From a virus: a DNA stretch of 64,000 bases. Positions 1-64,000 of this stretch are shown here, piece after piece (the first letter of the stretch is position 1; every line of letters begins with the position of its first letter). The translations under genes were made by a program, and so were the position numbers. The notes beneath the pieces were generated by a model that was not told where the DNA came from, did not search any database, and saw nothing but the letters and a program-made list of their open reading frames with translations. Location: IMG/VR virus record IMGVR_UViG_3300023174_000002, positions 35,209 through 99,208 of that record. One strand, 5' to 3'.

Positions 1-333
1 ACCACTTAAACTAAAACTAGTACCAGTATTAGTTTGGTTAAGTGTACCATTATTTTGTAGTAGAGTACCACTAAAATTAATAGTGCCAGCAGTATTAGTA
101 AAGTTTAAAGTGCAACCAGTATTAATAGTAAGTCTACTAGTAATGGTTATGGCAGCAGCACCAGTAAGAGTAACGTTACCACCAATAGTTAATGTAGCAC
201 AAGTTTGACCGCCTAAGGTAACTGTTCCAGCATTAATAATTACATCATCAGCAGCGGCTGGAACACCACTAGGGCTCCAACTGGCCGCGGTAGCCCAAGT
301 ACCGGTCGTACCATTCCAAGTTTTAGTTGCCAT
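1..333 (-). CDS. Partial (runs off the window) virion/tail-fibre protein with beta-helix-like repeats
   Basis: Not in the ORF track. ATG at 333 gives MATKTWNGTTGTWATAASWSPSGVPAAADDVIINAGTVTL..., a motif typical of autotransporter-like beta-helix N-termini; open to position 1. Confidence 0.6.
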   Translation of the reverse strand, partial: MATKTWNGTTGTWATAASWSPSGVPAAADDVIINAGTVTLGGQTCATLTIGGNVTLTGAAAITITSRLTINTGCTLNFTNTAGTINFSGTLLQNNGTLNQTNTGTSFSLSG

Positions 334-345
334 TGTTGATGCCTA

Positions 346-1947
346 TTAAAATCCAGCTACTTTTGCTACTAGTTGCCACTTTGCTGGTGTTGAATTGTAG
401 ATAAAACCATAAAAATCCCACTTACTATTACCACTACTAGTGCCTGGTAAACTTAAATCAGTAGAACCTTGAAAAATACTAGCCCAGTTTAAAGTTTGCG
501 CAAAGGTACATTGAAGCTTATAAATTAATTTTTGGCCGTTTACGGGTGTTCCAGTTGGTGCACTTATCAATAATGTACCAGCAGCACCAGTCATAACCAT
601 TTCAGTTACATCACAATTGTCAGCATTAATAGCATAGGTAGTTGCACTAGCAGCTACGTTTACTCTAGACTGTAATCGTTTATTTGTTAATGTTTGAGTA
701 CCACTATCACTATATACCTTATTAACTACATCAGTGTTATTTGTAGGCGTTCCAGTAACTGTGGCATTTGCCATAGATGCAGTACCAGTAAAAGTAGGGC
801 TACTAAACATTGTAGTTTTACTTTCATTAGTAACATTGCCTAAATCAACGTCTGTAGCAGTATAAGTAGGTTTAGTAGCAGCTTTTGCCCAAGCATACAC
901 ATCACTAGCAGGGGCGCTGCCTACAGTAACTGTACCTAAAGTAGTAATACTAGTGCTGCCTGTCCAAGTACTTAATGCAGTATTTTCAACGTTAGCTAGG
1001 CCAACCATTGCCTTAGTAATACCACTAACTGTACCAGTAAAATTAGGATTAGCTAATGGCGCATAAGGAGAGGTAGTATTTTTCCACTTACTAGTACCAC
1101 TATCATATTGTAAAATTTGATTATTAGCAGCACTAGTAATTACAACATCGCTTAAGTATCCAGTATTAATATTTGCAAAACTAACATCATAGTCAGTACT
1201 GCTGTTTTTTACTAATACTTGATTTACAGTTCCGCCAACTGGCACTCCAGCTCCAGAAGCACCTGTAGCACCTGTAGCACCTGTAGGACCTCTTGGACCT
1301 TGAGCGCCTTGCACAGAATTTTCTAATGCAATATAATCTACTCTAGTTTCATGAGCTGCATTACCTTGATTGCTATGATATAATCTAAGTTGTGTGACTC
1401 CGCCGCTAATATAAGGAGTAGAGGAGAGTACTTCTAGTGCAAATTGATAATAACCATTTAAACCAGTATAACTACCAATAGAATCCCATGCACTAGACGT
1501 GTAATTATATAAATCTACATAAATTGTATGACCTGAATTAAGGCTGTAGTTAATGTTTAATACAGCTCTATTAAATTTTACTATATTGCTAAATCCAACG
1601 GTTAGAATCCAAGCAGGACCAGTGCCTGTACCATCAGTAAAATTATAGTAATTACCTGCGGCATAGTCACCATAAGTCTGAATACTACTTACAGTACCGC
1701 TTATGTAAACACCATTAGTTAAGCTAACACTACTAGCCAAATAAGTAGTAGTGGTAGGAAAAGGAATAGTTGACCAGCTAGCTGCACTACCGTTTGTGGT
1801 TAAAAATAATCCTGAATTACTAGTTTGGCTAGGCAGTACATTAGCAATAGCACTATTAAGATTAATAAAATTATTATCTACTTCTGAGTTGGTTAAGGGA
1901 CGACCAACGTTACTCGCCCCAACTTCTCTTGTGACAATAGTTGCCAT
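346..1947 (-). CDS. Tail fibre protein with short collagen-like segment
   Basis: N-terminal PLTNSEVDNNFINLN fibre-anchor motif, GAQGPRGPTGATGATGASG Gly-X-Y run, fibre repeats GLANVENT/LGNVTNES. Confidence 0.75.
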   Translation of the reverse strand: MATIVTREVGASNVGRPLTNSEVDNNFINLNSAIANVLPSQTSNSGLFLTTNGSAASWSTIPFPTTTTYLASSVSLTNGVYISGTVSSIQTYGDYAAGNYYNFTDGTGTGPAWILTVGFSNIVKFNRAVLNINYSLNSGHTIYVDLYNYTSSAWDSIGSYTGLNGYYQFALEVLSSTPYISGGVTQLRLYHSNQGNAAHETRVDYIALENSVQGAQGPRGPTGATGATGASGAGVPVGGTVNQVLVKNSSTDYDVSFANINTGYLSDVVITSAANNQILQYDSGTSKWKNTTSPYAPLANPNFTGTVSGITKAMVGLANVENTALSTWTGSTSITTLGTVTVGSAPASDVYAWAKAATKPTYTATDVDLGNVTNESKTTMFSSPTFTGTASMANATVTGTPTNNTDVVNKVYSDSGTQTLTNKRLQSRVNVAASATTYAINADNCDVTEMVMTGAAGTLLISAPTGTPVNGQKLIYKLQCTFAQTLNWASIFQGSTDLSLPGTSSGNSKWDFYGFIYNSTPAKWQLVAKVAGF

Positions 1948-1965
1948 GATCGTCCCTTATTTAAA

Positions 1966-2427
1966 TTAAGCTACTGTAACTTTCCAAGTAATAACTAAGG
2001 TATCCAGTGCACCCTTGTTAATAACAGCAAACACTGTGCGGCAAAGCATTGTGCCACTAGTACCTGCGTTAAAAATACCAGCTTCAGTAACTGCACCTGT
2101 ACCTGTACCTGCAGCAAATGTAGCAACATACTGAATGCTATCATTTGTAACAGTTGTAGTTACTAGTGTTGGCGAACCAGCATCTAGTGCAACACGTGCA
2201 AGTTGACTACCTAATGCAGTATCTGCAACTGCAGCTGCAGTACTACCACTACCAATTCCCATATGAGACATAGCAGTAGCTGAGGCGTCTTTCATACGAC
2301 TAGCAATATATGCTAGTCCTGTACCAACAACAGTATTAACGTGTTGATATTCTTCTTTAACGTTGCCAGCAGCATCCAAGAGTTTTACTTGCAAGACGCC
2401 ATTGGCTTTTAGTGAATCATTTAACAT
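1966..2427 (-). CDS. Tail fibre collar/structural protein
   Basis: GIGSGSTAAAVADTALGS and GTGAVTEAGIFNA motifs of phage tail-collar-like proteins; ATG 2427 preceded by AAGGAA. Confidence 0.65.
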   Translation of the reverse strand: MLNDSLKANGVLQVKLLDAAGNVKEEYQHVNTVVGTGLAYIASRMKDASATAMSHMGIGSGSTAAAVADTALGSQLARVALDAGSPTLVTTTVTNDSIQYVATFAAGTGTGAVTEAGIFNAGTSGTMLCRTVFAVINKGALDTLVITWKVTVA

Positions 2428-2449
2428 GACAATTTTCCTTTGAAAAAAA

Positions 2450-5400
2450 TTAACTACCAATAGTTCTATTTGTGCCTACATATCCTGGCGCAACATAAGT
2501 ACTGGCAAAGTAATTCTGGTTATTAATAGTTCCAGAATCGGATTTAAGAATTTGGTCTGAGAATAGTGTAACTGCAAACTTATCGTATGTAAAAGTTTCC
2601 ATAAAATGTAGTGTTTCTACTACATTTTTTCCAACATTAAACTTATTTTCTTCAGATAGTGTAAATGCTTGTAGTTGCTGTATAAAAGCTGTATATTTAA
2701 AAGTATCAGTAGTAGTATTAGTATCGCTAAGAGTTTTATTAAAAGTAGCATATTGATCATCATCAATATTAGCAGCACCATAATAATCATCAGTTGCCGT
2801 AACTGTATCGTATAATCCAAATGAAGAAGTTAGTCTAGTAGTAAAATCCTCAAATACAAAATTTTGATCAGTTAAACCTTTATTGGGTTTTAAGTATTGA
2901 GTATCGTTATTTTGTAAATAAACATAATTATTTGTATTATCTAAATCTTTATTAACCTGTATGTACCTTCTTTCAAGACCGCTATTTATACTTAATATTT
3001 CTGGTATAATTCGCCGATAGTACATTTCTTTAATAAGATACTCTGCTAATACTAAAGTATCGGCCTGTACTTTTCTAGTTTCTAAACTATACTCATAATC
3101 GTCGCTGCCAATAATCTCTACTAAAAAGTCTATATAAACAACATTTGTAAATACTATATCTTCACTAGTAGTAATGCTATCATCATCGTTTACGTGTCTA
3201 ATAAATGATTTAGGTTGACTATAATTGTATATAGTATCTGTAGGAATGTACTTGTTAATATCAATAATTCTTTCTTCAAACTTACTAATTGTTTCAGTAT
3301 TTGGATAAATACTAATAAACATACTGTTTGTATCGCTATTTGCAAATAGTGCTTCTTGTGGACTGTATATTGTAAAAGTTATTGGCAATACATCAACGGC
3401 TTCGCCAATAGTTACATTATCCGCTACGCTTTTAATAAAATCAGCATACTGATCATCATCAATATTAGCTTGAGCATAGTAATCATCAGTAGCATCTATA
3501 AAATCTTGAAAATTACGAACAAAATCAGTAACAGTAAAACTTTCGTCAGTTTGTGTAACTAGGTCATTATCTGGATATTTATTAACTCGTTTTGCGTTGG
3601 TATCATCAATACTAAGCGGCTCACTTCTGTAATACTTTGAAAAGTATAATACAGTTTGATCTGTAAATGTTTTTAATTCATCAACTTGACGATAAAAATT
3701 AGCAACACCAGAATAATAATCTTGTGCTGTTACTGCATCTGATTTTATAATACTAGTAGCAATACTATCTATATATTCTGTAATATTTGCTCTATCAACA
3801 AAAACTCTATTAAATCCTGAAATTGAAAAGTACGGATCAGTTGCAGCTAAAGCATCATTAACTACAGTATTTACATTAGCATATTGAATTTCTGATAAAG
3901 TTGCTGAATCCAGCAACACTTTAAAAACGTCGGCATAATTAAATCTACTAGTTTGAAGTAAATCAGACAATGGTTTAGTTGTATTTAAACTAATAGGATT
4001 TAATGTTGTTGCAGCACTGGTTTCTGTAATGTACAGATTTTTAAGTATAAATAAATCTAAGTCATTTATATCTACTGGATCAACAAGCCGTTTTTTAACT
4101 GTAGCAATTTGATCATCATCAATATTAGCTGCACCGTAATAGTCATCAGTAGTAGTAATTAAGTCTTGAATATTTCGTACATAGCTAACTACTTTTCTAA
4201 AAGTTTCGCTATGTTGTAGTTGAGAATCGCCTGTTTGTCTAATAAATCTTCGATCAAAAGCATCTTGAATACTTAATTGATTTATTTTAACTAGTTGCGA
4301 CCTACTAGTAAACAATTCACTAGTTGTTTTATTTTCGTCTATATTTCGTATATAATTAACTATGCGACTAAAGTTACTTGTTTGAGTTACAGCATCAATT
4401 TCAGGAATACTTATTAAAATACTATTACTGCTGCTATTAACTATTTGATCAGTAAAACTTCTGTTAAATAGTGATTGAGAAATTAGCGGATCTGATATAC
4501 TCAATAGTTCTTCAAATATTTTACTAATATCAATAACTATAGGGTTATTGATACTTAAACTATCTGCGCTAACTTTAAAATACTCTGCAGATTCTAGATC
4601 CGATACTTTTTTAAGTTCATAGTAATTATTTACTAGTTCTAGCAGTGGTGTATTAGTACTGTATATAGCACTTTGTTTTACTGTAGTAAAATATTTTTGA
4701 AATCTTTGTTGTATAAGTAAATCATCATTGATTCTTTTATCAAAGTTTGCGTACTGATCATCATCAATATTAGCTGTACCATAGTAATCATCTGTAGTAG
4801 TAATAAAATCACTAATTGCACGTTTATAGTCTACTTGTCGATTAAAATCATCTGTATTACTTACACTATCCTCAAAACCTGTAGATTTTAAAATACTGGT
4901 TTGTGACTGTGTATATATAGGACTTACAAGATATTTTGCAACATCTAAGATATAATTACTATCATTTTGTAAACTAATACTTTGTAATAACCTTCTAAAG
5001 GTCATTTCTGGTATTAATATATCAGTTGTAGAAACTGCATTTAATACTAAAGATTGTAAAGTAATTTCTGGCGCGTCTGCAGGTCTAGCAAAGCTATATA
5101 ATACTCTGCCAAGTGATGTAATAAGATCTTCTAGAGTAACTACGGGACTAAGTTTTTCTAAATTATTAGTAAAGTTAACAAGTTCACTAATAGTTTTAAG
5201 TTCTTGTACATTTTTACCAATATTAAGCTCAACTAATTCATTATTAGCAGAATTTATATTGCTGTTTAATATTTTATTAGTTAAAATACTGGTACTATCA
5301 ACGCCACTGTAAAAATCTTCTGGATTAATATATACTGCAAAATATGGTAGTACATCAACAAGTTCGTTAATATTTAACAGATCTACAACGCCTTTGTTAA

Positions 5401-6373
5401 AATCAGCATATTGATCATCATCAATATTGGAAGCACCGTAGTAATCATCTGTAGAGATTACTAGATCAGAAAATTCTCTGAAAATACTCCAGACTCGTTT
5501 ACTGGTTTCCTGTACGGTTAAAATTTCAGTAAACAGTTTATAGGGAGTTATTGGTGTTTCTGTAGCAACTTGCAAATAGTCTTGTAAAAATCTTAGCAAA
5601 CTATAAGCATAATCAGCATCATTACTATAAGCAAAATCTGCTGATATTTCAGCACTAAATAACTTTGCTAAAATATCTGTTGTAGTAGTATTATCTGCTT
5701 GAATACTACTAACGCTGTTGCTTATTTCTAAATCTACTATACTAGTAGTTTCTACGCCACTAATATCTTTGATGTATTGTAAGGCTATATCAAGTAATTC
5801 AGTAATAGTAAGCGTATCATTATAATTTGCGCTAAGATTATACTCAATTCCTAAATCTGCAAAATTAATTACTTCTGCTAACTCTCTACCATACCCTATT
5901 TGTGTAGTTAGTGTATCTGTAGTAGTATAGAAATCTCTAAGACCTTTATTAGCAGTAAATATAATATATTCGCTGTTAAAAAATACTGGATCTGCAATAT
6001 CTCGCACATAGGCAACTAAACTACTAAAAGTATCTGTAATTTTATTAAAATCTTGAAATACTTTTTGTGGTTGTTTAGATATGGGATCTTTTACTTTTAA
6101 CTTGTCTAGTCCTCTAGCAAACTTACCTGGAGTTGCAGTAGTAGGTGTATCATCTTGTGTAGTAGTTAATCCTGGAACATTAACAGAAGTAGTAAGATCT
6201 GGAACAACAGGAGAACTTATAATACTAGGATTAGTAGTAGTTTGTGTTACTAAACTTGATTGACTGTTAGGCACAACGCCGGGCGCTACTACACCACTAG
6301 TTGCATCAGGAATTACTGTTTGAGTAGCAATAGGATTTGGTACAGTATTTGTAGTAGTAATTCCTCGTGGCAT
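2450..6373 (-). CDS. Large acidic repetitive virion-associated protein (5 x DDYYGxANIDDDQ motif)
   Basis: 1307 aa within the tail cluster; Thr/Pro-rich N-terminus; internal repeats. Confidence 0.55.
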   Translation of the reverse strand: MPRGITTTNTVPNPIATQTVIPDATSGVVAPGVVPNSQSSLVTQTTTNPSIISSPVVPDLTTSVNVPGLTTTQDDTPTTATPGKFARGLDKLKVKDPISKQPQKVFQDFNKITDTFSSLVAYVRDIADPVFFNSEYIIFTANKGLRDFYTTTDTLTTQIGYGRELAEVINFADLGIEYNLSANYNDTLTITELLDIALQYIKDISGVETTSIVDLEISNSVSSIQADNTTTTDILAKLFSAEISADFAYSNDADYAYSLLRFLQDYLQVATETPITPYKLFTEILTVQETSKRVWSIFREFSDLVISTDDYYGASNIDDDQYADFNKGVVDLLNINELVDVLPYFAVYINPEDFYSGVDSTSILTNKILNSNINSANNELVELNIGKNVQELKTISELVNFTNNLEKLSPVVTLEDLITSLGRVLYSFARPADAPEITLQSLVLNAVSTTDILIPEMTFRRLLQSISLQNDSNYILDVAKYLVSPIYTQSQTSILKSTGFEDSVSNTDDFNRQVDYKRAISDFITTTDDYYGTANIDDDQYANFDKRINDDLLIQQRFQKYFTTVKQSAIYSTNTPLLELVNNYYELKKVSDLESAEYFKVSADSLSINNPIVIDISKIFEELLSISDPLISQSLFNRSFTDQIVNSSSNSILISIPEIDAVTQTSNFSRIVNYIRNIDENKTTSELFTSRSQLVKINQLSIQDAFDRRFIRQTGDSQLQHSETFRKVVSYVRNIQDLITTTDDYYGAANIDDDQIATVKKRLVDPVDINDLDLFILKNLYITETSAATTLNPISLNTTKPLSDLLQTSRFNYADVFKVLLDSATLSEIQYANVNTVVNDALAATDPYFSISGFNRVFVDRANITEYIDSIATSIIKSDAVTAQDYYSGVANFYRQVDELKTFTDQTVLYFSKYYRSEPLSIDDTNAKRVNKYPDNDLVTQTDESFTVTDFVRNFQDFIDATDDYYAQANIDDDQYADFIKSVADNVTIGEAVDVLPITFTIYSPQEALFANSDTNSMFISIYPNTETISKFEERIIDINKYIPTDTIYNYSQPKSFIRHVNDDDSITTSEDIVFTNVVYIDFLVEIIGSDDYEYSLETRKVQADTLVLAEYLIKEMYYRRIIPEILSINSGLERRYIQVNKDLDNTNNYVYLQNNDTQYLKPNKGLTDQNFVFEDFTTRLTSSFGLYDTVTATDDYYGAANIDDDQYATFNKTLSDTNTTTDTFKYTAFIQQLQAFTLSEENKFNVGKNVVETLHFMETFTYDKFAVTLFSDQILKSDSGTINNQNYFASTYVAPGYVGTNRTIGS

Positions 6374-6385
6374 TTTTAAATCCTT

Positions 6386-7006
6386 TTATACAGTTTGATT
6401 TGGCACATCGGCAGTATCATTTGTTGGACTAAATAATAGCTCTACCATACCACGAACAGGTTTAAATGTACGAGTAAAAACTGGATCTGTAGGCTCAGTT
6501 ACACGTAACTCAAAAAAGCCATAACTAGCACTGTCTGGTAGTGGTTTTACATTCCAAGTACTACCTAAACTACTAGGAAATTGTACATATATTTTATTAA
6601 GTTGAGTTATTTCCCAATTTGAATCTAAGTTGGGAGTTATTGAACTACTATAATTAATACCAGATAATAGTTTATAATACCTGTCTTTGTATAGAATTAC
6701 TTCTTCTTTATTATAAGACTGACCACTACTCCAAGTACCTAAAAATACTGGTAACCTAACAAATAATCTAGTAGTAGATGCACTAGGGTCAACAACAGTG
6801 GGTTTTTCAGTTTGTCCACTTATATTTTTTGCTTCAATTACAACTGCCTCATAGTTATAATTACCACTAGGCTTAACGCTTGCGTCTATAATAAAGTTTA
6901 GGGTAATAGGAAATTCTAGCTGTTCGCCATAGACCATAGACCAAAGTACTGCTCCAGCATCTGTAATTAAATCTAGACTTGTATCAGTTAATCTTGATCG
7001 TGCCAT
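6386..7006 (-). CDS. Tail/baseplate-associated protein with CBM5/12-like insert
   Basis: WSSGQSYNKEEVILYKDRYY...P...W pattern resembles carbohydrate-binding module 5/12; tail-gene context. Confidence 0.45.
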   Translation of the reverse strand: MARSRLTDTSLDLITDAGAVLWSMVYGEQLEFPITLNFIIDASVKPSGNYNYEAVVIEAKNISGQTEKPTVVDPSASTTRLFVRLPVFLGTWSSGQSYNKEEVILYKDRYYKLLSGINYSSSITPNLDSNWEITQLNKIYVQFPSSLGSTWNVKPLPDSASYGFFELRVTEPTDPVFTRTFKPVRGMVELLFSPTNDTADVPNQTV

Positions 7007-7350
7007 GATGTTTCCCTATGTTTAATAATGGAGAGATCTTTTAACTTACTAATTTCACTAGTAAGTGCAGCAATTTCTTGATGCAATCGTTGATTTTCAG
7101 TAGTTAAGTTTCTAATTTGTTGGTTTAGTTCAATAACTTCTTCTTGTAGTTTACCTAATTCTGTACTTAATTTTGTATTTTGCTGACTCATACGTTCCAG
7201 TTCTTGGTGCATCATATTAAGTATAGAATTTTCTGTTTTATCTACTTTGAATCCGTTGAAGAATTTTTGTAATAGAAAACTAATAGTTAATAAACTGGCA
7301 AAACCAACACCTATAACCTGTAGTAATGAGTAACTTTCTTCTGGATTCAT
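6988..7350 (-). CDS. Membrane-anchored coiled-coil protein (holin/spanin-like candidate)
   Basis: One N-terminal hydrophobic helix followed by a long heptad coiled coil. Confidence 0.4.
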   Translation of the reverse strand: MNPEESYSLLQVIGVGFASLLTISFLLQKFFNGFKVDKTENSILNMMHQELERMSQQNTKLSTELGKLQEEVIELNQQIRNLTTENQRLHQEIAALTSEISKLKDLSIIKHRETSWHDQD

Positions 7351-7411
7351 TGGTAAAAGCTCCTTGAGTTACAAACACCAAAAAATTATGATAACATAGT
7401 AATTTTGTTAT

Positions 7412-7440
7412 ATTATAACACGGTAGGTTTAAAGTGTCAA
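7412..7440 (-). promoter_or_regulatory. Consensus sigma70 promoter for distal fibre genes
   Basis: Minus strand TTGACA-17bp-TATAAT. Confidence 0.8.
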
Positions 7441-7443
7441 TAT

Positions 7444-7489
7444 AAAAAAATACCCACCCCTGTTGTTAGGGTGGGTATTTTTTTTTTAT
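7444..7489. terminator. Intrinsic terminator (bidirectional)
   Basis: A-tract, ATACCCACCC/GGGTGGGTAT stem, T-tract, directly after the 7490-9064 gene. Confidence 0.8.
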
Positions 7490-9064
7490 TTAACGAACTG
7501 AAATTAATTTAGATTGTAAAGTCATAGTGTTTGTATACTGAGTTAAAGTACTTGTATCAGTTAGTCCATCATAAACGGTTGTAGCATTTTGACTTACATC
7601 ACCCCCAATGTATTCATTAACAACTCCACTTGGTAAAGTTACCTCTGGATGAAAGCTGCCTACATCAATATTTAAATAACTAATACCAGTATCTATTGTA
7701 TATCCAATAGCAGATATTGCAGTACCGTCTATAGGTAATTTAGCAAATAAATAGTTTCCATAGCCATTGACAGTTGTAGTTTCAAAATAAGTTGTACCTA
7801 CAAGATATAAAAAATTTCCTAAACAAGTTAGTCCAGTAGGAACAGTTTGTATTGAACCAGTGTTAATATAAATAGCACGAATCCATAACACAGCACCATT
7901 TGCTGCTGCAAATTTGTAGAGTAGTATACAGTCTGCAGTTGTATTAGATCTGCCATTTGTGGCAACGTAAATATTACCACTACTATCTGCAGCAATACCC
8001 ATTAAATTATTAGGACCAGAAGTTATGGGAGTGCCTGGTCCAGTATCAGTAGTTAGAGGAAACTGTGTAGTACTAGCTCTATTTCTATCTACAACTCTTG
8101 TCCAGATTAATCCGCCACCAGAATTATACATACCAACTACCATAATATATTTAGTTGGAGTTACTGAAGCTATACTGCCAGCTATTGCCATTGCTACATT
8201 ACCAGCACTAGTTGTAACAGTTCTGTATGGTACCATTTGTGCTGCTGAAGCATTATTTATTCTTAGTCTATATGCCCAACGAATACCGCCACTACTATTT
8301 AATGCAAGTAGTGTATTTCCTGTGTTATTAATTATACTATATACACTTATATAAATATTACCACTGGTATCTATGCTAATTCCTTTACCATAAAAGGCAT
8401 TAGTACTAGATATTGGAGAATACCAATATTTCCAAGCTAAAGTACCGTCGGTATAAAATTTAGCTACAAAACACTGATTAGCTATTAAACTTGAGCCAAC
8501 ATAACGTGAACCTTTACCTGTAATCACAACAGTATTGTCTGATGCAGAATACGCAATGCCTTCACCAAATTCAATACCACCGCTACCAAAAGTACTGTTC
8601 ATTCGTTTTGCAAATGCTAAAGTACCGGTTTTAGTGTACTTGCCAAAAAGCACATCTTGTGTGCCACCGCCTGCATACCCAGTAGGTTGATTAGCAGTTC
8701 CATAACTTGTACCAACCCAGTAGAGATCTCCAGCACTGTCAACACAACAATCTTGTGCATGGCAAAAACCTGCAAATGCTCCTACTATTTTTTGCCATTC
8801 AACACTGCCAGTACTTCTAATTTTCATTATAGCATGGCCGCCGTTACTAACAACTCCATTGTCTTTTCCAACTATATAAAAATCACCAGTAGTAGGATCT
8901 ACTGCTACCTGAGTACTAATATTTGTAGTATTAAAACCAGTATTACCAAAATTACCAATTCTGCCAAGCCAGGCAGTATTAATGCCTGGATTGCCAGTAG
9001 ATTCGTGACCTAAACCACCAAATCCAAGAACACTCATACTTGCTGTAGTTGCAATCATTGGCAT
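7490..9064 (-). CDS. Beta-propeller tail fibre/receptor-binding candidate
   Basis: Repeated (I/V)xxDSSGNIYV ... L.K...G...W blades (SBBP-like propeller). Confidence 0.6.
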   Translation of the reverse strand: MPMIATTASMSVLGFGGLGHESTGNPGINTAWLGRIGNFGNTGFNTTNISTQVAVDPTTGDFYIVGKDNGVVSNGGHAIMKIRSTGSVEWQKIVGAFAGFCHAQDCCVDSAGDLYWVGTSYGTANQPTGYAGGGTQDVLFGKYTKTGTLAFAKRMNSTFGSGGIEFGEGIAYSASDNTVVITGKGSRYVGSSLIANQCFVAKFYTDGTLAWKYWYSPISSTNAFYGKGISIDTSGNIYISVYSIINNTGNTLLALNSSGGIRWAYRLRINNASAAQMVPYRTVTTSAGNVAMAIAGSIASVTPTKYIMVVGMYNSGGGLIWTRVVDRNRASTTQFPLTTDTGPGTPITSGPNNLMGIAADSSGNIYVATNGRSNTTADCILLYKFAAANGAVLWIRAIYINTGSIQTVPTGLTCLGNFLYLVGTTYFETTTVNGYGNYLFAKLPIDGTAISAIGYTIDTGISYLNIDVGSFHPEVTLPSGVVNEYIGGDVSQNATTVYDGLTDTSTLTQYTNTMTLQSKLISVR

Positions 9065-12000
9065 TATGCATACCTCGCTACAGAAGCTATAATAGTATAA
9101 ACTCCGCCACTGTCTTTAAGTATTGTAAAAGTATAAACGTCTACGCTGCTTGCACCACCACTGCTGGGTACAATACCGCCTAGCCATTTTATAGAGCTAG
9201 CAGACTGTGCCACACTATCAATACTTAATGCAGCTTGATAGTATGCTGGAGTTCCATTTGATACTAAGTGAACAATAGATAAAGATCTATTATTCGTAGC
9301 TAATAAAGTAGAGACGCCTGTAATGTTTAGGGTCCAATTTGCTGTTGGATTTGCTGTAGTCCACATAATTGGTGCAATAATAGCATTTAGTGTACAATTA
9401 GTGCCATTAGGAGAAGTGGTATTAATAGCAATAATTTCTGTAGGTGCAACAAATAATGATTTATTAAAGGTTTGTAGAGCTGTCCAAGTATACGAAAAAC
9501 TAGGGTCTAAGGCGGTAGAACTTAATACTCCGCCAGTATAACTAAGTGGACCACCAAGTGCTACTGCAGTAAAACCACCAGCACCATTACCTGCAATAAT
9601 ATTACTGCCACTAGTAGGACCGGCAAAATCTGTACCAGCTACAGCTGTAGCAAAAGCAGTACCACTATATTTTACTATTCCTGTACCCCAGCTACTCTTA
9701 CCAGTACCGCCATTAGCTATATTTAATATACCAGTAACACCAGTACCGCCTAGTGGTAATCCTGTTGCATTAGTTAATGTAATAGATGTCGGTGTTCCAA
9801 GAGCAGGACTAACTAGTGTAGCATTACTTGATAAAACTACATTGCCTGTACCTGTAGAACCACTACTTGTGCCTGTACCGCCTTGAGTAGCTGGAAGCTG
9901 CCCAGTAGTCATAGTAGCTAAGTTTACTTTGCCCCATATTGGTGAAGTATTTGCCCCCTGCGTTAATAATACATTACCTGCAGCAGCTGCAGCTAATTTA
10001 CTTAATGCAATATTACTACTTGCATATAACATATCGCCAATTGTATATGCGCTTGTACCACCTTGACCAGTACCGCCTTGAGTAGCAGGTACTATATAAG
10101 TACTTACTAAACTACCGGCACTTCCTGTAGTACTTTGATTTAGTAATGGTACGTCTGCTGCCTGAATTCCTGACATAGTAATATTAGTACCATCTCCACG
10201 CGCATATGTGCCACTAGTAACTACATTATTAAATAACCCATTAATAGCGTTTTGTCTTGTAACCTGACCGGTACCCCCTAAACCAATACCTACAGTACTA
10301 GTTACACTACCAGCACTACCTGTGACGTTTGCACTCAGTGTAAGGCCAGTAAGCATAGCACTAGTAATTGCCGACATAACAGCATTACCTTGAGCATTAA
10401 TTTGTAATACAGTTCCAGCAGTAAGAATATTATTAGTTAACTCATTAATTGCTTTTTGTCTATCACTTTGGCCTGTGCCACCATTAGCAATTGCAACTAT
10501 ACCACTAATACTTCCTGCAGTATTTGCAGTATTTGCAGTAGTTGCATTACCAATAATATTAGCAGTAATAGTAAGACCGTTTAAATCACTAGCTGCAATA
10601 TTAGACATAACTATATTAGCGCCGTCACCTCGTAAATATCTACCTATTGAAGTATTACCAGCTAGGGCATTAATAGCGGCTTGTCTAGTAGTTTGTCCAG
10701 TTCCACCTTGAGTAATTTGTACTGTTTGCAGCACAGTATTAGCCTGTTCTGCAAAAGCTACATTAGCAGTGCCTGAAATAGTACTAACATTACCGGGGCG
10801 CCAAACATTAGCAGCAGCATTGTAGATTAAAATTTGGCCTGTGGTAGCACCAGCAGTATTAGCATCTGTTAAATTACTAAGTTTTGTAGGAACATTGGGT
10901 TTATTAAGTATAACTGCTAAACCTGTAGTAGCGTTCCAGTCACTATTAACTTGTGCTGTTGGAATATTGGGTTTATCTGCTAAATCTGCGTAACTACCAG
11001 TAATTGCCACATTGGCTAAAAGTGGTTTACCTAGTAAATCTGTATAACTACCACTAATTGCAACGTTTGAAAAATAACCTGCAGTATTATAATTAACACT
11101 AGTAATAAGTTTAGCCCAAGGACTCCAACTATTACTTACATCCCTGCGGCTACGTATATAGCCGTCTGCACTTACAGCAACGTTTGCTCCAGTACCTCCA
11201 GTACTAGGCCAAGCAAGGTAAATTTGTCCGTCACCTTCACCACCTAGGGTAAGCATATTTCCAAAAGCAGTTGGATAGTTATTATTGTTGTAGTTACTTC
11301 TTAAACTTAGAATATTTGACGGTTGCGCTGTTCCATTAGCTTCAGCATTAGATCTGCCTAAATTACCAGTACCAGTAACATAACCGCCTATTAAATTAGG
11401 CATAGGCACATCTACCCAGTCAACATCTGTTTCGCCAGCATTAACTCGTAAAAACTTTGTGCCTTTAGTAACATAATTAGGTAACAGATTAATTCTAGCA
11501 TTTGATGCTGTATTAGCACCAGTACCACCATTTGCTACATTTACAATGCCTGTTAGTGCAATGTTTACCTGACTGCTAGTACCACCACTTACTAAATTTT
11601 TTTGTGCAGTAAGTGGTGCAGACGTATTAATTGTAGTTATTACATTTTTAGCATCTATTGGAGCTTCCCAGTAAGAATCAGTTCCAGTATTATCTAAAGT
11701 TAATACCCATCCTGCCATTCCTGCACCAAGTGCAAGTGGCATAATATTTCGTCTAGCATTATCTCTAGTATTAGCATTTGTGCCACCATTAGCTATATTT
11801 AGTATACCAGTAGTTCCAGTATTTAAAGGTAGTCCGGTTGCATTAGTTAATATTGCAAAACTAGGTACTCCAATATTAGGTGTAGTATACCTAGGTATAT
11901 TGCTAGCAGTATTACTACTAGCATTATTAGAAGTATTAGGAACAGAAATAGATGGTGGCGCAGTTAAAACTGGATTAGCAATAATTAAATCATAAAGGAT

Positions 12001-12921
12001 ATTATTAGCAGCAGTAAGGTCTGCTCTAATTACACCGTTAGCAAAAACAATATTATCACCAATACTAACATTTTTTATACCGCCATTAGCGTTACCCATC
12101 AGCAAGTCTGCACCGCTAGTAGGGCCTACATAGTCTACGCCTGCAGTTCCTGTAATAATTGCACCAGTACTATTGCCTTTTAATAATCCAGTACCTAGAT
12201 TTGCTCTACCAGTACCACCTGAAGTAACTGGTAGAGCATTGCCTGGTGAATAGCTTAAACCTATGTTACCATCAGCTGTAAGCGGGCTGCCTGATACACT
12301 TAAGAAAAAGTTATTAGGAGTACCCAAACCAACACTGGTCAGGGCACCCACTCCACCAAGACTAATAACAACTGTATTGTTAGGACCATTATCTCTGATA
12401 ATAATGCCAGTACCTTGTGTTAATACTCGTTCATTAGTTAACTGACCACTACTGCTCATAACTACAAAACTTTCTGTAGTTTTTGCAAGTCCTGTAGTTT
12501 TTAATGTATTATTATCAAGTATTAGTCCGGTATCTAATGTAACATTTTGAAAACCGCCTGCACCATCGCCTGCCAATAAATATTCGCCATCCGTAGGATT
12601 TTCATACACAAACTGACTTAGTTCGTCAGAAACAGTATATCCTAGTGGACTAGGGTCAATATTAGATACTAGTGCATATTTAACATAATATCTGCTATTA
12701 GGTACTAAATTAGGTATATGAACTTGTAAACTTAAACCATCATATACTAGGTTACCAATTGGAGGGCTCTGAGTAGTTAAATCTTCTCCAGAAGTTAAAT
12801 AACACCAAACTTTAACTGTATTTAAATCATTTCTAAATCTACCACTATAGGTATCTGTAGGAGAACTTATGCTTAAATTTAAGGATTTAATTCCAGGATT
12901 TAAATATGCTCTTACTGTCAT
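9064..12921 (-). CDS. Long tail fibre protein
   Basis: 1285 aa, many (I/V)ANGGTG fibre repeats, C-terminal KWLGG...DVYTFT domain typical of fibre tips. Confidence 0.8.
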   Translation of the reverse strand: MTVRAYLNPGIKSLNLSISSPTDTYSGRFRNDLNTVKVWCYLTSGEDLTTQSPPIGNLVYDGLSLQVHIPNLVPNSRYYVKYALVSNIDPSPLGYTVSDELSQFVYENPTDGEYLLAGDGAGGFQNVTLDTGLILDNNTLKTTGLAKTTESFVVMSSSGQLTNERVLTQGTGIIIRDNGPNNTVVISLGGVGALTSVGLGTPNNFFLSVSGSPLTADGNIGLSYSPGNALPVTSGGTGRANLGTGLLKGNSTGAIITGTAGVDYVGPTSGADLLMGNANGGIKNVSIGDNIVFANGVIRADLTAANNILYDLIIANPVLTAPPSISVPNTSNNASSNTASNIPRYTTPNIGVPSFAILTNATGLPLNTGTTGILNIANGGTNANTRDNARRNIMPLALGAGMAGWVLTLDNTGTDSYWEAPIDAKNVITTINTSAPLTAQKNLVSGGTSSQVNIALTGIVNVANGGTGANTASNARINLLPNYVTKGTKFLRVNAGETDVDWVDVPMPNLIGGYVTGTGNLGRSNAEANGTAQPSNILSLRSNYNNNNYPTAFGNMLTLGGEGDGQIYLAWPSTGGTGANVAVSADGYIRSRRDVSNSWSPWAKLITSVNYNTAGYFSNVAISGSYTDLLGKPLLANVAITGSYADLADKPNIPTAQVNSDWNATTGLAVILNKPNVPTKLSNLTDANTAGATTGQILIYNAAANVWRPGNVSTISGTANVAFAEQANTVLQTVQITQGGTGQTTRQAAINALAGNTSIGRYLRGDGANIVMSNIAASDLNGLTITANIIGNATTANTANTAGSISGIVAIANGGTGQSDRQKAINELTNNILTAGTVLQINAQGNAVMSAITSAMLTGLTLSANVTGSAGSVTSTVGIGLGGTGQVTRQNAINGLFNNVVTSGTYARGDGTNITMSGIQAADVPLLNQSTTGSAGSLVSTYIVPATQGGTGQGGTSAYTIGDMLYASSNIALSKLAAAAAGNVLLTQGANTSPIWGKVNLATMTTGQLPATQGGTGTSSGSTGTGNVVLSSNATLVSPALGTPTSITLTNATGLPLGGTGVTGILNIANGGTGKSSWGTGIVKYSGTAFATAVAGTDFAGPTSGSNIIAGNGAGGFTAVALGGPLSYTGGVLSSTALDPSFSYTWTALQTFNKSLFVAPTEIIAINTTSPNGTNCTLNAIIAPIMWTTANPTANWTLNITGVSTLLATNNRSLSIVHLVSNGTPAYYQAALSIDSVAQSASSIKWLGGIVPSSGGASSVDVYTFTILKDSGGVYTIIASVARYA

Positions 12922-12930
12922 AATAATCCT

Positions 12931-15900
12931 TTATTTTATATGAGTCACAGTTACTACTCCTAGTGAACTAGTACGACTATAATTGTTGTTTGTGTCTACG
13001 GTTCTGCAAGCAACTCTGTACTGAACTCCAGTATAAGTAAGCCTGGGCGTAGGGTTTATGCCAGTACCTAAACTAAATTCAATAAGATTAATTCTGCCGG
13101 GACCGCGGCTTTGAACTGTTTTTATATCATCTAATCCAGAACCTAATTCCCAAAAATCTCCAGTTCCTGGGTTTCTATACACTCTGTATTCAAAAGTTTT
13201 AAAATCACTGTTTTCTAGTAAGTCAAAATTTTGTGGAGTAACGTAAATATAGTGATCGTCTAATAAAACATCTACTATAGGAGGTTCTAGATAATTTCCA
13301 CCAGTTTTTCCAGTAATAGAAACTGTAACAGGTGGATATGACCAAGGTCCGACAATGCTACCAGTTGCATTAGAGTACCTTGTTTTAAGCTTATACCCTG
13401 TACTAGAAATCAGTCCTGGTACAGTAAAAGCGCTTTGTGATTTATCAACTGTCATGACTCCGGTTAGGGTGTCGTCATTAAATTGAGCGTCTGCTTCAAC
13501 AATAGCAAGTTGGATTTTAGTTGCTAATGCTGGAAGCCCTGTAGGATGGCCAATGGCTACAATTAGTGTATTTTGATAAACACCAGGAGATATTTGTACT
13601 GCATATAGTGGATCACTACTTGTATCAATAATAATTGGTGTTTGAACAATGCGCTGTATTAATACATCAGTATGCGATCCAGTAATATTTGGTAAAAATA
13701 CATCGTTAGCAAAATTATCATCATACAGTGTTGGCGAATAATCTGTAAGCGTAAGTTTAGCAGTATTATTATTTTGTGTTTCAACACTTAGCACAACTAA
13801 TTCTTGAGAATCTGTATATGTAGTAGGTACTAGCGTAGTAGTAATTCCTAACATATATAAATTATCTACTGTTGGTGGAGTAGATAATGTTAATAGTTGT
13901 TCACCAATAGTTATTTCATTTGTATACTGTGGAGCACCAATAGTTACTGGAGTACTAAAGGTTTTTACTATTGCACCTTGTATAGTTCTGATTCTAATAA
14001 TGTAAATTTTACTAGGCTCTATATAGAACTCTTCGCTTAAGGTTAGTTTAGTAGTGTTAGCAGTAGGATTTTCAATTTTTATAATTCTACCGGTTCCAAT
14101 ACCCCACTCAGGAATATCGTGTGAAACTCGTACTAAATCGCCTCTGGTACATACCAAGTGCTCAAAATCTACATTAATACTGTATGTTTCTGGTCGTAGC
14201 TTTGCTTGTGCTAAATGAAATTTAGCTAAATATATTGCTTGAGCTTTATTAGTTACACCGGGAAAATTTATTTGTTCATAAATTTTTGCAGTTGATTCTG
14301 TAAAACCTTCTCTATATACAAAAAACTCATCTGGTTGATAGGCTTTAGACTCATCTTGAATAGTAACTCTTAACGCATCAGGAAGTCTAGGTATTGCTTT
14401 TGTGGATTCAAATCCCCAACTATTATGAGGTGTAAAATGTTGTGTTACATATTGTCTAGGTCTATCAATAACAACTGTCCACTTACCATTTACAATTGCT
14501 GGACTAGCAAGACCTGCAGCACAAATATCTCTAAGAGTGTCCATTACGCTTTGAGTATTTGTAATTACATTATTAAAAGCTAGTTTTTTAACAAAGCAAA
14601 ATGTATGCCATTCCTGTAGTTTTAATAAATCAATTTCTGCACTTACCCTTGTTACAGGTATTGCATAAGCATTAGCACAATGTGTAAGCACATAAATAAA
14701 TAAACTAGCGGGATTATTTGTTGCTTGATTCGGTATCCAGTTAGTACCGTTTGATAAGGTATTAACAGGAATATTAGGATTAGTATTATTCCAACCAGTG
14801 CCATTCCAATCATAAGTTTTAGTAGTTACTAGTGCATTAATTCCATCTACAGTACCATTAATTTTTCCTGTGCTTTCAAGTCTAATTGCACTTTTTGCTA
14901 AGTAACATCCAGGTGGATTAGTAGTAGGACCATTATTGCTAAATCCGGTTAAGGAATTAACTTGTACAGTATTGAATAATCTAAGATCACCCTCTTCGTC
15001 TTTATCAGTATTTGCTCTACGCACTCTAATATCATACTGTGCTTTTGGAAGATTATAAAACCAATAAGTATAGTTAAATGGATCTTTTCGCTTTTCATAA
15101 GTACCAGCAATACCTATTGAAATTGTATTAGTAGTTTGTGGATTAGGATTTAAATCCCCTCCTGCAATATAGGTAATTTTTAGTGCAACTCGCCCAGCAT
15201 AAGAATTACCGCCTGCACTAAAACTAGCGTCACCTCTACTAATCAATCTTAAGTTTCTAACGCCTTGTGTAACATTTAGCGAAGTTGTAAATCTGGTTCC
15301 AAAAAAATTATTTTCAATATTAAGTACAGGAGTAATATCTTCTGGATTTAAAGGTAATTTTGATGTTCCTGCCGTATATTCTGGAAGTATAGATCCTATT
15401 CCTGGAGTTCCAGACCCTACTGGTGTGGCCACAAGACTAAGATCATCATTACTATTGCCAGGACTACTGTAATCACTACCAGCAACATATAAAGTTGCAG
15501 AACCTACTACAGCCATTTCAATATTATAATATCCAGTAGTAGGAAATGTTACGGCTGCATTTAAATCTATAACGTTGTTTCCGCTTGTTGCCCAGACCCC
15601 ACTACTAATTAGCAAAGGAGACCAAGTTGAAAGAGTATTGGTACTACTACTATAGGCATTAACATTACTAAAACTAGTGGAGTTAAATATTAAGTTTTCC
15701 GCACCAGTTTGATAATTTGTGGTTAAACCTAATAATTTTCCACCATTAAGAGTTACAGCTACAGCAGTAGGTGTTGATTGTACCCAGTCAAGTCCACTAG
15801 TGCTGTTGTTAACAATAGTAAGATTTAAACCACTATAGTTAACGTCTACTGTACCACGATAATCTACTGGAGTACCAAAAAGTCCTGTACCAGTTTTTAA

Positions 15901-17805
15901 ACAAAAATCATAAATCTTTATATCGCCTTGAGGTATTTGCGGTTTAACAACGTATAAGTAAGTACTTGAAGGCCCTGGGTATGACCAGTACACATTAAAA
16001 TTAGTACCATTGGGTTGGTGATTAGTATTTTGATTTTGTAAACTAGCGTATACTACTCCGCCATATTTAACTAAATCACCAATAGCATATGTGCCAGTAC
16101 TTGACCAAGGTTGAGCAACTAGTGATAAACTTGCAAAGTTTTTCTGATAATAATACGTTTTTATATTATAAGGTATAACAGTATCAGTAGGATTAAGAGT
16201 AGGGGTTCCTGCTGATAGTGTAAGTCTACCTCCTTGTCCAATACTAATAGTATGCCATTGGTATAGTGTTGGGTAGTCTGGATTAGTACTGGTTTCGGGA
16301 AAATCAATAGGTGTTGGAACAGACACTATCCAATTTTTAACCTGACTATTTAATAAATTTGAGCTAACTGCTGTAGCATACGCACCTTGAGTAACCCATG
16401 TATTATTTATACTTACGCCGTCTGCTTGATAATGAGGCTTATATTGAACTTCTATATCTGTTCGTGCAGTATGAATTGAACCATCTTTTACATTAACTGC
16501 TCTACAACCCTGTGGAAATGTAAAACTGAGTGCCATGCTGGTAACTTGATCAGTTAAATTAATTTCAGTCCAAGGGTTTCCAAGCGTATCATTATTTACT
16601 AACTCTACTGGACCACCTGCACTTGCATATACTTGTTGAATTTCTTGACCATAAATACTGTTAAAACTATCTTGATCTTCTGTTGGATAACCGTATAGAT
16701 GTGCTGGAGCTAATTGGCTTAGTGTACCAGTAGTTAAGTCGTTGTAAAAACTAGTCAGTGGTATAGTACCAATTTGCAAATCTTCAATTGCTAATGGGCC
16801 AAATCCCCAAATTAATAGTGTGGTAATATTATTACTATTTTCTAGACTATGAATATATGGTTGTGCACCAAGTATACCTGTCATGCGTACTTTGCCTAAT
16901 ACAACAGGAATTGCTCCAAATCTATTCATCTGGTTACTTGTACCATTGAATAAATTTAAGGTGCCTGGTGTACCAGGATCATTTACACTAGGATTTCTAA
17001 CCGGTGCAATTGCATTGATTAATCTGCCACCAATATAACTAATTGCAAAAGCTGTAGCTACATACGCTGCAGTATATGCAAGTGTACCTTGAGCCCCTGC
17101 CATTAACGCAACTTGTGGAGCAAAATATGCTACGGCTACAACTAATGCAATTGTTGCTAAAGCTCTTACGGCACGTTTACCTGCTAGTACCCTATATGCA
17201 ATAGTTTCGCCCGGCAATAATGTTTTAGTATGCCAGTGTGTTTTATCTACTGGTACGCCATCAACAAGTATAATAATTCTTTCAAATAATCTATCACCAA
17301 TTTGATATTTTTGTTTAATATAAACACTTAATTCTTCTAGAGTTTTTCCAGCTATTACCCAATCTGTAACTACTTCTTGAGTTCGTAGTGGATGTGGCGC
17401 TCCAGTTAGCTGAACTGTTTTAGAAGAGTATCTATAAATACCTTCTAGTCGTTTTGACCAATTAGAATTATTTAATGATTCAACTATACTGGTTTGACCC
17501 TCATTGATATGTAAAAAATTATTGTTACCAATGTAAATACCAATATGAGTAGGCTGACCTAAAATTTTAAATACGCATAAATCTGGTATTTCTGGCGTAG
17601 TAACCAATTGCCAAGACTCTTTTTGAATATTTACTAGTTCACGAATATTTTTGCCACTGTCACCATCATAGTCTTCGATTAAACTTGGTAAATCAATGCC
17701 AAATTGTTCCGAATATATTAGACGTGCTAATCCCCAGCAATCCGTACCAGAATGCTCTCTGCCATTATGTTTATAAGGTAATCCTATGTACTTATTATGC
17801 CACAT
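12931..17805 (-). CDS. Fused NlpC/P60 (gpK-like) + gpI-like + central tail fibre/host-specificity (gpJ-like) tail-tip protein
   Basis: N-terminal YIGLPY..GR...G.DCWGL..HIGIY NlpC/P60 motif; IPVVLG, NNPA, GDLVRVSH gpJ motifs; FN3-like C-terminus. Confidence 0.85.
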   Translation of the reverse strand: MWHNKYIGLPYKHNGREHSGTDCWGLARLIYSEQFGIDLPSLIEDYDGDSGKNIRELVNIQKESWQLVTTPEIPDLCVFKILGQPTHIGIYIGNNNFLHINEGQTSIVESLNNSNWSKRLEGIYRYSSKTVQLTGAPHPLRTQEVVTDWVIAGKTLEELSVYIKQKYQIGDRLFERIIILVDGVPVDKTHWHTKTLLPGETIAYRVLAGKRAVRALATIALVVAVAYFAPQVALMAGAQGTLAYTAAYVATAFAISYIGGRLINAIAPVRNPSVNDPGTPGTLNLFNGTSNQMNRFGAIPVVLGKVRMTGILGAQPYIHSLENSNNITTLLIWGFGPLAIEDLQIGTIPLTSFYNDLTTGTLSQLAPAHLYGYPTEDQDSFNSIYGQEIQQVYASAGGPVELVNNDTLGNPWTEINLTDQVTSMALSFTFPQGCRAVNVKDGSIHTARTDIEVQYKPHYQADGVSINNTWVTQGAYATAVSSNLLNSQVKNWIVSVPTPIDFPETSTNPDYPTLYQWHTISIGQGGRLTLSAGTPTLNPTDTVIPYNIKTYYYQKNFASLSLVAQPWSSTGTYAIGDLVKYGGVVYASLQNQNTNHQPNGTNFNVYWSYPGPSSTYLYVVKPQIPQGDIKIYDFCLKTGTGLFGTPVDYRGTVDVNYSGLNLTIVNNSTSGLDWVQSTPTAVAVTLNGGKLLGLTTNYQTGAENLIFNSTSFSNVNAYSSSTNTLSTWSPLLISSGVWATSGNNVIDLNAAVTFPTTGYYNIEMAVVGSATLYVAGSDYSSPGNSNDDLSLVATPVGSGTPGIGSILPEYTAGTSKLPLNPEDITPVLNIENNFFGTRFTTSLNVTQGVRNLRLISRGDASFSAGGNSYAGRVALKITYIAGGDLNPNPQTTNTISIGIAGTYEKRKDPFNYTYWFYNLPKAQYDIRVRRANTDKDEEGDLRLFNTVQVNSLTGFSNNGPTTNPPGCYLAKSAIRLESTGKINGTVDGINALVTTKTYDWNGTGWNNTNPNIPVNTLSNGTNWIPNQATNNPASLFIYVLTHCANAYAIPVTRVSAEIDLLKLQEWHTFCFVKKLAFNNVITNTQSVMDTLRDICAAGLASPAIVNGKWTVVIDRPRQYVTQHFTPHNSWGFESTKAIPRLPDALRVTIQDESKAYQPDEFFVYREGFTESTAKIYEQINFPGVTNKAQAIYLAKFHLAQAKLRPETYSINVDFEHLVCTRGDLVRVSHDIPEWGIGTGRIIKIENPTANTTKLTLSEEFYIEPSKIYIIRIRTIQGAIVKTFSTPVTIGAPQYTNEITIGEQLLTLSTPPTVDNLYMLGITTTLVPTTYTDSQELVVLSVETQNNNTAKLTLTDYSPTLYDDNFANDVFLPNITGSHTDVLIQRIVQTPIIIDTSSDPLYAVQISPGVYQNTLIVAIGHPTGLPALATKIQLAIVEADAQFNDDTLTGVMTVDKSQSAFTVPGLISSTGYKLKTRYSNATGSIVGPWSYPPVTVSITGKTGGNYLEPPIVDVLLDDHYIYVTPQNFDLLENSDFKTFEYRVYRNPGTGDFWELGSGLDDIKTVQSRGPGRINLIEFSLGTGINPTPRLTYTGVQYRVACRTVDTNNNYSRTSSLGVVTVTHIK

Positions 17806-18815
17806 TAGAACAATCCTGGAAAATATTTTGGGGAAAAATTATAGGCAGGAAAAGGTTCTGTACTATAATTAATCATGCTAAGCTGAAGGTTAACGCCTTG
17901 AGCACTGTAAGTTACGCCGGTTATATAAAAATTTGAAAAAGATGCTTCTACATAACTGGGATTATCAGATAGTACAAGTTGTAGTAGGATTTTAGCAGGC
18001 GAATTTAAGTTAGTTCTAATAAATTCAATTAATTCTTTATTAGCATAATTAATACTAATATTACAACTAGAACTGCCATCATCGCTTTCACCTGGCAGCG
18101 TAATTTCCATTGGAAAATAAATAAAAGTACTATTAGTAATAAAATTACCACCAGTATTATAAGCACTATTTAAGGTATACTGTGCAAGAAATCCAGCACT
18201 ACCACTAGTAATTATTTCTCTAGGTGTAACATAGGCCCCGCCTTTTATACCAATTACTGTATGCGTAACCCTGCTTGGACCCCAAGTACTAGTTGCTGTA
18301 GTTTTAAACTGTTGGTTAATATAGTCTCTGGTTGACTGATCTAGCGATGTGGCATCCCAACTACCAATAGATACCAACTTTCCAGTTGGTATGTTTTGAA
18401 GAGCACTTTTAAGTTGTTGAGAATTACCGGCACCATAAGTATCATAGGTATTAGTACTTTCAACGGCAAAAGTAGTTGGATTTATTACCATAACACTGTG
18501 GCCGCGACCAAAAGTATAATTAACTGTTGTGCCGTTAATTTTAAAATAACTATATAATGGGCTTGTAGTACCATCAAAGTCGCTGCTTTGAACGTCTACA
18601 GTACCTAAACTATTAGCTCCACCTACCATACTAACACCGTATACCACATCCGTATCAGTAGTATATTCGTTTAGTCTTTGTGTAAAATTATCGGCTAAAT
18701 GTAAAACTTCAGTTGTATTATCTTTAGGGTCGTATACAGTTAATAATAATATTACTGCCTCTTCAGTTTCTGAAGAGTACATAGCCTGTATAGCTGATTG
18801 GCTTAATCCTCTCAT
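17805..18815 (-). CDS. DUF1833/gpL-like tail-tip protein with inserted ILEI/PANDER-like domain
   Basis: FIYFPMEITLP...EPFPAYNFSPKYFPGLF DUF1833 signature, split by GRGHSVMVINP..TYDTY..IPTGKLVSIGSWD. Confidence 0.7.
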   Translation of the reverse strand: MRGLSQSAIQAMYSSETEEAVILLLTVYDPKDNTTEVLHLADNFTQRLNEYTTDTDVVYGVSMVGGANSLGTVDVQSSDFDGTTSPLYSYFKINGTTVNYTFGRGHSVMVINPTTFAVESTNTYDTYGAGNSQQLKSALQNIPTGKLVSIGSWDATSLDQSTRDYINQQFKTTATSTWGPSRVTHTVIGIKGGAYVTPREIITSGSAGFLAQYTLNSAYNTGGNFITNSTFIYFPMEITLPGESDDGSSSCNISINYANKELIEFIRTNLNSPAKILLQLVLSDNPSYVEASFSNFYITGVTYSAQGVNLQLSMINYSTEPFPAYNFSPKYFPGLF

Positions 18816-19183
18816 GGCAATATTTCAAAAGTTAAACTAGCACTCCAGTATCCGGGTGCTAGGTATGTTAGTGTGTAAAATTCACCTTCGCCTTGAGGTA
18901 TAATTCTGGCTTCTACTGTAGTTCCCAACAATCGTGGATGTGGAAAGTTAAACCTTGCCACACCACGAATGTCGCTTTTTATAAAAGTTTCCAAAGTTTG
19001 CGTTTGCGCTGTAGTTAGGATAAAGCTAAGATTCATAGTGCTAGTTCTAGCATTACGCCTGCGAACCTTAGCAGGACCCATATCCATAGGACTTCTAATA
19101 ACACCTACTTGTACTGTTTCCTGAAAGCCCTTTTGTGGTACTTGTGGAAAACCATTTGCAGTAGGCCAATTAATAACAGCCAT
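18812..19183 (-). CDS. Distal tail protein (lambda gpM-like)
   Basis: IRSPMDMGPAKVRRR...FNFPHP motif; directly after the tape measure gene. Confidence 0.75.
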   Translation of the reverse strand: MAVINWPTANGFPQVPQKGFQETVQVGVIRSPMDMGPAKVRRRNARTSTMNLSFILTTAQTQTLETFIKSDIRGVARFNFPHPRLLGTTVEARIIPQGEGEFYTLTYLAPGYWSASLTFEILP

Positions 19184-19186
19184 AGA

Positions 19187-22100
19187 TTATCTCCTTGCTA
19201 GCGCAGGTCTATTACCATATACTGCACCCATAGTTTGTTGTAGTGTACTATTTTTACTAGCAACTTGTCTTGCTACTATATCACCAATAGTTATTTCAAT
19301 ACTGCGATTACCACGACCATCTGTAGCTTCATTAGTCTGTACTTCTGCACTAGTATTATTATTAATAACAATATTTACATGAGATCCAGCGTTGCCGCCA
19401 TCAGTTCTAACTCCAAGATTGCCGCTACTATCTCGCATTAGTGGCATAATGGCTTCGGGACCGGCTTCACCCATTAAACCAGTGCCTTGAGCAAATTTAA
19501 ACATAGTAGGTTCATTTACTACGCTGTTAGTAAAACTACCGCCTCTAGCAAATGGGTGTACAGTATAACCTTCTTCAAATGCTCCGCCTTTGGCAAACTT
19601 ATTACTACGCTCATCAAAAGCAGCACCTTTAGCAGCAAAACTAAAAGCATCCATTGCATATGTGCCGCTAGAGCCAGTAACACTACCTGCATTACCACCA
19701 AAAAAGCTACCAAAAATATTTGATAAACTAAATCCACCACCGCCACTAGCAGCACCTTGACCAGGTATAGCAGGACCGCCAAGACCTAAACCAGGACGAA
19801 TATGTTGTTGATATTGTTGAAATAAGAACAGTCGTAATTCATACCTAGCTAAATCTTTGATAAAACTATCAATTAAGTCGCTAAAATTGCCTTTACCGGT
19901 ATTAACAAAATCAATAATAGAATCTGCCATGCCATCAAACATTTTAATAAATGCATCATTATAAGCTTTTTGGCGTTCATTCATAGAATATTGCAAATCC
20001 ATTGCAGCTTTTCTACCTGCCATAGTTTGTGCAATATTTTTCATCTCATTTTGATGAGATTGCTCAATAAATTTAGCTTTATCATTTAATAGGGTTAAAT
20101 CAGCATTTGCATCGGCTGCTAAAGTTCTTTTAATTGCGGCAGCATTTTCTAATTTTGCCTGTGTATAGCGATCATCTTCGGCTCGTTTAGCAGCAGTTGT
20201 ATCTGCTTCTAGTTTACCATAATCAATAATTTTTTGTTGGTCTTGAATTTGTTGTGGTGTTAACATATTAAGACTTTGTTGTGCTGATAACATTTGGCTC
20301 TTATTATCTAAAGCAATTTGAGTTGCTTTATTTCCTTGTTCAGCCAAAGTATTTTCCATCTGTAGTCGCTGTAAATCCCCAGCAAGTTTATTATTAATTA
20401 CAGCTTGTGCTTGTTTTACTTCAAAACTTTTTTGATCTAATCCTAAAGACTTTCGTAAATTATCTATTCTGACCTGCTCATTATTATATGCAGTAGGGTC
20501 AAAATCTATACCAGCAATAGCAGACTTTATTTTTAACTCTACCATTAGTCTTTGATTAATTAGATCTATATCATCAAGTTCTTGTTGGCGACGTCTAAAG
20601 CCTTCGTCTGCAATTTCTTTTTCTAGAGCTAAACGGTTTTCTAAAACTTTATCGGTTAGATAGGGCATATTGCTATCACTTAAACTATTAAGTTCTTGCT
20701 GTGATTTTAATCTAGCCATTGCAGCATCAGCTAATTTATTTTCGTATTCTCTAACTTGTTTTAGTAGATTAATTTCTGCATTTCGTGCATCTAGAAATTT
20801 TTGTTGTATATTATTTTTAGCATTAGCGGCGCTAGCACTCTCAAACTCTAGTTTTAATCTACCTTGAGCACGTTCGTATTCTGTAACCTCAGATGTTTTA
20901 TTAGCTGCTTTAGCTTGAGCAATTTTTGTTTGAAAATCAAGATACTGTTTAACGTAATTATCTTGCAATGAATTTTGTTGTTGCTGATAATCTAACTCAG
21001 TTCTACGTTCTTGAGTTAATTTTTGTGCAGCTGCTAACTCTGTTCCAGTTAATAAACCAGCATTATTATATAACTCTGTAACACTAGTTAGATAGGCAAG
21101 ATCTTGCCGTTGCTGTTGTATGGCAATATCGCGCATCTTATTTTGATGTTCAATTTCACGAGTAATAGCTGCATAAGCCCTACTAATTTCTTCTTGAGCT
21201 TTTTTAATTTGTGCAAGCTGATCTTGTTGTTTTTGTTGATTTTCTAGAGTATTTTTTTGACTTACTAAATCAGTTCTGCTTTTTTGAACAGCAGCCAACA
21301 ACTCTTTATCAGCACCATTTTTCTTTAATTGTTGAATTCTTAAGTCATCTTGAGCAATTTTATCAGTAATTGCTTTCATAGCAATTTCATTGTCTTTTAG
21401 CCTAACTGCATCTTCTAGTTGATCTCTACGTAACTTACCGCCTTCGCTTAAAAAGTCTAGTGATATACCTTCGCGATTAAAGGACTCTAACTCAAATTGT
21501 GCTTGTGTACGTTCCGCGGCTAATATACGTCCTCGTACTGCTTGTTGTTCTTGCAAAACACCTAATTGTTTTTTAAGTGATATTTCACTAGCTTTTCCAT
21601 TTAATGCAGCATTTTGTGCATTAATACCTTGATTAATTTGCCTAGATTCCATTGCATAACGTAATGCTGCTGGAGATAAGTTTTTATCTTCTGGTCCAAC
21701 GTCTTTGCCTTTTTGAACTGATTCTAGTACTTTACTTAAATCTTCTTGAGCTTTTTTATTTGCTCCTCTAGATTCTGTTGTAGCACCACCTGCTAATTCT
21801 TGTTTAATAGCTTCCAACTGTAAAAGTTGTTGCTCTTGAATAATTTTTGCTTCAAGTCCTTGTCTAACAATATTAGCTGTTAAATTTAACTGTTCTTTTT
21901 GAATAGCAAGATCTTTTGAATCTAATCTTGCTTGAGCCTCTGCCGTACCTGGGCCGCTCATACCACTTATAATTGCTCGTTCAATTCCTACTTGAGCTTG
22001 TCGCCTAGCCAATTCAGTTTTTTTATCTAATATGTCAAATGCTCGGGTAAGTATAACATCTACTATATTATTTAGTTGACCTTGAATTTTACCAATACTT

Positions 22101-24769
22101 TGTTCTTTGATATTAATACTAAAATCTATTGCTCCAAGAGTTTTTTCTAGTTTATTTTTGTTATCTTGTAACTCTTTCTTATCAGTACCAGTTGCAGTTT
22201 TTAATTTTTCGGCATTATCAATAAGATCTTGTTGTATTCTTACCCTATCTTGTTGCAATACATTTAATGTTTTTGAATTATCAATTGTGTCCTTAGTTTG
22301 TTTTGCTAACTCTTGAAATTCTACACCTAATAACTGTAGTGCTACTGGATCTTTAAATACGTCTTGTAAAGCCATAGCAGCTGTTTGCGCATCTTCGAAA
22401 GTTTTACTTAACTTTAGCCCCAAATCAATAGCATCAAAAGCAAATTTACTAATAGGATCACTTTGTAATAAACTATTTTGTAAATTTTTTGAACTAGTAC
22501 CTACTGCTGTAAGGCTTTCTTTTACTGCTTTAAGTGCTGAATTATATTCTTGCAACTTACCTACTGCGGGGCCTAATGCTTCATTAGCATCTTTTACAGT
22601 TCTGGCTAATTTATTTTCATCATATATATTATCTAAACTATTTTTAATAGCGTCAGAATCAAGAGCCGTAGTACCTAAAATATTTTGTAGTTTTACTTTA
22701 AGTGCTTCTTTTCCTGGGCCTTCAGGAATTGTTTTTAGTGTATTAACAATTGATTCTGCTGCAGTTTTTTGAAACTGAGGAATTTTTCCAAGACCAAAAA
22801 AATCACCAACACTATCAAGAATAGTTTCTACTGGGCCGCGTTTCTTTAAATATGCTTGAAAATCATCAACTGAACTTTTTAAGCCTTCAAATAATTCATT
22901 AGCATTTGTTGCTACTGCATTAAAATTTGTAGAATTAACGTTTTCAGCAAAACGCTTCATTATCTTATCAGTTAAGCTTGAGGTTTCACCTAGAGCGTCA
23001 AGACTACTACTTAACTTACTTGCTTCTGTTTCTGCACGACTAAAATAACTAGTAATAATAGCTATTGTAGTTATTACTACTTGAATAACAAAAAATATTC
23101 TATTTAAAGCTGCGGCTAAAAGTTCAGCAGTAGTGGCAGCAATAACCATAACACCACGAACTCTTGTCAAACCTTTTTCAAAAAAATTTAAACCAACAGT
23201 ATTTGTATCAATAGTTTGCTTTAAATTTCTGTAAGCATCCCTAACGCCTAAAACTTGAGTGTCATCTCCCGCTGCGGCAACAGTTTGTGCCATAAATGCT
23301 TTTTGTCTAGCTTGTAAACTGACTCGTTCACGTAAGCTAGCTTCAATATTTGGGGCTTCTGCTGCTGCATCATATTTACTGTTTGCGTCGGCAAGGGCTT
23401 TACGAGCTGCTATTAATCTTTCGTAAATTAACAGTTGTTTTTCTAACCTATCTGCAGTATCTTGCAAAACTTTTCTGTCTGCTTCGCTAACATTTAAGCC
23501 TTGTTTTCTAAGATCAACAATTTTTTGTTGTATTGCAGTAGTAGTGTCTTTGCCAAGTTCTTCCGAACCTTTTAACCCTTTACTAAGTGCACCATAAATT
23601 CTTTGATCTTGCGCGTCTTTAGCACTAGCATAGGCTTTATCTTTGGCTAAAAAATCTTGTCTGGATTTTTCATAAGCTTTTAAAGCCTCGTCAAGATTTT
23701 CTTTTAGCTTTGGTATATTATATTTTGCCTCAATTTTTTGTGCAAAAGCATCACCAAAACTTACGTTAATTTCTGTAGCACGACGTTTTGCTACTTCTGC
23801 TGCATCGTTTACAGCCTGTCGCCATTGACCTAATGCAGGCAAAGCCATGCCTATAATTTTTGTGCCAATTAAAGCAAGCGCTGCTACTAATGCGGTTGTA
23901 TTATTTGTAAAAAATTCTACTACTGGTACTAAAAATGTATTGAGTAGTTTAGTGCCTTGCAAAGCAATATTACTTAATGCTGCTGCTAGTTTTTCATAAG
24001 GATTAGCAGGAATGTTAACATCATTAAATTTGTCTTTTGCTTCCTTTAACACAGCGTTAGCAAAAGCTTGACGACGTTCAAAATCTGTTAAACTACCAAC
24101 GCTTTTGCCAACACTACGAGCATAGTCTGTAACTGCTTTGTCTAGTTTAGTAAATAAACCTAGTTCGTCCAGCAATTCAGGTTCTATTTTTGTAATACCA
24201 CGAGTTAAACGGCTAATAGCTTCAGCCGTATCAATACCAATAGTTTGGCCAGCCTTTTTAGCTGCATCAGCTAATTGTAGCATTTGTTTACTACTTAGAC
24301 CACTAGTAACACCTTTAGCAGCGGCACCCATTGCTTCTTTAAAATTAAGCGCACCATCTGTAGCAGCAACTAAGTTTTTAGCCAATGCATTAATAGCAAC
24401 ACCACTAGTAATACTTAGTTGTGTTAGTGCATTTTCTTGTATAGCTGCATTATATCCATCGCGTAAAAAATTAAAAGCAGTGGCAGCAGCATAAGTATTA
24501 GCAGCAAGTGTTGCGTATAGGCGAACTAATCCACCAAGACCTTGCTGTTCATTAGCAAAGTCTCTGGCACTAGCACCAGTTAAGCCGCTGGCGCCACGAG
24601 CACGACCATACTGCATACTGTCAGCACTAGCACCTACTTTACTGTATTCTTGTGCTTGCCTTACAGCTTTGCCTAACTCTTTGTTAAGTTCTTTGGTATC
24701 ATTAATACTTGCTTCTAAACTACCGTCAGACTTGACTTGTAGTTTAATATTTACGGTATTACCTGCCAT
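19187..24769 (-). CDS. Tail tape measure protein
   Basis: 1860 aa, helical Ala/Gln/Leu-rich; T5-like GITKIEPELLDELG motif; C-terminal FAKGG/GEAGPEAIMPL. Confidence 0.92.
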   Translation of the reverse strand: MAGNTVNIKLQVKSDGSLEASINDTKELNKELGKAVRQAQEYSKVGASADSMQYGRARGASGLTGASARDFANEQQGLGGLVRLYATLAANTYAAATAFNFLRDGYNAAIQENALTQLSITSGVAINALAKNLVAATDGALNFKEAMGAAAKGVTSGLSSKQMLQLADAAKKAGQTIGIDTAEAISRLTRGITKIEPELLDELGLFTKLDKAVTDYARSVGKSVGSLTDFERRQAFANAVLKEAKDKFNDVNIPANPYEKLAAALSNIALQGTKLLNTFLVPVVEFFTNNTTALVAALALIGTKIIGMALPALGQWRQAVNDAAEVAKRRATEINVSFGDAFAQKIEAKYNIPKLKENLDEALKAYEKSRQDFLAKDKAYASAKDAQDQRIYGALSKGLKGSEELGKDTTTAIQQKIVDLRKQGLNVSEADRKVLQDTADRLEKQLLIYERLIAARKALADANSKYDAAAEAPNIEASLRERVSLQARQKAFMAQTVAAAGDDTQVLGVRDAYRNLKQTIDTNTVGLNFFEKGLTRVRGVMVIAATTAELLAAALNRIFFVIQVVITTIAIITSYFSRAETEASKLSSSLDALGETSSLTDKIMKRFAENVNSTNFNAVATNANELFEGLKSSVDDFQAYLKKRGPVETILDSVGDFFGLGKIPQFQKTAAESIVNTLKTIPEGPGKEALKVKLQNILGTTALDSDAIKNSLDNIYDENKLARTVKDANEALGPAVGKLQEYNSALKAVKESLTAVGTSSKNLQNSLLQSDPISKFAFDAIDLGLKLSKTFEDAQTAAMALQDVFKDPVALQLLGVEFQELAKQTKDTIDNSKTLNVLQQDRVRIQQDLIDNAEKLKTATGTDKKELQDNKNKLEKTLGAIDFSINIKEQSIGKIQGQLNNIVDVILTRAFDILDKKTELARRQAQVGIERAIISGMSGPGTAEAQARLDSKDLAIQKEQLNLTANIVRQGLEAKIIQEQQLLQLEAIKQELAGGATTESRGANKKAQEDLSKVLESVQKGKDVGPEDKNLSPAALRYAMESRQINQGINAQNAALNGKASEISLKKQLGVLQEQQAVRGRILAAERTQAQFELESFNREGISLDFLSEGGKLRRDQLEDAVRLKDNEIAMKAITDKIAQDDLRIQQLKKNGADKELLAAVQKSRTDLVSQKNTLENQQKQQDQLAQIKKAQEEISRAYAAITREIEHQNKMRDIAIQQQRQDLAYLTSVTELYNNAGLLTGTELAAAQKLTQERRTELDYQQQQNSLQDNYVKQYLDFQTKIAQAKAANKTSEVTEYERAQGRLKLEFESASAANAKNNIQQKFLDARNAEINLLKQVREYENKLADAAMARLKSQQELNSLSDSNMPYLTDKVLENRLALEKEIADEGFRRRQQELDDIDLINQRLMVELKIKSAIAGIDFDPTAYNNEQVRIDNLRKSLGLDQKSFEVKQAQAVINNKLAGDLQRLQMENTLAEQGNKATQIALDNKSQMLSAQQSLNMLTPQQIQDQQKIIDYGKLEADTTAAKRAEDDRYTQAKLENAAAIKRTLAADANADLTLLNDKAKFIEQSHQNEMKNIAQTMAGRKAAMDLQYSMNERQKAYNDAFIKMFDGMADSIIDFVNTGKGNFSDLIDSFIKDLARYELRLFLFQQYQQHIRPGLGLGGPAIPGQGAASGGGGFSLSNIFGSFFGGNAGSVTGSSGTYAMDAFSFAAKGAAFDERSNKFAKGGAFEEGYTVHPFARGGSFTNSVVNEPTMFKFAQGTGLMGEAGPEAIMPLMRDSSGNLGVRTDGGNAGSHVNIVINNNTSAEVQTNEATDGRGNRSIEITIGDIVARQVASKNSTLQQTMGAVYGNRPALARR

Positions 24770-24829
24770 AGCATCTCCAGGTTATCTTATGTAGAATTTT
24801 AAATATTCCACACATTTTTATGTAGCTTC

Positions 24830-24858
24830 ATTATAACATATGGGCTACTTTATGTCAA
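24830..24858 (-). promoter_or_regulatory. Consensus sigma70 promoter upstream of the tape measure gene
   Basis: Minus strand TTGACA-17bp-TATAAT. Confidence 0.8.
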
Positions 24859-24878
24859 TACCGAAATTTTTAAACAAT

Positions 24879-24920
24879 AAAAAAGCTCGTCCAGTTTGTT
24901 AACTGGACGAGCTTTTCTTT
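24879..24920. terminator. Intrinsic terminator after chaperone GT
   Basis: AAAAGCTCGTCCAGTT/AACTGGACGAGCTTTT inverted repeat with flanking A/T tracts. Confidence 0.7.
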
Positions 24921-25246
24921 TTGCTGTTTATATCTTCTTGACGTATATTATCAATTATCTTAATTAGTTGAAATACAATATTTCTATCGCTAGGATCAAT
25001 GTCGCAGAAATTAAAAATTTCAGTAATGCCTGTTAGGGATTTTCCTAAATATACGCCATTCATGCCGTCCCAATCGTCTCGCATAAATTTGTAGACGTTA
25101 AGTGCTTGTTGTACATCTAGTGGAAAGTCATCAAATTCTACAGGTATTTCAGATTCTACAGGTTCGCTACCTAGCTGTTCACACATTTCAAAATATGCTT
25201 CCTTAGTCATAGCCAAAGAACTATTTTGTATGTAGTTTTTTAGCAA
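24899..25246 (-). CDS. Tail assembly chaperone, frameshifted (T) segment
   Basis: Lies in the -1 frame of the upstream chaperone; T5-like YFEMCEQLG..P motif. Confidence 0.8.
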   Translation of the reverse strand: MLKNYIQNSSLAMTKEAYFEMCEQLGSEPVESEIPVEFDDFPLDVQQALNVYKFMRDDWDGMNGVYLGKSLTGITEIFNFCDIDPSDRNIVFQLIKIIDNIRQEDINSKKKSSSS

Positions 25247-25251
25247 CTCAG

Positions 25252-25671
25252 TTACTTCGTAGAGCTGCCTGTAGAAAAGTTTCCCAGATCGCTTACCTGT
25301 TCGCTAATAAATGCGTCAAAGTTACTGGAATTTTTCATTAAGTACAATGCATTTTCTGCAGTGAACTCTAGGAAATCGTCTGGATCTTGACCGGTTAAAT
25401 CAACTGGAGCCAACTGCTCCAAATAACTTAGTTTAAGGCCTTTCCAACCTTTAATTGCTTGTTCGCAGTATAACTGCAAAAATACATCTTCGTTAAAATC
25501 TTCTTGTGGTTGACGATTTTTAAATGAAGTTTTAGTAGACTTCTTACGAATGTTTAGCAACAGTTCACGAGATAAGAAACTCAACTGCAGCACAAACCCA
25601 GGCATGCCTGGATATTCGGTCTCTACTGATTTTGATGGTACTAGTAGATTTTTAAGAGAAAGTGTAGACAT
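25252..25671 (-). CDS. Tail assembly chaperone (G)
   Basis: T5-like chaperone (YPGMPGF, IKGWKGLKLSYL); ends in LGNF over a slippery site. Confidence 0.85.
   Translation of the reverse strand: MSTLSLKNLLVPSKSVETEYPGMPGFVLQLSFLSRELLLNIRKKSTKTSFKNRQPQEDFNEDVFLQLYCEQAIKGWKGLKLSYLEQLAPVDLTGQDPDDFLEFTAENALYLMKNSSNFDAFISEQVSDLGNFSTGSSTK
25279..25285 (-). other. -1 programmed ribosomal frameshift heptamer G GGA AAC
   Basis: A -1 slip reads on as ...LFYRQLYEVTELLKNYIQ, in frame with the 24899-25246 ORF. Confidence 0.8.
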
Positions 25672-25731
25672 GTTTACCTTTTGTTATTGGGAGTGGGGCT
25701 AGCCTAAGCTAGCCCTACGTATTTTAAGCTA

Positions 25732-27663
25732 TTAAAGTACTGTGTAATAACGAATTTCAACTTCGTTAGACTGAGAAATATCAAATGCGTTAGCATTTGT
25801 ATAACCTTGACCAGTAAAGTTAATGGCTGTACTAATAACCTGTTCCGTAGCAATACTAGGAATAGTTAGCACAGCAGCGCTAACATCTAGTTCAACACGA
25901 ATTGGGTTTGAAGAACCGCCGATTGCAACAATCATTTCATAAGCAGGGTTAACATCCGTTAAACTTTGTGTTAACATATCGCTTAGCAATGTTGCTGTGC
26001 TATTGGGTACTGCAACTGTGCCGGTACGTAGATATGCATTTAGAGTACCTGTAATACTACGCGTACCTGTAAAGTAGGTAATAGGCTGGTTAACAATACC
26101 TAAGTTAGCTGGTGTCAAGTATGTGATATTATTACTAATAACCATTTGGCCGCCGGTTAAGGCTACGGTATAAACTGTACCAGTACCATTAATGCCACCC
26201 TTAACACTCATTGTACTCAACTTATTAGCAATGTAAGGTGCTAGATAGTTTTTACCTTTAGCTGTACCACTTAATCCACTACCAAAAGTAACCGATGTAC
26301 CAGCAGTAGCTGTTAAACCAGGCAATTGACGTAGTTTTGTACCTTTTCCAGCCCAAGCAATTGTTGCAATTGCATCTAAACCGAAGTCAATTGTAGCACT
26401 GTCCAACGCACAATTGTCGATAATAAAGCTGCTAGAGTCTAGTACGATAATTACGCCAAACTTTTGTAGTTGGTGAGCCTGCGAATAATCAGCAACTAGC
26501 TTAGAGTACTGATAGCCATCTGTCCAACCTGCTGTTGGGTTACCAATACTATCTGTGCTCATTAGTGCATTCCACAGTACGGCTTCTTCAGCAGTAACAA
26601 GGTTAACACCAGTATTAAGTACAACACCAGCACTAGGTGTATAAGTTACTTTAAATGTACTAGCAGTTTGAGCAAGAGTACCAACACCGTCAAAAGTTAG
26701 TTTAACAGCACCTTCATAAATACTAATACCAGCACTACCAGTAGTAAGATCAACGTCTGTAAATAGCGCACCACCTGCAGATTTTAAAATTTTATTTAAA
26801 CTACTTGTAGCAACAACAATTGCACCAGCACCACTAGCAACAGTTTGTACAACTGGAACTGTAATTTCATCAACAAGTGTACTTGCTGCTACACCATTGA
26901 CTACACCAGTTACAGTACAGCGATAAGTATTTGTTGCAGCACCAGTAGCAACACCAGCCGTATATTCTGTAGCAGCACTATTAATTACGTAACTACTACT
27001 TGTAGCACCAGTAATATTTGTAAAGCTACCTGTACTGCCGGCTTGAATAGCCCACTGATACGTAGGAGTAGTAATATTTTGTACACCAATAGCAAGTGTT
27101 GGAAATGTTCCTGGAAGTGTACCAGTTGTAGCTGCTTTTACAATTACTGTAGGACCATTTGTAATTGCTACATAGCTAGCAACATTTGACGATCCACTTG
27201 TAATAACATTAGCATTTGCAGTAGCACCACGACTTAGTGTATAGTTAAGTACTTTTGTTGCAGGTGTACTAACATTAGCTGCGCTATCTTTTACACTAAA
27301 GGCTACTGTAAGGTTTGCAACGTTTGCTGAAATAGAGCTAGGTGCTGGAACTGTAAGAATTCCACTATTAAAGCCGCCGGCAGTAGTAGTGCTAGAATCA
27401 GCAGGGCGAATATAAGTACTAAATGTAAAATCTACTGGATCAAGTGCCGTGTTAAAACTACGTTGACCACGAACAGGTGTTGCACCAGCTTCATTTAGAG
27501 TAACCACATCAGCCGTCGTATTTTGACTAAAGCTGAAGCCATCTAGAACTTGGATTTCATATGTATTGTTTGCTGTGAAACCACTGGTGGCTACTACACC
27601 ACTCGATGCATCCACATTAGTCGTGAAGAACATCCGACTATTACGAATTAAATTAAATGACAT
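25732..27663 (-). CDS. Major tail tube protein (T5 pb6-like) with internal Ig-like insertion
   Basis: N-terminus MSFNLIRNSRMFFT..EIQVLDGFSFSQ..LNEAG..P.RG...FNTALDP matches the pb6 family. Confidence 0.88.
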   Translation of the reverse strand: MSFNLIRNSRMFFTTNVDASSGVVATSGFTANNTYEIQVLDGFSFSQNTTADVVTLNEAGATPVRGQRSFNTALDPVDFTFSTYIRPADSSTTTAGGFNSGILTVPAPSSISANVANLTVAFSVKDSAANVSTPATKVLNYTLSRGATANANVITSGSSNVASYVAITNGPTVIVKAATTGTLPGTFPTLAIGVQNITTPTYQWAIQAGSTGSFTNITGATSSSYVINSAATEYTAGVATGAATNTYRCTVTGVVNGVAASTLVDEITVPVVQTVASGAGAIVVATSSLNKILKSAGGALFTDVDLTTGSAGISIYEGAVKLTFDGVGTLAQTASTFKVTYTPSAGVVLNTGVNLVTAEEAVLWNALMSTDSIGNPTAGWTDGYQYSKLVADYSQAHQLQKFGVIIVLDSSSFIIDNCALDSATIDFGLDAIATIAWAGKGTKLRQLPGLTATAGTSVTFGSGLSGTAKGKNYLAPYIANKLSTMSVKGGINGTGTVYTVALTGGQMVISNNITYLTPANLGIVNQPITYFTGTRSITGTLNAYLRTGTVAVPNSTATLLSDMLTQSLTDVNPAYEMIVAIGGSSNPIRVELDVSAAVLTIPSIATEQVISTAINFTGQGYTNANAFDISQSNEVEIRYYTVL

Positions 27664-27739
27664 CTTTCATTCCTTTTTATTTAATGCCTTGTTGCATTAA
27701 CTAGACTTTTATCTGTTGCTAGCATTAGGGCATGGTTGC

Positions 27740-28177
27740 TTACATAATCTCGTAACGGACTTGTAAGATAATTTCTCCAACTGCATAAGGAGCTAAGAGC
27801 CCCTCATCCGTTGTAATTGACTGTATCAAGATATCAGTCGTGTAATGTCCGGTTGCAGTATTGTATACTAATCTGTTATTAGCGTCAATACAGGTTTCAA
27901 CATCTTCCAACAATTTTTCTAGTTGCTCACTGCTGTTTTCACCATGACAGTAAACTCGGATACATAATGTTAAAAATCCCCACTTAAAATCCCCTGGAAG
28001 ATACTCACGAATTTCATTGGTGGGTGTAACAAACATACTTGGAAAGTCTTTTACCTCATCCCAAAACTTTAGTTTAGCATAACAATTTTTAAATAAATTA
28101 ACGCGATAAGGTTGTTGACCATTAATCAAGTTAAGTTTTTGAACAAGGGCTTTTACAATACTAGTTCGTTTACTCAT
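27740..28177 (-). CDS. Tail terminator protein (T5-like)
   Basis: RTSIVKAL, KFWDEVKDFP, SITTDEGLLAPY motifs; synteny. Confidence 0.8.
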   Translation of the reverse strand: MSKRTSIVKALVQKLNLINGQQPYRVNLFKNCYAKLKFWDEVKDFPSMFVTPTNEIREYLPGDFKWGFLTLCIRVYCHGENSSEQLEKLLEDVETCIDANNRLVYNTATGHYTTDILIQSITTDEGLLAPYAVGEIILQVRYEIM

Positions 28178-29676
28178 ACATTCACCGATCTCAACCTATT
28201 CTTTATATTTTCTGCTGCAATATCCCTGATTGACTTAGCTATCAACAATTTAGGGTCTCTGCTCTTAGGATTTTCCTGAGCACCACCTGCACTAAAAGTT
28301 CCGTATGGATTACGCATATAACTATAAAAAGCGGTAATCATACCTTGTCTGCTCTCAGTTAGTCGTTCAATTTTTGCACTATTTGCAAATCTACCTGTTC
28401 TGTAATTTAATACTGTAGTACTTGTACCAGTACCCATATTTTTAACAATAGCTTCACGTAGCTTACCGTTAAACAGTGCCAATAACGAAGTTAAATCCGT
28501 AGCTGCTTGCATTGGTGCAGCTTGAATAACTGTAGGTTTATTAGGTGCCTGCTTTAATTCTTGAACAACTTTTTTAAGTTTTGAAATTGTATCTTTATTA
28601 TTACTTTTAACCACCTTAGTAGATTTTCTAGCTACTTCTGATTTTTGGCCTACATAAGTTTTTTTCTTGCTTTTACCAGTTTGAATAACTTCAGTTAAAT
28701 TATCTGCAAGCATCTGAATAAAACTAGGAGAGCCTTGTGAAGTTAATAGGGCTTGACCAAGAGTGGGGGAATTCTTTAATAATGCCTCAGCGTCACTGGT
28801 CTTTAAGGTAAATAAATTTCTAATTTCTTCTACGATACTAGCGCTAGCAGATCCAGCGGCTTGATTTTCTACACCAAATTGAAACTCTACTAAGTATTTA
28901 CCATAGCTATCTTTAACATAGTCAGCATAAATAACTTGATCGATTTGTTTTAAATTACTAGTAAGAATATCATCTGCTTCTAACTTTTTAATATATACAG
29001 ATAGTGCACCAATTAATGCATTTCTTTGTTCAATATCCTTAAACTGTAATTTTTCAATTTCATCTCTAGTTTGTTTAAGTAAGTTAGTTGCAACACTTAT
29101 TACATGGCCTTTGTTAGCATAATAACCAAATTTTCCATGTTCATCAGCTTGTTTTCGTGCTTTGCGTAAAGCATCTTGTTTTTCAGCAAAAGTTAAAGTA
29201 TTCCATTCTGGACTTGCTTTTAGTTCTGCTTCTTTTGCTTTGTATTCTACCTCTGCGGCATTTTCCAAAGCTAATTCCATAGCAGCTGATTCTTTAATGT
29301 CAAAAGCACTTAAAAATCTTTCATTAATAGTGCTAAAACCAATAGATTCAAATTTTACTGCTTGTTCACCATTTCCCAGTGTAATAAGTTCACCAGCACT
29401 TTCTTTACGTTTTTGAGGATTGGTTATAGCCGCGTTTTCTTCCATTAACGCATTAAAAACTGTTGCCGCAGCACCAACTGACATTTCTTGACCAGTTATA
29501 CGTTTATAAATACCCTCAATTTGATTTTGAGTAACATAAAAACTAGTCTTTGCAGCAGTTTGTTCTTTACTACGTAAGTCACCAGCAGCTTTTACAAGAA
29601 TACTATCTTTTAAAGTTTTTAGCCATTTTGTATATACTTCATTTTTAATAGCTGCTGTAAAATTCTCTATACTCAT
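28174..29676 (-). CDS. Tail completion protein (T5-like), N-terminally extended
   Basis: C-terminal LNYRTGRFANS...YSYMRNPYGTF...RDPKLLI..SIRDIA motif; synteny. Confidence 0.75.
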   Translation of the reverse strand: MSIENFTAAIKNEVYTKWLKTLKDSILVKAAGDLRSKEQTAAKTSFYVTQNQIEGIYKRITGQEMSVGAAATVFNALMEENAAITNPQKRKESAGELITLGNGEQAVKFESIGFSTINERFLSAFDIKESAAMELALENAAEVEYKAKEAELKASPEWNTLTFAEKQDALRKARKQADEHGKFGYYANKGHVISVATNLLKQTRDEIEKLQFKDIEQRNALIGALSVYIKKLEADDILTSNLKQIDQVIYADYVKDSYGKYLVEFQFGVENQAAGSASASIVEEIRNLFTLKTSDAEALLKNSPTLGQALLTSQGSPSFIQMLADNLTEVIQTGKSKKKTYVGQKSEVARKSTKVVKSNNKDTISKLKKVVQELKQAPNKPTVIQAAPMQAATDLTSLLALFNGKLREAIVKNMGTGTSTTVLNYRTGRFANSAKIERLTESRQGMITAFYSYMRNPYGTFSAGGAQENPKSRDPKLLIAKSIRDIAAENIKNRLRSVNV

Positions 29677-30260
29677 GTGTAATCAGCCTTGTACAGGTCT
29701 AATACTCTACGAATATGTGCTGGCAGACTAGTAGTTGAAATATATTCAATCTGTACACTGTTAGTGCCGGGTGCTTTTGTACTGTGAATTGCCGCGTCAT
29801 TTTGACGATAATAACTTACTAAATCCATAATTGCTAATGCAACATCACTAGGTACATCATCATACCCTGCACGATAAATAACTCGATATCCACGAATATA
29901 CTTAATAAATCCTTGTGAACCAATGGCCACAACTTCGTCGCCATCTTGTACCCAATCTACATATTGTGTTAGTGCATTATAATTTTGACCATAGTCTGTG
30001 CTAAGGGCGACTTCACTAACACTGATAACTGGGCTTTCTTGCAAAATAAATTTTGATTGCCCTGCACCACCGTAACTAGTTGCACCATTAAAATACTCAA
30101 CTTTATCTACGTCAACAAAGTCTACAAAAGTTTTGTTGCAATATTTTTTTACCAGTTCACTTACGCGGGGAATTAGTCCAGCAATCTCTCTGTCGTAGTT
30201 GGTACTCTTAATTCCGGCATAAGTTTTATATTCAGCTAATGTAATTAAATTTAATGCCAT
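29673..30260 (-). CDS. Head completion/head-tail adaptor
   Basis: LITLAEYKTY...YRAGY..VP.DV.LA motifs; follows the capsid gene. Confidence 0.82.
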   Translation of the reverse strand: MALNLITLAEYKTYAGIKSTNYDREIAGLIPRVSELVKKYCNKTFVDFVDVDKVEYFNGATSYGGAGQSKFILQESPVISVSEVALSTDYGQNYNALTQYVDWVQDGDEVVAIGSQGFIKYIRGYRVIYRAGYDDVPSDVALAIMDLVSYYRQNDAAIHSTKAPGTNSVQIEYISTTSLPAHIRRVLDLYKADYT

Positions 30261-30274
30261 GTTTTTCCCCTGTG

Positions 30275-30332
30275 TCTTTTACATAGGCTCCTTAAAGCCT
30301 ATGTAAAAGACAGGTCTCGAAAGACCTGTCTT
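30275..30332. terminator. Two tandem hairpins after the capsid gene
   Basis: GTCTTTTACATAGGC/GCCTATGTAAAAGAC and GACAGGTC/GACCTGTC inverted repeats. Confidence 0.55.
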
Positions 30333-30347
30333 AGATTGATTAAAAAA

Positions 30348-32339
30348 TCAATTAACAACCAAACGTGCAACACCAGGACCGTAATTGCTTGTGACTTGCA
30401 CAAAACCAGTACGTAGGCTAGCAACCATAACACGACGTTGTGTTTCAACTAGCTCTTGCGTATCAATACGCAAGCCACGCTGATTACCAACGATAAAGTT
30501 ACCAGGAGCTAGAACAACACCTGCTGTAGAGTTAAAAGTAGTACCAGCTGTAGTCGTAGTACCATCCAGCTCGCCAGAAACTAGAACTGGGCTATTACCG
30601 ATCTGGCCAATTTGACCAGTTAGCAATGTAGCTGATGGACCAACTTGGTTCATTGTCTGGAAGACTGGATCGTCTAGCAAGTTGTAGTAAGTTGCAGTAT
30701 TAACAACATAAACCACATCTGCAGGATCAAGACCCCAAACACCAAGCTGCTTACGCATAGCGCGTAGGGTAGCAACGTTAGCACCTGTAGTTAGGTTAGC
30801 GTTAGTTGTGTATGCGGTTGAGCTGCTTGGGAAAGCCAACAACGACAAACCACTAATTGGATCGCCTGTACCACCAGCACCACGTAGCAGAGCTTTGTCA
30901 ACTGCGCGAGCAACACGACGAATCATGCCATCACGAATTACAGGCATAATAGCAATAAGACTATCTTCCTCTTCTTCGTAAGCGGTGTACTCATTCGTAG
31001 CCACTTTGTACGAATTAAGAGCAATATCTTTAAGTGCATGAACGACTGTATTACCAGCACTAGCACCTGCGCTAGCTGCCGAGACGTTAGCAGGATATGC
31101 ACCAAAGCTGCTGTTGTCAATCCACTGAGCAGTACCTGCTTCTGGATTTACAGGAATACGCATAACGTTGGTTTGCATTTGAATGCTTCGGAATAGTGGT
31201 GCAACCACTAGACGGCGGCGAACCTCAGCTTCCATGTTCAGGCTAACTTCAAGTTCCCAAGTATTTCCGGGTAGGTGAGGACCTTGACCCGAACCAGCGT
31301 ACTTTTCAATCATTTCACGACCAAACTTGGTGTCCCCAATACCCTTGTTTGACATTTTGGCTAACATAACGGCTTTTTCTTTGTCGCTATAAGCCATTTC
31401 GTTTTTGCCATCCAAGAACTGCATACGCGATTTTTGAATAGCTTCTAGTTCTTGAGCTTTCTCTTTAAGAGCCGACTCTAGACCAGCAATAGCGCTTTTT
31501 TGGGCTTCTTGTTCAGCAGCAAAACGCTTCTCAACTTCGGCCAATAGACGCTCAGCACCGGTATCTACTGTTTGAACGCTAGCAATAGCGGCTTTAACTT
31601 TAGCGTCAAGTTCAGCAGTAGCTTTTTCAGCAGCAGCTTTTTCAGCCAAAGCTTTTTCTTGAGCATCAGTAAATTGTTTTGCTGCTAGTTGGGCAGCTTT
31701 TTCGGCAGCTTCAGCCACCAATTTTTCAATATCTTTAGGATCCATTTTCCATTCCTTTGTAGTGTCGCTATTTGCTTCCACAGGGGACTCTAGCCCTTTA
31801 GCTGATTCCAACTTGGGCGCAAATTGCAGTTTGAAAGATTTAAGTTCTTCGTCAGTATTAAACGACTTAGACAAACTAAATAATGTGTTTTGATTTGCAG
31901 GCACGGACACTACTGAAATCTCATGTAGTTCCAGATCTTTTACAACAAACAGCTCACTGGCTGCATTATATTCCGCATCAGCGATACGAAAACCTATACT
32001 AAAAGCAGTAAGTACACCATCTTTGATAAGATTAAAGACTTCACCTGCAGCTGCAGAAATTCGTGCTTTAATCCACAAACCCTTACTGTCAACTCTATGA
32101 TCTACCATCCTACCAACAGGCTCACTATGATCATGATAAGCCAAAATTACTGGATTTTTCAAGTAATTTTGTATACCTTTTGACCATACTGTAGCTGGTA
32201 CAATATCACCTTGACGATCAGTATCAACAGTACTTGCGTAACCCTCGATCATAATCGAATCAATGCTCATATCTTTGGTAGGTAGATTACTCTTAGTAAA
32301 AGTACTCGTTAGTGTAAGTACTTTATTTTTATCTACCAT
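30348..32339 (-). CDS. Fused prohead protease + HK97-fold major capsid protein
   Basis: N-terminal ~190 aa HK97-type protease (IEGYAST, ILAYHDH, FSIGF, LHEISVVSVPAN), then a coiled-coil scaffold and T5 pb8-like capsid domain. Confidence 0.92.
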   Translation of the reverse strand: MVDKNKVLTLTSTFTKSNLPTKDMSIDSIMIEGYASTVDTDRQGDIVPATVWSKGIQNYLKNPVILAYHDHSEPVGRMVDHRVDSKGLWIKARISAAAGEVFNLIKDGVLTAFSIGFRIADAEYNAASELFVVKDLELHEISVVSVPANQNTLFSLSKSFNTDEELKSFKLQFAPKLESAKGLESPVEANSDTTKEWKMDPKDIEKLVAEAAEKAAQLAAKQFTDAQEKALAEKAAAEKATAELDAKVKAAIASVQTVDTGAERLLAEVEKRFAAEQEAQKSAIAGLESALKEKAQELEAIQKSRMQFLDGKNEMAYSDKEKAVMLAKMSNKGIGDTKFGREMIEKYAGSGQGPHLPGNTWELEVSLNMEAEVRRRLVVAPLFRSIQMQTNVMRIPVNPEAGTAQWIDNSSFGAYPANVSAASAGASAGNTVVHALKDIALNSYKVATNEYTAYEEEEDSLIAIMPVIRDGMIRRVARAVDKALLRGAGGTGDPISGLSLLAFPSSSTAYTTNANLTTGANVATLRAMRKQLGVWGLDPADVVYVVNTATYYNLLDDPVFQTMNQVGPSATLLTGQIGQIGNSPVLVSGELDGTTTTAGTTFNSTAGVVLAPGNFIVGNQRGLRIDTQELVETQRRVMVASLRTGFVQVTSNYGPGVARLVVN

Positions 32340-32351
32340 ATGTTCTCCCTG

Positions 32352-33539
32352 TTACTCTTTAGGGTTTGTGGCGGGGCGACCGCCCTGTGCTGGATCTACA
32401 GCACTACCAGCAATGTTAGCAGGAATACGTAATTCATCCTGACCATCAATTTTCTGATACCGCAATTCTTCTCTAGCTTCATTTGGTGTAATAATGCCGC
32501 CATTAACTAACGATACATGATAACTAGCTATATCTTTTAATTCTGGCTGTAGTGCGCTTACACTTGCAGTAATTGCTTCAACGTCATAACCAAAGAATCG
32601 TTCCAGCGCACTGGTATACTTACGAATAATTGGCATTACAGTTTCTAAATAAAATAACCGTAAGTTTGGCGAAATATTAGCATTGTTTCCACCGTCTACT
32701 AGTAGTGGTGGAACGCCCACACATTGCATAATTAGTTCGTTGTGTGTTTTTATAGCTTGATCAAAATCCATGTCTTTGAAATTTTGATTGCTAATCTGAT
32801 GTGGCTTTAAGCCAGAATCTAAGATTAGTGGACGCTTACCACCGTTTTTAGTGCTGTAGCGTTGCAACCAGTATTGAATAGTTTTTTCTTTAGCTACTTG
32901 TGAAAGTGTATTTTCACTAGTAAGCACTAAACCAAATATTGCACCGTTATCAAAAAATTGTTCTTGAAACTGATGCATGCTTTGTAAAACATTAATACTA
33001 TTTTGTGCTGCTTCTAGTCTGCTGGCACCGCGGTAAATACTACGCGAACTTAAATCACGGAAATGAAATACTTCATTTTCTGGAAATACAATGTATCCGT
33101 TGTATCGGTAACCACTAATAAAAGTTTTTGTATCAGTTAAGATTTCTACATACTCTGCTGGCAAGTGATACATAAATGTACCATCAAAATGTATAAATAC
33201 ATTGCCTTCTAATAACAAGTCTGTAAAAATTGCTTGACGAAATTCTTGAGCGCTTTGATAGGGATTAGGTCTAAAATTAAGCAGTGTATTTAACTGCTTT
33301 TGCCTAACGCCGTTTACGGCACCCTCGTATAGTTTGTCTTTAATATCGTAGTCTAGGGAGCTACACGCGCTTACTACCATATTTACACTACGATTTACAC
33401 TCTGTAATTGCTGAAAGGCTTGTTTATACAACAACTTGCTAGTTGTATTAACGTGTGTACCTTCCTGCTGTGCAATTCTTGCCTGTGCAGGATTCAGTTT
33501 TTCACGAATCCACTGCACGCTATTTGTAATCAAACCCAT
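32352..33539 (-). CDS. Portal protein (HK97 family, T5 pb7-like)
   Basis: LLNFRPNPYQSAQEF, GVPPLL, GIITPNEAREEL motifs. Confidence 0.93.
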   Translation of the reverse strand: MGLITNSVQWIREKLNPAQARIAQQEGTHVNTTSKLLYKQAFQQLQSVNRSVNMVVSACSSLDYDIKDKLYEGAVNGVRQKQLNTLLNFRPNPYQSAQEFRQAIFTDLLLEGNVFIHFDGTFMYHLPAEYVEILTDTKTFISGYRYNGYIVFPENEVFHFRDLSSRSIYRGASRLEAAQNSINVLQSMHQFQEQFFDNGAIFGLVLTSENTLSQVAKEKTIQYWLQRYSTKNGGKRPLILDSGLKPHQISNQNFKDMDFDQAIKTHNELIMQCVGVPPLLVDGGNNANISPNLRLFYLETVMPIIRKYTSALERFFGYDVEAITASVSALQPELKDIASYHVSLVNGGIITPNEAREELRYQKIDGQDELRIPANIAGSAVDPAQGGRPATNPKE

Positions 33540-33547
33540 AGTTTTTC

Positions 33548-33976
33548 CTAACAAAATTCGCTAAAGAAACTTCCGTAGCTTTGCTTAGGAATCTCACCAA
33601 TACCCTGTAATTTATCACGTTGAATTTCAATCCAACGCTGCTGCTTGGGTTCGCTGCCAGGTTGAGGAGTTTTACCGTAAACACCATGAAGCGCTACATG
33701 ATGAGGATTACATAGGGTGTAAACCTGCTCATATAACTCTACGCGATGGCTATCGATAAACTCATCTCTAACAGCTAAAATTCCCTCATCAGTTGAAATA
33801 TCATAGCCCATTTTCTGTGACCAGCGTTCTAGTAGTAGTGTTACGCTGTGAAGATGATGCAATTCCAAGTCTTGATTTGTTTTACAGATATAGCAGTGAT
33901 CTTGCTTTTCGTAAGCTGACTTGGCCTTATCTCTAACGTGTTTAACGGGTATACGTTTATTTGTGTTTTTTGCCAT
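33548..33976 (-). CDS. HNH nicking endonuclease (T5-like, packaging-linked)
   Basis: CYIC....LELHH...TLCNPHH..LH motif next to the portal gene. Confidence 0.8.
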   Translation of the reverse strand: MAKNTNKRIPVKHVRDKAKSAYEKQDHCYICKTNQDLELHHLHSVTLLLERWSQKMGYDISTDEGILAVRDEFIDSHRVELYEQVYTLCNPHHVALHGVYGKTPQPGSEPKQQRWIEIQRDKLQGIGEIPKQSYGSFFSEFC

Positions 33977-34417
33977 TTACTTTAAACTTGCGCGCAACAT
34001 CCACGAATGTTTTTTATGTGCATCTTGACGATCTGCTAAAAAGTTTGACAACCCATGATCACCAAATTGTTCTGCAACCATAAATAATTGCTGAAACTTC
34101 ATTGCCATCATGTCTGAATCCAACAGCAATTCTTGTAGCAAACCTTTCCAGTCACCTGGAGCATTTTCATCCTGAATATAAGTTAGTTGAGAAAACTGTG
34201 TAAGACTAGCAGGCGTTACAATTTGTAGCGCACGTAATTCTTCTGCATAGATATCAATAGATTCTAACACTTCATTGTAGATACGCTCTAGCATTAAGTG
34301 CAGTTCGTAAAATAACTGACCTTCTACATTCCAGTGGAAATTAGCAGCTTTTAAGTAAAAGCTAAACTCACTGGCAAAAACGCGCTTAAGTTCTAGGTAG
34401 TATTCTGTTTTGTCCAT
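33977..34417 (-). CDS. dps: Dps/ferritin-like DNA-protection protein
   Basis: FHWNVEG..FYELH..LE..Y....D..AE, H.K..WML ferroxidase signature. Confidence 0.9.
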   Translation of the reverse strand: MDKTEYYLELKRVFASEFSFYLKAANFHWNVEGQLFYELHLMLERIYNEVLESIDIYAEELRALQIVTPASLTQFSQLTYIQDENAPGDWKGLLQELLLDSDMMAMKFQQLFMVAEQFGDHGLSNFLADRQDAHKKHSWMLRASLK

Positions 34418-34449
34418 GATTTTTATCAGTAATTTTTTATAATACAGGT

Positions 34450-34478
34450 ATTGTACACCTAAAGCACTAACAAGTCAA
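34450..34478 (-). promoter_or_regulatory. sigma70 promoter for dps/head genes
   Basis: Minus strand TTGACT-17bp-TACAAT. Confidence 0.65.
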
Positions 34479-34495
34479 CGTAAATTTTTTATGAC

Positions 34496-35785
34496 CTAGA
34501 TAGTGTAGGTATAGAGTGCATAGCGAAGTGCATCAGCCATGTGAGAGTATTCATCATGCACAGGACGTTCACGTTGCAGTCCTTCGCGACTATCCCAACG
34601 ATATTGATCCATTACATTGAGTACATTTGTACAGTGCGGAGCAATTTTTAATCGGTTAGTTTCTACTAAGGTTTGTACATAGGCAATACCAGGTAGTACG
34701 TCTTTTTTAGCTTTAGTGGTGGAGATATTATAAGTATAGGCAAGGTCACTAGCAAACTGTGCAGCTGCACTGTCAATAAATACTACCTCTACACCCCAGC
34801 GTTCATTTAGTTCACGAAAGTGTTCTGCGTGTTTGTCTGTGGTTTGTTCACTTTTTAAATATTCATCAACCACATGAAACTGGTCACTAACAGGATTATA
34901 ACTAATAACCACGAAAGCAGTAGCATCACGATAGCCGGGATCGCAGCCAGCAATATATTCGCATCCTTCTTGGTGAACATACTCACTAACTCCTACTTCA
35001 CGACTAAAATTATATACCTGACCCTCAAACACATTAAAGCTAGCCAAGTATTCTTGTTCAAACTCAGCTTTTGACATGGACTTGCGTGCTTCTGCTACAT
35101 CCGACTCCGACATGCGGGCGTTTTCAGTATAGTCTGCTTGGATACTACACCACTCAGGATAGTCATTGCTATATCCACGTTGATAAAACTTTGAAAACCA
35201 ATTTTGTTGACCGCGGGGTGTGGAGATGAAAATAGCCTTTGAATTAGGTCGGTCTAGTGTAGGACGCAATTGCACGTTAAATGCCGATTCACCGTCATCG
35301 CCTAGTGCAGCTTCGTCGAATAGAATAATTTGATAACTACGTCCAACTGTGCTGTCCACTGTGCTTAACGAACCCATCCTAATGGTTGAACCATTTGACA
35401 ACTCTACAACTTTGTCCTTTAGGTTATCACGCTCTACTTCTAGGTCAAAGTGCCTGATAAACTTACGCTGCAGTTCAAATGAAATCGAACTCAAGTTATA
35501 GTTAGGCGATATAATCAGCACATTGCAACCTGGAACTAGTGATACCAGCTGTGCAATAATATTAGCAATATAAGTTTTGCCTAAACGTCTAGCTAATGCG
35601 GCACAAACAAACCTGTACTTAGGATTGTTAATGGCATTAATAAGTGCAATCTGTGGACGATTCATGGTGTCCCAGGCACCTAACAACTTTAAGTAGTTTT
35701 CAATCGGCAGTTTAATAAATCTGGTTTCTACAGCAAACTCAGTAATTTCATCGCGGTCTACATCGTCTCGGCTAACTTTAAGCAC
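34496..35785 (-). CDS. terL: Terminase large subunit
   Basis: Walker A RRLGKT, Walker B ILFDEAA, ISTPRG coupling motif, RNase H D..D..HMADALRY. Confidence 0.96.
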   Translation of the reverse strand: MLKVSRDDVDRDEITEFAVETRFIKLPIENYLKLLGAWDTMNRPQIALINAINNPKYRFVCAALARRLGKTYIANIIAQLVSLVPGCNVLIISPNYNLSSISFELQRKFIRHFDLEVERDNLKDKVVELSNGSTIRMGSLSTVDSTVGRSYQIILFDEAALGDDGESAFNVQLRPTLDRPNSKAIFISTPRGQQNWFSKFYQRGYSNDYPEWCSIQADYTENARMSESDVAEARKSMSKAEFEQEYLASFNVFEGQVYNFSREVGVSEYVHQEGCEYIAGCDPGYRDATAFVVISYNPVSDQFHVVDEYLKSEQTTDKHAEHFRELNERWGVEVVFIDSAAAQFASDLAYTYNISTTKAKKDVLPGIAYVQTLVETNRLKIAPHCTNVLNVMDQYRWDSREGLQRERPVHDEYSHMADALRYALYTYTI

Positions 35786-36065
35786 TATTTTCCCCGTTTA
35801 TCTTTTTACCAGCTTCTATGCGCTCTAGTTCAATTAATTTACCACGTAGTTGTAGCACAGTATTTACTTTTTCGTTTAATCTGATCAAGTCGTTGTCTAG
35901 GACACGTACACGATCAATTAAGTTAATTAAAATATTAGTAGCTTTACTTATAGTAGGTTTTATGTCACTAACTACCCAGTTCCAGACATAGTAAATAAAA
36001 TAGCCCATACCTAAGGCAGCTAATACAGGAAACCCATAACGGTTTATAATTTCTACTGAATCCAT
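35778..36065 (-). CDS. Membrane protein, paralogue of adjacent gene (holin-like candidate)
   Basis: YGFPVLAALGMGYFIYYVW transmembrane helix plus coiled coil. Confidence 0.5.
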   Translation of the reverse strand: MDSVEIINRYGFPVLAALGMGYFIYYVWNWVVSDIKPTISKATNILINLIDRVRVLDNDLIRLNEKVNTVLQLRGKLIELERIEAGKKINGENSA

Positions 36066-36340
36066 TAGTCTTTCCTTAAATCTTTTAGCTCACTACGAGC
36101 CATTCTGGTAAAGTCTGGACTCAAACCTAGTGCATAGCTTACTCTAGTATCAATACGCTCTAGCTGAGCTGTCATGGTGTCTATTCTGGCGTCTAGGCTT
36201 TGTGTAATTTGTGCAAGATTGTGTACTCCGCTGGTTACTCCAGCCAAGATAAACTTTAGTGTTAAAAATACAAAATAACCTGCGCTAATGGCCGCAGCAA
36301 TTGGGAATCCTACTTCACCTATTAATTTTACTACGTCCAT
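36065..36340 (-). CDS. Membrane protein (holin-like candidate)
   Basis: VGFPIAAAISAGYFVFL transmembrane helix plus coiled coil; ATG 36340 with AAGGAG. Confidence 0.5.
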   Translation of the reverse strand: MDVVKLIGEVGFPIAAAISAGYFVFLTLKFILAGVTSGVHNLAQITQSLDARIDTMTAQLERIDTRVSYALGLSPDFTRMARSELKDLRKD

Positions 36341-36350
36341 TATAGACTCC

Positions 36351-36833
36351 TTATAGTTTATCGCCAAGGAGCTTTGAAATCAATGCTCCATACTTGGTTC
36401 CATCACCACCTTCGTTGATTTGCACATTTACTTGCGATTTAGGTCCAGCGCGTTCTGCACGCAGCTTTTCCAGCTGAATTTCACGGTCTAACAATTCCAT
36501 GGACATTTTATGTGATAGTGCTAAGAGTTCAGCAATGTCCTTATTCGACCCAACGTCCGCCTCTTCCATCTCACGAAACTTGCGCTTGAGTACGGCGTCC
36601 ATAGCAGCACGCATTTTAAAGCGATTGTTAAACCCTAGGTCAAAGAATACTTGGTTAATATAGGCTTTGACTTCACGGCGGCCTAAGATGTTACTAACAC
36701 TTTCTACTGGCATTGCTAGATTATCCGCCACAGCGCGTGCGTCTTGGCACTGCAAGTAGCAGTTAGCCACTTCCAGCGCTTCTGGTGATATGTTAAGTAC
36801 CTCGGCAGGTGCTGTGGTTGGGGTCAGGTTCAT
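36351..36833 (-). CDS. terS: Terminase small subunit (T5-like)
   Basis: ISPEALEVANCYL, SNKDIAELL, QVNVQIN...YGALISKL match the T5 small terminase family. Confidence 0.8.
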   Translation of the reverse strand: MNLTPTTAPAEVLNISPEALEVANCYLQCQDARAVADNLAMPVESVSNILGRREVKAYINQVFFDLGFNNRFKMRAAMDAVLKRKFREMEEADVGSNKDIAELLALSHKMSMELLDREIQLEKLRAERAGPKSQVNVQINEGGDGTKYGALISKLLGDKL

Positions 36834-37150
36834 TTCTTTAACTTTTCTTCTAGGATAACAATACGCTCACGATTAACGTGAATTAGTTCACGATTAGCTA
36901 AAATTTCACGCTCTAAGTCCTGACGCAGCTTTTCACAAGCCAGCTCAGCACCGGTATTAGTAGCCTGCTTATTATCGCTGGTAACTACTAGGCTAATCTT
37001 TGAATTCAACACCGTAACATCGTGTTGCAAGTTTTGCAGCGCAGTCATTAAGTAGACTACGCAGGTGAATAGTAGTGGTAACAAGGCAAAGGTAAGTTTT
37101 TCGATTAGCTGGCCTTTGGCGTGTGCTTCGTCTAGTTTTTCTTGCGACAT
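36830..37150 (-). CDS. Membrane-anchored coiled-coil protein
   Basis: One transmembrane helix then heptad repeats. Confidence 0.45.
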   Translation of the reverse strand: MSQEKLDEAHAKGQLIEKLTFALLPLLFTCVVYLMTALQNLQHDVTVLNSKISLVVTSDNKQATNTGAELACEKLRQDLEREILANRELIHVNRERIVILEEKLKK

Positions 37151-38148
37151 TATATTCTCCCTACTAAATTATACTCAAATATCTGCCAACACTTTTCCCA
37201 AGACCAGCGATAGCTATTTACTACCACCGTACGTCTGGGAATTGCCAGTGCTTGTACTACTGCCAGTTTCAAGTCAGCACTAACAGCACCAGTACGACCA
37301 CATTCAATTACGTCTTTGGGACCACAAACTGGATAACCAGCAACTGGTGTGCCACAGGCCATAGCCTCAATCATTACTATACCAAAAGTATCCCAACGGC
37401 TGGTAAAGACCAAGCAGTCTGCGGTACGGTAGTAATTAGCCAGTTCTTCGCCGGTTTTCATACCCACAAATTCCACCTCAGGGTATTTACTAGCCAAATA
37501 CTTTAATTGCGGCCCATTGCCTACCACAATCTTTTTGGCACCCAAATAGTCTAGTTTGCAAAAGTCTTCGCAGTTCTTTTCCGGCGCTACTCTACCAACC
37601 CATAACAGTGTAGGCATGCTTTGCTCACTGCCTAAACCACCGTAAAACTGCTGGCGGTCTACACCTCGGGTCCAGGGTACAATATCGCCCAAAAAGCCCT
37701 GCTGTTTAAGTTCACCGACCATACTAGCCGTAGTAGTTAACACCTTGCCCGAATGCTTGTGAAACCAACGCAAGTACCGGTAAGTCCAGCTGGTGGGAAT
37801 TTTATAGTATTTATTCAAGGCTTCTGGGATCTTGGTATGGTAGCTGGTGTTATACCGCCAGCCATGTTTGTCCATCCAGCAGCGTGCTGCTAAACCTAGT
37901 GGACCCTCAGTTGCAATATGCACATAATCAGGGTTTACCGCCGCCAGCTTTTCGCCAATGCCTTGAGGCCACGATAGCCTAATATCCCCATAACCAGGAG
38001 CACCACAATTAGGGAACTGCCGGGGATCACAATATACAAACTCATAGCCAGCGCGATCTGCTTGTAGTTCCAAGTTGTGAAACGTTGTAACCACTCCGTT
38101 AACTTGTTGGGGGACATTATCTGTGATTACTAAGATTGTTTTTGACAT
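37150..38148 (-). CDS. agt: GT4 glycosyltransferase, Agt-like (glycosyl-diacylglycerol synthase)
   Basis: PQQVNGVV, HIATEGPLGLAAR, TSYHT, WTRGVD, VGRVAPEKN, DTFGIVMIEAMACGTPV; next to a plcP-like gene as in bacteria. Confidence 0.75.
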   Translation of the reverse strand: MSKTILVITDNVPQQVNGVVTTFHNLELQADRAGYEFVYCDPRQFPNCGAPGYGDIRLSWPQGIGEKLAAVNPDYVHIATEGPLGLAARCWMDKHGWRYNTSYHTKIPEALNKYYKIPTSWTYRYLRWFHKHSGKVLTTTASMVGELKQQGFLGDIVPWTRGVDRQQFYGGLGSEQSMPTLLWVGRVAPEKNCEDFCKLDYLGAKKIVVGNGPQLKYLASKYPEVEFVGMKTGEELANYYRTADCLVFTSRWDTFGIVMIEAMACGTPVAGYPVCGPKDVIECGRTGAVSADLKLAVVQALAIPRRTVVVNSYRWSWEKCWQIFEYNLVGRI

Positions 38149-38303
38149 TGTGAAACTACCTTGAATTGTGGAAATTTAAGTTGATACTGTATGGTACGTT
38201 GTGCAGCCAAACATTCTTGTTCTGTGTAAAACTCTAAGGTTACACGGCCCGGTACATCCTTAGGGTCCTGTGTGTGCACTGCTAGGATTATTAACAACCA
38301 CAT
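38130..38303 (-). CDS. Small secreted/membrane protein
   Basis: MWLLIILAV signal-like start, F.TEQECLAA motif; overlaps both neighbours. Confidence 0.5.
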   Translation of the reverse strand: MWLLIILAVHTQDPKDVPGRVTLEFYTEQECLAAQRTIQYQLKFPQFKVVSQCQKQS

Positions 38304-39045
38304 CTTTAGGCCTCCACTCCACAATTTCCCAGTAACCATTTGTGTGTTCTACTAGTGCAGTACACGACTCTACCCAATCACCCGAATTCATATAACCTAC
38401 ACCATCTACCACTTTAATCTCAGCTTGATGAATATGGCCACAGATTACACCATCAAACTTGCGTTTTTCAGCATATTGGGTAATAGTTTGTTCAAATTTG
38501 AAAATAAAGTCTACTGCACGCTTTACTTTATGCTTTAACCACTGTGATAGCGACCAGTAACCAAAGCCTAGGCGATGTCGTAACTGGTTAAAGTTAGTAT
38601 TTAAGCCTAGGACAAAATCATAAGCACTGTCTCCCAACCAAGCTAACCAGGGAGCTAGTCTGGTAATGCCATCAAACATATCGCCGTGTGTGACTAACCA
38701 ACGACGATTGTGGTGGTCTACATAAGTGCACTGATTTACCACCTCTATACGACCAAATTGCAGTCCATAGGTAATTAGTGGCCTGAGAAACTCGTCGTGA
38801 TTGCCTGCCACGTAAACCACACGGGTCTTTTCACGATTAGCTTTTGCTAAAACATGGCGGATTACATTAGTATGTGAGTTTGCCCAACGCAGTTTATTCT
38901 GCTTGACCTTCCAACCATCAATAATATCGCCTACTAAGTACAGCTCGTCGCAGGTGTTGGATTTTAGGAATTGTGACAAGTACTCGGCTTTACTAGCTTT
39001 AGTACCCAAGTGCACGTCCGAGATAAAAATCGCCCTGTAGTGCAT
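38260..39045 (-). CDS. plcP: PlcP-like metallophosphoesterase (phospholipase C; LpxH2 family)
   Basis: SDVHLG, GDIIDGW, GNHD (His, not the Arg of LpxH), THGD.FD, YWSLS, CGHIH, GDWVESCTA; GGAGG RBS. Confidence 0.78.
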   Translation of the reverse strand: MHYRAIFISDVHLGTKASKAEYLSQFLKSNTCDELYLVGDIIDGWKVKQNKLRWANSHTNVIRHVLAKANREKTRVVYVAGNHDEFLRPLITYGLQFGRIEVVNQCTYVDHHNRRWLVTHGDMFDGITRLAPWLAWLGDSAYDFVLGLNTNFNQLRHRLGFGYWSLSQWLKHKVKRAVDFIFKFEQTITQYAEKRKFDGVICGHIHQAEIKVVDGVGYMNSGDWVESCTALVEHTNGYWEIVEWRPKDVVVNNPSSAHTGP

Positions 39046-39067
39046 ATATCCTCCAGTAATTTTCTAG

Positions 39068-39097
39068 ATTATATCACCTTAGGCACCTAAAAGTCAA
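39068..39097 (-). promoter_or_regulatory. sigma70 promoter for plcP-agt/late operon
   Basis: Minus strand TTGACT-18bp-TATAAT. Confidence 0.75.
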
Positions 39098-39177
39098 CAT
39101 AAATTTTTCAGCGCTGGTAAAAATATTCTTGAAATTTGTGGCTAATTGGTGTATAATAGTATTTTTTGGGGATATTT

Positions 39178-39327
39178 ATGTGGCGACTGTGGGCGAAAGC
39201 ATTAGGCGATAAGTATGGTTTAACGGATCGTGAGGCTGACGTAGTTTGCTGGATTAGAACTGCAATTGTGTTGTGCTATCTATTAACAAATTTGGTGATT
39301 GTGTTGGGCGTTGTACACCACTGGTAG
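39178..39327 (+). CDS. Small conserved phage membrane protein (49 aa)
   Basis: Not in the ORF track. MWRLWAKALG...EAD...IRT...HW family seen in aquatic phages; own promoter TTGAAA(39129)-17-TATAAT(39152). Confidence 0.7.
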   Translation: MWRLWAKALGDKYGLTDREADVVCWIRTAIVLCYLLTNLVIVLGVVHHW

Positions 39328-39568
39328 CTGGCACCGAAAGTTTTGGGTAAATTTTTTTAAAGTTGGCCGTGTGGTAGGGCCCTAATCGTTCTATTAAACA
39401 GCACGTCCGATAACCCCCCTGTCTTTTTTATAATGATTATATATTATATATGCATATAATATTATAGCACATAGAGCGACCCCGCGTCAAGTCCCTGGCA
39501 TATAATATTTTCTTATATACTGCGCGCTTCTTATACGAAAACAATCTAACACATTTGCGATTTTGGGC

Positions 39569-39597
39569 TTGCACTCTCGGCTGACTTCCCGTATAAT
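39569..39597 (+). promoter_or_regulatory. Pre-early promoter
   Basis: TTGCAC-17bp-TATAAT. Confidence 0.7.
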
Positions 39598-39743
39598 TCT
39601 TTACATGGACAGAGCAATTACGAAAGGGGAAGCCTACTGACCTTAACTGTGCTTGTTAGCAGTTAATTTAGCAAGCGTCGCAACGCAGGGTTATACGATA
39701 ACTAATCCTGCACGTTAACCTTTATTTACTTTTGGAGAATCGC

Positions 39744-40070
39744 ATGGCTGAGAAAGCAATTAACTATACCCCTGAGCAAACTGCCGCGCTTGTTGCTGAC
39801 TATCGCGATGGTATCAGCGTTGAGCAATTGGCAATGCAATTGGGTAAATCGGTACGCTCGATTGTTGCAAAGTTGTCTCGTGAAGGCGTGTATCAGAAAA
39901 AAGAATACAAAACCAAAACGGGTGAAGCCGTGGTTAAAAAGGATTCTGTTGCTGATGCAATTGGCGCAATCTTGCGCTTGCCTGAGAATGACATTGAATC
40001 GCTCACTAAGGCTAATAAGTCAGCATTAAAGGCAATCTTTGATGCATTGGCTAATTCCAAGCCGATTTAA
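39744..40070 (+). CDS. T5 A2-like DNA-binding protein, paralogue 1
   Basis: NYT.EQT..L...Y...GKSVRSIVAKLSREGVY...ESL.KA pattern of the A2/D3 family; GGAG RBS before ATG 39744. Confidence 0.75.
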   Translation: MAEKAINYTPEQTAALVADYRDGISVEQLAMQLGKSVRSIVAKLSREGVYQKKEYKTKTGEAVVKKDSVADAIGAILRLPENDIESLTKANKSALKAIFDALANSKPI

Positions 40071-40097
40071 ATAAAGGGCGAAAGCCCTTTATTTAAT
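40068..40097. terminator. Intrinsic terminator
   Basis: TAAATAAAGGGC-GAAA-GCCCTTTATTTA hairpin. Confidence 0.75.
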
Positions 40098-40106
40098 TTA
40101 TAACGA

Positions 40107-40240
40107 CCAGGCTGTTGCAAAAAAACAACAGCGCTGGCGCCAAATTATAGCATATAATTTGGGCGCGTGTCAAGGGGGTGGGCGAAAATACAACACTAGG
40201 GAAAACCCCTAGTTGACCTGCTCGATTTTTGGTGTAGAAT
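40107..40240. repeat. Intergenic palindromic cassette, copy 1
   Basis: TGTTG..CAACA palindrome + GGCGCC-AAATTATA..TATAATTT-GGGCGCGTGTCAA + AAAATACAACA-CTAGGGAAAACCCCTAG + forward promoter. Confidence 0.85.
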
Positions 40241-40247
40241 TATGGTC

Positions 40248-40610
40248 ATGGATAAGTCACTAATTCTTCAGCGTGTAACGCAACGAGCCGACAAGGTATG
40301 GCACGACTTTACCTTGTTATATCCTCAATTGATTCGTTTTAATAAACCAACTATTGAATTAAATGGTCGGTTTACTAAAACAGCCGGTCGGTGCTGGATG
40401 GAAACCAATCATATTGAGATTGGGACTAAGTTTGTTATTGCCCATTATGATCAGATTATGGGCGAAACAATTCCGCATGAAATTGCACATCAGGTTGATT
40501 TTAACTTGAATGGCAAACCACGCGGTAATCGTTGGCATGGCCCAACATGGCAAAAGATTATGCAATCTTATGGATTGCCTCCCGAAACTTATCATAGCAT
40601 GGACGTTTGA
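40248..40610 (+). CDS. SprT-like zinc metalloprotease
   Basis: RFTKTAGRC, HEIAH zincin motif, HGPTWQKIM. Confidence 0.85.
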   Translation: MDKSLILQRVTQRADKVWHDFTLLYPQLIRFNKPTIELNGRFTKTAGRCWMETNHIEIGTKFVIAHYDQIMGETIPHEIAHQVDFNLNGKPRGNRWHGPTWQKIMQSYGLPPETYHSMDV

Positions 40611-40817
40611 ATGTTAGCATGGATTGGCACAATCAGCAGTATAATGGGATCGTTCCTTGTTGCTTTCGGCATAATGAATTGGGGTTATATTTGCTTTATT
40701 ACCGGAACCCTATCATGGTTAATTATTGCAATAGCACGCAAAGATAAAGCATTGGGCGTATTAAATGGCGCATTTTTAATTGCCAATATAATCGGAATTG
40801 TTCGTTATGTAATTTAA
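40611..40817 (+). CDS. Small three-helix membrane protein
   Basis: Almost entirely hydrophobic 68 aa. Confidence 0.6.
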   Translation: MLAWIGTISSIMGSFLVAFGIMNWGYICFITGTLSWLIIAIARKDKALGVLNGAFLIANIIGIVRYVI

Positions 40818-40822
40818 TATGA

Positions 40823-40978
40823 CCAGGTGTTGTATTTTTACAACACGCTGGCGCCAAAATTATATCATAATTTTGCGGCCCGTGTCAAGGGGGTGTGCAA
40901 AAATACCACACTAGGGGAAACCCTGCGACACCGTGTCGCACCTTGGGCGCTTGCACAATCCAAAAAACCCTGTATAAT
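40823..40978. repeat. Intergenic palindromic cassette, copy 2
   Basis: GTGTTGTATTTTTACAACAC + GGCGCCAAAATTATATCATAATTTTGCGGCCCGTGTCAA + CTAGGGGAAACCC + TTGCAC..TATAAT. Confidence 0.85.
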
Positions 40979-41004
40979 ACTCTACATGGATCGGAGATAA
41001 AACG

Positions 41005-41175
41005 ATGGCAACTAAACTGCACTTAGCACTGGCAATGAAAAAAGCCAGTAAACCAGATAATCGGGCGCATAAGCCCCTATTTGTGAATAGCCCATTTAAG
41101 CCAAAGGTTATTCCAAATAAAAAGAAAACAAAATTGGCTAAACTTTTTAATGGTTGGGGATTTGGCGATGAATAA
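41005..41175 (+). CDS. Small basic protein, ArfA-like candidate
   Basis: Not in the ORF track. 56 aa with DNRAHKPLFVNSPFKPKVIPNKKK; GGAG RBS. Confidence 0.5.
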   Translation: MATKLHLALAMKKASKPDNRAHKPLFVNSPFKPKVIPNKKKTKLAKLFNGWGFGDE

Positions 41176-41365
41176 ATTTAATTTGATTGAACAGGCCGCA
41201 AGGTTTGAAACGTCGCAATTAACCCGCGACGAATTGATTTACTTTGTAGAATCTGTTAAAATGCACGAGATGATAGAATTGGATTATGAGGGTTTAGTAA
41301 AACGCGTTGAACGTACTGCTAAACACTTGGTTGATGTTGCACGTTTTTTTAACAAAGGAGAATGA
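41168..41365 (+). CDS. Hypothetical pre-early protein
   Basis: ORF overlapping both neighbours. Confidence 0.55.
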   Translation: MNKFNLIEQAARFETSQLTRDELIYFVESVKMHEMIELDYEGLVKRVERTAKHLVDVARFFNKGE

Positions 41366-41547
41366 TTATGTTTATGGCTAAAAGCACTAATGACGAAACC
41401 ATTATGTCAATTGGTAATTCCATTGAGGAAGTCTGGCAAGACTTGCAATTTGGATTTGAATTGACCGATGATGATTTTGAGGATTTAGAGTGGTTTGAGA
41501 TTGAACCAATTACCGTAAAACGTAAATTGGAATTCGTTATTGAATAA
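41362..41547 (+). CDS. Small acidic hypothetical protein
   Basis: AAGGAG RBS; Asp/Glu-rich. Confidence 0.55.
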   Translation: MIMFMAKSTNDETIMSIGNSIEEVWQDLQFGFELTDDDFEDLEWFEIEPITVKRKLEFVIE

Positions 41548-41555
41548 ATAACGAG

Positions 41556-41765
41556 CCAGGGTGTTGTAAATTTACAACACCGCTGGCGCCAATTTTACCA
41601 GTAAAATTGGGCGCGTGTCAACAAAAATTTAAAATTTTTGTGTTGTATTTTTACAACGCTGACCGCGCCAAAATTATACACTAGCCTGGCCCGTGTGTCA
41701 ATAGGGGTTTGTCCCTATGTTGTATTTTCGCAAAACCTGGCACAACCCGATTTTTCGTGTATAAT
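41556..41765. repeat. Intergenic palindromic cassette, tandem copies 3a/3b
   Basis: Two TGTTGTA..TACAAC + GCGCCAA..TGTCAA units, then an inverted TAGGG..CCCTA-TGTTGTATTTT unit. Confidence 0.85.
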
Positions 41766-41772
41766 TCACTAC

Positions 41773-42276
41773 ATGGACACAACGCAGGCAAACAAGATGA
41801 TTAAACGGATCGCAATTTATGACATGGACGGCACTATCGTGGATTCCAGCCACCGTTACCGGACTATTTTAACCGATGCTGGTGAGCGCATTGATATTGG
41901 CTATTGGCGAGACAATCAGCATTTGGCAATGTTGGATGGCTTATTGCCATTGGCTAATAAATTTTGGGATGACTTGGACGATCCAGAATGTTATACTATC
42001 ATTGCGACTGCGCGGGTTATGAATGATCCAGATTGGGAATTTTTGAATACTAAATTGGGTATGCCAGATTATGTTATTTCGCGTACCCGCGATGATCAAC
42101 AATCAGGTTCCACGCTAAAGATTAACGGATTGATTAAATGCTTTGAGACTGTTAATATCAATTTAGATAATCTGCAAGATGTTGTTTTCTATGAGGACAA
42201 TGTAGATTATCTCAAAGCGGTATGCGATTACTTTGGTTTTCGCGGTGTTTATATTCCTAGCAAACAAGGACACTAA
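41773..42276 (+). CDS. HAD-family phosphatase (nucleotidase-like, possible functional counterpart of T5 Dmp)
   Basis: Motif I YDMDGT, motif II ATAR, motif IV FYEDN; the ORF-track 5' extension runs through the repeat. Confidence 0.8.
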   Translation: MDTTQANKMIKRIAIYDMDGTIVDSSHRYRTILTDAGERIDIGYWRDNQHLAMLDGLLPLANKFWDDLDDPECYTIIATARVMNDPDWEFLNTKLGMPDYVISRTRDDQQSGSTLKINGLIKCFETVNINLDNLQDVVFYEDNVDYLKAVCDYFGFRGVYIPSKQGH

Positions 42277-42372
42277 AATGACTAACGGAAACGATCCAGA
42301 CAAAATTGTTTTTTATGCGCTGATTGCTAGCGTTTGTGCGGTTGCTTATCTTGTTTTTACCGGAGCGGTATA

Positions 42373-42744
42373 ATGAAACCATGGAATGAATTAACCCAAT
42401 TGGAGCAGTTGAATTGCATTTATTGGGATGCTTATAAAGAAGCGCATGGTATTCGTCCACGTTGGATTGATACTAGCACTTGGACTGTGGAACAATTCGA
42501 GCGTGAAATTCAGGAATTGTCGGATATTGCCGATCGTGCTAATGCACAACGCAATGCTGATGAATTGGCGGAATTTGAGAATGTAAAAGCCCGCATTCAT
42601 CAATTGCAGGAAATTCACGGTTTCGATTGGAATCAGGCCGTGAATTGGATTGATCAGGAAATGGGTACTAATGGCGACATTAGTTTCCTAGAATTTGAAT
42701 TGGGTATTCCCTACGGTTCGCTTACACTGGAGAATGTGCAATGA
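42373..42744 (+). CDS. Conserved phage hypothetical protein
   Basis: YWDAYKEAHGIRPR motif; GGAG RBS before ATG 42373. Confidence 0.65.
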   Translation: MKPWNELTQLEQLNCIYWDAYKEAHGIRPRWIDTSTWTVEQFEREIQELSDIADRANAQRNADELAEFENVKARIHQLQEIHGFDWNQAVNWIDQEMGTNGDISFLEFELGIPYGSLTLENVQ

Positions 42745-42947
42745 GTTTTTTAAATTACGACATTCTGGATTGTTGTGGTGCTTATGGCCGCAAGGCCAAT
42801 TGGGACGATTGGGTTAATGGCCTAGACTTTAAAATTATTGATGGCCCTTATTTTAGCATTAAAGACTGCAATAAGTTAAGCCAGGAATATGACGAATTGC
42901 ATTTTCGTTCTGCAATGGGAATTGAATTCCGGGTGTATTTAAAATAA
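42741..42947 (+). CDS. Hypothetical protein
   Basis: GAYGR..DW..GLDFKI..GPY.SI motif; ATGA overlap with the previous gene. Confidence 0.6.
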   Translation: MSFLNYDILDCCGAYGRKANWDDWVNGLDFKIIDGPYFSIKDCNKLSQEYDELHFRSAMGIEFRVYLK

Positions 42948-42955
42948 ATAACGAA

Positions 42956-43169
42956 ATGTGTTGTAAAAATACAACACATGGCGCCAAAATTATACCATAA
43001 TTTTGCGGCGCGTGTCAAGAAAAATTTCGTAAATTTTTCGTGCTGTTGTATTTTTACAACAGCTGACGCGCCAAAATTTTACCACCAAAAAATTTTTTTG
43101 TCAATAGGGGAAAACCCCTATGTTGTATTTTTGCACTTCCTGGCACTGGGCGAATTTTCGTGTTATTAT
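42956..43169. repeat. Intergenic palindromic cassette, tandem copies 4a/4b
   Basis: Same organisation as copy 3, including TAGGGGAAAACCCCTA-TGTTGTATTTTTGC. Confidence 0.85.
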
Positions 43170-43208
43170 CTTAACTCGGCGTCTTGCCGTGGCTCACCTT
43201 TACCTATC

Positions 43209-43910
43209 ATGGCCAAAAAGCAGTTTTTCGCAATTCTCGACACCGAAACCACCTGCAATGATACCGTTGCAGATTTTGCAATTGTTATTTGTGATCGTAA
43301 TGGTCGCATTTACAATAAATGCGCGGTATTGGTTCGCAATCATTTTGATGCAATGGATCTTTTTTATGACAAAACAAAACAAAACGGTGAAATGTGGTCG
43401 CGTGAATACGCAAGCAAAAAGCAAACCCAATATTTTGCAATGCTTGATTCAGGTTCGCGGCAATTGGCGTCTATTGCCTCAATCAATGCGTGGATTCAAA
43501 AAGCCATTGGCAAATACAATCCTACATTAACCGCTTACAATCTGGCTTTTGATAAATCAAAATGTGCCAATACCGGAATTGATTTGTCGGGTTTTGCTGA
43601 ATCGTTTTGCCTTTGGCAAGCGGCAATTGGCAATATTTGCAAAAAGCAATATCGTCAATTTGCATTAGACAATCATTTGTTTAATGCTCCGACTAAACAT
43701 GGCAATATGTCCATTAAAACTACTGCTGAATCTGTTTTTGCGTTTTTAAATGGCCAATTTGTTGAAGAGCCACATACTGCATTAGAAGATGCACAAGATT
43801 TTGAATTGCCAATTCTGGTCAATGTTTTAAAACGTCGCAATTGGCGTGACAATATCATTGCACACGATTGGAAAAAATTCCAAGTAAAAGATTTTTACAA
43901 GGCAATCTAA
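43209..43910 (+). CDS. DEDDh 3'-5' exonuclease
   Basis: ExoI LDTETT, ExoII AYNLAFD, ExoIII HTALED; start taken at ATG 43209. Confidence 0.85.
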   Translation: MAKKQFFAILDTETTCNDTVADFAIVICDRNGRIYNKCAVLVRNHFDAMDLFYDKTKQNGEMWSREYASKKQTQYFAMLDSGSRQLASIASINAWIQKAIGKYNPTLTAYNLAFDKSKCANTGIDLSGFAESFCLWQAAIGNICKKQYRQFALDNHLFNAPTKHGNMSIKTTAESVFAFLNGQFVEEPHTALEDAQDFELPILVNVLKRRNWRDNIIAHDWKKFQVKDFYKAI

Positions 43911-43911
43911 A

Positions 43912-44253
43912 ATGGAAAATTTAGCATATTACATTGAATTCTTGGGGCTGAAAAGCCCCGTAGAATTAACGCTTAAAACCAAGTCAAATAAACATTCTGA
44001 TGCTCTTTACTTGCCAAAGTTTAATAATCGCGGCCATTTAAAAGCGCATAAAATTACTGTATTCCTGGGCAATCAAACCCCTAATTCTCGGCGTTCATTG
44101 GATGAATTGATCGCGCACGAATTGATTCACGCTTGGCAACAAGAAAATAACATTGCTGAATTTCACGGACTTAATTTTGTGTTGCAGGCAATTAGACTAG
44201 ACGAAAAATTTGATTTGCCTAATATTTACCTTGCTGAATTAGACGACGAATAA
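43912..44253 (+). CDS. SprT-like zinc metalloprotease, second copy
   Basis: IAHELIHAWQ...HG..F motif. Confidence 0.75.
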   Translation: MENLAYYIEFLGLKSPVELTLKTKSNKHSDALYLPKFNNRGHLKAHKITVFLGNQTPNSRRSLDELIAHELIHAWQQENNIAEFHGLNFVLQAIRLDEKFDLPNIYLAELDDE

Positions 44254-44312
44254 TCTACACTTGATTTTTTTACCTCAACCCGCTATAATATTACTTTACT
44301 GGAGAAAACGCA

Positions 44313-44639
44313 ATGGCTGAAAAGACTGTGAACTATACCCCTGAGCAAACCCTGAACCTTATTGCCGATTACAAAAACGGTTTTACCGTTGAAGAATTGG
44401 CTTTGCAAATGGGCAAATCGGTTCGCTCAATTGTCGCTAAACTTTCCCGTGAGGGTGTTTACGAAAAGAAAACCTATAAAACCAAAACTGGCGAAAAGGT
44501 TGTTAAAAAAGACGCGCACGCTGATGCAATTGGTGCAATCCTGCGATTGCCGGAAAATGACATTGAATCCCTGACCAAAGCCAATAAATCGGCATTGAAA
44601 GCAATTTTCGACGCATTGGCTAATTCAAAACCCATTTAA
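44313..44639 (+). CDS. T5 A2-like DNA-binding protein, paralogue 2
   Basis: About 84% identical to paralogue 1 (17 of 108 residues differ, counted by eye); own promoter at ~44262-44289. Confidence 0.75.
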   Translation: MAEKTVNYTPEQTLNLIADYKNGFTVEELALQMGKSVRSIVAKLSREGVYEKKTYKTKTGEKVVKKDAHADAIGAILRLPENDIESLTKANKSALKAIFDALANSKPI

Positions 44640-44649
44640 TTGGGCGTTT

Positions 44650-44680
44650 AATAAAACCGGCAATTGCCGGTTTTATTTTA
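44650..44680. terminator. Intrinsic terminator
   Basis: ATAAAACCGGCAATTGCCGGTTTTAT perfect palindrome with T-rich tail. Confidence 0.7.
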
Positions 44681-44687
44681 TGTAAAT

Positions 44688-45160
44688 CGTTTTAAAAACA
44701 ATAATAGTTATTGTTTTTAAAACGGCGCCCATTATACTAGTATAATGGGCAACGTGTCAAGGGGTTGTGCAAAAATACAACACTAGGGGAAACCCTAATA
44801 GTCAAACCAAAAACGCACCCATTTACACCCATTTTTTCGTTATAAATTTTGGAACCATATGGCGCCAAAATTGTATCACAATTTTGGGGCGCGTGTCAAG
44901 CGTTTTGCAAAAATACAACATAGGGACTTTCCCTAATAGGGTTTACCCTAACGGCAGATTTTGCCGTTGTTTTTTCACCACAGGCAGATTTTGCCGTTGT
45001 TTTTTCACCACACCGGCAAAATTTTTCTTATAAATTCTGGCACTATGCTGCGGCGCAGCACGACCCCAGGCGCGCTGCGCCAGTGCAAAAACTAGTGCAA
45101 ATTCTTGCAAGTGCTTACGCCTGGATTATACAGTGGTTGAGCTACCCTTGTCAAGTCAAT
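44688..45160. repeat. Repeat/palindrome-dense non-coding block (cassette copies 5-7 and a 30-bp tandem repeat)
   Basis: GGCAGATTTTGCCGTTGTTTTTTCACCACA x2 at 44953-45012; several palindromes; three leftward TTGACA promoters. Confidence 0.8.
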
Positions 45161-45252
45161 ATTTTTAGGCGTGGCACAAGCAAAAATTCAGTGTTGATTC
45201 TGCCCGCTAAAGCCTGTATAATATATTCTTAAGTTGATGAGGGAAACCAAAC

Positions 45253-45378
45253 ATGACAGACTTTCAAAGTGATCAAGAAGAATGGTGGCTAGATTGGAAA
45301 GACGAACATTTCGATTATCCTCAGTATCCGCAAAGCACGCCAGACCCTAGTAATTTTGATCTTGATATTCCCTACTGA
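45253..45378 (+). CDS. 41-aa acidic peptide ending in NFDLDIPY
   Basis: Not in the ORF track. Promoter TTGATT(45194)-17-TATAAT(45217), GAGGG RBS. Confidence 0.55.
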   Translation: MTDFQSDQEEWWLDWKDEHFDYPQYPQSTPDPSNFDLDIPY

Positions 45379-45430
45379 ACCCTGTATAATAGAATCTTCA
45401 ACAGCGCAGAAACCGAAACACAAAGGACAT

Positions 45431-45742
45431 ATGATGACTGACAAAACTGTAAATTACACCGCAGAACAAACCGCTCAAATTATCGGACTTTACACCACGG
45501 GTAACTCTGTGGAAATGATCGCCGAGCAGGTTGGCAAATCTGTGCGGTCGATTGTGGCAAAGCTCTCCCGTGAGGGAGTGTACATCCCCAAGACCGCGGC
45601 TAAGGGTCAGGGCCGGGTTACCAAGGCCGACCTGATCGGTCGCCTTGCCAACAAGTTTGCGATTGACGCTACCGAAATCGCTAGCCTTGAAAAAGCTGGT
45701 ATGGGTGCCCTAGAGCTCTTGGTATCCAAAGCCGGGGCATGA
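45431..45742 (+). CDS. A2/D3-family DNA-binding protein, paralogue 3
   Basis: NYTAEQT...GKSVRSIVAKLSREGVY...ASLEKA; AAGGA RBS; promoter TTGATA(45362)-17-TATAAT(45385). Confidence 0.75.
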   Translation: MMTDKTVNYTAEQTAQIIGLYTTGNSVEMIAEQVGKSVRSIVAKLSREGVYIPKTAAKGQGRVTKADLIGRLANKFAIDATEIASLEKAGMGALELLVSKAGA

Positions 45743-45802
45743 TCAACTGGGGAGAAGAAATTCTGACTTGATTCTTCTCCCCAAACCCTGTATAATATTA
45801 TT

Positions 45803-46445
45803 ATAGACAGTTAGGAAAGAGCTTATCTGAAAGGACAAAGCGCAGATACCGGCATCACGTACCACTACCCCGCCCGCAAGCATATGTATAGCTAGCAATT
45901 TGTAGTGCCAAGTACACGGCCGACGACTGTTTGTCTCAGTGGGTGACAGCGGCGCGTTACATATGCTGGCGTCTTAATTGTGGGGAATTTATGTTAAAGC
46001 CGAGCCACAGCCCTGAGCAGTTTACTCGATTTGTGATTTTAGTCACAAGTCTATTTTAGTGGCTAGTCTATTTTATTAGCTAGTCTTTTTACGAAATCCT
46101 GGACCCTAAGGTTCGCAACCCAGATGGCTACCAGGTGGTTGTAAATACCAAAACTTACCAAGTTGTCTAGAACTTGTAAATAACTTAGACAGTGTTCTTC
46201 CGGGACTTTACGAGAAGTGTGCAACTAGAGCAGTGCTGTCTAGCGGTTAGGCCCGCTAGTAAAAATATAGGCCCAGGGTTGATGACGTAGTGTGCTAGCG
46301 TTTGCGCTAGTTGCTCTGCCAGACCCTACCGCGGAATGACAGGTCGCTGTAGCAGACAAGCTCTGTGAAAACCACGTCAAACCTGCATTAAAAACTTCTC
46401 GAGAGTTCAAAAACCCGCAAGGCGACGGCCTTTGGCGGGTTTTTG
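45803..46445 (+). ncRNA. Candidate large structured non-coding RNA (~640 nt)
   Basis: Promoter TTGATT(45768)-17-TATAAT(45791), terminator at 46409-46445, no + strand ORF in the track, many complementary helices. Confidence 0.6.
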
Positions 46446-46446
46446 T
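46408..46446. terminator. Bidirectional intrinsic terminator
   Basis: CAAAAACCCGC...GCGGGTTTTTG. Confidence 0.8.
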
Positions 46447-46621
46447 TTGCGTACAGTATTTACCACAAAAAATATGGTCTTGCGCCAATATTATACAGTG
46501 CTAAATCTAATTTGTCAACAGTAAATTTTTATTTCTGACCCTAAGCCACAGCAAGCAGTCACCCAACAAAAAGCCCCACACAACTTGCGCTGATAGGGGC
46601 GATTTAGGGTCAGATTTGAGA

Positions 46622-46942
46622 TTATTGAGGATTTGGGCAGTTTTGGTGACTTAAACGGGTTTCTATAACCTGAAGAATACCTTTATTCACCTTTTCCAGA
46701 CTTTCTAGAAGTTCTGGGTTCATATTTAAGAGCTTAGCAATGTTTTCTATGTGCTCTGACTTTTTAGTAGGTACTTCACCACGCTTGTTCAAGTAGGCTT
46801 TTTTCTGGTAGACACCTAAACTTGAGAGCTTAGCAATGATACTACGCTCCGGCACCTCCAGCTCCTGTGCAATTTTTTGGACGTGAACGCCGGTTTTGTA
46901 TTGCTCTATAAGACGGTCAGTAATTTCTTTAGTATATTTCAA
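46622..46942 (-). CDS. T5 D3-like protein (A2/D3 family)
   Basis: KYTKEIT..LIEQY...RSIIAKLSSLGVY..ESLEKV; TTG start with AAGGAG; downstream of a D2-like gene as in T5. Confidence 0.7.
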   Translation of the reverse strand: MKYTKEITDRLIEQYKTGVHVQKIAQELEVPERSIIAKLSSLGVYQKKAYLNKRGEVPTKKSEHIENIAKLLNMNPELLESLEKVNKGILQVIETRLSHQNCPNPQ

Positions 46943-46952
46943 GTTGGTCTCC

Positions 46953-47717
46953 TTAATTCCACGGTAAATCAACGACCCTATCAGCTAAGGGTTGCTGCAC
47001 TTGTTGTGGGTGAAAAATCTCTGAGTCTACTAGTGGTTTGGGCATCATATCCCAATTTTTAGGGTCTAGGATCATTAATTCGGTCCTAAGGCTGGGGTGA
47101 GCTACCCAAATCTGTGTAAGCATGGTGACTGCCAGCTTAGGCAGCCCAAAAAGCTCAGTGTCCTGAATGCCTGTTAGGGTCCACTTGCTGGTAGCCTTTT
47201 GCACACTACCAGCTTTGGCTCCGCTTTTGACTGTTAAACCCTGTTCTCTGATCTCCAGCAAACGCTCTGACCCTAAATCAGGGCACTGAGTAAACATTGC
47301 TTCCAGCAATTCCTGGTGTACCAGTTTAGTGTCTGGATTGAGCTGCCAAGCACTGTAAGGCACACTTTGATAGCGTTTGACCCCTGCTAGGATGACCGGA
47401 ACTAGTTGACTGCAATTAACACCAACGGGGCTACCCTGCAGTTTAACCAAACTGCCACGTTTTAGCTTAGTCACTACCCGCCACAAACCCATGTGCCAGG
47501 CTGTAGTAATATTCTGCTTGGCTGTTTCTTGCGGTAGTACTAAGCCCTGATCGTTGCGTATCAATTTCCAGCTACCATAGTGTGCTAGGATTTGTGGCAG
47601 CATCCAGCTGTTAAAATTTTGTAAGCCGTGTTTTTCTGCTAGGGCTTCTAGTGAGATGGCGTCTGCGTATTCTTCGAATGGAAATTCATCTATGTGCTGT
47701 TGTTTTAGTTTAAACAT
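46953..47717 (-). CDS. T5 D2-like protein (DNA replication associated)
   Basis: FPFEEY, W.LPQIL, LVP.IL...K.YQ.VPYS.W and MLTQIWVAHPSLR motifs recalled from the D2 family. Confidence 0.7.
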   Translation of the reverse strand: MFKLKQQHIDEFPFEEYADAISLEALAEKHGLQNFNSWMLPQILAHYGSWKLIRNDQGLVLPQETAKQNITTAWHMGLWRVVTKLKRGSLVKLQGSPVGVNCSQLVPVILAGVKRYQSVPYSAWQLNPDTKLVHQELLEAMFTQCPDLGSERLLEIREQGLTVKSGAKAGSVQKATSKWTLTGIQDTELFGLPKLAVTMLTQIWVAHPSLRTELMILDPKNWDMMPKPLVDSEIFHPQQVQQPLADRVVDLPWN

Positions 47718-47841
47718 TTTACGCCCGAATTGGGGGATTTTGTGAAAGTGGGGCCGCTTATTGAGGTTTAGGGTTGCATTAATAAAATAAGACGTAGTAT
47801 GGCTTTAGTGTATGTACAAATACAATTGGCCCCAAAAGACT

Positions 47842-47951
47842 TCCTAGATTCAATTAAATCTGAATAATCTGTTTATGTTTACGTGTGCCCTGCGGGTCTG
47901 TGGAAGATGAACACACTACATAAACGATTCTTCAATTTAATGAATCTAGGA
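47842..47951. repeat. Long imperfect inverted repeat upstream of D2
   Basis: TCCTAGATTCA..TTAAAT..TGAA..AATC..GTTTATGT pairs with ACATAAAC GATT..TTCA ATTTAA TGAATCTAGGA. Confidence 0.75.
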
Positions 47952-48016
47952 TTGTTTTAACCTCTTAGATTTAACAATATTATAGCATGGATTTTGCTAT
48001 TTGTAAAGCGGTATTT

Positions 48017-48310
48017 TTAGTCGTGCTCTAGTTTTTCATACGAGTCTCTGTGGCAGAGGAAAAATTCTTTGAATGTTCTAGTATCTTCCCTGCCAAAGTC
48101 CAGTTCATAAATCCACACTAACAAGTGCTCTACTAAACTATCGCCTAGGATGTTAGAGACTAGTTCGTCATATGCTTTATGCACTGGGCCGTAGATTTGT
48201 AGCTGATTGTCGGGATCTAGCTGTTGAACAGCGTGTTGCAGTGTTTGCTCTAGCTCTTGGTGTTGTTTGATCGTGGCTACGTATTGCAGTGCTACTTCAA
48301 ATTTATTCAT
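48017..48310 (-). CDS. Hypothetical protein
   Basis: WIYELDFG motif common in phage small proteins. Confidence 0.55.
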   Translation of the reverse strand: MNKFEVALQYVATIKQHQELEQTLQHAVQQLDPDNQLQIYGPVHKAYDELVSNILGDSLVEHLLVWIYELDFGREDTRTFKEFFLCHRDSYEKLEHD

Positions 48311-48457
48311 AGTGTTGTTTGATTGTCCAGTGTTTGTAAGTTTCGGGTTCTTGGAGTAGTTGACGACTCCACTTTAGCAACTGCCACTTTAGGTCAGGCT
48401 CGTGGTTGGGCAGTTTAGCTGCTGCTAGTCGGATAAGTTCTGCCTGCTCAAATTTGG

Positions 48458-48946
48458 TCATTGTCGCCTCATTATAGTAACTAGGTGAATTTTATTTGGA
48501 TGCCAGTTTTGTGATAAGATCTCAAACTTGCCACGGAAACCGTAAGTTTTAGCCCAGCAGTGTTGATTGTCAAAGTAAAGTGGAAAAGTTTCCTCAGTAA
48601 TAATGTTAACGTGCTCTGGGTCTCTGAAAGCTGCTGCCGCAGGAAATGCTGGAGTATGTGAGTAGAATACGCCTTGTGGTTTTAACACCCTGTAAACTTC
48701 ATTCATCAGCTCTATAAAACTATTACGACGTTTGGGTGTGTAAATTACACGTGGAATGTGCTCGATAAAATCATAGGCAGTAACTACATCAAAGTGCTCG
48801 TCAGCCCAAGGAATAGGCTCTAGAGCCAAATCAGCTACACGAACATGTGGGTTATTGTAGTCTACAACATCTACGCCCCAAATTTCTGTGCAGTCAAACA
48901 TACTTTTAGGTTTAGGTCCACAACCTAAGTCTAATGCTATAGTCAT
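48458..48946 (-). CDS. Class I SAM-dependent methyltransferase
   Basis: LDLGCG, FD.V.AYDFIEH, EVYRVLKPQG. Confidence 0.85.
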   Translation of the reverse strand: MTIALDLGCGPKPKSMFDCTEIWGVDVVDYNNPHVRVADLALEPIPWADEHFDVVTAYDFIEHIPRVIYTPKRRNSFIELMNEVYRVLKPQGVFYSHTPAFPAAAAFRDPEHVNIITEETFPLYFDNQHCWAKTYGFRGKFEILSQNWHPNKIHLVTIMRRQ

Positions 48947-49116
48947 TGTTTAAAATGCTCCTCAATACGCTCACTAGCTGTATAAGTAGTGCTGGCTTGT
49001 AGTGCAATATGCCTACACTGTTTTACAATAAGCTGACTGTACTTTAGCAGTTTTTGATCATCTACACCTTCGTGTAGACCTGCTTGTACTGCCAGCTCGT
49101 GATAACCTTTAGGCAT
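48943..49116 (-). CDS. Hypothetical protein
   Basis: ELAVQAG..KYSQLIV..C..I.EHF family; similar to 50785-50991 and 52744-53013. Confidence 0.5.
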   Translation of the reverse strand: MPKGYHELAVQAGLHEGVDDQKLLKYSQLIVKQCRHIALQASTTYTASERIEEHFKQ

Positions 49117-49331
49117 CAAATTGGTGTACCTCCATAATCTTCGTCGGTACCCCAACCAGCAGTTTTAAAGCTGTAGCCATCATCGTCGTCAAAATTATTT
49201 TCTTGATGCTCGTCTACAAAACGCTGTAGTATGTTTTGAATGTGTTGGTTTAGGGTAATATCTTGTTTGTGTGCTTGCATTGCTAGCAGCAACAATTCGT
49301 CATTGTCAAGTTCTAGTTCAATAGTTTCCAT
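49116..49331 (-). CDS. Ribbon-helix-helix-like protein with acidic AGWGTDEDYG tail
   Basis: IELELD..LL.LAMQAHKQDITLNQ pattern plus acidic C-terminus. Confidence 0.55.
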   Translation of the reverse strand: METIELELDNDELLLLAMQAHKQDITLNQHIQNILQRFVDEHQENNFDDDDGYSFKTAGWGTDEDYGGTPI

Positions 49332-49525
49332 TAGTAATAATCTCCACTGCAATGTTTAACTAGATAATTGTATACTGGTTGAGGGTCTAGCATCCATTGA
49401 CCCTCAGGCGTTAAACCACTAAAAGCTTTGTTTGGACTGTGCCACCAGCACTTGCCAAACTCAGGGCCTAGCAGTGCTAGCAGCATTTCATCACAGCGTA
49501 GTTTAAGTGTGTCCTTAGTTACCAT
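49331..49525 (-). CDS. Hypothetical protein (MbcA/ParS antitoxin C-terminal-like)
   Basis: WWHSPNKAFSGLTP...V..YL resembles the DUF2384 fold. Confidence 0.4.
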   Translation of the reverse strand: MVTKDTLKLRCDEMLLALLGPEFGKCWWHSPNKAFSGLTPEGQWMLDPQPVYNYLVKHCSGDYY

Positions 49526-49907
49526 TAATATTTTCCTCTGTAAGAACTGGTGTATTTACATAAACTGCATAACCCGCGGCCAGGGTAAGGGGCAGAGCGA
49601 TCTGGGGAGCAATACCCGCTAGAATGCATAGATTATTAACGGCAGCAGCAGTCCATATAGTAGCTGCTGTTCTTTTTGGATTTTTCTGATTCTCTGGTGC
49701 CATTCGATCAATAGCATTAAGAATCAACACTTTAAGTAGCGTAACACCTACAAAACCTGCAGGATTGAGTTCATATCCTGCTCCTGTTCCAATTACCGCA
49801 GCAGTGGTAACGGTGTCAAGCACAGCAGCCTGTTTTGCATTAGGCACAGTACTACAACCAGTGCTAGCTAGTGACAAAATAATCAGTGTAGTAATAATAA
49901 AACGCAT
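49515..49907 (-). CDS. Putative lipoprotein/membrane protein
   Basis: Signal peptide ending ASTGC, further hydrophobic helices. Confidence 0.5.
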   Translation of the reverse strand: MRFIITTLIILSLASTGCSTVPNAKQAAVLDTVTTAAVIGTGAGYELNPAGFVGVTLLKVLILNAIDRMAPENQKNPKRTAATIWTAAAVNNLCILAGIAPQIALPLTLAAGYAVYVNTPVLTEENINGN

Positions 49908-49908
49908 A

Positions 49909-52900
49909 CTAACTAATAACTTGCAATCGTTGTTTGATAGCTAAATCCAACTCCGCAATCTGTTTAAGCCTAATATCATCCATGATATTTAAACCAACAA
50001 ACTCGCTCTTGAGGTTTTGCTCAGTCATCAGCCAAAGCTGATCGCGATACTTTTTAAGTGCGTCTAGGACAACATCGTAGTCATCACTATTCATTTAATA
50101 TCCCAAGTAATCTTAGGGTTGTCGCGTTCGTATAGTTCTACTAGCTGATCCAGCGTCCACGGCGCGTCAGTTTCAAAGGTATCTAACCAGCGACCAAACC
50201 TGGCCCAATCTAGGCTAAGCATGGGCGGCACACCAATCTCTTCTCCGTAGGGATCACTGGTGCCCATGACATCAATTCTACCACAACTATAGCTTTTAGT
50301 AATTATTTCAAGTGTATAGCGCTCACCAGTTTTGCGTCCGGTGTACGGATTGTCCTGTTCTTGTACATGGTATTCTAGCGTGGTCAAACCACGCTTGCGA
50401 TACCAGTCCAGGCTAGCTGGACCCATCCAGTTTGTAGAATACCTGACTTTCATGCTACCAACCAGTTAACTTTGTCTTTGAGCATAATGGTTTCAATGCC
50501 GTCATACTCACTAATAATAAACTCCTCGCCTTGCTTAATCCAGCTGAGCTTAAGCCCATCAAACCCGCGAAACGCAACGTCTGGATGTGCCTGCTCAAGG
50601 TATTTATAGGCAGCGTCTTCAACTTCCCGTTCCAGTTCGGTATTACTGTCAGCACCCAGCCACCACAAGTACAGCTTAATCAACTCGGCATCAAACATAG
50701 TTTCAGGATACCAAGTAGCCCAAGCCGTGCCCCAATCATCGCTGTGGAGAATGGCTACTTCGCCGTTTAACACATACTTTTGCATTATTCAACTCCAAAA
50801 TGTTGTTTAATCTCTAGAATAGGATGTAAGCATTCTTCGCCCGGTTTGCTCATTCTAACAGTGTAAGGAGCAATAATATCAATACATTCTTGCACAATCA
50901 ACTGGGCAAACATTTCCTGATCAAAATAAAGTCGCCCATCTAGCCTTTGATCCCAACACTGTTCAGCAAGTTTTTTGAAATTACGGTTCATGCTTTATAT
51001 TCTCCACAAGGTAAATCCGGCCTGTATTCCCAGCAGTAAAAATTACCTATTGGCAGGTGTCGGCTGGGAAAATACCAAACCTTTCTGTAACCAATCCACT
51101 GTAAAAATTTATGCCAATACCACTGTATCATTAGTTTAAGTTCCGCTTAGGCAGTTCGTTGGGATCTAGCATACCTAGTAGCTTAAGTTGCGTAGTTTCA
51201 CTCAAACCTTCAAATTCTTCATTAGTCAATTCACGAGACTCTTCGGCAAACTTACCGCTACGAAAGCCCTGTTTGATATGTTCAATTAACTCGTCCAGCT
51301 CCTCCTGCGTACCTTCAAAATCATCAAAGCACCCTGGCGCAAACTCCAGTTCCATTTCCTGCATTTCTTCCTGAGTAATGTCATCAAACTTTCGCATCAT
51401 CAGACTCCTGTTTTTTATTCAACAACCATTCGTATGATTTAATTTCATCCCAGTAGAGCTGCAGTGCAGTTGCACGATCTACCTGATAAAATTCCATAAC
51501 AAATTCCAGTGCTTCTTTGTTCATTAGTCCAACTCCCCAGTAGGTACACCAGTGCACACAAGAATATCTGCAAGCATATACAGTGCTTCAAGAATCTCGT
51601 GATCAGTTAAAAAATCTTTAAGCGGGTTACCACACTGCTCTTGCCATACAGCATGCACAACTTTTTCAGCTAGGTGTTTGTTCATTTGTCTAGCCCCTCC
51701 TGTTTGCCTATTTCGTAGGCAGCTTTAAGCCACGGCAGCATTTTGTCATACAGCTCTTCGTTGCCGCCCAAGTCGTCTAGGAATCGCTCAGCACGAAAAC
51801 CAAAGCCTTCCAGCTCATAAAACCAGGCATAAAATGCTTCTAGTTTATTCATCACACAACTCCTTGGTCTGCTTACGCAGCTTTCTGATTTCTTCAGCAG
51901 CTTCCTTGCACAAGCCACGCAGCGTAACATTAGCTTGGTGTAGTGTATCAAAATTTTCTGGAAAAGCCACGTCAGGCTGTTCTAAGATTTGTGCTATATC
52001 TAAATACGGCGAGTCTGGGATATACGAGTGTTTGGGATTATTCAGTAACATTATCGTCCTCCACCGCTTCCCACATACGCATATAAAAATGTTTGCCGTA
52101 ACTTTCACGAACTTCGTCAGGATAGCCTGCCCAGTACAGCCAGTTATCTACATCGGGATCTTTAGTGCTATCCCAGATCTGCGGAAATCCATACCGCCAA
52201 CCGCTTGGCGGATCAACCCATAGTTTTTTAGTCATAGTGCTTTACCGCCTTTAAGCTTACATTCACCAACAGCTTTACTAGCACAACGACTAAATTTTAC
52301 ACACCAGTCGTTGTATGTTTTAGCTAAATTAGAACCTGCTGGATGTCCTGCATTATGATGATGCTTACAGTCCTTGCAATGTTTGTTCATTGTTGTGCCC
52401 TTTCTCAATTTATATAATATTATAGCACAAACACAAAGGGCATTCAACTGCAAAATATTGCCGCTGAATGCCCCTGTGGTGTTACATAAACTTATCTTCT
52501 GGTGGTTCAAATTCAAACCATTCGTGCAACTCGTGCATTACATTGTGCACTACTTGCTCAACAATCTGTTCTCTAGTAGGTTCGTCTGTGTATTTAAAAC
52601 TGCGATAGACGCCGGTTTGTACCCCGTCCTCAATGCAACGCTCTAGTAGTTTTAATATGTTGGGTTTCATGCACAACTCCAGTTATTTTCTAGCAGGACA
52701 ATCCCTACCCTGTCTACAGTTCTGATTACAGGGCGGGCAAGTTTTAGTGTAGGCCATAGTGTTTAAGAATTGCAACATCTACTTTTTCTTCGTCTAGTAG
52801 TGCTAATCGTGCTTGTAGTGCACACTGCCTAACAATGTTTTCGCCAAACTGCATTAGCATCAACTCAATCTTTTGCTCTTCACTAAACTTTTGTAGTTGT

Positions 52901-53734
52901 GGGTTGTTAAGTTGCATATGAGCACTGTATGCTGCTTCCTGCATGGGTTTAGGCATTGCAGGAATTTGTGGTTTTTGTTGTGGTAACAATTGTTGTAGTA
53001 CTTGATCAATCATCGGACTAGGCCGCCTTTGTTGTTAATACCCTTAAGGTCATTTAGGTTGAATACTGGAAAATAGTGACCTTTATGCATTGGTACAATG
53101 GTACGAGTAACCCTGCGGCTAGATTCTTCGCCACAAGGCATACACAGTTTTTTAGTGTGCTGAAGTGCCCAGCGACGTGGATCAACTGGTTCATCGCAAC
53201 GACGACAATTATGCATATTTGGTTCTCACAGAGTTTTTAATTTGTTCAATCTGACTGTCGGTTAGTGGTCCATCATCTGGTTTATATTCTTTGAGTGGTT
53301 CTTGTTGCTGCATCATGTGCCATGATCTATTACGACTAGCGCGCTGTGATACACTTTGCATCATGTTTTGTAGCATTTGACGACTACGCATATTAATCTT
53401 CCTCGTTTTTACGCCAAACTGCACGCAAACGTTTAATAAGTGTTCGAATGTATTCTTCATAAGAGTTTACAGTAGCACGTTGACCGGGCAACCAATTTGG
53501 CTTAAGTACTAGAGCTACTTCTTCATCTAAGGTAATAAGTATGGGTTTAGTTGTACCGTCCATCCAACGAAGATTTTTAAGTAGTAAGGTACAAGTAGCT
53601 ATTGATCCATCATTATTTAATGCTGGTATTGCTAATTTAACCCCGCCTTTTCGTTCCATATCATCTAGTAATGATAATGGTAAGTCTATTACGGTGATTG
53701 GCTCAAAGTCTTTTGTATAAATTACTACATTCAT
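49909..53734 (-). other. Cluster of about 15 tightly packed small hypothetical early genes
   Basis: Overlapping start/stop ORFs: 49909-50094, 50091-50453, 50450-50785, 50785-50991, 51131-51400, 51682-51852, 51845-52051, 52038-52235, 52232-52390, 52482-52676, 52744-53013, 53393-53734. Confidence 0.65.
53010..53216 (-). CDS. DksA/TraR-type C4 zinc-finger protein
   Basis: CRRCDEPVDPRR......LCMPC. Confidence 0.55.
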   Translation of the reverse strand: MHNCRRCDEPVDPRRWALQHTKKLCMPCGEESSRRVTRTIVPMHKGHYFPVFNLNDLKGINNKGGLVR

Positions 53735-53767
53735 ATATTATATCAGAGACAAGCTCCGTGTTCAAGT

Positions 53768-54448
53768 TTAAAGACTAAAATCTTCTTCTGCAAGTACTTG
53801 CGGAAAGAAAGCTCCAATAGTAATAGGTGCAACCACTCTAAGCTGTTGTAACACTAATTCAGCTAATTCACGATGTTCTTTTTGAGTAGTAGAGTCTAGT
53901 CGTTGTTGTAGGTAGAATATCCAACTGCGTATGGTACCGTTCATGTACATACGACTTGGTGTCAAACCCTCAGGCAGAATAGCCCGAGCCTGCTCTTTAG
54001 CTATGCCTTGCTCTAGTGCCCACTCGTATGCTTCAGTAGTTTTCTTGATTAGTGCATCTTGTAGTACTTCCCATTGATAAGCAAGTTGTCGTTGTTTATC
54101 TACACTCAAATCAATTTCCAGTGAATTTTGACGGTTCTTCTGGTCTTGTAGTCTACAGTCTCTACGCTCTAACTCGCCTAAGCTATTTACATCAGCATAG
54201 CGCTGTGAAAATTCCTGAAAACTAAAACTACGATGCCGCAAGATTTGGCGTGCAATATCACGTGTAGTATTAATTTCTAGGCATACATTAGCCATTTCAA
54301 ATGGTGATACATGACCATGTTTGATCATGTACTGTAACAATCCAGTAATACTAGGATTATCTTGATTTTTAGGGTTGGACACTCTGGCAATATAAGCTAT
54401 CTGCCCGTCAATATCCTGAGTTGCCCACATAGTTTTAACTTTTTGCAT
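53768..54448 (-). CDS. thyX: FAD-dependent thymidylate synthase
   Basis: GHVSPFE, RQILRHRSFSFQEFSQRY signature, QKEHRELA. Confidence 0.95.
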   Translation of the reverse strand: MQKVKTMWATQDIDGQIAYIARVSNPKNQDNPSITGLLQYMIKHGHVSPFEMANVCLEINTTRDIARQILRHRSFSFQEFSQRYADVNSLGELERRDCRLQDQKNRQNSLEIDLSVDKQRQLAYQWEVLQDALIKKTTEAYEWALEQGIAKEQARAILPEGLTPSRMYMNGTIRSWIFYLQQRLDSTTQKEHRELAELVLQQLRVVAPITIGAFFPQVLAEEDFSL

Positions 54449-54459
54449 TTTTGTCCAGG

Positions 54460-54894
54460 TTAAGTGTAGAATACGTGATTGCCAATTTTATCTGTACGTT
54501 CTAACCGCCACTTTGGTTTAACTGTTAAGTTATGATAGTACATAGCAGGAGTTTTACTTAGTTCAGGGTTTAGCATTAGCAGTTTAGCTAAATGCAGGCT
54601 TTCTGTCCAAGCATTGTTGTCTAGGATAGGCTTATACTTGCTATTAGTCCAGCTAAACTGTCCACGCTGATATACTACACCACAAATTGTATTTTTGAAT
54701 TTACCGCTGGCTACACGGTTTAGGGTAACTTTGGCCACAGCTAGTTTTCCTCGAATAGATTCTCCGCGAGCCTCGTGATAGATATTTTTAGCCAAACAAA
54801 CAGTCTCGTTGGTATATACCCAAGATCTAGGAATAGGAGCGGAATCAAGTAATTGCGGAAGTGCTAGCAGGCCCAGTAGTAGGAATTTTATCAT
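54460..54894 (-). CDS. Cell wall hydrolase (SleB/Hydrolase_2)
   Basis: CLAKNIYHEARGE, V.LNRV, ICGVVYQRGQFSW, IGNHVFY. Confidence 0.9.
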   Translation of the reverse strand: MIKFLLLGLLALPQLLDSAPIPRSWVYTNETVCLAKNIYHEARGESIRGKLAVAKVTLNRVASGKFKNTICGVVYQRGQFSWTNSKYKPILDNNAWTESLHLAKLLMLNPELSKTPAMYYHNLTVKPKWRLERTDKIGNHVFYT

Positions 54895-54931
54895 TATATG
54901 TCCTAAATTTGTGCCAAATCTTACATAAATA

Positions 54932-55035
54932 ATTATAGCACAATGGCCTGGCAAAATCAAGTTAATTTTGTGTGAGGGTGCTGCGCCAACGGCAAAAATT
55001 TTTGCGTTGCCAATGTTTGCCCTTTGTGTTATAAT
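54932..55035. promoter_or_regulatory. Divergent early promoters
   Basis: Minus TTGATT-17-TATAAT (54960-54932); plus TTGCCA-17-TATAAT (55007-55035); gene orientation switches here. Confidence 0.75.
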
Positions 55036-55324
55036 AATAAAAATTGGAGGATTGCTGTGTTACCAACTCAAAAACAAAATACCCAAGAACGATACATTCA
55101 AAAACTTGAACATTTAATTAATACTCAACTGCTTCCAGTCTATATGGAATATCGCAAACAACAAGGGCTAAATCCTGTTAGTGACATTCCCAAAGAGCTT
55201 TTAGCAAACGTAAAAAAACAAAACTCAGTACCTGCCTTGTTAAAACCTATTGAAAAATTATATTGATTTTTTATTTTAGTTTTGATATAATATAAAAATC
55301 GCAACCAACACAAACAAAACAATT

Positions 55325-55774
55325 ATGGAAACTACTATTATTACACCAGAAATGTTACAAGGACTTTTGAATAGTACAGATACCTGGAAACCGGGCGAAT
55401 ACATTAAATCACTTACAGCAGAAGATTTTGAAAAAATGAAAGATACTGTTCCAACTTTTACCGTTAGTGCTATTAAACACGACAGTGATAAGCCACCAAT
55501 GAATCTACTTAGCCGTGAGGCACTAGAGCAAACGGCCATGGTAATGGCATTTGGCAAGGAGAAGTATGCAGCACATAACTGGCGTGGCGGCTTTGCTTGG
55601 TCACGTCCACTAAGCGCAGCAATGCGGCATTTGATGGCATTTAACGATGGCGAAGATAAAGACCCTGAGTCTGGTCTTAGCCATCTTGCTCATGCAGCTT
55701 GTTGTATTATGTTCCTATTAGAATTTGAGAAAACTCATAAACATCTAGATGATCGTTTCAAGCCAACTAAATAA
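55325..55774 (+). CDS. DUF5664 dATP/dGTP diphosphohydrolase-domain protein
   Basis: KHDSDKP..LL, GKEKY..HNW, AMRHL, DPESGLSHLAHA. Confidence 0.85.
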   Translation: METTIITPEMLQGLLNSTDTWKPGEYIKSLTAEDFEKMKDTVPTFTVSAIKHDSDKPPMNLLSREALEQTAMVMAFGKEKYAAHNWRGGFAWSRPLSAAMRHLMAFNDGEDKDPESGLSHLAHAACCIMFLLEFEKTHKHLDDRFKPTK

Positions 55775-55979
55775 TAAACTTGTTCGTGAGCTATTGGGCA
55801 CACGAAAAGATTTAACCGCCGTATGTGAAGACCTAGGTATTAGCTTTGAAGAAATAACTAGATCAGGCGGACCTGGAATCCCACAATGCACACATTGTGG
55901 GCGCTGGGAATTTAAACTAATTCCAGACTTAGACAATAACCCTATTTGTAAATATTGCCGAGACATAGAAGGCATGTAA
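55749..55979 (+). CDS. Zinc-finger protein
   Basis: CTHCGRW...CKYC. Confidence 0.55.
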   Translation: MIVSSQLNNKLVRELLGTRKDLTAVCEDLGISFEEITRSGGPGIPQCTHCGRWEFKLIPDLDNNPICKYCRDIEGM

Positions 55980-56389
55980 TGCACAATTTAACAGATGAAA
56001 TATTTAAACTTACTGCTCCATACGATAACACCTATCAAGGACGCAATCGGCGCTGGCTATTTGTATGCAGCGCAGGGTTGTTGCGTTCACCTACCGCTGC
56101 TCAGATTGCCAGCAAATATGCACTAAATACTCGCAGTTGCGGTACTAGCGAATATGCACTAATACCTCTTAGCGTTAACTTGTTAGAGTGGGCGCATAAG
56201 ATCATATTTATGGGCCAAGATAATTTTGACGAGGCTATTGCAACTTTTAGTCAATTAGACACAGAAAACAATAGTCCATATTATGAAAATATGATTCGTG
56301 ATAAGTCGAGCGTGTGGGCAATTCCAGACAAATACGAATACATGAATCCAGATCTAGTAGCCATAATTGAAGATAAGTTACTAGCATAA
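55979..56389 (+). CDS. Low-molecular-weight protein-tyrosine-phosphatase-like protein
   Basis: P-loop FVCSAGLLRSPTA, IPDKYEYM. Confidence 0.8.
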   Translation: MHNLTDEIFKLTAPYDNTYQGRNRRWLFVCSAGLLRSPTAAQIASKYALNTRSCGTSEYALIPLSVNLLEWAHKIIFMGQDNFDEAIATFSQLDTENNSPYYENMIRDKSSVWAIPDKYEYMNPDLVAIIEDKLLA

Positions 56390-56467
56390 AATTTTACAGC
56401 AGCCTATTTAGGTGCTGTGTAACCACGGGCAAGTTGCCCACCTTAATCTTGCTTTTAGGAGATTCAA

Positions 56468-56887
56468 ATGACAAACTTTGATGTTAAACTATTAAATCGT
56501 GCCCTTGTTGGGTTTGATCACTTTTTCAATAATTTTGAAACACGTCACGCAAATCAGGTAAATACTAACTATCCGCCCTACAACGTAATCAAATTCGGTG
56601 AAAATGATTATATTATTGAAATGGCTGTAGCGGGATTTAAACGTGAAGAAATTAATATTGAACTAGAAAATGATGTACTTACTATTCGTGGCGCTAAACG
56701 CGATCAAAAAGCGGATACACCGCAGTATCTCTACCACGGCTTAGGTGCTCGTGGATTTCAACGACAGTTTACATTGCACAGCGATTTAATCATAAAAGAT
56801 GCACAACTAGAAGATGGTATTCTTAAATTACTAATCCTACACGTAGTTCCAGAAAACAAAAAACCAAAGCAAATCAAGATTAATTAA
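56468..56887 (+). CDS. Small heat-shock protein (Hsp20/IbpA-like)
   Basis: NYPPYNV, IEMAVAGF, YLYHGL..R.F.RQF, A.LEDGIL. Confidence 0.93.
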   Translation: MTNFDVKLLNRALVGFDHFFNNFETRHANQVNTNYPPYNVIKFGENDYIIEMAVAGFKREEINIELENDVLTIRGAKRDQKADTPQYLYHGLGARGFQRQFTLHSDLIIKDAQLEDGILKLLILHVVPENKKPKQIKIN

Positions 56888-56896
56888 AAACTAATC

Positions 56897-56925
56897 TTGA
56901 CACGGCGGGTATAATTTGCTATAAT
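56897..56925 (+). promoter_or_regulatory. Consensus sigma70 promoter
   Basis: TTGACA-17bp-TATAAT. Confidence 0.85.
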
Positions 56926-56948
56926 ATATCTTCAATTTGGAGATTTTT

Positions 56949-57152
56949 ATGGCAGGTTATACCCGCAATTTTTTGATTGATGTTGCACTACACCGATACC
57001 ACATTCTTAATCTTTCAGCAGAAGAACAGGCCAAAGATCGTGCTAGATGTGAACTTACTTATGATAAGTACGGCAAAGATAAATTTCGTGAGTATACTTG
57101 CGTAACTCCACAAGCAATTCGTGATTATAAAGCCTACCTAAAAAATGTTTAA
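56949..57152 (+). CDS. Hypothetical protein
   Basis: GGAG RBS; YDKYGKDKFR motif. Confidence 0.55.
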   Translation: MAGYTRNFLIDVALHRYHILNLSAEEQAKDRARCELTYDKYGKDKFREYTCVTPQAIRDYKAYLKNV

Positions 57153-58158
57153 TCAAAACGTCAAACGCATTGGTTTTGCTTGCAAAATCCAAGAATCTCA
57201 AGGCAAAGCCAATCCTAGCCTAAATACTAAAACTACTACTCTTACTTGGCTTAACAAGCAGACTAAACACGTTGCAGTAGAACGACTACACGATATTGCT
57301 AAACACAATATTCAAATTTTGCAACGTCAAATGACTTGGCTTGCTGCTAGCCCGCCACACCTACGTATGTTTCGTATGAGCAGCGACCTGCTGCCAGCAT
57401 ATACTCACGAAGACTGGACTTGGGCCTACTTTGATCAAGACATGGTTAATCTACTTAGTACCGGCTTTGCCAAAGTAGGCGAGCTGGCTCGCAAACACGA
57501 TATTAAGATTAGTTTTCATCCAGGTCAGTTTTGTGTGCTAGCTAGTGAAAATCCTAACGTAGTGGAAAATTCAATTCAAGAGTTCGAGTATCACTGCGAC
57601 ATAATCCGCTACATGGGATATGGCCAACAATTTCAAGACTTTAAATGCAATGTTCACATTGGCGGCAAGCTAGGTCCACAAGGTATCAAAGCTGTGCTGC
57701 CTAAACTCAGCCGCGAAGCACGTAACACTTTGACCATTGAAAATGCAGAGTATACTTGGGGTCTTGATGCTAGTCTTGAACTAGTCAAAGATTGTGCACT
57801 AGTGCTTGACATACATCATCACTGGATTAATACTGGCAAGTACATTGAGCCTACCGACCCTAAGGTAATGCAAGTTATTGATAGCTGGCGCGGCGTTAGA
57901 CCTACACTACACTACAGTGTTAGCCGTGAAGATGTACTAGTAGATCACGATACCACAACCATGCCGTGTCTACATCAACTAAAACAACAGGGGTTTACCA
58001 GTGCCAAGCTTAGAGCTCATAGTGATTATTATTGGAATCAAGCTGTTAACGCTTGGGCCAGCAGCTTTCTGGACAATTTCGACATTATGTGCGAGTCGAA
58101 AGAAAAAAACTTAGCCAGCCATGAGTTTGCAAAATCTGCACTTGATTTTGCAAGCTAA
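57145..58158 (+). CDS. uvsE: UV-damage endonuclease
   Basis: RIGFACK, FRMSSD, SFHPGQF.VLAS, TIEN, VLDIHHHW, RAHSDY, DIMCESKEKN. Confidence 0.92.
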   Translation: MFNQNVKRIGFACKIQESQGKANPSLNTKTTTLTWLNKQTKHVAVERLHDIAKHNIQILQRQMTWLAASPPHLRMFRMSSDLLPAYTHEDWTWAYFDQDMVNLLSTGFAKVGELARKHDIKISFHPGQFCVLASENPNVVENSIQEFEYHCDIIRYMGYGQQFQDFKCNVHIGGKLGPQGIKAVLPKLSREARNTLTIENAEYTWGLDASLELVKDCALVLDIHHHWINTGKYIEPTDPKVMQVIDSWRGVRPTLHYSVSREDVLVDHDTTTMPCLHQLKQQGFTSAKLRAHSDYYWNQAVNAWASSFLDNFDIMCESKEKNLASHEFAKSALDFAS

Positions 58159-58301
58159 ACAGAGTATAATAACTATATAGCCCCTTGATCAAGGGAAAAT
58201 CTGGTCGAACAACAATGCGTTCGCGGCACATCCAGACGCAGCAGCTAAACCCTTAGGCTGCTACCCATATTAAAATGCATTTTAATAGTGTGTTTTAATA
58301 T

Positions 58302-58385
58302 GGGCGAGTGGTGTAATGGTAGCCACGCTGGTCTTAGAAGCCAGTGCCGCAAGGCGTAAGAGTTCGAGTCTCTTCTTGCCCACCA
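58302..58385 (+). tRNA. tRNA-Leu(TAG)
   Basis: Cloverleaf, anticodon arm CTGGT-CTTAGAA-GCCAG, long variable arm, GTTCGA, encoded CCA. Confidence 0.92.
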
Positions 58386-58398
58386 TCAAGGAGCTAAT

Positions 58399-58722
58399 AT
58401 GAGCCGTACTAACAAAGACAAAAACTGGAAACTTAAATTTCCAGAATTAGACTGGGAATTTGATAGTGTAAAAATTACCAGCGAAAATAGCTATAGTGTT
58501 CGTTATATTAAATTGCCGGGTGTAAAAACTAAAAAGAAACGGGAATTGGATACTGATTGGCATTGGCTTAATTCAACGCCTAGTTGGTGGACTCGTCTAA
58601 TGATGAATCGTCCACAACGTCGTGCTGGTCGTGTATGGGAACATAAAGTACTTAAAGAGCTAGACTTGGAAGATTGCGATCCTCCTAGTGTAGGACACAA
58701 ACCTCACATATATTATTATTAA
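58399..58722 (+). CDS. Conserved phage hypothetical protein
   Basis: MSRT.K...STPSWW.R..M.RPQR motif; AAGGAG RBS. Confidence 0.6.
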   Translation: MSRTNKDKNWKLKFPELDWEFDSVKITSENSYSVRYIKLPGVKTKKKRELDTDWHWLNSTPSWWTRLMMNRPQRRAGRVWEHKVLKELDLEDCDPPSVGHKPHIYYY

Positions 58723-58724
58723 AT

Positions 58725-59300
58725 ATGCAACATTTTTACGAACAAATTCCTGGCTGGTCACATGATATTATTGGACAGTACAGGGACGCAGTTGAACGGG
58801 CAACAAACGGAGCACACTTTGTAGAAATCGGCAGCTGGAAGGGCCGTAGTGCTGCTTTTATGGCTGTAGAAATTATTAACAGCAACAAACAAATTACTTT
58901 TGATTGTGTTGATCATTTTCAGGGCAGCGAAGAGCATCTTACTGTTGGAGGCGAAGGCTATGATAAAGACGCAGCCGAAGGCAGGCTACAAGCAGTATTT
59001 ACTCAAAATATGCTACCAGTAGCAGGTCACTATAATCTAGTAGCACAACCTAGTCTTCAAGCAGTACAACAATACGCAGATGGTAGTCTAGATTTTGTGT
59101 TTATTGATGCCGCGCATGATTACGATAATGTAAAAGCAGATGTTTTAGCTTGGTGGCCAAAAGTTAAACCAGGTGGTATTTTAGCTGGACATGATATTAG
59201 GCATCCGCCAATTGATAAAGCTCTTAGAGATGTAGAGCCTGAAATTGGAAGATACGTTAGTAACTTCTGGGATTGTTGGCAAATTACTAAACCAGTTTAA
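58725..59300 (+). CDS. SAM-dependent methyltransferase (Methyltransf_24-like)
   Basis: VEIGSWKGRS, DFVFIDAAHDY, KPGGILAGHD. Confidence 0.88.
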   Translation: MQHFYEQIPGWSHDIIGQYRDAVERATNGAHFVEIGSWKGRSAAFMAVEIINSNKQITFDCVDHFQGSEEHLTVGGEGYDKDAAEGRLQAVFTQNMLPVAGHYNLVAQPSLQAVQQYADGSLDFVFIDAAHDYDNVKADVLAWWPKVKPGGILAGHDIRHPPIDKALRDVEPEIGRYVSNFWDCWQITKPV

Positions 59301-59305
59301 TATAA

Positions 59306-59397
59306 AGAGAGTTGGCTGAGTGGCCGAAGGCAGCGGTTTGCTAAACCGTCGTATGCAGAAATGTGTACCGTGGGTTCGAATCCCACACTCTCTGCCA
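59306..59397 (+). tRNA. tRNA-Ser(GCT)
   Basis: AGAGAGT/ACTCTCT acceptor stem, anticodon GCT, long variable arm, GCCA end. Confidence 0.92.
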
Positions 59398-59403
59398 AAA
59401 ACT

Positions 59404-60078
59404 ATGAAAAAATCATTAGAAATTTTTTGCCTACACTGGGATAATATAGATCCTAGAATGATGACAGCACATAAAGCTGTAATGAAACATTTTGAGATTC
59501 CAGTAACCTACCACGGTATTAATATGGACCATGGTACATGGATGACTAAAATTATGGAAGTAAGTGAGGCGGATGTGGTAGCTTTTATAGAACCAGACTG
59601 TATCCCCATCAATAAAACCAAATTTTTAGAGTGCGTTCACTATGCTATTGGTAATGATACCTTTTGCGGTATTGCACAGGCTAGCAACCACCTAGAACCA
59701 AAAAATCATATTTATGCAGCACCTGGATTTTTTGTAATTACAAAAAGTGTATATAACAGGTTAGATAAACCACAATTTTTATGCACTTTTCGTAGCGATA
59801 CTGGCGAAGAAGTTAGTTGGGCTGCTGAACATAAAGACATTAGCTACAGAGTAATTTTACCTACGCATTATGAAAAACCTTCTAAAGAAGGCATTTGGAA
59901 TCTTGGTCCGTTAGGACAATATGGAATTGGTACTGTATTTGATAATACAGTATATCATCTATATCAAGGTCGTTATAATGATAACGTAGAATTATTTGTT
60001 AAACGTTGTAACGAAGTTATTGCAGGCACTTTTAGTACTGCTGGTTTTAAAAAGTGTATGACACTAACAGGAGAGTAA
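59404..60078 (+). CDS. Putative GT-A fold glycosyltransferase
   Basis: F.E.DCIP DxD-like motif, HIYAAPGF, RSDTGEE, YHLYQ; true start follows the tRNA. Confidence 0.55.
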   Translation: MKKSLEIFCLHWDNIDPRMMTAHKAVMKHFEIPVTYHGINMDHGTWMTKIMEVSEADVVAFIEPDCIPINKTKFLECVHYAIGNDTFCGIAQASNHLEPKNHIYAAPGFFVITKSVYNRLDKPQFLCTFRSDTGEEVSWAAEHKDISYRVILPTHYEKPSKEGIWNLGPLGQYGIGTVFDNTVYHLYQGRYNDNVELFVKRCNEVIAGTFSTAGFKKCMTLTGE

Positions 60079-60079
60079 A

Positions 60080-60346
60080 ATGCCTTGTATGCGTTGCAGT
60101 AATGGTAAATATAAATATGGTGTACATGGCGACTGCCAGTTTGATACACTAGCTAAATGTAAAGCAGCTGCTGCTGCTATTCATATTCATGAGCCCGGCC
60201 CTCACGGACCAACCCCACAAACTGGAACATCTATGCAACAATCTATTCAACCAGTGCAACCCGTACAACCAACAAACCCATATCATGATTCAACCTGTCA
60301 ATGTGCTGGGTGTAAAGGTATGTATCCTAAATATCCAGCGAAATAA
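60080..60346 (+). CDS. Cys-rich hypothetical protein
   Basis: MPC.RC.NGKYKYG..G.C motif; Gln/Pro linker; CxCxxC. Confidence 0.55.
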   Translation: MPCMRCSNGKYKYGVHGDCQFDTLAKCKAAAAAIHIHEPGPHGPTPQTGTSMQQSIQPVQPVQPTNPYHDSTCQCAGCKGMYPKYPAK

Positions 60347-60351
60347 TAATC

Positions 60352-60666
60352 ATGGATTTATATACACAAAACCTCAAAGAGTACATTAACGCACTAGATA
60401 GATTTATTGAAAAAGAATCAAAACTAAAGCGTGGAGATAGTGTAAGCTGGAACAGCAGTGGTGGTACAGCCCGCGGAAAAATTACAAAAGTAATTACTAA
60501 TGGTAGTGAACAAGTACCTAATAGTAGTTTTAAAATTACAGGTACTCCAGAAGACCCTGGCGCACTTATTAGGGTATACGCTAAAGACGGTGACGGATAT
60601 AAACCAACAGATACCATTGTAGGCCACAAACTAAAAACCTTAACCAAAATACCCAATTTAGATTAA
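60352..60666 (+). CDS. DUF2945 (Tudor-like) protein
   Basis: GDSVSWNSSGG.ARGKI...GT.EDP..LI...VGHK..TL. Confidence 0.7.
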   Translation: MDLYTQNLKEYINALDRFIEKESKLKRGDSVSWNSSGGTARGKITKVITNGSEQVPNSSFKITGTPEDPGALIRVYAKDGDGYKPTDTIVGHKLKTLTKIPNLD

Positions 60667-60677
60667 CAGGAGATATA

Positions 60678-60884
60678 ATGAAAAACCCTTTAGCACCTCA
60701 AAATGCACAACCTATGGGCACACCTTTTGAAGAAGGTCAAGCCGATCAAATTGACCCTAAAACAGGGCGAGATCCCAGCGACATTACTCCGGGCGGTGCA
60801 GAAACCATGCAAGTTAATATTGTTAATCGTAGCGAGCATATTACACACGACGGCGACATGGGTCGTTTAGGCCAGAGCGAATAA
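60678..60884 (+). CDS. Hypothetical protein
   Basis: AGGAG RBS, 68 aa. Confidence 0.5.
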   Translation: MKNPLAPQNAQPMGTPFEEGQADQIDPKTGRDPSDITPGGAETMQVNIVNRSEHITHDGDMGRLGQSE

Positions 60885-60924
60885 GCCTTAAATTATTTGC
60901 AACACACAACACACAAGGAATATT

Positions 60925-61152
60925 ATGAATCCATTTGAATTGCGTACAAAATTACTGGAGATGGCTACAGATCATCTCAAACGTCAGCACGAAATTAACT
61001 GCGACTTTGCTAAAGAAAGTTTTAGCCAAATGATTAAAACTGGTCAAGCTATTCAACAAGACTACCAAAAATACATGCCTAAAATGTACACATTTGACGA
61101 TGTAGTTAGCGAAGCACAAAAGCTATACGGATTTGTCAATAATGCTAAGTGA
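60925..61152 (+). CDS. Conserved phage hypothetical protein
   Basis: NPFELR..LLEMA...A..LY.FV motif. Confidence 0.65.
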   Translation: MNPFELRTKLLEMATDHLKRQHEINCDFAKESFSQMIKTGQAIQQDYQKYMPKMYTFDDVVSEAQKLYGFVNNAK

Positions 61153-61303
61153 ATTATGGCGTAACCTACAACAACTGTTTAGGCCTTATAGCTTAGAAGA
61201 TTACGTTAGGGATTGTGACCCTAAGGACATTATGGAACTAGAGTCTCGTATGCGTAATTGGGAACGTTACCAGCGAGGCATGGATTTTCGTAACAGCTAT
61301 TGA
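61142..61303 (+). CDS. DUF3563-like small protein
   Basis: Not in the ORF track. MLSELWRNLQQLF...EDYV...DIMELESRMRNWE. Confidence 0.5.
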   Translation: MLSELWRNLQQLFRPYSLEDYVRDCDPKDIMELESRMRNWERYQRGMDFRNSY

Positions 61304-61312
61304 GATAATATA

Positions 61313-61447
61313 ATGAACAAATACGAATGTGAAGTTTGTGGCAATGTACATGATGAAGCAGTAGACGGCTTGTGGGATGAGCTTCCACAGTTCTATCTAT
61401 GCCCTGAATGTGGTTGTCACAAAGACGAGTACTTTTTAGTAGAGTGA
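61313..61447 (+). CDS. Rubredoxin
   Basis: Not in the ORF track. YECEVCG.VHD...WDELP...CPECG..K..Y, 44 aa. Confidence 0.85.
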   Translation: MNKYECEVCGNVHDEAVDGLWDELPQFYLCPECGCHKDEYFLVE

Positions 61448-61572
61448 TATGAAACGGCAAGTCTATGGCTTGCCGTTTTATTTTAGGCTTTTACGTCACA
61501 GTTTGCTGTATTACAACAAATAATGTACCAGTACTCAAGTACGTATATATTTTTGCAACAAAAATTACTATA

Positions 61573-61601
61573 TTGACTTTTAGTGCTTGGTAATGTATAA
61601 T
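61573..61601 (+). promoter_or_regulatory. sigma70 promoter for tRNA-Leu
   Basis: TTGACT-17bp-TATAAT. Confidence 0.8.
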
Positions 61602-61619
61602 ATTTTTAATAAACAAATT

Positions 61620-61704
61620 GCCCAAGTGGTGAAACGGTAGACACAGGAGACTTAAAATCTCCCGACAAATAGTCGTGCCGGTTCGAATCCGGCCTTGGGT
61701 ACCA
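61620..61704 (+). tRNA. tRNA-Leu(TAA)
   Basis: Anticodon arm GGAGA-CTTAAAA-TCTCC, variable arm, GTTCGAATCC, ACCA end. Confidence 0.93.
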
Positions 61705-61721
61705 ATAATTTTAATTTACTT

Positions 61722-62426
61722 ATGAATTTACATATTGCTACACCAATGTATGGTGGACAGTGTTTTGGTAGCTATACTGACTCTATTTTAAAACTGCTTT
61801 TAGAATGTCAAAAATTAGGTGTTGAACTTAGCTGGGAGTTTATGTATAATGAATCCCTAATTCCACGAGCCAGAGATAATTGTGTGCACAGTTTTTTAAA
61901 AAGTGATGCAACACACCTAATGTTTATTGATGCAGACATTAAGTTTGAACCACAACACGTGGTTAAAATGCTTTTAGCAGATAAAGATGTGTTATGTGGC
62001 GTTTATCCTAAAAAAGCCATCAATTGGGCTAAAGTAAAATTTGCTATTGAGAGTGGACTAACAGAACAACGTCAACTTGAGCGCAATAGTGTTGATTGGG
62101 TTGCTACCACGGAAACTGAGGGCGAACTTCATGACAAAATGAATGCTGCTACTCCAGAAGAAATTATCTATGGTGGTACTGGTTTTATGATGATTAAACG
62201 TGAAGTTTTTGAAAAGCTAAAACCAGAAGTTATTACCTATAAAAACAATACAATTCACTTAGATGAAAAAACACACGGATTTTTTCAATTGTGTGTAGAT
62301 CCTGATACTAACGTACTGCTTAGCGAAGATTATTTCTTTTGCAATAAATGGCGAGCAATTGGCGGTAAAGTGCATTTAGCACCTTGGGCTATCCTGCAAC
62401 ATACAGGCACATATAGTTTTGGATAA
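61722..62426 (+). CDS. GT-A fold (GT2-like) glycosyltransferase
   Basis: IATPMYGG, ESLIPRARD, FIDADI (DxD), GTGFMMIKR, LSEDYFFC. Confidence 0.75.
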   Translation: MNLHIATPMYGGQCFGSYTDSILKLLLECQKLGVELSWEFMYNESLIPRARDNCVHSFLKSDATHLMFIDADIKFEPQHVVKMLLADKDVLCGVYPKKAINWAKVKFAIESGLTEQRQLERNSVDWVATTETEGELHDKMNAATPEEIIYGGTGFMMIKREVFEKLKPEVITYKNNTIHLDEKTHGFFQLCVDPDTNVLLSEDYFFCNKWRAIGGKVHLAPWAILQHTGTYSFG

Positions 62427-62605
62427 CTAAACTGATTTAAGCACATATATTTATGTGCTTAAATTTTATACTATATAAACTAAATCGGGTTATATAGTAT
62501 AAAATTTAAGCGCACTATTGCAGTGAGCTAACCGGCAGGTAATACTTGCCAGTATTACTTGCTATATATAAACCCTAACAATAACTAAAATAAAAGGGGA
62601 ATATT

Positions 62606-63367
62606 ATGGCAGAAGTTTTAAGTCCAGGTGGCATGATGATGGCCGGCGGTGATGGCGGTCTTGGTTTTGGTAGTGGTGGTGGATTGATTGGCGGCCTTAT
62701 CTTAGGCAGCCTATTACGTCAGGGCCGCGGTGGTCTTTTTGGTGGTGATGGTGATGTTGCCGTTGCTCCACAAAGCGCACAAGCTACAGCCAATATGCAG
62801 TTAATGCAGTCGATTGGTCAAGTTGACAAGGCAGTTGCTGTTGGTACAGCTGCTATGGAAGCCAGTCAAGCCACGCAAACAATTGGTCTTACCAATCAGT
62901 TTAATTCGACAACCGGTTCTTTAGCTACTCGTGTTGAAGGCGTTAAAGATACAGTTAATAGTAATGCAGTTGCAATTATGCAACAGCTCAACGGTGTTCA
63001 GTCTAGCGTTGATAAAAATGCTTGGAATTTGAATCAGCAGATTACAGCAGACGGCGATAAAACTCGTGCGTTGATCACACAGCAGTACGAAGCCACACTG
63101 AATCGTCAGCTTGGCGAAGCCAATGCTGCGCTGATTGAGTTGCGTAACCGTGAGTATGTTAGCGAGCGTACACGCGGTGTTGAGGTTAATACAACCAACA
63201 ACATCAACCAAATGCAACAGCAACAGCAAACTCAAAATGAATTTGCACGACTCTATGGCGCAATGTGGAATCTTGGTCAGAGCATTCGTGACACAAATTC
63301 GGCAATCAATGTTGGTTCGGGCACACAAACAGCCACCAACACGCCTACCAATACAAACATTCGGTAA
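62606..63367 (+). CDS. Gly-rich membrane-anchored coiled-coil protein
   Basis: GGGLIGGLILGSLL hydrophobic Gly motif, Gln/Asn-rich coiled coil. Confidence 0.55.
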   Translation: MAEVLSPGGMMMAGGDGGLGFGSGGGLIGGLILGSLLRQGRGGLFGGDGDVAVAPQSAQATANMQLMQSIGQVDKAVAVGTAAMEASQATQTIGLTNQFNSTTGSLATRVEGVKDTVNSNAVAIMQQLNGVQSSVDKNAWNLNQQITADGDKTRALITQQYEATLNRQLGEANAALIELRNREYVSERTRGVEVNTTNNINQMQQQQQTQNEFARLYGAMWNLGQSIRDTNSAINVGSGTQTATNTPTNTNIR

Positions 63368-63384
63368 TCCTGAACTAGGTATAC

Positions 63385-63419
63385 AGCCCTCATAGCCACA
63401 AGCTGTGAGGGCTTTTTTA
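63385..63419 (+). terminator. Intrinsic terminator
   Basis: AGCCCTCATAGC..GCTGTGAGGGCT hairpin followed by a T-tract. Confidence 0.75.
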
Positions 63420-63432
63420 TAGGGATTACAAA

Positions 63433-63927
63433 ATGGATCAAAGACAACGACAAGGAATGCCTTTTGGTTTTCCTATGATTCCCTACATACCGCCAGCACC
63501 TCCAACTATTCCGGCATGGTGTCCACCACCAATGATATTTGATGATGATATAAACATCAGATATACTCCGCCAGGACCTCCTGGACCGCCCGGACCCGAA
63601 GGCCCGCCAGGCCCGCCTGGACCACAGGGTCCCCCTGGTTCACTGGCAAACCTGCCTGTTACACTAGTAGACTCCGCAACTTATAGTGCTACTAATGATG
63701 ACTATTTTATTGGAGTGATTTTTGATGGTAGCACTACAATTACCTTACCCGCTGGTACTCTTGGTAAAATATTTATTATCAAGGATAGCGCGGGCGATGC
63801 ACTGGCCAATCCGATTACGGTGGTTGCGACCGCTAGTACCATTGATGGTCAGGCAAGCTACGTAATTAATACACCTTGGGGCTCCATTGGCCTTATATAC
63901 AATGGAATTGAATGGAACGTAACTTAA
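63433..63927 (+). CDS. Collagen-like protein
   Basis: GPPGPPGPEGPPGPPGPQGPPG triple-helix repeats and a C-terminal beta domain (TITLP..G....IKD..G). Confidence 0.75.
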   Translation: MDQRQRQGMPFGFPMIPYIPPAPPTIPAWCPPPMIFDDDINIRYTPPGPPGPPGPEGPPGPPGPQGPPGSLANLPVTLVDSATYSATNDDYFIGVIFDGSTTITLPAGTLGKIFIIKDSAGDALANPITVVATASTIDGQASYVINTPWGSIGLIYNGIEWNVT

Positions 63928-63952
63928 TAGCCTGATAAAAAGGAATAATAAA

Positions 63953-64000
63953 ATGGCTTTTAATTCTCCCTTAGCTTCACCCACCAGTTATGGTGTGGTT
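63953..64000 (+). CDS. Partial ORF (MAFNSPLASPTSYGVV...)
   Basis: AAGGA RBS; open to the window end. Confidence 0.45.
   Translation, partial: MAFNSPLASPTSYGVV

Follow-up and report, generated by a model that had tools for sequence, protein, structure and literature searches.

A T5-like phage genome carries a predicted PlcP-Agt cassette for phospholipid-to-glycolipid remodelling

The window analysed here is a 64,000-nucleotide stretch (positions 35,209 to 99,208) of the IMG/VR record IMGVR_UViG_3300023174_000002, a complete T5-like phage genome of 99 kb with terminal repeats. On the minus strand, just upstream of TerS and TerL, we found the following features:

39068..39097, minus strand: near-consensus sigma-70-type promoter with a TG extended -10
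38260..39045, minus strand: plcP-type metallophosphoesterase, 261 aa, predicted Mn-dependent phospholipase C cleaving PE/PG to diacylglycerol plus the phospho-head group
38130..38303, minus strand: small protein of 57 aa, function unknown
37150..38148, minus strand: agt-type GT4 glycosyltransferase, 332 aa, predicted UDP-sugar:diacylglycerol glycosyltransferase making glucosyl- and/or glucuronosyl-DAG
36830..37150, minus strand: protein of 106 aa with a transmembrane segment and a coiled coil, function unknown

The promoter reads TTGACT-N18-TATAAT (11 of 12 matches) and lies 22 nt upstream of the plcP start codon, with a GGAGG Shine-Dalgarno sequence in between. The -35, the TG and the -10 are conserved in two relatives (L056 and L057), while the spacer varies. 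In agreement with the sequence-only reading, which had reported the phosphoesterase, the 57-aa ORF, the GT4, the promoter and the lack of a Pho box, there is no match to CTGTCAT-N4-CTGTCAT at 3 or fewer mismatches near the cassette, and the whole window has 3 such matches against 5 expected by chance. The best match upstream of plcP has 5 mismatches, which is background level. However, scanning with the E. coli consensus discriminates poorly, since the P. aeruginosa positive control also scores only 4 mismatches, and the absence is therefore soft evidence.

The sequence-only reading had placed the module at the head of the late operon, where T5 keeps its receptor-binding and receptor-blocking genes. 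It is right about T5 itself, in which oad (pb5) lies directly upstream of TerS and llp is divergent from it. The cassette is, however, not a fixed head of the late operon but a variable insert at the early/late divergent junction. A close relative (L181) with 93-94% identical TerS is collinear on both sides, yet lacks window positions 36840-39100. About 30 relatives with 65-74% identical TerS lack the cassette, and two further relatives (L205 and L207) carry plcP between TerS and TerL instead. The 106-aa protein belongs to the same insertion/deletion block but varies independently, as it is absent together with the cassette from L181 and is also absent from L055 and L180, relatives which keep plcP, the small ORF and agt. 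It gave no family hit and is not a paralogue of the two phrog_18771 ORFs.

The phosphoesterase matches Pfam Metallophos with an E-value of 8e-13. The metal-binding motifs of the calcineurin-like fold are intact (SDVHLG, VGDIIDG, GNHDEF, THGD and GHIH) and align with those of the validated PlcPs, and the motifs YWSLS and GDWVESCTAL are present as well. In a phylogenetic tree, the protein is nested between the validated PlcPs of S. meliloti and P. aeruginosa, with 54% identity to P. aeruginosa PA3219 and 45% identity to the S. meliloti SMc00171 orthologue. True LpxH of E. coli and Limnohabitans is separated by a 100%-supported branch of about 5.4 substitutions per site. The P. aeruginosa reference locus is azoR3...plcP-GT-cyaB, corresponding to PA3219-PA3218-PA3217 (PMC8528852), whereas the S. 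meliloti locus lies next to the LuxR-type regulator and AHL synthase genes, which appears to be the neighbourhood of SMc00171. A sequence search against the PDB gave no hit at E 0.001 or below, not even to LpxH structures.

The glycosyltransferase matches Pfam Glycos_transf_1 and Glyco_transf_4 and contains HIATEGPLG, TSYHT and WTRGVD. In the characterised Agt of SAR11 (GTcp), the catalytic dyad His104-Asp256 and the DAG-binding residues Thr162, Arg163 and Trp320 have been shown to be essential (PMC8231724). By motif position, though not by direct alignment to GTcp, these correspond to H104, D253, T160, R161 and W317 of the phage protein. H104 is invariant in 100 homologues and W317 is 97% or more conserved. 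The UDP-sugar motifs GRVAxEKN and FPSxTDTFG correspond to GRVAPEKN at 185-192 and FTSRWDTFG at 248-256. The protein is 40% identical over 323 aa to P. aeruginosa Agt1, which makes MGDG in E. coli (PMC8528852); this is well above the under-25% seen between this clade and other GT4 enzymes. The best PDB relatives reach only E 2.5e-12 and cover the C-terminal half.

For the small ORF the longest frame is 69 aa (38130-38339), but the start with a Shine-Dalgarno sequence, GGAGG 7 nt upstream, is the ATG at 38303, which gives 57 aa. It overlaps the plcP 3' end by 44 nt and the GT4 5' end by 19 nt, which suggests translational coupling. The ORF is real. Start and Shine-Dalgarno are conserved in 24 distinct phage homologues, which share two invariant Cys. 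It was found only in phage loci, with no tblastn hit in any of the bacterial plcP-agt loci examined. An AF2 model predicts a beta-beta-alpha-beta fold with pLDDT 93, in which the hydrophobic N-terminus forms a core beta-strand. No meaningful Foldseek match in the PDB was obtained (best E 2.1), there was no Pfam, PHROG, NCBIfam or PADLOC hit, and the nearest Atlas clusters are viral hypotheticals. The overlapping small ORF after plcP of Pelagibacter phage Mosig is unrelated. The protein probably assists the two enzymes, possibly as an accessory subunit.

The gene order plcP then agt is that of the bacterial lipid-renovation pathway, known from S. meliloti (SMc00171), Phaeobacter MED193, P. aeruginosa (PA3219/PA3218), B. 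cenocepacia (BCAL2364/2365) and SAR11 (GTcp). We found plcP directly followed by this GT4 in 34 of 47 named bacterial loci and in 21-24 of 40 unnamed ones (55-58 of 87 in total), and the layout also matches the B. cenocepacia plcP-agt-dagK operon (PMC13691135). In contrast to these bacterial systems, the phage locus has no dagK, is driven by a consensus sigma-70 promoter rather than a Pho box, and has the 57-aa gene wedged between the two enzymes. The phage copies form their own clade in the PlcP tree, and the GT4 tree mirrors it. However, the viral loci were collected by similarity to the query, so that viral monophyly is partly built in, and the trees were made by a quick method with a single-matrix model.

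The cassette is not restricted to this phage. At least 196 IMG/VR contigs from unrelated phage types carry a relative, including two records of 343-345 kb that CheckV rates 99% complete, each with a terminase gene. The 65-71% identical database proteins lie on contigs of 190-356 kb, the context of which was checked only through IMG/VR records. No near-identical DNA was found in GenBank phages, and only four isolated or deposited phage genomes hold a protein homologue, namely Mosig, S-SRM01 (two records), a faecal contig and one uncultured 595-kb phage. All three genes are under purifying selection within the phage lineage, with dN/dS of 0.07-0.10 for plcP, 0.08-0.25 for the non-overlapping part of the small ORF and 0.11-0.19 for agt. 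Host-derived metabolic genes inside a bona fide phage genome, variably present among close relatives and under selection, are what is expected of a phage auxiliary metabolic cassette.

Interestingly, pstS lies within the fetched flank in 12 other viral loci, often adjacent to the cassette, and also in Mosig. Moreover, Pho-box-like repeats scored at 3 or fewer mismatches upstream of plcP in 10 of 64 other phage loci, mostly 49-68 nt from the start codon, while random windows scored that well in 12 of 400. The phage studied here has phoH, but it has no Pho box and no pstS, so its own link to phosphorus stress is by homology only.

Based on these data, we propose with moderate confidence that the cassette copies the bacterial PlcP-Agt pathway in order to supply phosphorus, as the sequence-only reading had inferred. 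PlcP, a cytoplasmic metallophosphoesterase, would cut the phospho-head group off inner-membrane phospholipids, leaving diacylglycerol and releasing glycerol-3-phosphate or phosphoethanolamine into the cytoplasm. Agt would immediately glycosylate the diacylglycerol with a UDP-sugar, so that the bilayer is refilled with phosphorus-free glycolipid and the cell stays intact until lysis, while the freed phosphorus feeds nucleotide synthesis for the phage genome. As the pair is driven by a constitutive host-type promoter, remodelling would be imposed on the host, which is unknown, whatever its phosphate status. No enzyme assay or lipid measurement exists for any phage copy, and the enzymatic activities, the expression timing and the purpose are inferred. 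PlcP releases phospho-head groups and not free phosphate, and host enzymes would be needed to finish the job. Using textbook values of about 0.65 nm2 per lipid, we estimate that 1 um2 of bilayer holds about 3 million phospholipids, which equals the phosphorus in about 15 copies of this genome. Phosphorus scavenging is the best-supported reading and gains strong indirect support from pstS next to the cassette in other phages, but it remains unproven for this phage.

It is also possible, although less likely, that the same two enzymes benefit the phage through a changed envelope, by altering receptor display, blocking superinfection, protecting the infected cell from membrane-active agents or grazers, or tuning lysis timing. 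The sequence-only reading had offered exclusion or lysis as its alternative, and nothing in our data excludes it. The cassette occupies the position of T5 oad and llp, to which it has no sequence or family relationship, it is flanked by several small membrane and coiled-coil proteins, and its promoter is constitutive with no Pho box. Glycolipids have been shown to protect P. aeruginosa from polymyxin (PMC8528852), and lipid remodelling changes susceptibility to predators and phage attachment in marine bacteria (PMC9457565, PMC9938194). On the other hand, the repeated linkage to pstS and the Pho-box-like sites in other phages point to phosphorus, PlcP acts from the cytoplasm on the inner membrane, far from outer-membrane receptors, and defence-system models (PADLOC) gave no hit. 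L181 keeps nothing in this position, so the site does not house an essential receptor function in this lineage.

Another, rather doubtful explanation is that the cassette mainly supplies carbon, energy or lipid intermediates such as glycerol-3-phosphate and diacylglycerol, or that it compensates for phage-induced arrest of host phospholipid synthesis, so that the membrane stays intact during a long latent period. In jumbo phages the cassette sits beside other lipid genes, a fatty-acid desaturase and a GT2/GT21-like transferase, which suggests a broader membrane-maintenance programme, and virocells are reported to switch between phospholipid synthesis and recycling (PMC12282109). However, this reading does not explain the linkage to pstS, it predicts no dependence on phosphorus supply, and nothing found here is specific to it.

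Public annotation names homologues of the phosphoesterase 'UDP-2,3-diacylglucosamine pyrophosphatase LpxH', which would imply an altered lipid A or LPS synthesis. LpxH belongs to the same calcineurin-like superfamily and has the same overall length, and there is a weak full-length hit to the LpxH models. Nevertheless, the scores are far below the curated equivalog cut-offs, with 46.5 bits against 134 (NF003743) and 32.7 against 190.35 (TIGR01854). The protein has GNHD, while LpxH of E. coli and Limnohabitans has GNRD with the substrate-binding Arg, and the lid region is different. Together with the position in the tree, three independent tests contradict this very unlikely identity. Moreover, Limnohabitans genomes carry both a true LpxH above the cut-off and this paralogue, and the validated PlcPs carry the same misannotation. 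Finally, a host fragment joined by misassembly or a decaying passenger gene, which might be suggested by the bacterial module architecture and by freshwater Burkholderiales as the nearest named cellular relatives, is contradicted by the complete record, the same synteny in 15 or more independent viral contigs, cellular homologues of at most 56% identity against 63-91% among phages, a GC content of 0.43-0.46 similar to that of TerS (0.46), and dN/dS far below 1.

We found no paper describing a phage PlcP, in line with the sequence-only reading, which knew of no characterised phage version. Our data expose a systematic error, since these genes are labelled as LpxH or as lipopolysaccharide biosynthesis in viral AMG surveys. 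Known phage phosphorus genes, such as pstS, phoA and phoH of cyanophages and pelagiphages, are likewise host-derived genes kept under selection in phages of nutrient-poor waters, but they raise phosphate uptake from outside the cell. The present cassette would let a phage cannibalise the phosphorus already built into the host membrane while keeping the cell intact. More tentatively, phages of phosphorus-poor lakes, from 99-kb T5-like to 345-kb jumbo phages, may share a mobile three-gene cassette in which the small protein is a phage-invented coupling or activating subunit that makes the pathway independent of host PhoB control, and which forces the host to trade membrane phospholipid for glycolipid and channels the freed phosphorus into virion DNA. 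If so, viral infection would be a direct driver of membrane-lipid composition and phosphorus recycling in freshwater plankton.

The IMG/VR virus record comprises 99,208 bp with direct terminal repeats and is rated complete; the window covers its bases 35209-99208 and has a GC content of 0.38. Its large terminase is about 49% identical to those of T5-like Vibrio phages, and the gene order TerS-TerL downstream of a divergent promoter junction matches that of T5. Around this junction we found the following features, those from the cassette promoter towards TerL on the minus strand being listed first and in their order:

39097-39068, minus strand: promoter TTGACT-N18-TATAAT, preceded by TG and followed by a GGAGG Shine-Dalgarno
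38260-39045, minus strand: metallophosphoesterase of 261 aa
start at 38303, minus strand: small ORF, preceded by a Shine-Dalgarno, which gives 57 aa
37150-38148, minus strand: GT4 glycosyltransferase of 332 aa
next on the minus strand: membrane and coiled-coil ORF of 106 aa (orf106), followed by TerS
35778-36367, minus strand: two tandem paralogous ORFs of 95 and 100 aa (phrog_18771), between TerS and TerL
39166-39327, plus strand: hydrophobic ORF of 53 aa, divergent from the cassette
39129-39157: promoter TTGAAA-17-TATAAT of the 53-aa ORF
40173-40144 and 39490-39461: leftward-pointing sigma-70 promoters

The three cassette genes overlap one another, which suggests translational coupling. The motifs named in the sequence-only reading for the phosphoesterase and the glycosyltransferase are all present, and, as that reading stated, no Pho box is seen upstream, although the consensus scan discriminates poorly. 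The two phrog_18771 ORFs carry a transmembrane segment and a coiled coil, are 26% identical to each other and give a weak hit to a holin family. The 53-aa ORF, which has no family hit, occupies the position of T5 llp. The two leftward promoters match at 12 of 12 (40173-40144) and 11 of 12 (39490-39461) positions and are located within a region whose genes run rightward.

The phosphoesterase is PlcP and not LpxH. Curated LpxH models hit the protein only far below their cut-offs, with 46.5 against 134 bits and 32.7 against 190. Moreover, Limnohabitans genomes contain a genuine LpxH above or near cut-off and, elsewhere, a second gene scoring about 40 bits, and it is this second gene that is the relative of the phage gene. 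Named, validated references were obtained from mislabelled records in a plasmid collection. A P. aeruginosa fragment carries azoR3...phosphoesterase-glycosyltransferase-cyaB, that is PA3219-PA3218-PA3217, where PA3219 is PlcP and PA3218 is Agt1, which makes MGDG in E. coli (PMC8528852). An S. meliloti chromosome carries the gene next to the LuxR-type regulator and AHL synthase, which appears to be the neighbourhood of SMc00171. Regarding these records (CP090106.1 and CP075839.1), a 3.7-Mb S. meliloti entry labelled 'plasmid pSymB' carries chromosomal genes, namely quorum-sensing-type regulator and AHL synthase genes next to plcP, and P. aeruginosa 'plasmids' of 96-167 kb carry the chromosomal PA3217-PA3223 region; these look like mislabelled or misassembled entries.

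In a maximum-likelihood tree of 141 sequences, built with a quick, single-matrix method, true LpxH from E. coli and Limnohabitans is separated from everything else by a 100%-supported branch of about 5.4 substitutions per site. The window protein sits inside the clade that holds both validated PlcPs, closest to the P. aeruginosa group. The alignment agrees with this placement, since all metal ligands are intact, the window has GNHDEF where LpxH has GNRDF, and the YWSLS and GDWVESCTAL blocks are shared with the validated enzymes.

The GT4 is Agt-type. It is 40% identical over 323 residues to P. aeruginosa Agt1, while the biochemical study of SAR11 GTcp (PMC8231724) reports under 25% identity between this clade and other GT4 enzymes. 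That study names His104, Asp256, Thr162, Arg163, Trp320 and the motifs GRVAxEKN and FPSxTDTFG as required for activity. The window protein has H104, D253, T160, R161, W317, GRVAPEKN and FTSRWDTFG, where H104 is invariant and W317 is conserved in at least 97% of 100 homologues.

The same operon is found in bacteria. In 34 of 47 named loci, mostly from Limnohabitans and Comamonadaceae MAGs, the plcP homologue is directly followed by a GT4 that is 37-45% identical, and B. cenocepacia has plcP-agt-dagK. In a sample of 401 Pseudomonadota genomes, 124 hold a homologue, none of them more than 56% identical.

In phages, IMG/VR yielded 196 confirmed contigs, of which the best 80 were kept. Fifteen are T5-like relatives with 83-91% identity and full synteny through TerL. 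The rest are 62-71% identical and include 343-345 kb records rated 99% complete, each with a terminase gene, so they are jumbo phages. The 61 viral PlcPs form one clade with 98% support and the viral GT4s form a matching clade, so the cassette moves among phages as a unit, although this monophyly is partly a product of the similarity-based, query-biased sampling. Among the T5-like relatives all three genes are under purifying selection, with dN/dS of 0.07-0.10 for plcP, 0.11-0.19 for agt and 0.08-0.25 for the non-overlapping part of the small ORF. The GC content of the cassette (0.43-0.46) is like that of TerS.

Our data further demonstrate that the cassette is accessory. Searching with TerS, we found 345 relatives. 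One of these, L181, has a 93-94% identical TerS and is collinear with the window from 42999 down to 39101, where it jumps straight to TerS at 36839 and hence lacks plcP, the small ORF, agt and orf106. The phrog_18771 ORFs are also absent from L181, where TerS abuts TerL, whereas the divergent 53-aa ORF is conserved there and, as a 79-aa version, in the T5-like relative L050. About 30 relatives with 65-74% identical TerS and enough upstream sequence lack the cassette as well. Two relatives, L238 and L243, have it in the same place, while two others, L205 and L207, carry plcP between TerS and TerL. Most T5-like relatives have an extra 56-aa ORF with a transmembrane segment and a coiled coil, translationally coupled (TAATG) to plcP (L050:5825-5995), where the window has a promoter instead. 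Only the relatives L056 and L057 share the promoter of the window, and in those two the -35, the TG and the -10 are conserved while the spacer varies.

A link to phosphorus is seen in the gene neighbourhood of other phages. In Mosig, plcP is divergent from a phosphate ABC-transporter (pstS-type) gene. In 12 non-T5 viral loci pstS lies within the fetched flank, directly upstream of plcP in the loci L129, L103 and L111 and directly downstream of agt in L107, L109, L079 and L092 (L129:4847-5890; L107:2577-3611; L079:7964-8944), and this adjacency is found in several jumbo-phage lineages. In L129, a Pho-box-like ATGTAACATTACTGTCAC lies ahead of pstS. Repeats of the TGTCAT-N4-TGTCAT type scored at 3 or fewer mismatches upstream of plcP in 10 of 64 other phage loci, mostly 49-68 nt from the start codon, while random windows scored that well in 12 of 400. 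The window phage itself has phoH but no pstS. In jumbo-phage relatives the cassette is mosaic (L069:5191-7617; L104:6743-7633; L084:6695-7381) and its other neighbours are lipid or sugar enzymes. The locus L069 has a fatty-acid desaturase upstream of plcP and a GT2/GT21-like transferase in place of the GT4, several loci have a RimK-type ATP-grasp gene inserted between plcP and agt, and L084 has a BPL_N/GATase-like gene in this position. These hint at other or further-modified lipid products.

The 57-aa protein has 24 distinct homologues, which share the start, an upstream Shine-Dalgarno and the pattern MW-hydrophobic-AVH..P.D.PGR...C...LKF..F.V...C.K. No tblastn hit appeared in any of the bacterial loci searched. 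AlphaFold2 gives a confident predicted beta-beta-alpha-beta mini-domain (pLDDT 93) in which the hydrophobic N-terminus is a core strand. No solved fold matches this model, and the nearest Atlas clusters are viral hypotheticals. The protein is dispensable in some close relatives, such as L051, L053 and L054, where plcP overlaps agt directly.

In literature searches we found no description of a phage PlcP-Agt, and a 2025 virocell study states that little is known about lipid remodelling in infected cells. A Lake Baikal viral metatranscriptome lists 'lpxH' under lipopolysaccharide biosynthesis, which may be this same misannotated family.

Overall, although the activities have not been assayed, the enzymes are with high confidence a PlcP and an Agt. 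The promoter appears to be of the class that T5 uses for early genes which, together with the lack of a Pho box, suggests that expression does not depend on host phosphate sensing. An alteration of the envelope for exclusion, protection or lysis timing remains possible, but is favoured only by the position of the cassette and by known side-effects of glycolipids. A back-of-envelope estimate from textbook lipid areas puts membrane phosphorus at the same order as the DNA phosphorus of a modest burst. The most likely purpose of the cassette, which is inferred and unproven, is to release phosphorus from host phospholipid for phage DNA synthesis, while glycolipid keeps the membrane whole.

Follow-up and report, generated by a model that had tools for sequence, protein, structure and literature searches.

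An array of ten TTGACA-17/18-TAnAAT promoter matches, all on the minus strand and none on the plus strand, is present at 39461-46518 of the 64,000-nucleotide stretch of viral DNA analysed here (the window), opposite a block of rightward genes. A first-order Markov model gives an expectation of 0.009 such matches per strand in this interval (Poisson P ~1e-27), and the remaining 92 kb of the 99-kb genome contain two on the minus and two on the plus strand. As ten matches were found against 0.009 expected, and as the accompanying palindrome and hairpin motifs occur at 40.1-45.0 kb and nowhere else in the 99-kb genome, a chance origin of the array is excluded. We infer that these are genuine promoters at which a host sigma70-type RNA polymerase would initiate, and our preferred reading, to which we assign a probability of roughly 0.4, is that convergent promoters in the pre-early 3′ UTRs would make hairpin-capped antisense RNAs that damp or shut off the corresponding units.

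On sequence grounds the source of the window is a distant, uncultured T5-like phage. The plus-strand block carries three or four A2-like HTH paralogues and a homologue of the T5 pre-early protein Dmp, the gene for which is single-copy in five complete relatives. Because the only phage relatives of this Dmp homologue sit within T5-type terminal repeats, dmp would mark the block at 39-46 kb as pre-early-like; the A2 similarity is weak (E 0.007 to T5 A2; PHROG 1725 at 1e-6). The late genes at 1-39045, directly downstream of the array, are all on the minus strand.

Antisense promoters of the window

A sequence-only reading of the window had listed eleven minus-strand sites, the ten matches and one with TTGACG, and all eleven are present. 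Their -35 and -10 hexamers agree with the sigma70-type consensus at 12 of 12 positions in seven cases and at 11 of 12 in four (44899, 43104, 41621 and 39490, the last with TTGACG), while a twelfth minus-strand site, at 39097, serves the leftward operon as its normal promoter. The distance from promoter to gene 3′ end is 42-92 nt in the window. The features are listed below, P being the palindrome and H1 the downstream hairpin of each cassette.

39461-39490, minus strand: outlier TTGACG-18-TATAAT with an A/T-rich discriminator, without GGCGC and without palindrome
40073-40095, unstranded: bidirectional intrinsic terminator after A2-like gene 1, read from the sequence
40107-40173, minus strand: antisense cassette A (-35 40173-40168, -10 40149-40144, 12/12, 18-nt spacer, TGn), with P 40140-40162, GGCGCC discriminator and H1 40111-40132 (extended 40107-40137)
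40195-40240, unstranded: minus-oriented copy of the hairpin and T-tract block (40213-40195), adjoining the forward promoter 40213-40240
40823-40888, minus strand: antisense cassette B (-35 40888-40883, -10 40864-40859, 12/12), with P 40855-40875 and H1 40827-40846 (extended 40823-40851)
41560-41621, minus strand: antisense cassette C1 (-35 41621-41616, -10 TAAAAT 41597-41592), with P of compensated arms 41589-41610 and H1 41560-41581
41641-41701, minus strand: antisense cassette C2, tandem to C1 (-35 41701-41696, -10 41678-41673, 12/12, 17-nt spacer), with H1 41641-41658 and without full palindrome
41701-41765, plus strand: conserved block between back-to-back promoters, with short hairpin 41702-41717, T-rich tract TGTTGTATTTT and forward promoter 41737-41765
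41797-42276, plus strand: HAD hydrolase, homologue of T5 pre-early Dmp (E 1e-12)
42956-43018, minus strand: antisense cassette D1 (-35 43018-43013, -10 42994-42989, 12/12), with P 42985-43005 and H1 42956-42979, then a U-rich tail
43044-43104, minus strand: antisense cassette D2, tandem to D1 (-35 43104-43099, -10 TAAAAT 43081-43076), with H1 43044-43061
43104-43169, plus strand: conserved block as at 41701-41765, with hairpin 43105-43120, T-rich tract and forward promoter 43140-43169
44313-44639, plus strand: A2-like HTH gene, with paralogues at 39744-40070 and 45431-45742
44688-44760, minus strand: antisense cassette E1 (-35 44760-44755, -10 44736-44731, 12/12), with P of quite different arms 44727-44750 and 17-bp H1 44688-44724, then the bidirectional terminator after A2-like gene 2
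44865-44899, minus strand: antisense cassette E2 (-35 44899-44894, -10 TACAAT 44875-44870), with P 44865-44887
45125-45154, minus strand: antisense promoter F (-35 45154-45149, 12/12, 18-nt spacer), non-palindromic
46408-46518, minus strand: antisense promoter G (-35 46518-46513, 12/12, 17-nt spacer), with GGCGC after the -10, then bidirectional terminator 46412-46446

Most of the -10 hexamers had been described as lying inside a palindrome of their own, which holds in full for six promoters, where a perfect 9-12 bp palindrome encloses the -10 (40173, 40888, 41621, 43018, 44760 and 44899), and in part for 41701 and 43104, where the right half only is found, but not for 45154, 46518 and 39490. 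In cassette E2 the opposite arm of P is altered to match the C of TACAAT. By eye, the palindromes of cassettes A and B also give the sense strand a TATAAT-like hexamer, without a -35 or TGn. The TGTTGTA/TACAACA-type hairpin into which six promoters were said to fire was found downstream of six, the version at 40173 being a CTGTTG variant, and the TAGGG..CCCTA hairpin was also confirmed, sitting with a TGTTGTATTTTT tract in the gap that separates the antisense from the forward promoters. The DNA fold of cassette A reaches -18.2 kcal/mol (z -5.0) and that of cassette E1 a z of -9.7, while H1 of cassette B begins 6 nt past the stop codon at 40817 and the predicted RNA of this cassette has its start within a 13-bp stem. 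The antisense RNA of cassette A would end at ~60-75 nt at the terminator 40073-40095, and an RNA of ~75 nt is predicted for promoter G.

Conservation and cassette architecture in relatives

The antisense promoter design is present in more than 100 related contigs from metagenomes, which scarcely differ in the hexamers, the 18-nt spacing or the antisense orientation; the -35/-10 spacing, on whose conservation in relatives the sequence-only reading was to be judged, is kept. In a non-circular test, with loci fetched by protein alone and anchored only on TnnnnT-N0-4-GGCGC, an anchor without the -35, it was established that 351 of 351 promoters lie opposite an A2 gene, with a spacer of 18 nt in 310 and of 17 nt in 38 of the 351, and that under the same anchor, of 277 sites with a 6/6 -10, 230 have a 6/6 -35 and 41 a 5/6 -35. 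Among the relatives, antisense orientation was found for 403 of 423 consensus promoters, and 648 of 930 promoters point into an opposite-strand ORF from its 3′ side, with a median distance of 100 nt. In the five complete relatives the promoters are clustered in 5-10 kb around dmp and are always antisense, and the presence or absence of cassettes between the small early genes varies among relatives. Non-palindromic promoters akin to F, with a spacer ending in ..CACTG, recur in relatives.

The elements shared by the cassettes are an extended -10 (TGn) and the GGCGC discriminator, GGCG following the -10 in 94-96% of antisense promoters as compared to 31% of non-palindromic promoters facing a same-strand gene. 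In most cassettes the spacer complements the -10 and discriminator exactly, and the resulting palindrome has a perfect stem of at least 8 bp in 348 of 599 (58%), whereas shuffles gave none; its arms comprise 95 distinct sequences with matched (covarying) changes on both sides. H1 comprises 240 distinct stems with 2.3% mismatches and starts 5-9 nt past the -10 in the largest class, so that the predicted RNAs begin inside its stem (~+1), and its sequence is free, 79% of within-genome pairs being without a common 7-mer. As H1 is slightly more stable folded as sense than as antisense RNA, its primary role may be in the sense mRNA. Beyond the promoter the family cassettes show no conserved sequence, and an Rfam search gave no match. 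A strict intrinsic terminator lies at most 200 nt downstream in ~30% of the family, and within 120 nt in 28% as compared to 5% in the control. The gene-sense promoter often stands back to back with the antisense one, the -35 to -35 gap peaking at 30-60 nt; a sense partner is detectable within 260 nt in 62% (34% in the control), and in 61 cases a conserved block joins the two promoters at exact spacing. Sequence conservation across the family was observed for the block of TAGGnG-N4-CnCCTA plus TGTTGTATTTTTGCAC. The sense partners have a weak -35, a spacer mode of 17 nt and a discriminator GC of 0.41, whereas the antisense promoters have 18 nt and 0.84.

Comparison with known systems

From the work of Krinke and Wulff (1987/1990), lambda pO is said to lie immediately beyond its target gene, on the 3′ side, and to point back, and the short non-coding OOP RNA reportedly overlaps the mRNA 3′ end, leading to RNase III-dependent mRNA loss. 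The array promoters are also convergent and just beyond gene 3′ ends; however, lambda has one copy of ordinary strength, whereas here every transcription unit has a consensus copy of its own, 8-11 per genome, in which the -10 is palindromic, the discriminator is GGCGC and the RNA would open with a flush 5′ hairpin. In the PeSL cassettes of T4-type phages the promoter is oriented with the gene downstream, which it transcribes in sense, in contrast to the conserved consensus promoter here, which is antisense (351/351). The PeSL accounts (PMC2839356, PMC4122927) likewise describe short composite promoter and hairpin motifs, a likeness that extends to the repeated intergenic stem-loop and promoter flanking variable small genes; no sequence relationship to the PeSL cassettes was seen. 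With the T5 pre-early (first-step-transfer) region the block shares a Dmp homologue, a weakly A2-like gene, a position between late and early blocks and many strong sigma70 promoters, but the annotated T5 promoters share the strand of the adjacent genes, and the left terminal repeat of T5 is devoid of 12/12 promoters and of any antisense array. The promoter rrn P1 also has a consensus -10 followed by a GCGC-type discriminator; its spacer is 16 nt and its -35 imperfect, whereas the array has an 18-nt spacer and all elements at consensus. Horwitz and Loeb (1988) reportedly selected in the laboratory a synthetic, cruciform-regulated promoter, in which the -10 region is said to lie in a palindrome that can be extruded under negative supercoiling, thereby switching the promoter; the palindrome of the array, which might be extruded in the same way, differs in being natural and conserved. 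In symmetric bidirectional promoters a single pseudo-symmetric site provides working promoter elements for both strands (PMC12825309); of such elements the sense strand of cassettes A and B shows, by eye, the TATAAT-like hexamer but neither a -35 nor TGn. In a limited literature search the present design was not found described.

A possible antisense brake and its alternatives

Under the preferred reading the promoters, sitting in the 3′ untranslated ends of rightward pre-early-type units, would fire convergently, and the flush 5′ stem-loop on each antisense RNA should give stability. Such RNAs would be complementary to the sense mRNA over its 3′ hairpin and in many cases into its coding end, and about one third of them would stop in 60-120 nt at a terminator; in cassettes A and E1 of the window a bidirectional terminator lies between promoter and gene, so that these RNAs would overlap the mRNA 3′ end only. 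Colliding polymerases, together with base pairing to the 3′ end of the sense mRNA, would lower pre-early expression or shut it off, in the manner of lambda OOP RNA on cII. In E. coli, the placing of antisense promoters at the 3′ ends of genes has been studied as a means of tuning gene expression (PMC4731013). An 18-nt spacer and a G+C-rich discriminator have both been tied to activation by negative supercoiling (PMC8422995, PMC9303308), and as the antisense promoters combine the two, as compared to the ~17 nt and A+T-rich discriminators of the sense promoters, published models predict supercoiling gating. The sense promoters would act while the DNA is newly injected and relaxed, and would give way to the antisense promoters on negatively supercoiled DNA, a switch that would time pre-early shut-off. 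Against the brake stand the terminators that would confine some of the antisense RNAs, in cassettes A and E1 and in ~30% of the family, to the mRNA 3′ end, the slightly greater stability of H1 as sense RNA, the placement of the -10 in a palindrome, for which it offers no explanation, and the consideration that promoters firing from entry would oppose the genes that the phage needs first, a conflict whose resolution by the supercoiling gate is a prediction only. The interpretation offered by the sequence-only reading is partly supported, and among its four alternatives antisense shut-off of pre-early genes still fits best.

Tight binding of host RNA polymerase, rather than the RNA, may be what matters, the sites being a head-on roadblock or insulator that terminates sense transcription at each unit boundary or, as in the decoy proposal of the sequence-only reading, a sink diverting polymerase from host promoters. 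All four elements recognised by the polymerase match the consensus, the RNA is free in sequence and sometimes very short, tandem copies occur at 41.6/41.7, 43.0/43.1 and 44.7/44.9 kb, and several sense units are without a U-tract terminator ahead of the cassette; we nevertheless consider this rather unlikely, given that G+C-rich discriminators usually lead to short-lived open complexes and thus poor roadblocks (PMC8422995), that the conserved flush 5′ hairpin would have no role, that most relatives already have a hairpin and T-tract block just past the promoter in the sense direction, and that ten sites per genome would be a weak sink early in infection. It is distinctly unlikely that antisense firing serves to generate local negative supercoiling on injected, linear DNA free of torsional constraint and so helps the weak -35 sense promoter of the following unit, 30-60 bp behind: the peak of the -35 to -35 gap, the 61 exactly spaced blocks and the weak -35 boxes of the sense partners agree with such coupling, but partners are detectable in 62% only (control 34%), none accompanies the tandem antisense copies or those at the end of the array (45154, 46518), and A+T-rich discriminators need supercoiling least. 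The position of the leftward late genes directly downstream, and the 18-nt, TGn style that the late operon's promoter at 39097 shares with the array, would suit promoters that, with a phage antiterminator, feed the 39-kb late operon while silencing pre-early genes. This is very unlikely, as the path is interrupted by several terminators, both at 40073-40095 and in the minus-oriented blocks of hairpin and T-tract, an antiterminator is not known here and the late operon has its own promoters.

The remaining alternatives turn on the palindromes and hairpins. With three or four HTH paralogues in the block and a palindrome over the -10, the classic repressor position, P may be an operator for the A2-like proteins or another dimer, controlling the promoters or DNA entry; however, the P arms vary in 95 variants matched on both sides and H1 differs between cassettes of one genome, which fits base pairing and not the half-site of one protein, and such operators are judged highly improbable. 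The TAGGnG-N4-CnCCTA block is a better operator candidate because its sequence is conserved across the family. The TGTTGTA..TACAACA sequence proposed as an operator for the A2 paralogues does exist as an inverted repeat, but this is a peculiarity of the present lineage, and both the operator proposal and that of trans-acting small RNAs are weakened because hairpin sequences differ within genomes. Twin palindromes marking nick, cruciform or recombination sites, with the promoter secondary, have a minimal probability in our view: G|GCGC, at the start region on the minus strand, fits the nick consensus NPu|GCGCN from the T5 record, this G|GCGC following the -10 in the 94-96% given above, far above the 31% of the comparison promoters, the T5 7.9% nick adjoins a palindrome and the contigs of relatives often break in the array region. 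A 5-nt match is nevertheless weak evidence, the four T5 nick contexts, which are not promoter-like, have in common a longer and unrelated motif, cgtaa(t/c)-N22-25-Pu|GCGC(A/G)GG, of which the cassettes have no trace, and the near-invariant -35, spacer and -10 would be left unexplained. Equally remote is a family of trans-acting small RNAs targeting host or phage transcripts, for which promoter-to-terminator units of 60-100 nt exist at 40173, 44760 and 46518. Nothing is conserved in sequence past the promoter, Rfam gave no match, and the free hairpin sequences (240 stems; 79% of pairs without a common 7-mer) argue against sequence-specific action in trans; of the short hairpin RNA family proposed earlier, the part that stands is that the RNAs would begin with a hairpin, whereas only ~30% would reach a strict terminator in 200 nt. 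Should the preferred reading, convergent antisense transcription of the pre-early units, be true, T5-like phage of this kind would possess a built-in antisense brake on their first-expressed genes.

Genome setting of the pre-early-like island

The phage contig is 99,208 bp in length with a 116-bp end overlap, the window representing its bases 35209-99208, and its fused protease and major capsid protein exhibits ~32% identity to those of T5-like phages (Demerecviridae); its closer relatives are all metagenomic. No match was obtained when the region was compared by megablast, or the A2-like protein by tblastn, with 50,697 phage records. The features to which the array described below is referred are as follows.

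1-39045, minus strand: late genes
39068-39097, minus strand: ordinary promoter of the leftward operon, TTGACT-18-(TG)TATAAT, with an 18-nt spacer in TGn style
39166-45742, plus strand: rightward island
41797-42276, plus strand: HAD hydrolase, homologue of the T5 pre-early protein Dmp (E 1e-12, 33% identity over 88 aa)

The only relatives of the HAD hydrolase in the phage database are dmp genes within the terminal repeats of T5-type phages, and the island additionally encodes three HTH paralogues with weak similarity to T5 A2 and two SprT-like genes. This gene content marks the island as the probable counterpart of the T5 pre-early region. No terminal repeat emerged from five complete relatives, in which dmp is single-copy and gives no repeat boundaries. 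Two of these relatives (G002 and G005; L136 and L062) have contigs that begin or finish within the dmp/A2 block, and several other contigs stop within a few kb of the A2-like gene; assembly may have been interrupted here by the repeated cassettes or by collapse of a terminal repeat.

Three forward promoters of the block (39602, 40983 and 41770) and a further copy at 59535 have TACATGGA after them, which places an ATG ~7 nt past the -10. The ATG at 41773 shares the reading frame of the Dmp homologue and could be a leaderless start for it, 8 codons ahead of 41797. To the right of the island lies ~0.85 kb of non-coding DNA, followed by leftward genes and then the tRNA region. From a strong plus-strand promoter (45768-45796) to a bidirectional terminator (46412-46446), ~640 nt are devoid of a credible ORF; this stretch (45768-46446) carries three direct repeats of ~12 nt near 46050-46090 and has no match in Rfam even at E up to 1.

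The antisense promoter array

The sequence-only reading had placed about ten minus-strand promoters between 39461 and 46518, facing plus-strand genes, and this was borne out by a consensus scan, which found seven 12/12 and four 11/12 sigma70-type sites there, precisely where they had been placed. Within these 7,058 bp TTGACA-17/18-TAnAAT occurs ten times on the minus strand and not once on the plus strand (expected 0.009, P ~1e-27), with four occurrences in the remaining 92 kb of the genome, and the accessory motifs are restricted to 40.1-45.0 kb of the genome. The promoter at 39068-39097, which serves a leftward operon whose first gene is a metallophosphoesterase gene (39045-38260), has neither GGCGC nor a palindrome. 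A protein-coding product of the antisense promoters was rejected, the downstream minus-strand ORFs being short and starting upstream of the predicted start sites. We judge the antisense promoters themselves very likely to be functional.

Read along the promoter strand, the cassettes (antisense promoter units A to E2, 40107-44899) comprise, in order, a short TAGGnG..CnCCTA hairpin with a T-rich tract, the -35 box TTGACA, an 18-nt spacer terminating in TGn (an extended -10), the -10 box, 0-4 A/T bases, GGCGC(C) and H1, a perfect hairpin beginning at about +1; the hairpin/T-tract block is found in both orientations within the window. It had been claimed that most -10 boxes lie inside their own palindrome (P), and this holds at six of the 11 sites, where the spacer is perfectly complementary to the -10 plus discriminator and gives a 9-12 bp palindrome with TGn as its 3-nt loop. 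H1 adjoins P, the two forming adjacent twin hairpins with a predicted DNA fold of -17 to -24 kcal/mol (z -5 to -9.7), and 6-10 nt separate the end of H1 from the sense-gene stop codon in three of the cassettes. To the right of cassette E2, beside two TAGGG..CCCTA hairpins, an exact tandem duplication of ~30 bp (44949-45012) carries a terminator-like hairpin and T-run in each copy.

With the start placed 7 nt past the -10, the predicted RNAs begin within, or 0-3 nt from, a 10-13 bp stem; a 5′ stem at the RNA start is said, after Emory, Bouvet and Belasco in 1992, to guard against 5′-end-dependent decay. A strict intrinsic terminator is present within 120-200 nt of about 28-31% of promoters versus 5-9% in controls, and the antisense RNAs of the remainder would continue into the sense gene. 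An Rfam search returned no family at the gathering threshold, and only chance hairpin matches at E up to 1.

Conservation of the array in relatives

Exact matches to a 20-base promoter-plus-GGCGC pattern occur in >119 IMG/VR contigs, to which a search with the A2-like protein adds 78 distinct loci (72-98% identity); unique sequences were counted throughout, instances from related contigs being non-independent. In the protein-fetched loci 403 of 423 consensus promoters are opposite to the A2 gene. In a non-circular test on these loci, sites were anchored on TnnnnT-N0-4-GGCGC alone, and the -35/-10 spacing, whose lack of conservation would have counted against the sequence-only reading, was found to be kept at 18 nt in 310 of 351 sites, all 351 being antisense to the A2 gene. 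Of the 277 such sites with a 6/6 -10, 230 have a 6/6 -35 and 41 a 5/6 -35. In 648 of 930 cases the promoter is directed at the 3′ end of an ORF on the other strand; the relatives' ORFs were called crudely (ATG start, at least 60 aa) and stop-codon distances are thus upper bounds. The promoters of the five complete relatives, one of which has a Dmp only 44% identical, are grouped in 5-10 kb around dmp. Only ~60% of relatives have a cassette at any one orthologous intergenic site, which means that individual cassettes are both acquired and lost. Nothing comparable to the array is present in the left terminal repeat of T5.

As the centre of the palindrome shifts, fixed-register covariation was uninformative and stems were searched per site. 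Of 599 unique promoters, 348 have the -10 inside a perfect stem of at least 8 bp, versus none in the shuffled control, the arms comprising 95 distinct sequences, with TACAAT paired with ATTGTA at 44865-44887 as an example of a compensated arm in the window. Among palindromic promoters, 345 are antisense and 30 lie ahead of a same-strand ORF. H1 is represented by 240 distinct stems with 2.3% internal mismatches (A.C 22 versus G.T 8) and is slightly more stable as sense-strand RNA (248 cases versus 174, P 1e-6); it probably doubles as a hairpin at the 3′ end of the sense mRNA. In contrast to these variable elements, the block TGTCAA-TAGGnG-N4-CnCCTA-TGTTGTATTTTTGCAC retains both sequence and exact spacing (61 cases). 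It is usually sense-oriented and separates the antisense promoter from a sense promoter located 30-60 nt behind it.

Proposed function and alternatives

Convergent cis-antisense control of each pre-early unit is the most parsimonious function, and to the full statement, which includes a delay by supercoiling, we assign a probability of roughly 0.4. Control would be exerted through polymerase collision (PMC4731013, PMC5001618), and the antisense RNA would also pair with the 3′ end of the sense mRNA, as lambda OOP RNA does. The opposite supercoiling optima predicted for the two promoters could postpone antisense transcription until topological closure of the DNA. The -10 is followed by GGCG in 94-96% of antisense promoters versus 31% of non-palindromic promoters facing a same-strand gene, and GC in a 5-nt window centred on -2 is 0.84 for the antisense promoters as compared to 0.41 for their back-to-back sense partners, which have weak -35 boxes and spacers centred on 17 nt. 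According to Forquet et al. (PMC8422995, PMC9303308), expression at high negative supercoiling is promoted by a G+C-rich discriminator and by a long spacer, both of which are unfavourable on relaxed DNA.

A more speculative form, which we consider improbable, is a protein-free topological timer, whereby the phage would sense the state of its own DNA, torsionally free when freshly injected and supercoiled once fully entered. The sense promoter at each unit boundary (~17-nt spacer, A+T-rich discriminator, UP-like tract) would suit relaxed DNA and the antisense promoter (18-nt spacer, GGCGC discriminator) strongly negatively supercoiled DNA, so that the whole pre-early block would flip from sense to antisense transcription, while cruciform extrusion of the -10 palindrome could cap antisense activity. 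Putative cruciform or hairpin formation is the one reading that would account for this palindrome.

Among the alternatives to convergent antisense control, polymerase occupancy, with the antisense promoters as roadblock or sink, is unlikely though the least so, and a coupling of the divergent antisense and sense promoters is less probable still. We hold in low and equal regard a late read-through, in which the antisense promoters would feed the co-oriented late operon, and a role of the palindromes as putative protein-binding operators. The TGTTGTA repeat had been offered as an operator array, a suggestion that is weakened: 79% of H1 pairs of one genome have no 7-mer in common, so that H1 is no operator shared by the cassettes, and the repeat is a peculiarity of this lineage. 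Less probable again is a DNA-level role such as a T5-type nick site; G/GCGC (slash, nick) agrees with the nick consensus of T5, but the cassettes lack the wider nick context. In T5 a 7.9% nick (A/GCGC) lies directly 5′ of an 18-bp palindrome (L001:9690-9810), and the four annotated major nicks have in common cgtaa(t/c), placed ~30 nt upstream, and the sequence GCGC(A/G)GG at the nick itself.

Other readings were set aside. A T7-like transcription-driven motor for DNA entry is disfavoured because, with a T5-like gene order (late, pre-early, early), the promoters would face the leading end. The idea that GCTGGCGC is Chi-like was abandoned since relatives keep GGCGC only, and the respective consensus sequences did not fit a Fur-box-like palindrome, a sigma54 reading of CTGGCAC or an IHF site in the conserved block. 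A single-strand promoter mimic (Frpo, M13 ori) was rejected as the -35 lies outside the palindrome, and a MITE-like mobile element as the hairpins are variable and the promoter conserved.

The mechanisms by which T5-like phages switch off their pre-early genes are described as unknown in PMC7472727. The array, which belongs to a large, abundant and uncultured branch of these phages and whose cis-elements are unusually regular, suggests a testable answer in the form of convergent consensus promoters in every 3′ UTR. Its architecture is unusual in that all consensus elements occur together with an 18-nt spacer, a discriminator rich in G+C and a -10 in a covarying palindrome. It offers a naturally occurring system on which models of initiation sensitive to supercoiling and to cruciforms can be tested, and the cassettes could provide compact parts for synthetic antisense control.

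Follow-up and report, generated by a model that had tools for sequence, protein, structure and literature searches.

A near-invariant pseudoknotted junction is the hallmark of an undescribed RNA family in uncultured T5-like phages

Background

What is encoded by a long intergenic gap that is delimited by a promoter and a terminator, and in which no credible open reading frame can be found? The question is raised by an 880-nt gap in the window analysed here, a 64,000-nt stretch of viral DNA taken from a virus record of 99,208 bp (IMGVR_UViG_3300023174_000002), of which it spans positions 35209-99208. The record has direct terminal repeats and is graded complete, and the tail tube protein that it encodes shares 31-35% identity with its counterparts in T5-like phages infecting Vibrio, Klebsiella and others. 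The gap extends from a 104-aa gene (45428-45742, + strand) to a 116-aa gene (46622-46972, - strand); the products of both, along with that of 44313-44639 (+), are paralogous small D5-like DNA-binding proteins, matching the PHROGs families 'DNA binding protein' and 'D5-like transcriptional regulator'. These three paralogues have the motif KSVRSIVAKLSREGVY in common, and border the locus in the window and in its relatives. A sequence-only reading had proposed that the gap encodes a structured non-coding RNA under signals of its own, presumably expressed early beside A2/D3/D2 and belonging either to a class resembling GOLLD and ROOL or to a new one.

Few RNA classes are as poorly understood as the large structured RNAs of phages, of which GOLLD and ROOL are examples; both frequently adjoin or enclose tRNA genes. 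Smaller precedents are the species 1 and 2 RNAs of T4 and the stable RNAs of T5, which are non-coding, co-transcribed with phage tRNAs and of unknown function. GOLLD consists of one conserved and one variable part, sometimes with tRNAs inside it, and both GOLLD and ROOL form RNA-only assemblies (10.1101/2024.12.08.627333). Hammerhead ribozymes are also common in phage transcripts, which they process (PMC3088659).

Results

Related loci and comparison with known RNAs

A protein-guided search identified six viral contigs in which a non-coding gap of 640 to more than 1,600 nt occupies the syntenic position. Two of these gaps contain a tRNA-Glu, and all six have one segment of approximately 75 nt in common. 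Searching with a 15-mer from this segment retrieved 48 viral loci, nearly all of them true homologues; a longer pattern retrieved 96 metagenome stretches, and a third, using other fixed positions, 14 additional viral loci. The motif, described below as a junction, is thereby found in around 130 viral or metagenome stretches besides the window. Ten loci contain full-length homologues of the RNA in the window (74-91% identity), which were aligned with it to give the 11 sequences used to study covariation.

No Rfam 15 model matched the window at the gathering score, and relaxing the threshold to E <= 10, in a cmscan of 45600-46650, gave no relevant match. GOLLD (RF01998, a model of its conserved 3' domain) had no match at E <= 10 in the window and none at the gathering score in 25 related loci, and ROOL (RF03087) was likewise unmatched in the window (E <= 10) and the related loci. 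Membership of either class, one half of what had been proposed, is thus not supported by the cmscan results, leaving the other half, an undescribed class. The Rfam models for OLE, HEARO, raiA, group I and II introns, RNase P RNA, tmRNA and 6S RNA were also unmatched, in agreement with the previous view that the stretch is not a tmRNA, RNase P RNA or intron. Below threshold, the scan picked up only terminator-like sRNA models (46405-46604) and hairpin-like matches (45741-45829). Nor was similarity to the whole region detected by blastn in 50,697 GenBank phage records, a search that takes in T5 and T4 provided the collection contains them; the stable RNAs of these phages also differ from the RNA in the window in that the latter has no adjacent tRNA.

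Transcription signals

A sigma-70-type promoter at 45768-45796 (+) was found by consensus scan, with TTGATT and TATAAT hexamers separated by a 17-nt spacer (10/12 matches), from which transcription is predicted to start near 45803. Nine of the ten relatives retain both hexamers, and the -35 box is shifted in L069 and L044. This promoter belongs to a family of four copies in the region (D1), two others of which sit immediately upstream of D5-like genes. An 11-bp inverted repeat, GGGGAGAAGAA / TTCTTCTCCCC (45749-45782, +), was read from the sequence directly 3' of the upstream gene, overlapping the -35 box; both of its arms are conserved in all 11 homologues.

At the other end, the scan and a stable fold (-24.2 kcal/mol, z = -4.0) that leads into a U run support an intrinsic terminator at 46409-46445 that is conserved in the relatives, where its sequence changes are partly pairing-preserving. 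As A and U runs flank the hairpin, it reads on both strands. The promoter and terminator that had been read from the window are therefore both upheld, as is an antisense promoter at 46490-46518 (-), which has 12/12 consensus matches (TTGACA-17-TATAAT). It points leftward straight at the terminator and is conserved across lineages; the longest RNA predicted from it is about 80 nt, or longer in relatives that have a repeat block, described below, in the intervening space.

Evidence for a structured non-coding RNA

Between these signals (45803-46446, +, about 640 nt) no open reading frame survives comparison, as every frame present in the window is broken by stops or frameshifts in the relatives, bearing out the proposed absence of a credible coding sequence. 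Compared with shuffled controls, the folding energy of the whole region is low for either strand (MFE z = -3.0 for + and -4.2 for -). The associated remark that it is more GC-rich carries little weight, its GC content being 0.44-0.51 and that of the upstream gene higher.

A structure of 163 pairs was assembled on the 11-sequence alignment from RNAalifold predictions and a hand-built junction. With this structure 95.4% of alignment cells are paired, compared with 34-40% in slid controls. Doubly changed pairs number 24, against 11.0 +/- 2.0 in 500 shuffles, none of which is as high, and 4-9 in the slid controls; the structure was derived from the same alignment, which biases the test in its favour, and the margin is large. 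G.U cells (147) greatly exceed C.A cells (19), indicating that the + strand is the one that folds. Domain A, the junction and domain B1, as defined below, are 80-98% identical among relatives, while the flanking genes are 65-93% identical, such that these parts of the RNA are mostly conserved as much as or more than the adjacent coding sequences; the identity of B1 falls to 80-82% in L069 and L044. With covariation, broken reading frames and conserved signals in agreement, 45803-46446 is very probably a gene for a structured non-coding RNA, as its reader had suspected, and one that belongs to a new family.

The RNA appears to be modular. Domain A (45803-45939, +), a 5' multi-helix region predicted by RNAalifold from the 11 sequences, contains helices 45806-14/45924-31, 45819-24/45838-43, 45850-53/45919-22, 45859-62/45912-15 and 45863-68/45902-07, three of which include doubly changed pairs, and a large loop with an invariant palindromic UAGCUA (45890-45895). 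By blastn it is confined to the lineage of the window. The same is true of domain B1 (46098-46262, +), which was detected only in that lineage when a covariance model (R1) was used to search 100 loci. B1 is defined by the alignment structure and covariation, with helices 46098-102/46131-35, 46136-43/46220-27 and 46197-200/46214-17 and a hairpin, 46240-46/46253-59, that has three doubly changed pairs. The remaining 3' part, domain B2 (46263-46407, +), is less conserved: L145 and L106 lack part of it and L069 and L044 have other sequence in place of that part, although its two hairpins, 46352-57/46361-66 and 46394-98/46403-07, both covary.

This map agrees only in part with the pairings that had been picked out from the sequence alone. 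The strongly covarying hairpin at 46240-59 was among them, and segments 46098-102/46131-35 and 46164-69/46186-91 are kept or compatible with the alignment structure. Three longer-range helices are rejected because their complementarity is lost in relatives: 45818-29/46353-64, for which the 11/12 complementarity described is indeed present in the window, 45879-88/45958-67 and 46211-18/46394-401. The 3' partners instead form the local hairpins of B2. A fourth pairing, 46003-08/46059-64, lies partly within an insert that is missing from six of the ten relatives, and a fifth, 46221-28/46307-14, can form in 8 of the 11 sequences but competes with 46136-43/46220-27, which is formable in all 11. A pseudoknot had also been anticipated, and does exist; however, it is small, lies within 45941-46013 and was not among the listed pairings.

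The pseudoknotted three-way junction

All these loci have in common a pseudoknotted three-way junction, which in the window is 73 nt long and occupies 45941-46013 (+); in the following, position 1 is G45941. It is composed of helices P0 (1-4/70-73), P1a (5-7/31-33) and P2 (39-43/65-69), a variable hairpin (13-29) and a pseudoknot (10-12/60-62). Altogether 78 distinct copies were obtained from uncultured viral and metagenome contigs, the smallest natural variants being 62 nt long. Their variation follows the proposed pairing. Position 4 in P0 is U in 70 copies and C in eight, paired with G70 throughout; in P2, G42A occurs together with C66U in one copy; and in the pseudoknot, G11A with C61U and G12A with C60U each occur twice, in copies that differ in their hairpins. 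All five double changes, at 11/61, 12/60 and 42/66, are hence compensatory. A nested alternative, in which a G44-C61 pair closes the second loop of the junction, was rejected because G44 is A in seven copies and the 11/61 and 12/60 changes always remain paired. The variable hairpin, represented by 61 distinct versions, has a mean folding energy of -4.2 kcal/mol compared with -1.4 kcal/mol when shuffled (p = 6 × 10-11).

Further support is provided by second, diverged junction copies found approximately 200 nt downstream of the first in some relatives (24-29 bits with covariance model R2), in which P1a, P2 and the pseudoknot differ in sequence yet remain complementary. When first and second copies are counted jointly, double changes affect 9 of 15 pairs and pairing extends to 99.7% of cells, neither of which is matched by any shuffle. 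In L070 (872-941), L156 (256-325) and L016 (6688-6754), the second copy adjoins a tRNA-Glu on its upstream side.

Approximately 35 of about 55 core nucleotides never vary, unpaired ones included. The search patterns themselves account for part of this invariance; two of the scans left the 12 nt at the 5' end unconstrained and the third did so for the 3' half, and neither stretch showed variation. The copy in the window conforms to the family core, GGGYGACAGCRR ... CGUCUUAAUUGURG ... YYGAGCYACAGCCC, and can form P0, P1a, P2, the variable hairpin and the pseudoknot 10-12/60-62. It scores 64.5 bits (E about 1 × 10-17) with R2, the alignment of which includes it, and is the only copy that this model detects in the genome.

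The distribution of the junction is narrow. Searching the 50,697 GenBank phage records by blastn, with the junction alone and with the whole region, gave no matches or matches at chance level, and 185,579 prokaryote genomes contained a single instance, on a 2.9-kb MAG contig; its occurrence is thus all but limited to phage DNA. As a nearly unchanging signature, the junction marks out an RNA family of uncultured T5-like phages that has yet to be described.

Association with tRNA-Glu and hammerhead ribozymes in other lineages

The surroundings of the junction were compared in 90 distinct loci with at least 800 nt of downstream sequence, 12 within the lineage of the window and 78 outside it. In the other lineages the junction starts 12-16 nt past the -10 box, and in most it lies upstream of a tRNA and begins no more than about 5-10 nt from where the transcript is predicted to start. 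A type I hammerhead is found downstream of the junction in 62 of the 78 loci, with the layout CUGAUGAG / stem II / CGAAAC / long stem III / GGGUC and covariation in stems I and II. These ribozymes were not called by Rfam models at the gathering score, which detected only tRNAs in 25, and then in six, related loci, perhaps because of around 60 extra nt in stem III. A tRNA-Glu(UUC) with an encoded CCA end is present in 30 of the 78 loci, the only other types in that position being two tRNA-Tyr. Both elements occur together in 22, and in 15 of these the hammerhead begins 5-7 nt after the tRNA; the proximity of hammerhead-like ribozymes to the CCA end of tRNA-Glu can be seen in L083, L010, L056 and L064. 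A junction of the first type ends 11 nt before tRNA-Glu in L104 and L043, and in the X-Y loci it is the second-type copy that ends shortly before the tRNA. One 100,412-bp contig has two loci with identical junctions (L029:14211-14283 and L041:55-127), followed by different downstream modules and then, in each case, by a tRNA-Glu of its own.

By contrast, none of the 12 loci in the lineage of the window has a tRNA-Glu or a hammerhead. A hammerhead pattern (CUGANGA core, stem II, GAAA, stem III and NUH site) is absent from the whole 99-kb genome, ARAGORN and RF00005 detect no tRNA in 45743-46622, and tRNA-Glu is not among the nine tRNA genes of the genome. As 135 nt of domain A also precede the junction in the window, it represents an atypical member of the family. 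The retention of the junction in these 12 loci without tRNA or hammerhead implies that it is not merely a tRNA leader.

One feature of domain B1 may relate to the missing tRNA. The 16-mer at 46238-53, within the covarying hairpin 46240-46259, matches the D-arm of the tRNA-Glu of the relatives at 14 of 16 positions on the same strand; it is the single such site in 64 kb, where 0.28 would be expected even allowing three mismatches. Applying an nhmmer profile of tRNA-Glu to 120 loci identified no partial tRNA where the full one is absent, and none in domain B. Because the profile sees no wider homology, the resemblance is to be taken as a lead rather than a finding.

A repeat block in two alternative positions

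Between the junction and domain B1, the window contains a 75-nt insert (46020-46093, +) with a 10-bp hairpin (46028-46051), a U-rich tail and three direct repeats of AGTCT(A/T)TTTT at 46048, 46065 and 46082, spaced by 17 nt. It is found at this position in 5 of the 11 sequences (the window, L106, L122, L146 and L145), and a similar block lies 3' of the terminator, before the convergent promoter, in L129, L059, L128, L051, L069 and L044. The block, a hairpin with three or four direct repeats of TAGTCT(A/G)TTTT, has the same orientation at both positions, which are mutually exclusive except for a short remnant in L145. This constancy suggests a role at the level of DNA, possibly as repeats to which a protein binds, or a small mobile cassette. 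Its hairpin was flagged as terminator-like by the scan (fold z = -3.8) and, judged by this sequence, may terminate some transcripts after the junction. Were it to stop many of them, the full 640-nt RNA might be a minority product.

Discussion

How might such an RNA act? Transcription would most likely be carried out by the host sigma-70 RNA polymerase from 45768-45796, ending at 46409-46445, and would produce a modular RNA comprising domain A, the 73-nt junction, the 75-nt insert in some relatives only, and domain B. In most members the junction instead stands at the 5' end of a stable-RNA operon, with a second diverged junction, often a tRNA-Glu and a type I hammerhead; the lineage of the window has its own domains A and B, and lacks both tRNA and ribozyme. 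It is proposed that the product acts as an RNA, in trans and early in infection, by offering the invariant core of the junction to a partner, either a protein or a small molecule. The hairpin similar to the D-arm of tRNA-Glu may participate, and the partner is possibly tied to the handling of tRNA-Glu, or is a host factor that attacks it. Both the partner and the action in trans are purely inferred. This mode of action is favoured because unpaired core nucleotides are invariant and the junction persists without tRNA or ribozyme, and is advanced tentatively; the explanation as a whole, an RNA gene of a new family with a junction that binds a partner in trans, is given a probability of around 0.5.

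A more speculative generalisation, somewhat harder to credit than binding in trans, would make the junction, of about 55 nt, a new functional RNA class in itself (a ribozyme, a nuclease block, or an aptamer or decoy for a factor directed at tRNA-Glu) onto which phages graft varied cargos, that of the window having a mimic of tRNA-Glu in place of the tRNA.

The strongest competitor to trans action is that the junction serves in cis as a 5' leader, its knotted fold blocking 5'-end-dependent nucleases or organising processing, with the remainder of the RNA in the window as cargo. The exonuclease-resistant RNAs of flaviviruses, which are compact three-way junctions locked by a pseudoknot, are often found in tandem and shield the RNA downstream, offer a parallel in possible mode of action, with no relation in sequence. 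The position of the junction in most lineages, near the transcript start and upstream of a tRNA, fits a leader equally well: it invariably comes first in the unit, in most lineages beginning 12-16 nt downstream of the -10 box, it or its second copy can end just before the tRNA (by 11 nt in L104 and L043, and in the X-Y loci), the hammerhead follows the tRNA after 5-7 nt in 15 of 22 loci, and the fold occurs in tandem copies. However, the 135 nt of conserved domain A that precede the junction in the lineage of the window mean that it is not 5'-terminal there, a simple hairpin would suffice for protection, and the invariance of unpaired nucleotides suggests a more specific role. The leader as formulated here is accordingly doubtful, with a protective or processing role in cis nearly as likely as the trans-acting one.

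Four other readings are less likely than either. Searches in the neighbourhood of known ribozymes have led to the discovery of several ribozyme classes, and a small pseudoknotted fold with near-invariant unpaired nucleotides, predicted to be co-transcribed with hammerheads in 62 of the 78 loci outside the lineage of the window, could be a new self-cleaving class that cuts the operon transcript along with them. The junction has no recognisable cleavage-site signature, though, and is kept without a hammerhead in the lineage of the window, making this improbable.

Marginally less probable again, and drawn by analogy, is assembly of the RNA into an RNA-only multimer, a cage or dimer, as shown for GOLLD, ROOL and OLE. 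Like GOLLD and ROOL, the RNA in the window is large, ornate, multi-domain and phage-encoded, and belongs to a family linked to tRNA genes; the palindromic UAGCUA loop (45890-45895) could make a kissing contact. Unlike them, it has a conserved core of only about 55-75 nt, at the 5' side, and the association is specifically with tRNA-Glu and the hammerhead. The absence of sequence or model similarity to GOLLD and ROOL, and the restriction of domains A and B to one small lineage, count against it.

That the gene is a functionless, decaying remnant of a tRNA-Glu and hammerhead operon would account for the loss of both elements from this lineage, for a leftover D-arm-like fragment, and for the variability of B2, partly deleted in L145 and L106. 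It is very unlikely given that many helices in A and B1 show compensatory changes, that these domains are mostly better conserved than the neighbouring genes, and that promoter and terminator are intact in relatives. Least likely of all is an element acting as DNA (an origin, protein-binding repeats or a promoter trap), which would suit the block of 17-nt-spaced repeats with its constant orientation in two alternative places, the three flanking D5-like DNA-binding paralogues and the consensus promoter directed into a terminator, but not the G.U excess over C.A and the pseudoknot covariation, which fit a single-stranded RNA from the + strand, nor the fact that the repeats occupy just 75 of 640 nt and are missing here from six of the ten relatives.

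On the most modest reading, the locus defines a new, Rfam-worthy RNA family with about 80 distinct sequences available as a seed. Its core of 55-75 nt is compact, almost invariant, supported by covariation and amenable to isolated study. Natural variants have the core with tRNA-Glu and hammerhead in some lineages and with unrelated domains in others, and this modularity gives a direct handle on its role. If the link to tRNA-Glu reflects tRNA supply against a host nuclease, or a decoy for such a nuclease, the family would constitute an RNA-based layer of phage counter-defence.

Other features of the genome

Several minor features of the genome were also recorded. A tmRNA with tag ANDEVFALAA was called by ARAGORN outside the window, near the left genome end (G000:C1:1820-2220), surrounded by a cluster of six tRNAs (G000:C1 1600-3947). 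Within the window, the ORF at 41638-42276 (+) weakly matches polynucleotide kinase in PHROGs (phrog_415, E = 8 × 10-8), and may be relevant to the repair of RNA ends left by a ribozyme or an anticodon nuclease. The sequence TTAGGGTC occurs 20 times in the genome, mostly within genes. Finally, an inverted repeat, TCTGACCCTAAGCC / GATTTAGGGTCAGA (46534-46547 and 46601-46614), brackets the terminator of the leftward genes (46568-46600). Read on the + strand, this element has the form CUGA ... UUAGGGUC-AG and resembles the hammerhead of the relatives minus its UGAG / stem II / CGAAA core; it occurs too in lineages with an intact hammerhead elsewhere.
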